Below, piece by piece: positions 1 through 20,000 of a stretch of 20,000 bases of DNA. Position numbers and translations under genes: made by a program. Origin of the DNA: Dimargaris cristalligena (Eukaryota); NCBI GenBank assembly GCA_003614675.1, contig ML002227.1, positions 50,828 to 70,827 of the forward strand, read 5' to 3'. Below the pieces are notes generated by a model, which searched no databases, had not been told where the DNA came from, and saw only the letters and a list, made by a program, of their open reading frames with translations. Numbering within the stretch: position 1 is the first letter of the stretch; each line of letters starts with the position of its first letter.

Positions 1-1
1 G

Positions 2-3000
2 CGGTTGGGAGAGCTCTCTAGAGGGGGTTCCACTACCGGAGGAGTGAACAACCGCCGAGAAGGGGGGCCGGTGCTCGGCCCACTGGGCAACGAGCATCGC
101 ATTGTACGACTCGTCGCGTGCCATTTCAGACCATGCGCCTAGGGAAATAGTACTTAGGCGATCGGGGGCGTATTGCGAAAAGGGCTGAGGCGGTACTAGG
201 CCAGAGGGGTGAGCCGCTGGACGACTTCCAACCACAGGGGATGAAGTGGGCATGCCAATCATTGTAGGGCGAGATTGGCGTAGCAACGGTTCGACCACTT
301 CGGGCATAGATGGCGGCATGTGGGGGAACGGGACTCTGTCCACTGGGGCATTTTCGGTGTATGCCTTGTGCGGCGGCAGATAATCGGCGGTTAGGTTCTT
401 GTCGGACGGAACGGCAAACGTTAGGCCAGGGGACTGTTCCTGGGACCACCGCAGGGGCTCTGTCAACTGGTTAGCGGTAGGCGGGTAATGCGAGTCGAGC
501 TCCCGAACTACCACTGAGTCCGGGGGAGATGCAAAGGCAACTGGAGTATCCCCGGCTATTGGGTGGGCCATTCGCTCGGAACTCAACTTAGCACCCCCCC
601 GGTCGTCTGAGCGGCGTGGGGTGGGCAATTGAGTGACGGTTGAGGAACCAACTAATGACACCCGGTCTGCGCGAACGGGCGGCGGCACTGGTCGGGTTGA
701 GGGTAAGTAGTCTGATTTGGCGGGTGGAGTGACAGATGTGGCATTCGATGCTAATACGCGGTGCCCTTGCAACTCAACTGCCCGGACAGGAGTAGATGTC
801 AAAATCTCGGGAGAAGATATTTGCTGCTGCGGAAGGCGTGGTCGAGAAGAATTCGCGGTTTTGGGAGCTCTACTCGAGGGGGCGGGGGAGGAGCCATATT
901 CCGGAGGTAAATGCGGCCAAGTGGATACGGGGTGGTCGGCAATCATAGCAGGTCCTACGGGACGACGGTCCAATTCTGGATTAGTGGGTGACAAGTCGCG
1001 CTGTGGATAAGTTGCCGTTTGAGCCAGAGTGGACTGCTCCCGCTCTGCTGCTTGAAGCGTGGTTGGCCCGACGGATAAATGATTGGTAGAAACTAGGCTA
1101 TGTTCGAGGGGAGAAGTAGGTCGAGGTAAGGCTATTGGGACCGGTTCAGTGGGCGGTGCCCACTGAGAGACCGTAGTGGCCACCATTACTGGCGAAGGTT
1201 GATGCTCAGTCGGACTGACTGAACGGGGTGGAGTGGGTTGCTCTAGAGCAGCTATGGCTGCTGATGCTGGAACAATCGGGCTCGCCACTTTAGGCCGGGA
1301 TTCGCTTTCGGTTGGGGACGCAGGTTGGACGAAGGCAGCCTGCCCCGTAACATTAGCTGGTGCCGTGGGAGAATCGCCGCATGCTTGAGTCACCGATGAT
1401 GAGCTATACCTGGCCTGACCAGTAGAGGCTGATAGGTGTAAGGGGGACCCATTTATTGAAGAGTGGGTTCGTGGGGGTGCAGCTGGCGACTGCCGCGCCG
1501 ACTGGGCTGGATCTGCCTTGAGTTGACCCAAGTTGGAATACACAAGTGGGGATTGGATAGGTGCCATGGTATAAGAACCCTGCCGAAGTGGGGCCGCCAC
1601 CGATACTATAGCGGCTTGGCCAATCTCTTCGTCGTCGGAGCTTAGTGGGTCAAGGTCCGAGGCGGGGGCGGATTCTGACGACAGGGACGATGAATGGGTA
1701 TCGGCTGGGAAGGGGACTGGAGTCCCCGACGGGCTTGGCACAAGTAAAGTGGGAGGCGGTTCAGGACTAGAGGATGGCCGTACGGGATCGGGACGGGGGG
1801 ACCCACCGGATCGGATAATAGCGGGGGTTGGCGAGGCGGGGACCATCAAATGACCCTCACGACCGAAAGGTTTCGCAAACGGACTAAGGTGGGTGGCGGG
1901 GCCGAATTCCCGTGAGTATCGGGCGCTAATGTGGCTCTGTATAGAACTCTGACTATTTCTTCTCGACGCGGACAGAATACTGGCAAAAGATTGGGCCGAC
2001 AAACGTAGCGCTTGGGCTTTTTGTACGCCCACGACGCGCTCTTCGCTGACCCGGTTCTCGATAAAAGACGTTGAATGGCCTGTGACTATTTCGAAGTCGA
2101 ATTCATCATCATCATCTACACCATCTTCCTCATCCTCTTGCTCGTCTTCCGAATGATGGTCCTTGGCCCTTGGAAGGTCTTCATCCGTATCATTGTAGTT
2201 CCCCTTATCCTGTTCAGGGTCTACGTCGTCATCGGCGATTGAAGGGTCGGATAAGTTCCTTGATACAGTCTTTGGCTCAAACTCGGCCCGATGATGGGTA
2301 TCTTGGGGCACATCATCCAAGGAGCGATCGGATAGAAAGTAGGGGTCTGCAGCCGAATCCATATAGTCCATGGAAGGGCGATACATACCCCCTGCCCGTT
2401 CGTAGGCATAGTTCTCCGCGTCAACATCCAATGAAAAAGAGCTGGCCGGAGGAAGTTCAGGTCGGGCGCACTGAAGGGGCCGCTCGGGATAGCCGAGTTC
2501 AGTCATGAGACCGAGCTGCTCCGGGGTGAAATCAGGCGATAGATCGAGAGAGGAAATGGAACAAGTGTGGATATACGAGTAGGTTGACCGTAGGGAGTGG
2601 AAGGAGGGTCGGGTGACAAGGGGGATGGTTGGGGCCGTCGTTAAATACTGGGTAGTGGATACCTCCTCTCCCATGCCATTCTGGGCCGTGGGAGTGAAGA
2701 TGGGGCTGGCCTCTTCCTGTGACGAACCCTCAATGATGGGACAGAGCCCGCTTTTCAAATCAGTCGAAAATATCCGTTTCCGGTTGGGCTTGAACTCTGA
2801 CTCGGGTTGCCAGGGGGCTTGCGAATCAATAGCGGCCGATTGATTCGAATGGGCCGATAAATTATTCAGTGGAGTCACCGAGGTAGCACAGGGCAGGTCG
2901 TCGGACTGCGAATAACTAGTCTCGGGCTGCAGTTGGGTATTACCATTTTGGGCGGGACCATCGATGGCCTTTAGTAAGGGGGCGGGGCTGTGTCTCAGTG

Positions 3001-6000
3001 AAGGTGAATAATGGCCAGTGGCAATCCAGTGTTCCACGGGTGAGGTGCCATAGGAACGGGATAAACTGGTGGGGGGAAGGATAGATTCAATTTGCTCATT
3101 AGGGGAGGTACCTCGAGGCAGCGGGAACGGGTGTGTTTTTTCGGACTCCGAAGCGAGCGAGAGCGAGGGGATTCCTTTTGGGTGCGGAGAAGGGCTGCGC
3201 TCGCGGCAGTCTTCATTCACGATAGAGGGGGGTGATGCAAGACTGGATTGGCTGGTCTCGGCATACGTCACCACGGGTACGGGCAGCGATTGATCATTGT
3301 ACTGGTGGTCTGGAATAAAATTATCAGGGGAACCGACTTGCTTAATCGGTGATGAAGTGGAGGTATGGTCACCTGGTGAAGCCTGGCCATCCTTCCCGGG
3401 CAAAAAAGAAGGCTGGGGTCCTTCAGATTTGATGGACTGGTTTAGAGAATCGGTGGACTCTCTGCGCATCTGAAACACGGACAATTGTGGGGGAGTCATG
3501 GGGCTAGACCGGTTGGGCACTCCGCGGACAGGAGCGGATAGCTCGGGCGAATCACGTGGAACCACTTGCTGGGTAAGCGGTAAAGGGGCCAAGTTATCGT
3601 TACGAGGCACATCCTTGGACTCAATCGGGGTAGGGACTGGTGCTACCGCATTCCTGAAGGACAGTTGCTTGGCTGATAGAGGTGTGCCAATTTGATGAGG
3701 CTTGGCAAATGTCTCTGATATGGCTTGAGGCCGTTGGTAATTAGCCCGGATAGCGGAAACAGTGGTAGGGACAGGGACGCTCTGAGATCGATCAGAAGTA
3801 CCGGCTGTACCAGATGAGGCGGGTGGGAAACGATTTAATAGTTTGCCCGGCTGGGGCTTCCGAGTTGACATTAAATCGACGACCTCCTGATGCGCCATAA
3901 GATCTGCCATGAGTTGATCAATCTTGGATCTCGAACTGGCCGGGGCCTGGGACTGGCCGGAACGTGAAGTCTCCGGTTTATCAGAGGGGGCCGCCGGCTG
4001 CGCTGAAGTGGACACTGGTGGCGAAGCTGAGCCTAAGGCTGAGGCTGGTGAGGTCAGCTTGGTTGACGACTGGCTTGCGATGAAAGCACTACCAGGTTCC
4101 GAGACCGAGGGAGAAGCATTCGTGATGGGCACAGTAGCAGATGGTGGTGACGCCATTGACTTTCTAATGTCAATAAATGGTGCCGGTTCAGTATGAGAGA
4201 AGGCCAAGGGAGTAGCATTCGCGATAGGGACAGCAGTAGGTGGTGGTGATGCCGTCGACTCGGTATTGTCAATAAATGGTACAGACCCAGTGCGAGGGGA
4301 GGCCAACGGAGTAGCACTCGAGATGGGGACAGCAGGAGGTGGTGGTGAGGCCGTCGACTTGCCATTGCCATTAAATGATACCGACTCGGTGCGAGGGGAG
4401 GTCAATAGAGTAGCATTCGTAGTGGGGGCAGTAGCAGGTGGTGGCGACGCCATTGGCTTGGTATTGTCAATAAATGGCACCGACTCAGTGCGAGGGGTGG
4501 CCAATTCCAGTGGCACATGCGGGGGCGAGCAGGCTACTGAGTAAATGGACACCTCAGGGGCAACCACAAGTGGGCCGGGTGACACTGAAGAAAATGCGGT
4601 GATCCTAGGCGGAGAAACCGACTGGTAGGGCAAACCCGGTGATACTGACGGTGAGGGAGCCTCAGCGGCCCTGGCCACGGGTTTGGGGGAAGCTGGATCT
4701 ACCGACGAATAAGTAGGAGGCACAAAGGAGTCGTCGCGTAGTTCGTTTGCAACAGAAGCGAAATCTGAGACCGTCGGTGGCGACCTCGAGAGGGAGGGCA
4801 GAGCCGGGGACAACCGGGGTGAAGATATCTGGACAACTTCAAGCACTGGCTCGCAAACGACAGGGGATGTAATGACCTCGACTGGAGATGGGACACCGCG
4901 GGCCGGCACGGTCAAAGTTGGCGACGGTGGAGTTGACTTTGTAAGTTCCGATGATGATCTCGATGTGGTAGACGTTAGGTCTGATTCGACCAGAGGTGAA
5001 GCAATACGAAGGGGTACAGTGGGCGACTGTGGCGGTGAAACCGACCCCACCGTGCTAATTAAGGACTTTGGTGTAGTGGACGAAGGAGCTTGATCGCCCG
5101 ATGTAATAGGGCTGACGGGCGGTGAAGATACCGACCGATTCAACTCAGTCGTGGGCTCGGATGTGAAGGTGTGTATAACCGGGCTCACTCGTGGGGGCAT
5201 GTCATGAGACGACTGAATCGGTAATAGCGGCGGTGACAATGCCCGGATGACATCGGTGAAAAGGCCAGGTGCAACGGACGGGGAAGGTGATCTTGTAGAC
5301 ACGGCCAATGGAGAGGTGGTAAGTACGGGTGCAAAATCCAGGGGAGAGGACAAGGTCGGAGAGTACAATTTGACAATATCCGCGATTTTTTTAGGCGACG
5401 GAGACCGGGACTGGTTCAGCCTACTTAGCGATCCCGACATTAGCGGTGCGGGGGATGTGGCAACTGGAGGGTGTTCTGTTGAGCCGCGGAGCAGGGGAGT
5501 AGTGGCAATGGGCATCGATCGGGGCTGATCCAGGGAAGCCGATTTAGGTGCAACTTCTGCCGACAAAAAGTTACGCTCCGTGGGGGATAGTGAGCGGGTG
5601 GATACAGGCGAGCCACCTAACTTCGCCATCTCGAGGCTGAGTTCGGACTCGAGGGTTTCTAATAAAAGTTGGGCGGACTTAGGGCTAGCTTGAGGGGAAG
5701 TGTTCGTCGCCTGGGTGGTCGGCAGTGGGCTAGTAATGGATTGGGAGCTATTGCGGCTGGACCGTCCCGGGGAAGGGACGTGGTTATGGTTGGGTACCAA
5801 CGCCTGAGTCCTCGTTGGGGTAACTGGGGTGGAAGTGCCCGAATCCCGAGACTTGAGAATGGCGGCCATATCGGTAATAGCCGATAAGTCAGTCGCTTTA
5901 CCATGGGTGGTGAAGGTCATAGCCGCCTCCACCTTGGGTGGGTTTTTACCCATTGCGGAAGAATAAGGATTGATAACAGTAGTGGGGGCTATGGAGGAGC

Positions 6001-9000
6001 GGGCCGACGCCGGTTTGACCCCTAAATCATGTTGATCAATATCGGGGGATCTACTAGGGGTTGGGGTGGCAGACGACGAGCGAGGACCAACAAAGATCTT
6101 AGCGCCTATTGGGCGGCGCCCACTCGGAGCTGACCGCGGGTAGGGTGCCCGAATTTGCCGGAAGTGGACGGGGATTTCAAGAGGAATATAGTCTTCTAGA
6201 ATAGGATCACTGGTCGAAATCGGGACCGGTGAGTGGAGGGTAGGGCCTTTTTTAGGTGGCAACGGCCCGGGCATAGTTGTAAGAATAGTAGGCTTATCAG
6301 CCCCACATTTACTAGCTAAGTTAGTCGAGTGGGAAGGAGGTGGGCCGGATAACCCCAACTCGCTAAGCAATCTAGCTCCGACGCTAGGACTTACTTCCCC
6401 GCTGCTGGCTACTTGCTCATTGAGCTGGCGCTCAATATCCAGCAGAATGGAGTCCACCTGGCGTTCATGAGCAATAAGACTAGGGGAGCGGGGAGGTTCA
6501 ACTTGAGGTTTCATGGGGGAGGCTACCGAAGGTGAAGTGGCCGCTCCTGAGGAACGGCTGGTTCTGGACGATTTATTCGACTGCGAGTCCGACTGGTGGT
6601 GGCCAGAGTGCGCACGAGACCGAACATGATCATTCAATAAGGCGTCAAGAGCATTCGCAATATCAGCGGGGTCTTCGGCAAGCGGAGGAGACTGGACAGG
6701 CTCCTTGGGGGCCAGTGATGAATGAGTGACGGGCTGATCTGACCCAACAACGACAATCGGCGTTTGACCCACGTGCGGCCGCACTGATGATACATCATCG
6801 GCGGGCAAGAAATCGGGTGATGAACGAGTGGATCGACTTGGGTCAGGAAGCCCTCCATAGGGTGAAGTATCGTCGTGCAGTAGAGTCGGCACGATCGGAG
6901 TCGAATAATCATAGTAATTGGCCTCAAAGTTATTGGGATCCTCCATTTGGGGCAGGGCCGAAAGAGAGTAGTTCATTGAGAACAACTGCTGATCCAGATC
7001 CGCGATTTCTTGGGCGATTTCCGCGCTACTCTTGATGACAGGCGAGGTGTATCCGGAGCCGTAAGAATACTCGGATGTAAAAGTAGAGGTGGATTTACGG
7101 GGGGTAGACTGGATCGGATTATCCCGGGGAGCCAAGCCCACAGCCGATGACGCACTCGCGCGCTGAGAGCGATTGGGGTGGGTATCAGGCGGGGGGAAAT
7201 TAAGGAAAGTGGGGTCCGAGAGGCGGTAGATGTGATTGTCCAGAACGTACGAAGTATCGGGCTGAGTCGGTGATTGTGCAGCAACCATAGATGTTATGTT
7301 ACCCTGATCCATCGAATCCATGGAGGGGGACGAGTGTTCGCGTGGGGTAGGGGGAAGGGGGGATAGTATCAGGGGGGTCGTTAACGCAAGACCCTGCGTT
7401 GGGGTGGCTACAGGGGATAATGAAATCGGTCTGTAGGTAGATATGCCAGGAGACTGAGGTTGAGAAGCGTGAGTGAAAGCCGGGGAGGGGGAAGATATAT
7501 CAATATCATCAGCAAAGAGGGGCGGCGAACCGACTGACCGCAGAAGCTGTTCAGAGGAGCGGGGGGAAAGGGGTGGGGGATGGCCCCAATTGCCCCCTGG
7601 ATCAGCCGTAGAAGCAGGCAGATGAAGATCAAAGGAATGGCCCGCCGACTGGGATTTTGCCACGGGTGTGGGGGACTCGGGGACCAGAGGAAGGGAGGTC
7701 ACTACAGATCCTGCGCCGGTAGGTAGAATCACCGAAAATCGATTAGCCAGAGGATCCGACGACCGCCGGGATGAAAAGGCATCGAAACTAATACCCTTCT
7801 CCTCCAATACGTCACTGAGCACCGAATTGCTGGGGAGGGAAGTCCGTGACGATGGTGGAGACCGGTGGCCGAATGATGACCCTACGCCAAAACTGATATC
7901 TGATGAATAGCTCGCGTTATAGGAATCGCGTGAATCGCGCTGGCGCCGGGACAGCGAGCGCAGCAATTCGTTGGATGCCCGCTTGGAGTTCTCGGCGGCG
8001 TGCTGGCGCTGAACGTGCTTCAGAACCATATGGGGATGGGTCGACGCAGTATCGGAATTCTCGGACATCATCGATTCCGAATGGGGAGAGGGTTCGGCCG
8101 GCGTGTGGGCGTGTCCCGATGATATACGATTGGGAGATATGCTGGACTGGACCACACTGTCCGTGGCCTGAAACGGGGAAATGGGCAGCTGGGCGGAGAC
8201 GGGGTGCGGCGGGGCCGACTTCTCCGGATCGGCCGGGCCCAGTCCGGCGGTATGGGGACGGGAAAAGGGGCCCGACTGGTATCCAGGTCGCACGGGTGGT
8301 GGTCCCCCCGTTTTCGGAAGACGGGGCGAGGCCAGATTGGCTATAGATTCGGCCGACGGTATGGTGGTTAGAGGCTCAGGTCGCGCGGATACCCTTGCCA
8401 GAACGGGGCCAGTTGTAAAGAAGGTCGGACGCTCTTGGAAACTGCAATCATCCGTGGACTTTCTGGACGCAATAGGTGAGGTCGAGGCCGATACGGATGG
8501 TTTCCGAGATGGCTGGGGAACCATAGGGGAGGCCGGGAGGGGAGCCAGAACAGCGGCGGGTAGTGGAGCACTCTGGGCCAATGGGGGGTCTGTAGGCGAC
8601 AGATCAGGGGTGTCAGCGACGGTGAAATTACGAACACTTAGTTTTTTGAGTTGGCCATCCAATGGGAGTCTGGGGGTGCCAGGCTGGGATTGGAACCATC
8701 CGGTGGGTACATCGATGGGGGATATAGAAAAAGGCAGCTGGGGCTCCTCAAGATTGAGGGGTGGGTATGTAGGCCCATTTCCTTCGGTATAGCTGCGGTG
8801 GTATACAGGCGATAATGGACCGGTTCGGGTTAGATTAACGGTGATTGCGCCGGTGGGGTCAATTTCCAAAGGCCGCGTAGGGGGGACTTTACCGTCCTTG
8901 TGTGGGACCAGGGGAGATTTAGGTGGCAATTGGCCGGATAGTGGGTCGTCCGTACCCGTCCCAACATTGGGGCCGACACTGTTAGACTGACGGGGTTTGG

Positions 9001-9994
9001 GCTGGCCGAGGATGGTCTTGGAGGGGCGAATTAATTTGGATTGGATAGAATTAAAAAGGCTTGTACCAGGGGCAATGGGTATGGGCCTAGGCTTGGTGGT
9101 GGTGGCGGCCGTGGTGGTGGGCGACGAAGTAGGGGAGGTCGCAACCACTGGTGGGGACAGTGGTTCTTCCTGGTTAGTAGTAGCGATGGGTGCCGCAACA
9201 GCAGGGGTAGCCAATGATGGATCAAAGTTAGAGGGACTATCGAGAGAGGCTGTGGCGGGGATGGAAACCCGGCCCTGTGGGGAGGACTCGCGACTCCTCG
9301 GGAGGCGGTTATTGGGGGCCGATGAGGCCAAGATTGGAGTGCAGCCAGCCGCTAGTGAGATGGGAGAGGGGATTGGACTGGGTTTGGGCAGGGGACCAGT
9401 AGTGGTATTTTCCAAAGGCTCACTGAGTCTCGCACCAGGAGGACCAGGAGGGAAAATACCGGGGACAGGACCCTCGGAAAGGGGGTGCGATGGAGGCGGC
9501 GGGGGCGGCGGGGGCGGGGGGGTATTCAAGGGGGGTGAGTGGAAGGGGGACTGCCGCGCGGGAGCGGATGTTGATGCAGCGAACGGCGGCGGAGCGTTAT
9601 CCACAATGTCCTCTAATTCCCGGTTCGACAGGGGCACGTCCAGGGAAAAAATGGAACCCTGGTCATCGTCACCTTCGTCGAGGTCGCTGCCGGAGTAATC
9701 GGCGGATATTTTAAGCAGGCGTTTCCGACGGGCCCGCTTGCCTAGGGCGCCCCTTATGCGTTTCATTTCGTCCATGACTTCATCGTACTTTTTAACCACC
9801 TCCTCGGGCACCAGGGGGTTGGCGTTCACGGGGATATCCTCCTCGATTTCAATTTCGATTTCCCGCGAGAGCGAGGGTTTGGATGGGAGCGGCCGGGAGG
9901 CGGACATGGTCGGCCTGGCGAATGGGGATTGGTTGGGAGCGGTCGAGCGGGAGGGCAGAACCGGAGACGACGGTTTGCCGGTCGGAATGACCAT
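2..9994 (-). CDS. Giant Pro/Ser/Thr-rich, largely disordered hypothetical protein (>=3331 aa, 3' end beyond the window's left edge); possible paxillin/LD-motif-type scaffold
   Basis: Manual translation of the minus frame (codon starts = 1 mod 3) is open from ATG 9994 (MVIPTGKPSSPVLPSRST...EEVVKKYDEVMDEMKRIRGALGKRARRKRLLKI...) to position 2 (...SGTPSRELSQP). An in-frame TAA lies just upstream (~10055-10057). The ORF track lists no ORF in this frame over 1-10000, as expected for one ORF with no stop in the window. There is an alternative ATG at 9907. Confidence 0.9.
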   Translation of the reverse strand, partial: MVIPTGKPSSPVLPSRSTAPNQSPFARPTMSASRPLPSKPSLSREIEIEIEEDIPVNANPLVPEEVVKKYDEVMDEMKRIRGALGKRARRKRLLKISADYSGSDLDEGDDDQGSIFSLDVPLSNRELEDIVDNAPPPFAASTSAPARQSPFHSPPLNTPPPPPPPPPPSHPLSEGPVPGIFPPGPPGARLSEPLENTTTGPLPKPSPIPSPISLAAGCTPILASSAPNNRLPRSRESSPQGRVSIPATASLDSPSNFDPSLATPAVAAPIATTNQEEPLSPPVVATSPTSSPTTTAATTTKPRPIPIAPGTSLFNSIQSKLIRPSKTILGQPKPRQSNSVGPNVGTGTDDPLSGQLPPKSPLVPHKDGKVPPTRPLEIDPTGAITVNLTRTGPLSPVYHRSYTEGNGPTYPPLNLEEPQLPFSISPIDVPTGWFQSQPGTPRLPLDGQLKKLSVRNFTVADTPDLSPTDPPLAQSAPLPAAVLAPLPASPMVPQPSRKPSVSASTSPIASRKSTDDCSFQERPTFFTTGPVLARVSARPEPLTTIPSAESIANLASPRLPKTGGPPPVRPGYQSGPFSRPHTAGLGPADPEKSAPPHPVSAQLPISPFQATDSVVQSSISPNRISSGHAHTPAEPSPHSESMMSENSDTASTHPHMVLKHVQRQHAAENSKRASNELLRSLSRRQRDSRDSYNASYSSDISFGVGSSFGHRSPPSSRTSLPSNSVLSDVLEEKGISFDAFSSRRSSDPLANRFSVILPTGAGSVVTSLPLVPESPTPVAKSQSAGHSFDLHLPASTADPGGNWGHPPPLSPRSSEQLLRSVGSPPLFADDIDISSPSPAFTHASQPQSPGISTYRPISLSPVATPTQGLALTTPLILSPLPPTPREHSSPSMDSMDQGNITSMVAAQSPTQPDTSYVLDNHIYRLSDPTFLNFPPPDTHPNRSQRASASSAVGLAPRDNPIQSTPRKSTSTFTSEYSYGSGYTSPVIKSSAEIAQEIADLDQQLFSMNYSLSALPQMEDPNNFEANYYDYSTPIVPTLLHDDTSPYGGLPDPSRSTRSSPDFLPADDVSSVRPHVGQTPIVVVGSDQPVTHSSLAPKEPVQSPPLAEDPADIANALDALLNDHVRSRAHSGHHQSDSQSNKSSRTSRSSGAATSPSVASPMKPQVEPPRSPSLIAHERQVDSILLDIERQLNEQVASSGEVSPSVGARLLSELGLSGPPPSHSTNLASKCGADKPTILTTMPGPLPPKKGPTLHSPVPISTSDPILEDYIPLEIPVHFRQIRAPYPRSAPSGRRPIGAKIFVGPRSSSATPTPSRSPDIDQHDLGVKPASARSSIAPTTVINPYSSAMGKNPPKVEAAMTFTTHGKATDLSAITDMAAILKSRDSGTSTPVTPTRTQALVPNHNHVPSPGRSSRNSSQSITSPLPTTQATNTSPQASPKSAQLLLETLESELSLEMAKLGGSPVSTRSLSPTERNFLSAEVAPKSASLDQPRSMPIATTPLLRGSTEHPPVATSPAPLMSGSLSRLNQSRSPSPKKIADIVKLYSPTLSSPLDFAPVLTTSPLAVSTRSPSPSVAPGLFTDVIRALSPPLLPIQSSHDMPPRVSPVIHTFTSEPTTELNRSVSSPPVSPITSGDQAPSSTTPKSLISTVGSVSPPQSPTVPLRIASPLVESDLTSTTSRSSSELTKSTPPSPTLTVPARGVPSPVEVITSPVVCEPVLEVVQISSPRLSPALPSLSRSPPTVSDFASVANELRDDSFVPPTYSSVDPASPKPVARAAEAPSPSVSPGLPYQSVSPPRITAFSSVSPGPLVVAPEVSIYSVACSPPHVPLELATPRTESVPFIDNTKPMASPPPATAPTTNATLLTSPRTESVSFNGNGKSTASPPPPAVPISSATPLASPRTGSVPFIDNTESTASPPPTAVPIANATPLAFSHTEPAPFIDIRKSMASPPSATVPITNASPSVSEPGSAFIASQSSTKLTSPASALGSASPPVSTSAQPAAPSDKPETSRSGQSQAPASSRSKIDQLMADLMAHQEVVDLMSTRKPQPGKLLNRFPPASSGTAGTSDRSQSVPVPTTVSAIRANYQRPQAISETFAKPHQIGTPLSAKQLSFRNAVAPVPTPIESKDVPRNDNLAPLPLTQQVVPRDSPELSAPVRGVPNRSSPMTPPQLSVFQMRRESTDSLNQSIKSEGPQPSFLPGKDGQASPGDHTSTSSPIKQVGSPDNFIPDHQYNDQSLPVPVVTYAETSQSSLASPPSIVNEDCRERSPSPHPKGIPSLSLASESEKTHPFPLPRGTSPNEQIESILPPTSLSRSYGTSPVEHWIATGHYSPSLRHSPAPLLKAIDGPAQNGNTQLQPETSYSQSDDLPCATSVTPLNNLSAHSNQSAAIDSQAPWQPESEFKPNRKRIFSTDLKSGLCPIIEGSSQEEASPIFTPTAQNGMGEEVSTTQYLTTAPTIPLVTRPSFHSLRSTYSYIHTCSISSLDLSPDFTPEQLGLMTELGYPERPLQCARPELPPASSFSLDVDAENYAYERAGGMYRPSMDYMDSAADPYFLSDRSLDDVPQDTHHRAEFEPKTVSRNLSDPSIADDDVDPEQDKGNYNDTDEDLPRAKDHHSEDEQEDEEDGVDDDDEFDFEIVTGHSTSFIENRVSEERVVGVQKAQALRLSAQSFASILSASRRNSQSSIQSHISARYSREFGPATHLSPFAKPFGREGHLMVPASPTPAIIRSGGSPRPDPVRPSSSPEPPPTLLVPSPSGTPVPFPADTHSSSLSSESAPASDLDPLSSDDEEIGQAAIVSVAAPLRQGSYTMAPIQSPLVYSNLGQLKADPAQSARQSPAAPPRTHSSINGSPLHLSASTGQARYSSSSVTQACGDSPTAPANVTGQAAFVQPASPTESESRPKVASPIVPASAAIAALEQPTPPRSVSPTEHQPSPVMVATTVSQWAPPTEPVPIALPRPTSPLEHSLVSTNHLSVGPTTLQAAEREQSTLAQTATYPQRDLSPTNPELDRRPVGPAMIADHPVSTWPHLPPEYGSSPAPSSRAPKTANSSRPRLPQQQISSPEILTSTPVRAVELQGHRVLASNATSVTPPAKSDYLPSTRPVPPPVRADRVSLVGSSTVTQLPTPRRSDDRGGAKLSSERMAHPIAGDTPVAFASPPDSVVVRELDSHYPPTANQLTEPLRWSQEQSPGLTFAVPSDKNLTADYLPPHKAYTENAPVDRVPFPHMPPSMPEVVEPLLRQSRPTMIGMPTSSPVVGSRPAAHPSGLVPPQPFSQYAPDRLSTISLGAWSEMARDESYNAMLVAQWAEHRPPFSAVVHSSGSGTPSRELSQP
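4109..4504 (-). repeat. Coding tandem repeat, 4 x 99 bp (33 aa), consensus approx. LASPRTESVPFIDNTKSTASPPPxAVPITNATP
   Basis: The anchor CAATAAATGG/CATTAAATGA recurs at 4171, 4270, 4369 and 4468, an exact 99-bp period. The translated units align without gaps. Confidence 0.92.
9491..9520 (-). repeat. Poly-proline tract (10 consecutive Pro) in the giant ORF
   Basis: Ten consecutive NGG triplets on the + strand, in frame with the giant ORF. Confidence 0.85.
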
Positions 9995-10558
9995 CCTGGG
10001 AAGAGTTGGCACGGGCAGAGGCCGGCGGAAGAGTGTATGCGAAGCGGACGGTGGTTAAGTAAGACGACGGGCCAGCCGGCTTGGCTGGGTAAAACGATTT
10101 TTGGGAATGTTTTAGCGGACCGCGGAAATAGGCCAGGCGGAGGAGGAAGAAGAGCGGTGGCGGCAGATGGGTCAGTAAGCGTATCGGAGACGGGCGTGGC
10201 GGATATTAGAGAAAAACAGAGCAACGCAGATATAAAGCAGTTATAGAAAAGAGCGGAGCAGAGGGATGAGAGAACAATAGGGGTTATGTAAGCAGTCTGG
10301 GGTTGGAAAACAAGAATCCTAAAGAGAGTCCAAGCAGATATAGAAAAGGAGGAGAAGGGATCTGAATGGCACTGCTGAAAGGAAAGGAAAGGGAGTGACG
10401 AGCAAGGTGGCCGTGGTAAAAGAGGGGAAAAGAAACTCGTTCTGGTCAGGATACCTTAGCAGCCGCCAGGAGAGGTTTTACTACGATCACGCATACACAG
10501 AGAGCCGGCCCGGGTTGCTGTCAATGCCAAATAAATGCAGTCGGTTCTGGGAAAGCCC

Positions 10559-10588
10559 CTCTCTCTCTCTCTTTCTCTCTCTTTCTCT
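10559..10588. repeat. Imperfect (CT)n/(AG)n microsatellite upstream of the giant ORF
   Basis: ctctctctctctctttctctctctttctct read directly from the sequence. Confidence 0.85.
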
Positions 10589-12232
10589 ACGGCAGAGACG
10601 CTCAGAACGAGAAAAAATGCCAGCTGGCCGATTAGGAGTCCGCCGGAAAACAACAGAGAGCGGCAAAGAAGGTGGGCATAGTTGGAATTAAACGAATGAG
10701 TGAACAACATGTCGCACCAACCCCGCGCCCGCGGAGCCGTCTGCACCACCTCGGGGCCGGGTCGTCATTGGAACGGGCATTTTGTGTCAGAAGGTCTTCG
10801 TATCTCTCCGGCCAGGAGGCATCGAGTCTTCTTCCAACGAATACCAACGGTGATCCCATTTATTATGGTCGATGATTCGCCCTGACGAGGGGTCTTTAGG
10901 CTGCGCACTTGACAGAGAGAAAAAGGTTCCGCTATAGTCTAAGAGACGTATAATCCCCACAACGGGCTGGTTTGGCCAATCACCCGATCGACACAGTTCC
11001 TATTTTATTATATTATAGTATAATGCTGAGACGACTAACAGCCCGTTTGGAGGGCACTCAGCCCTACTGACCCGTTTTTTTCATCGACGCTGGTGTAGTG
11101 AGAATGGATGGTCCGTCCAGGGGCGCCTACTGTCACTCCCCTGTCCCGCGCTGATCGAGTATAGTAGCGGCCGTCACCATAGTACCGATGCTGTCGACCA
11201 GCTGGCGGGACTAAAAAAAAAGAGGAAAATCCGGACCAGCTGGGCCCAGACTTTCTGATCCCCGCCGCCGATTCAGCCCGCGACGGCCTCTTTCCCCCAT
11301 TGTTCCTGGCCCCCTATAGCCATTCTGAACTGCCCTGGACTGACCAATCCACGCCCCGCCCTCTATTTATATTGGGACTTGCATTATTATGGAGGCAATC
11401 TCACCACGGCCCTGGGAAATGGATTTCCGCTATCATCTCCTTCCGCCCTCCTCTGCTGGGTTTTTATCGCTTTTTATTATGCCTGTTTGGTCATTCATAA
11501 CCAACTTTGCCTAAATTAATAATGGTTTGGGAGTGGATAGTGGGGGGCTGGCCCTGACTCTCAGCGCCCTAGAACGGGCAGTGCCCATGTATACGCATGC
11601 GGACTAACTGAATCTGGCATGAACTTGACCATTTCCCTGCCATTGCCAAATGTACCCGTCTAAATAGTGCAGTGTCTGAGGCTCGGATAGGATTGTATTG
11701 TATTGGGTATTTATAGTACTATTAAAGCGGGTCTCGACTACTTTATTTGCAGTTCACACTCCATAACTGTTTCTTCACGAATCGCGTATCATTATCCTAC
11801 GCATCAACTTTGAAGGCTAATACAAGAGACCCACTAAGCACTCTTGTCGGAATTCCAGCTCAGCTTCGACCCGTCTCGTATTTGCCGAAATATGCCGGAT
11901 TGTTAGTGTTTAGCAGGAAGCGGAACTTCGACATTGTCTTATCTGCAAATAAATGTAACCCAACCGCTGCTGCAGCAAAAATAATAATATACAGGGCAAA
12001 AAAAAGCAACAAGGAGACAAGAGTGACCGACCACTCCCACCACAAGAACCTATTTCATTGAATATATTCGCATTTTCCCAGGTATATCCTACAGCCACCA
12101 ATAACAGAGTATATGTCTCTGCCACAGTGGCTTCAGCCAATCTCATTCCCACCATTGGACATCTCTCTCGTAATCTATTTTAGAAAAGAATCGCTAGCCG
12201 TCGACATCCACCTGCGCCCATTCTCTTCCATA

Positions 12233-13038
12233 ATGTCCGACATTGCCGCCATGAACGACGAGTTGGCCCTACTTCAGAAGAAGGTATGCTGTTTGAAGAA
12301 GAGAATCCCCCCCCCAATCAATTACAGCCGTAGCCCCCATGCGGCGCATTACCTGGGTTTCAGAGTAAAAAGGCAGTTGTAAGCCCTAGTTGTAGCCCAA
12401 AAGCCACCCAAGTCTTGTCAGCCTCACCCATTTTGCCTTGTGTAGCACACCCTCTTGCTGAATGGCCGAACTAGGTCGGCATGTTCAATGTCAAACTCAC
12501 TCAACTTCCCCATTGCCGCTGTATCTCTCTACCCCTACCCACTGTAGCAACAAGAATCAATGGTCCTCCAAAGCGAGTTGGAAAACCTCAAAGATACTAG
12601 AGTAAGTTTACTATACTGAATACATCCCCACCCACTCTCACTGAGATGTGATGTCAAGTTGACTAAGTGTTTGTGATTCTGGGCGAATTGTTTGGGGTCT
12701 AGTGTATTAACTATTCCGGTTGATGCTTCATTATATATAGAAACTGTACACCAGTCGGGCCCCAGGTGGCATCTTCTTTGTCGATAAGCGCCAGACTATT
12801 CAGACTCGTAACCAGGGTAAGTTGTCCAAATGACTGGGGGGCCGCAAGTTGTCCCCGAGACCAACGAGACCATGTCCTCGGTTTACAAAAATGACAGAAT
12901 TTAGGTATTACGCCTCGCATTATAACCAAACACCCCTCTATCTACGCAACTGCTACTATACCCCACCTAGCCTCGCAAAAGGAATTGACCAAAAAGATCC
13001 AGGATTTGGAAAAAAAAACTGGGCCAAGGGAACAATAA
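12233..13038 (+). CDS. ASDURF: Small beta-prefoldin-like protein, ASDURF-like (82 aa); exons 12233-12283, 12548-12601, 12741-12816, 12971-13038
   Basis: Three canonical introns (GTATGC..CTGTAG 12284-12547; GTAAGT..TATTAAC..TATAG 12602-12740; GTAAGT..CCTAG 12817-12970) join 51+54+76+68=249 nt into one frame: MSDIAAMNDELALLQKK/QQESMVLQSELENLKDTR/KLYTSRAPGGIFFVDKRQTIQTRNQ/ASQKELTKKIQDLEKKTGPREQ*. The layout is coil, hairpin, coil. The core ELENLKDTRKLY..IFF matches my recollection of human ASDURF ([12 protein letters not shown]..IFF) without gaps. Confidence 0.8.
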
Positions 13039-13463
13039 TACCCCTACCACGAAATAATACAAAGGGTCTTCCAAACTACACAGGAGATACCAACTGATTG
13101 CGGGAAGGGGATAAAAATAAATCAACACTAATATCCATTAAACATATTCCTGGCATCCGTCAAATAATAAGTGAGGTCTAGAGAAGATTGACTGTACATA
13201 ATATAGGTTCGCCATTCAATACAGACTCGTACTGTAATTGCGAAAACCAAAAACATGAATAACCAAACACCTTCTCCCACTATAAAAAACATCAATAACA
13301 ATGGTGAACGACTATATCGAGGGCCTTGAGAGATTCCAAGTGATTGCATAAAATTTATTGAGAATATAACTGACGTACACTCCCAGTGCGATTTAACAGA
13401 TAAGTGACTATTCCTTTTATAATGGTGGGGGAAAGCCTCAGGCAACAGGTGAAAAAAAATATA

Positions 13464-15076
13464 TTAGGCATTCATGTAGGTCGACACATCAATGTTCTCG
13501 GGAAGCTCGGTAATGGACACTTCGAAGCGGTCCTGGATGGCCTTCAGGTTAGTGCGATCAGCATCCGTTGACACAAAAGTAATAGCCAGACCCTTGGTAC
13601 CGAAACGTCCAGCACGTCCCACACGATGAAGGTAGGAGTCGGGGCTGTCGGTAATATCGTAGTTAATGACAATATTGACTCGCTCGACATCAATACCACG
13701 TCCAAAAACGTCGGTGGCCACCATAATACGATGGGTGAAGTCCTTGAACTCGGTGTACCGCTCAATACGCTCCTCCTGGGTCATACCGCTGTGGATGGTG
13801 GTGACGGGGAAGTTGCACGAGTGCAGGATGTCGTGGAGCATCTGGGCGCGCTTGACGGAGCTAACGAACACGCACACCTGATTGAACTCTAGGTTGTCAA
13901 GCAGATCACTCAAACGCCGGTTCTTCTTGTCGGCGGGCAGGTCAACGTAGTATTGCTGCAGACCGTGAAGGGTCAGCTTGGTCTCGTCATCAACGAAGAT
14001 TTCGAGGGGGTTGTTCATGAACTTCTTGGCCACGGCACGGGTCTCCTGGCTCAGGGTAGCGGTGAACATCATCACCTGCTTCGAGCGGGGAGTGGCTTTG
14101 AAGATTTCCTGAACGGTGCGGCGCATATCTGTTCATGATTCCGAAACACAAGTAGAATATCCAAAAAAAAAAATGAGTTAGAATACATGACGGGTAATTA
14201 GAGGGCAGGCTGACTAAGGGCCAGTGGTGCCAATGATCAGATGTTTTTGTATAGATTGACCTCAGGACACGACAGGGTTTCAATCCATCGTGCCATCTCG
14301 GAGAGCTGGGTTTAGAAAATAGCAATGTTTATCATCATTTAAGGCCTGCCGAAGCGGAGATTTAGAGAGCACGCTACAGGAAAGCGACTCCATAGCTCGA
14401 CCGAATAAGCTGAGCACTTACCAATTTCGTCCAAAAGACGATCGCACTCGTCAAGGACAAAGTGCTTGACGTGGTCGCAGTTGAGGGACTTGTCGCGGAT
14501 CAGACCAGCGACACGACCGGGGGTACCGACCAGAATGTGGGGGCAGGTGGCGGGGTTCTTGAGCAGCTCCTGGTCAGTCTTGACGGGGGTACCGCCGTAG
14601 ACGACCGAAGTGCGCACGGCCGGCAAGTACTTGCCGAAGCGGGTGTACTCGTTCTTGATCTGGTAGGCCAGTTCGCGGGTGTGGCACAGAACAATCACGG
14701 ACACTTCACCGTCCACGGGCTCGATTTGGTTGAGCGTGGCCAAGACAAACACAGCAGTTTTGCCCATACCCGACTTGGCCTGGGACAGCACGTCGACACC
14801 CATCACGGCACGGGGGATACACTGCTGCTGAACTTCACTGGGATGTTCGAAACCGCAGTCCACGATGGCACGGGCGAGCTCGGGCTTGAGTAGGAACTCA
14901 CGGAAACCGGTCGAGTGCATACTGGCGTAACTGCCCTTCTTGTCGGACGCGTCCGCACCAGCGGCCTCACCACCCTTGGCGCCGTCATCTTGACCGGCGT
15001 CAGTGGTGGTGGTTTCGGTGGGGAGGGCTTCTTCCTCCTCGTCGTAGTCGATGAGATCCTCGTTGTGATCGGCCAT
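13464..15076 (-). CDS. SUB2: ATP-dependent DECD-box RNA helicase SUB2/UAP56 (DDX39), 439 aa; exons 15076-14422 and 14128-13464
   Basis: N-terminal [11 protein letters not shown] and [23 protein letters not shown] motif GFEHPSEVQ; motif I AKSGMGKT; motif Ia HTRELA; motif II DECD; motif [10 protein letters not shown]. Splicing gives [15 protein letters not shown], the usual UAP56 junction. Confidence 0.97.
14129..14421 (-). other. SUB2 intron (293 nt, phase 1), snoRNA host
   Basis: Donor G|GTAAGT at 14421, branch point TCTAAC near 14180, T-rich tract, acceptor ACAG| at 14129. Its removal restores the reading frame. Confidence 0.93.
14258..14344 (-). ncRNA. snR69: Intronic box C/D snoRNA, snR69-like (predicted guide for the 25S rRNA Cm2948 equivalent)
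   Basis: C box ATGATGA at 14338-14332. Guide TCTAAACCCAGCTC at 14316-14303 is perfectly complementary to the conserved LSU rRNA sequence GAGCUGGGUUUAGA. D' box CCGA at 14301-14298; D box CTGA at 14265-14262. The D'+5 rule selects the C of GAGCUGGG (yeast C2948, the snR69 target). The RNA ends are approximate. Confidence 0.85.
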
Positions 15077-18057
15077 GATGAAGATTGAAGTGGATGAGAA
15101 AGGGGAGATGTTCCGGTAGAAGGGAAAGTGTGGATCAACGGGTAATGTCGAGGGTCAACGATACCCACAAAAGAATAAGAGCAAAAAAGATACAACAACA
15201 CAAAGACCGGAGAGTCAAAAGATGAGAGAATGAAACCAAACGCGTCGGAGCAAAGAAAGCCAGGAAACAGGAGTGGGGCCACACGTGTGGTAAGTGTATA
15301 TGGGAGAGAGGGGGAGGGGGAATAGTGTACAGGCAGGAAGAAAGGGTGTCTCTCTTTCGCAGCAGGGTCAAGGAAGACTGAGAGTAATAATAGTAGTAGT
15401 AAGGTGGGACTTCTGGAAGGGGGAGAATCGATCCAATTATATGCAAGTCGATGGGAGAAAATGTCCCAAGGCGGCCGGAATAAATAACGTATTTTACACA
15501 GCAATGAATTAAGCCAAAAACGGGAACGTCGAAACGAAGGGCTGACAGAATGCCGAAATATAATAGGTATTGTACAAGGGAGGGAAGTGGAGGGTGTTGG
15601 GGCATACTAACGAGTCTCTCAGCCCTCACGGAAACCCTCGTTTATAAAGAAACAGAGGGGGAGGCGGCTGATAGTTCCAACCACAAAGGCGTTCCTCACG
15701 AAAGTGACCCATTTTCCTAGGCAAATCCCCGTGGTTTTTTCCAGCTATGATCAAGTTTTTTTTTTCATGAGTAGTAACGGTATGGCCTGCCCCAGAGGCG
15801 GACTATCTTACAGTATTGGTCGGCTGTAGCACAAATGGGTTTTTTTAAAAGCATGCTAAAAATTAGAGATAAAATAATTTTGGTCTTATAAAAGGGATAC
15901 GAATAGACCAAAAGCACAGTACCAGCCAATGAAAATGGTATAATCAGCCCAGTGTTGAAATTTTTTCGTGCGGTCCTTGGGCATTCCTTAGACCAGACAC
16001 TGCGTTTGGGGAGAGTGGAAGCTATTGCCTGATCCAATTGGTTAACAAGAGCCACTATGTGCCTTGCCCAATGAGATATTCCAGCCCCCCTATGGTTGAC
16101 TGTAGGCAACCCGTACATTCATTAGTAGAGTGTGTGGTATGGCAAATTTTTATTGCATAAGGTACCTCTGTGGGTCACCTGATCGGATCAAAGGCACCAT
16201 TCGTCTCAATGAAAATGAATCCCAGGAGTTCGATGGAATGGGCCTGTTGACCAGCCGCCCCCCTTTACGAATGGAATATGGGCAGGGTTATATATCCAGC
16301 GGTATAACAACGACGCATCCGCTCAATGAAGTTGATTTTGTAGGATACGGTTATTACACTCGCCCGGTCTACCGTGAACAGTTAATCCGAAATCCCGTAT
16401 TATTGTATTGAGGAGTTTCATGTACATATTGCCACTAATTAGTGGGGAAAGGACACGCCCAAGTAGTTGGATAGATTGTGATTAATCTCAACTGCAGCAT
16501 GATAATATTGATTTGGAGGTTGTCAGCCACATATGTTCAACTGACCAACCCCAGGATAATAACAGGCCACTGTTGCATTAGTAGTTCACCACGTATATAC
16601 CAATATTTAAATCCGCTGGGTATAGAGTGCTGCCAGACCCGGAGATGTTGCCAATCCGGACTAATTAGTAGGCAAAGGGTGATATGCTTATATTGTAGTA
16701 GAACTTAATGCCACACTAAAGTACAGCAGATATAGCCTTACATCAGCACCAGCTGGAACAGCTACAACCCTGTTGGAAACTAACATCTTGGAAGGTAACC
16801 TTGTACTCAGTGGGGACGGTTCTTGTCTGGACTTCAGACAGGGGCAACTGGGGATCACTCATAGATCATACTAGGACCCGGCAAACCAGGCACAATACAT
16901 GGGTTTAGGACCAGTAGCAACGTAGATAAGATAGCACCGGGAATCAGGGATCCTGATAAGAAATTTAATCGTGCAAACACTGCTGGTCTTTAACGAGAGA
17001 GTGCCCATAGGGTGTTGATAGGAAACTTGGGAATATAGAAAACATGCATATAGCAACCTAGGAGTGCCCAAAGTCCATATGGGAGTAGTTCAATAAGGTT
17101 GTATAATGAAAAATCCATTTGATGAGGCAAATACTGCTGGTTGAAATTAAACATCCCACCAATTTTCCCACACACATAGCAGTTAAAACCTTATACCACT
17201 GAGCCGAACTTCACCCATATTGTCAATAGTTATGGTCAGATGTTTCTATGGTACCGGAATACTCAACCTTGTGGCAGAGGATAGGGAACATAAATGAAAA
17301 AAAAATGAAGGTCGCTGATGATGGTGGCTATTGGGCACGGGGACTAGGTATGCGCCCTAACCTTCCACAATTGGGATGAAATCATACTACGATAATATAT
17401 AATCTTGGAAGTCATGTCCAGACCTATTTCCGGTGGTGGTCTCCACCTTTTCCCGAAAGTTGACAATATACTATGTGCTTTATATTCTCAAGGTTTAAGT
17501 AGGGCCAGCTTCAGCACTATAATCATAGATTACATAATGTAATTTGGCCTATTGCCTGAACCAAGTGGTCTCCAGCTCCCGATAATACCCAAACCCACAG
17601 ATGGTTGAATTTTAAAGCGGCATAATAGTAGAAAACCAAAAGAGCACGCATATCGAATTTATGAGTGATAGGTTAACCAATCGATGGATGTTTCGTTGAT
17701 ATAATGAATAGTAAACTATGGATATATTTAGCCCGCGGTTGGCCTTACATAGCCAATAAGCCAAGAATGGCTGAGCCGAATTGAGGCGAAAGTAACTGTA
17801 ATCAAACTAACTGAAATAGGAATATAGAATACATTGGATTTTTCCAGAATACATGTATATGGGGGGAGAGGGTGACTCGGGAATTGGGGGGTTATCATAT
17901 AATAATATGAGGTACCATTCATGGTAGTGAAAGGCAGGGGAGGGAGAACCTTTCCAGTAGTAACGACCAATCCAATTCCGCTAAAAATGCCAAGCACATA
18001 CAAAGGACTTTAATATCGACCTGTGAATGGAAAGGACAGCTGGTTCACTTAAATATT

Positions 18058-19442
18058 TTAAGGTGCCACCTGATCCGAAATGGTGTATTTACTCCGGTAC
18101 TCGGGTACAAGCATATCCTTGGCCACCGCCATGCTGTATCCCTCCATAGACAAGTTAAACCGGCTCTTCTCAAACAAGATATCTCTGCACTGGCGTTCGG
18201 GAAAAGGCTTATCCAATGAATGTAAGGCGTTGTTTGCCTGACCTAAATTTTGATCAGTTGAGACGCGCTCATTGATGTGGTCCAACTCCAGCTAATATTC
18301 TAGTAGAAGATTCTGGGCCTTGATCAATCCGTATTCACCCAGACACTGGATATATTCGAAACGCTGCTCCAGAATATATTCTTCAACCGTTTGGTTATTT
18401 ATACTTTCCATGGCCTCATTCGATGATGGATCATATCCGTCCTTCCAACCCGCCTTTTGCTCAAGAAGCTCGATAATATCGTAGATGTTCTCTGCGACAG
18501 CCCCGTCCTTCTCATTACCGGGTAGTTTTTCGAACATTTGAGCGGCTAGGACAAGTGCAAAACGGGCGTACTCAGTATGCTTGACGTCCATACCCGCCAG
18601 GCCTGATTCAGAAGTCGCATCCAGCGTAATCCTAAAGAATTCCTTGACCTTGTTAAAGGGAGACTGGGTTCCAGGTTCGGGAAGGGCAGTGACTGCCTTC
18701 TGGAATAGATGCCAGGCAACGTGGGCAAGGGTCCCATGGAAAATGTCATATATACTATATTGAAATATGCCGACAAGGCGGGCCCTATAGCATTGGGGTT
18801 TCAGGACAAGGTGCTCAAATAAATTCCTGTCGCAAAGAGGATTAATCGAGTTCTTTTCGAATTGATCTAAGGACATCCCGGTCGTTCGGCTGTCGTCACT
18901 TCTAATATTATAGCCCAAGGGCCCTGTAGAGCCCCCATTAGAATTGTTGCTGTGGGCTGGGGACCCCGGGGGGGGGCATCGTCAAGATAGCCATCATTGT
19001 CAATCAAGTCTGAGGGTGCTATGTGGAGGCCGCCGAGTTCCACTTTATCAACTAAGGAATATGAAGGGAGGAGATCATTTAAATTATCACCAGTGAACGA
19101 GGAATCCAGGGCTCTCAAAAACGCCAGGTCTATCGTTTCTTCCGAATCACTCTCAAATGGGATGGACAGGAGCCCAGTAAATTCGGGGATAGTTTGCATA
19201 TGGGCCAGCTGGAGAATGGAAAATGCTGTATAAAGGTACTTATCATCCAGATGATCTGCCAGTGTAGAACCACGACCCGGGGATCCAGAAGGGTTCGGCG
19301 TGACCTTGTCGGGTTGTAGGGCACCGGGCCGTGGGGAGGAGGAAGCCGGAAATAACCGTTCAAGTAGAGAGCGGGGACGGGATGGAGAGGGTGGAGGAGA
19401 CACCTCCGGGCTCCCAGTGAACGGATGCTTCGAGCGGAACAT
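18058..19442 (-). pseudogene. Disrupted hypothetical protein gene (~460 codons if repaired): frameshift at a C9 run plus an in-frame TAG
   Basis: ORF 19442-18867 links to the frame of ORF 18918-18292 if one C is added to the 9-nt run at 18968-18976 (...YLDDAPPPGSPAHSNNSNGGSTGPLGYNIRSDD...). ORF 18285-18058 is in that same frame after a single TAG at 18294-18292 (..LLEY*LELDHINER..). No family recognised. Confidence 0.6.
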
Positions 19443-19593
19443 AGTGTTTTAATTAAATGAAATAGCTTTAATAAAATTGCTAAATCGTTTCGTTTTTTAA
19501 AAAGGAATGAATATATTTCGAACTTGGGGACCGTGGCTACTTTATATTCGCTCTTCGACGGCCTTGTTTAAAGTGAGAAATTAATGGATAGGT

Positions 19594-19720
19594 TTTTATA
19601 AAGAAATATTTATTTAGGAATAAGTGTGGTAAAATCAGGAATATTTGACTAGTTCATTTTCTTGGTGGATTTCTCTGGATTTCTCCTTGAACTAGGGAGT
19701 AAAATAGGTGGGTTTTTATA
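19594..19720 (-). promoter_or_regulatory. Two candidate TATA boxes (TATAAAAACC at 19600 and 19720) upstream of the disrupted gene
   Basis: The identical 10-mer GGTTTTTATA occurs at 19591-19600 and 19711-19720 on +, in AT-rich DNA about 160 and 280 bp upstream of ATG 19442. Confidence 0.35.
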
Positions 19721-20000
19721 CCTGAATTGCAAGACTAAGGTGGAATGATCACAACAGGCACCGAACGGTCGTTGATGATGATTTCTCCCGTCTTGACCAT
19801 TCTCCTTTAACACTTTATGACCTCATAGCCTAGAAAACACCACCTTCTCTCACGATTTCAGAGATAACAGCTAGTTCTAGGCTACGAGTTCAGTATTGGC
19901 ACTCACTTTGGTTGTAAAATGATATAAATGGTGTGGTGAACTTACCACATTTTTTACCTACTTTTATTTTTTATCTATTTTTCGCACTTATCGGAAGTAT

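Follow-up and report, generated by a model that had tools for sequence, protein, structure and literature searches.

A four-exon gene for a small prefoldin-like protein, probably of the ASDURF type, in the fungus Dimargaris cristalligena

Introduction

Do four very short exons that can be joined between positions 12233 and 13038 of a stretch of Dimargaris cristalligena DNA form a real gene, and, if they do, to which kind of prefoldin does the small product belong? The question concerns one locus in a 20-kb window, which is the whole stretch of DNA that was analysed and in which positions are counted from the first letter. A preliminary description of the locus had proposed a hidden gene for an ancient orthologue of ASDURF. 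In the parts of the literature consulted, ASDURF is one of the six subunits of the prefoldin-like (PFDL) hexamer of animals and plants, together with URI1, UXT, PDRG1, PFD2 and PFD6, and this hexamer cooperates with R2TP when RNA polymerases and other large assemblies are put together; the classic prefoldin hexamer supplies actin and tubulin to CCT. For both humans and Arabidopsis the same sources count ASDURF among the PFDL subunits, the plant protein being encoded by a separate gene, At1g49245. The statement that ASDURF had been described mainly from animals, with which the locus was first presented, was overstated, since the At1g49245 product co-purifies in AP-MS experiments with UXT, URI, PDRG1, PFD2 and PFD6.

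Exon structure and splice sites

The proposed gene lies on the forward strand. Exon 1 (12233..12283, 51 nt) encodes residues 1-17 and the start of an N-terminal helix, and these residues are identical to residues 1-17 of a public protein, P0001, to which we return below. Exon 2 (12548..12601, 54 nt) adds residues 18-35 and the remainder of the N-terminal helix, placed by an AF2 model at residues 3-32. Residues 36-60 and the first base of codon 61 are contributed by exon 3 (12741..12816, 76 nt), which holds the central linker with a presumed beta-hairpin (motif GGIFF) and then the start of the C-terminal helix. Exon 4 (12971..13038, 68 nt) supplies residues 61-82 and with them the C-terminal helix (residues 51-76 in the AF2 model). 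The frame begins with an ATG at 12233 that has an A at position -3 and ends with TAA at 13036-13038, giving a product of 82 aa.

The three forward-strand introns separating these exons measure 264 nt (intron 1, 12284..12547, phase 0, GTATGC...TAG), 139 nt (intron 2, 12602..12740, phase 0, GTAAGT...TAG) and 154 nt (intron 3, 12817..12970, phase 1, GTAAGT...TAG), and the first of them has a non-coding codon score in all three frames. Read directly from the letters, the donors are AAG/GTATGC, AGA/GTAAGT and AGG/GTAAGT, and the acceptor is TAG in each case. Long introns fit the locus, because an intron in the neighbouring helicase gene, on the opposite strand, spans about 293 nt (14421 to 14129) and likewise begins with a GTAAGT donor, at 14421. 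On re-splicing, all coordinates, exon sizes and junctions given in the preliminary description, including the GT-AG borders and the 82-aa frame, proved exact. It had also been right that a six-frame scan cannot reveal this frame, as the exons are spread over different frames and none of them appears as a long ORF in a six-frame listing.

The choice of start codon is not fixed at 12233, because a second ATG lies upstream in the same frame (12113..12115, forward strand, T at position -3) with no stop codon before 12233. Initiation there would add 40 proline-rich residues without coiled-coil character, and neither public model of the gene uses it. On the 3' side, an AATAAA on the forward strand (13116..13121), 78 nt past the stop codon, may serve as a polyadenylation signal, judging from its sequence.

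A public protein identical to the spliced product

The stop-to-stop frame that contains exon 3 (12741-12830, 30 aa) was compared by phmmer with 1.84 billion representative sequences and gave two matches. The better one was P0001, a protein of 82 aa, matched at its residues 36-62 with an E-value of 2.3e-8. P0001 agrees with the spliced model letter for letter, and those of its residues that lie outside the exon 3 query equal the translations of exons 1, 2 and 4. It is represented in NCBI by two accessions, both named "hypothetical protein" and both from Dimargaris cristalligena, it is also present in EukProt, and its UniRef name is "Prefoldin". The protein database already labels it automatically with the Pfam families PF01920 and PF21975. 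The gene is thus already annotated with exactly the structure proposed, since P0001 is identical to the spliced product, and the idea that it was hidden or unannotated has to be given up.

The second match to the exon 3 query, P0002 (E 1.1e-6), was taken as spurious, with 33% identity distributed over five stretches. P0002 is a protein of 251 aa built of tandem repeats of approximately 25 residues, and it illustrates how repeats can make the match of a very short query look more significant than it is.

Other searches added no relatives. A word-index homologue search with P0001 returned P0001 itself as the single candidate, and a scan of metagenome contigs with the same protein gave 497 pattern matches, none of which was confirmed by tblastn. 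The 106-aa forward frame that includes exon 1 (12062-12379) was also submitted to the word-index search, and no candidate sharing three 5-residue words was found. This frame missed P0001 although it contains the first 17 residues of that protein, and although P0001 is in the searched database and is found there by its own sequence.

That two public models agree does not independently prove that the gene is expressed. In the single-cell genome paper of D. cristalligena an automatic annotation pipeline is named, and the words "transcriptome" and "RNA-seq" do not occur in its main text; a second paper, as far as the text consulted goes, describes ab initio annotation of Kickxellomycotina assemblies with Funannotate. 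Neither paper is taken here as the source of the P0001 accessions. Purely automatic prediction would suit a non-functional alternative, namely that a chance spliced ORF was predicted by two ab initio pipelines and that its coiled-coil composition produces weak matches to prefoldins. The same may be said of the P0001 cluster, which comprises one member sequence, on two contigs. The results of the following two sections bear on this alternative from both sides.

Coding character of the spliced frame

The clean spliced ORF had been offered as an argument for the gene. As a chance control, the region 12100-13200 was shuffled 60 times with preservation of dinucleotides, and all ORFs that begin with ATG and contain no more than three introns, each 45-400 nt long, were enumerated. 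A length of 249 nt or more was attained in all 60 shuffles with bare GT..AG borders, in 15 of 60 with GTRNGY..YAG and in 12 of 60 with GTAAGT or GTATGY..YAG. Under the same rules the real region 12100-13200 can itself be spliced into other, longer ORFs, which measure 501-678 nt. Because equally long frames are frequent in shuffled DNA, a clean spliced ORF is no evidence by itself, and the argument made from it carries no weight alone; to this extent the shuffles, at every stringency of splice site applied, count for the chance alternative.

The codon usage of the frame argues the other way. A codon table was derived from 438 codons of the adjoining helicase gene. The spliced CDS scored 0.035 bits per codon in frame, as against -1.61 and -1.34 out of frame, and introns 1-3 scored between -0.73 and -1.50 in all frames. 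For comparison, 1855 overlapping windows of 246 nt were taken from the non-coding-looking upstream region 10100-12200, and all of them stayed below the score of the CDS, the highest at -0.387. Coding-like usage is therefore confined to the proposed frame and exceeds that of every flanking window. With a small training set and overlapping windows, the result is supportive, not decisive, of a coding sequence. A further point against chance is the placing of the donors: of only six GTAAGT sites that the forward strand of the whole window contains, two lie exactly where the frame needs donors. The case for the gene is carried by codon usage together with homology, and not by the cleanness of the ORF.

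Family assignment

The top Pfam family for the product was ASNSD1-SEP (PF21975), the ASDURF family, with an E-value of 7.7e-6 and 26.4 bits against a curated cut-off of 27, a score 0.6 bit below the cut-off and significant by E-value. The match forms one stretch, in which residues 14-75 of the protein (62 of 82) are aligned with positions 27-88 of the 96 in the profile over equal spans, and each of the three splice junctions falls within it. This agrees with the gapless alignment to human ASDURF, beginning at residue 14, that the preliminary description had proposed. Exons 3 and 4 searched alone matched no prefoldin family in Pfam. A correct splice model predicts a match across the junctions, as is seen here, where the whole product matches and exons 3 and 4 alone do not.

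Prefoldin_2 (PF01920) came second, with an E-value of 1.2e-5 and a score of 25.6 bits (cut-off 27.6), the protein matching at residues 4-76 and the profile at positions 14-84 of 106. ASNSD1-SEP is thus ahead by only 0.8 bit, with both scores below their cut-offs. All remaining Pfam families had E-values of at least 0.011, and noise of the coiled-coil type appeared in the same scan at E-values of 0.01-0.2. No prefoldin model was matched in NCBIfam, and a sequence search of the PDB gave three weak matches (thioredoxin-like and glutaredoxin proteins and Lmo0741; E 0.06-0.44), none of them a prefoldin.

That both Pfam scores fall short of the curated cut-offs is what matches caused by coiled-coil composition might look like, and counts for the chance alternative. 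On the other hand, a chance ORF would have to match a family of its own size in a single stretch, with equal spans, over three junctions and at an E-value of 7.7e-6, in addition to showing coding-like codon usage and well-placed donors. We regard a non-functional ORF as decidedly improbable.

A comparison of protein features in the ESM Atlas agrees with Pfam. The three best matches were all clusters carrying PF21975, with scores of 0.90, 0.88 and 0.88 and 211, 204 and 201 shared features, and the nearest clusters bear the name ASNSD1 upstream ORF protein. In the best cluster, where 211 of 256 features are shared, 79% of the members carry PF21975 and the representative has 83 aa; according to the tool's own figure, between 4 and 10 of every 100 shuffled proteins obtain a first match with this score of 0.90. 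The second cluster (0.88) is dominated by plants, with PF01920 in 16% and PF21975 in 14% of its members and a representative of 85 aa, and the third (0.88) is an ASNSD1-SEP cluster with PF21975 in 26% and a representative of 76 aa. When PF21975 clusters are excluded, the best matches are Prefoldin_2 clusters at 0.85-0.84, dominated by oomycetes or consisting of archaeal beta subunits. The Atlas result may be taken as a lead that points in the same direction as the Pfam match.

The narrow margin between the two Pfam families raises a second alternative, in which the gene is real and its product is not an ASDURF orthologue but a canonical beta-prefoldin, for example one at the PFD1/Gim6 position, that evolves fast and has been shortened. 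The Prefoldin_2 match (E 1.2e-5, 25.6 bits) is practically level with ASNSD1-SEP, and the UniRef name "Prefoldin" is consistent with this possibility. Dimargaris has been called fast-evolving, in the text consulted with regard to rRNA, and ASDURF has been modelled at the PFDN1 position, as described in the portion of the source at hand, so that a likeness of the two proteins is to be expected. Nevertheless, the narrower ASDURF profile is still the top-scoring one, and among the Atlas matches listed the PF21975 clusters (0.90-0.88) rank above every cluster with Prefoldin_2 only (0.85). Clusters of eukaryotic PFD1, PFD2, PFD4 or PFD6 were absent from the Atlas matches listed. The length of 82 aa, too, agrees with the ASDURF-type clusters (76-85 aa) and not with the clusters of prefoldin beta subunits (104-108 aa). 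A canonical beta-prefoldin therefore appears unlikely, if less so than a chance ORF.

A third alternative is a protein related to PDRG1, the other beta subunit specific to the PFDL module. Such a protein would be of the beta prefoldin-like type and could give a weak Prefoldin_2 match, and PDRG1, in the reviews as far as consulted, is another subunit that budding yeast lacks and that plants and animals have. No result points to PDRG1, however: the specific profile matched is ASNSD1-SEP, and the nearest Atlas clusters are those of the ASNSD1 upstream ORF protein. We consider this alternative very improbable.

Taken together, these observations suggest that the locus is probably a real, stand-alone, four-exon gene of D. 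cristalligena (Zoopagomycota) encoding a beta-type prefoldin-like protein, the most likely identity of which is a fungal counterpart of ASDURF. "ASDURF-like" is the best reading of the sequence, with orthology likely, unproven. Of the orthology first proposed, what has held is a small prefoldin-like product whose top Pfam family is PF21975 and whose nearest Atlas clusters are ASDURF; what has not is a clear separation from Prefoldin_2, given the slender lead in bits and two scores beneath the curated thresholds.

Predicted structure

An AF2 model computed without an alignment shows a helix at residues 3-32, a linker of 18 residues and a second helix at 51-76, with a mean pLDDT of 76 and a pTM of 0.36. 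Residues 33-50 form a low-confidence loop (block pLDDT 57-60), and the model contains no beta-hairpin. The product, with its 82 aa and two long helices (3-32 and 51-76), falls in the microprotein size class of about 75-100 aa. The local sequence pattern between the helices presumably fits the hairpin of a beta-prefoldin.

Comparison of the AF2 model with the PDB by Foldseek returned 49 rows, none of them at an E-value of 0.001 or lower and none a prefoldin. In a wide VIA-align search the best match was a doublet-microtubule protein (Z 8.3), and here, as with Foldseek, the matches were generic helical hairpins; an archaeal filamentous prefoldin appeared at rank 48 (Z 6.6), level with unrelated helical hairpins. 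For a predicted two-helix model we take this ranking to be uninformative.

If the ASDURF-like reading is correct, the helices at about 3-32 and 51-76 would pair to form an antiparallel coiled-coil "tentacle", and the central segment (approximately residues 36-50), with its GGIFF motif, would fold into a beta-hairpin and take its place in the double beta-barrel of a prefoldin-like hexamer. The partners in that hexamer would be URI1, UXT, PDRG1, PFD2 and PFD6; expression of the gene, membership in such a complex and the corresponding function are presumed.

Genomic neighbourhood

In the window the ASDURF-like gene stands alone between a divergent giant ORF and a convergent helicase gene. The giant open frame (2-10054, reverse strand) is uninterrupted for at least 3351 codons and runs off the start of the window. 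Its translation, in which Ser, Pro and Thr are very abundant, shows internal repeats and matched no Pfam family at an E-value of 0.01 or lower, and the region has a strong positive GC skew (0.13-0.31) on the forward strand. The frame probably belongs to a gene for a giant, largely disordered protein, with transcription leading away from the ASDURF-like gene. The 2.2 kb that separate the two contain a simple repeat of the CT/GA type (approximately 10560-10620), which reads as SLSLSL or ERERER in several frames.

On the other side, the DEAD-box helicase gene (13464-15079, reverse strand; Pfam DEAD, E 9e-32; Helicase_C, E 2e-30) converges with the ASDURF-like gene and looks like one of the Sub2/UAP56 type. 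Further along, the reverse strand has two open frames that overlap (18292-19448; 229 and 193 codons), look coding and matched no Pfam family at an E-value of 10 or lower; both probably represent exons of a single unnamed gene.

Significance for the prefoldin-like module

Judged from its sequence, the gene is a probable fungal addition to a known family. In the literature searched, as far as its text was consulted, no link between ASDURF and fungi was found, and the term "ASNSD1-SEP" was absent from it. Within that literature a fungal ASDURF-type gene seems undescribed in print, and, if the assignment holds, this would be the first fungal record of the ASDURF subunit of the prefoldin-like/PAQosome chaperone. 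The protein would also provide a small, fast-evolving test case for recognition of the sixth subunit.

It would follow, if this is true, that the full module is older than the divergence of fungi, animals and plants, and the state found in yeast would be a loss. An ancient origin, as first suggested for the locus, is not new, the Arabidopsis orthologue having implied antiquity already. The gain is in this respect incremental, all the more as the protein is deposited and its automatic Pfam label is public. A more far-reaching scenario, which we put forward tentatively and hold to be possible though somewhat doubtful, is that Dimargaris, and by implication the fungal ancestor, keeps a complete URI1/UXT/PDRG1/ASDURF/PFD2/PFD6 module, that the Bud27-only state would be a secondary loss, and that ASDURF may have been a stand-alone gene first and have been captured later as the ASNSD1 uORF in animals.

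Comparison with known systems

The family of human ASDURF (PF21975), a beta-type member of the prefoldin-like module of the PAQosome, is the top Pfam match of the Dimargaris protein, and size class and two-helix layout are alike. Compared with the profile of this family, the Dimargaris protein lacks about 13 residues at the N-terminus, and its score lies just under the cut-off given above. The animal ASDURF is a uORF of the ASNSD1 mRNA, whereas the Dimargaris gene is stand-alone and has four exons; what lies downstream of it is the convergent DEAD-box helicase gene (13464-15079, reverse strand). The uORF arrangement does not define the family, because the plant gene At1g49245 is a separate gene as well. 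This Arabidopsis gene, as presented in the text consulted, likewise stands alone and encodes a small beta-type prefoldin-like protein.

The canonical beta-prefoldins (PFD1/Gim6, PFD2/Gim4, PFD4/Gim3 and PFD6/Gim1; PF01920) belong to the same superfamily by profile match and have in common with the Dimargaris protein a layout of helix, presumed hairpin region and helix. They differ from it in that the Dimargaris protein is shorter, does not reach the PF01920 cut-off and scores lower with Atlas clusters of Prefoldin_2 only (0.85). In the sources as far as consulted, they are part of the classic prefoldin that serves actin and tubulin, and not of the PFDL module.

Budding yeast, according to the portions of reviews consulted, has only Bud27 (URI) and is without UXT, PDRG1 and ASDURF. 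It is a fungus as well, and in contrast to it the early-diverging Dimargaris appears, from the profile and feature matches of its product, to keep an ASDURF-type gene.
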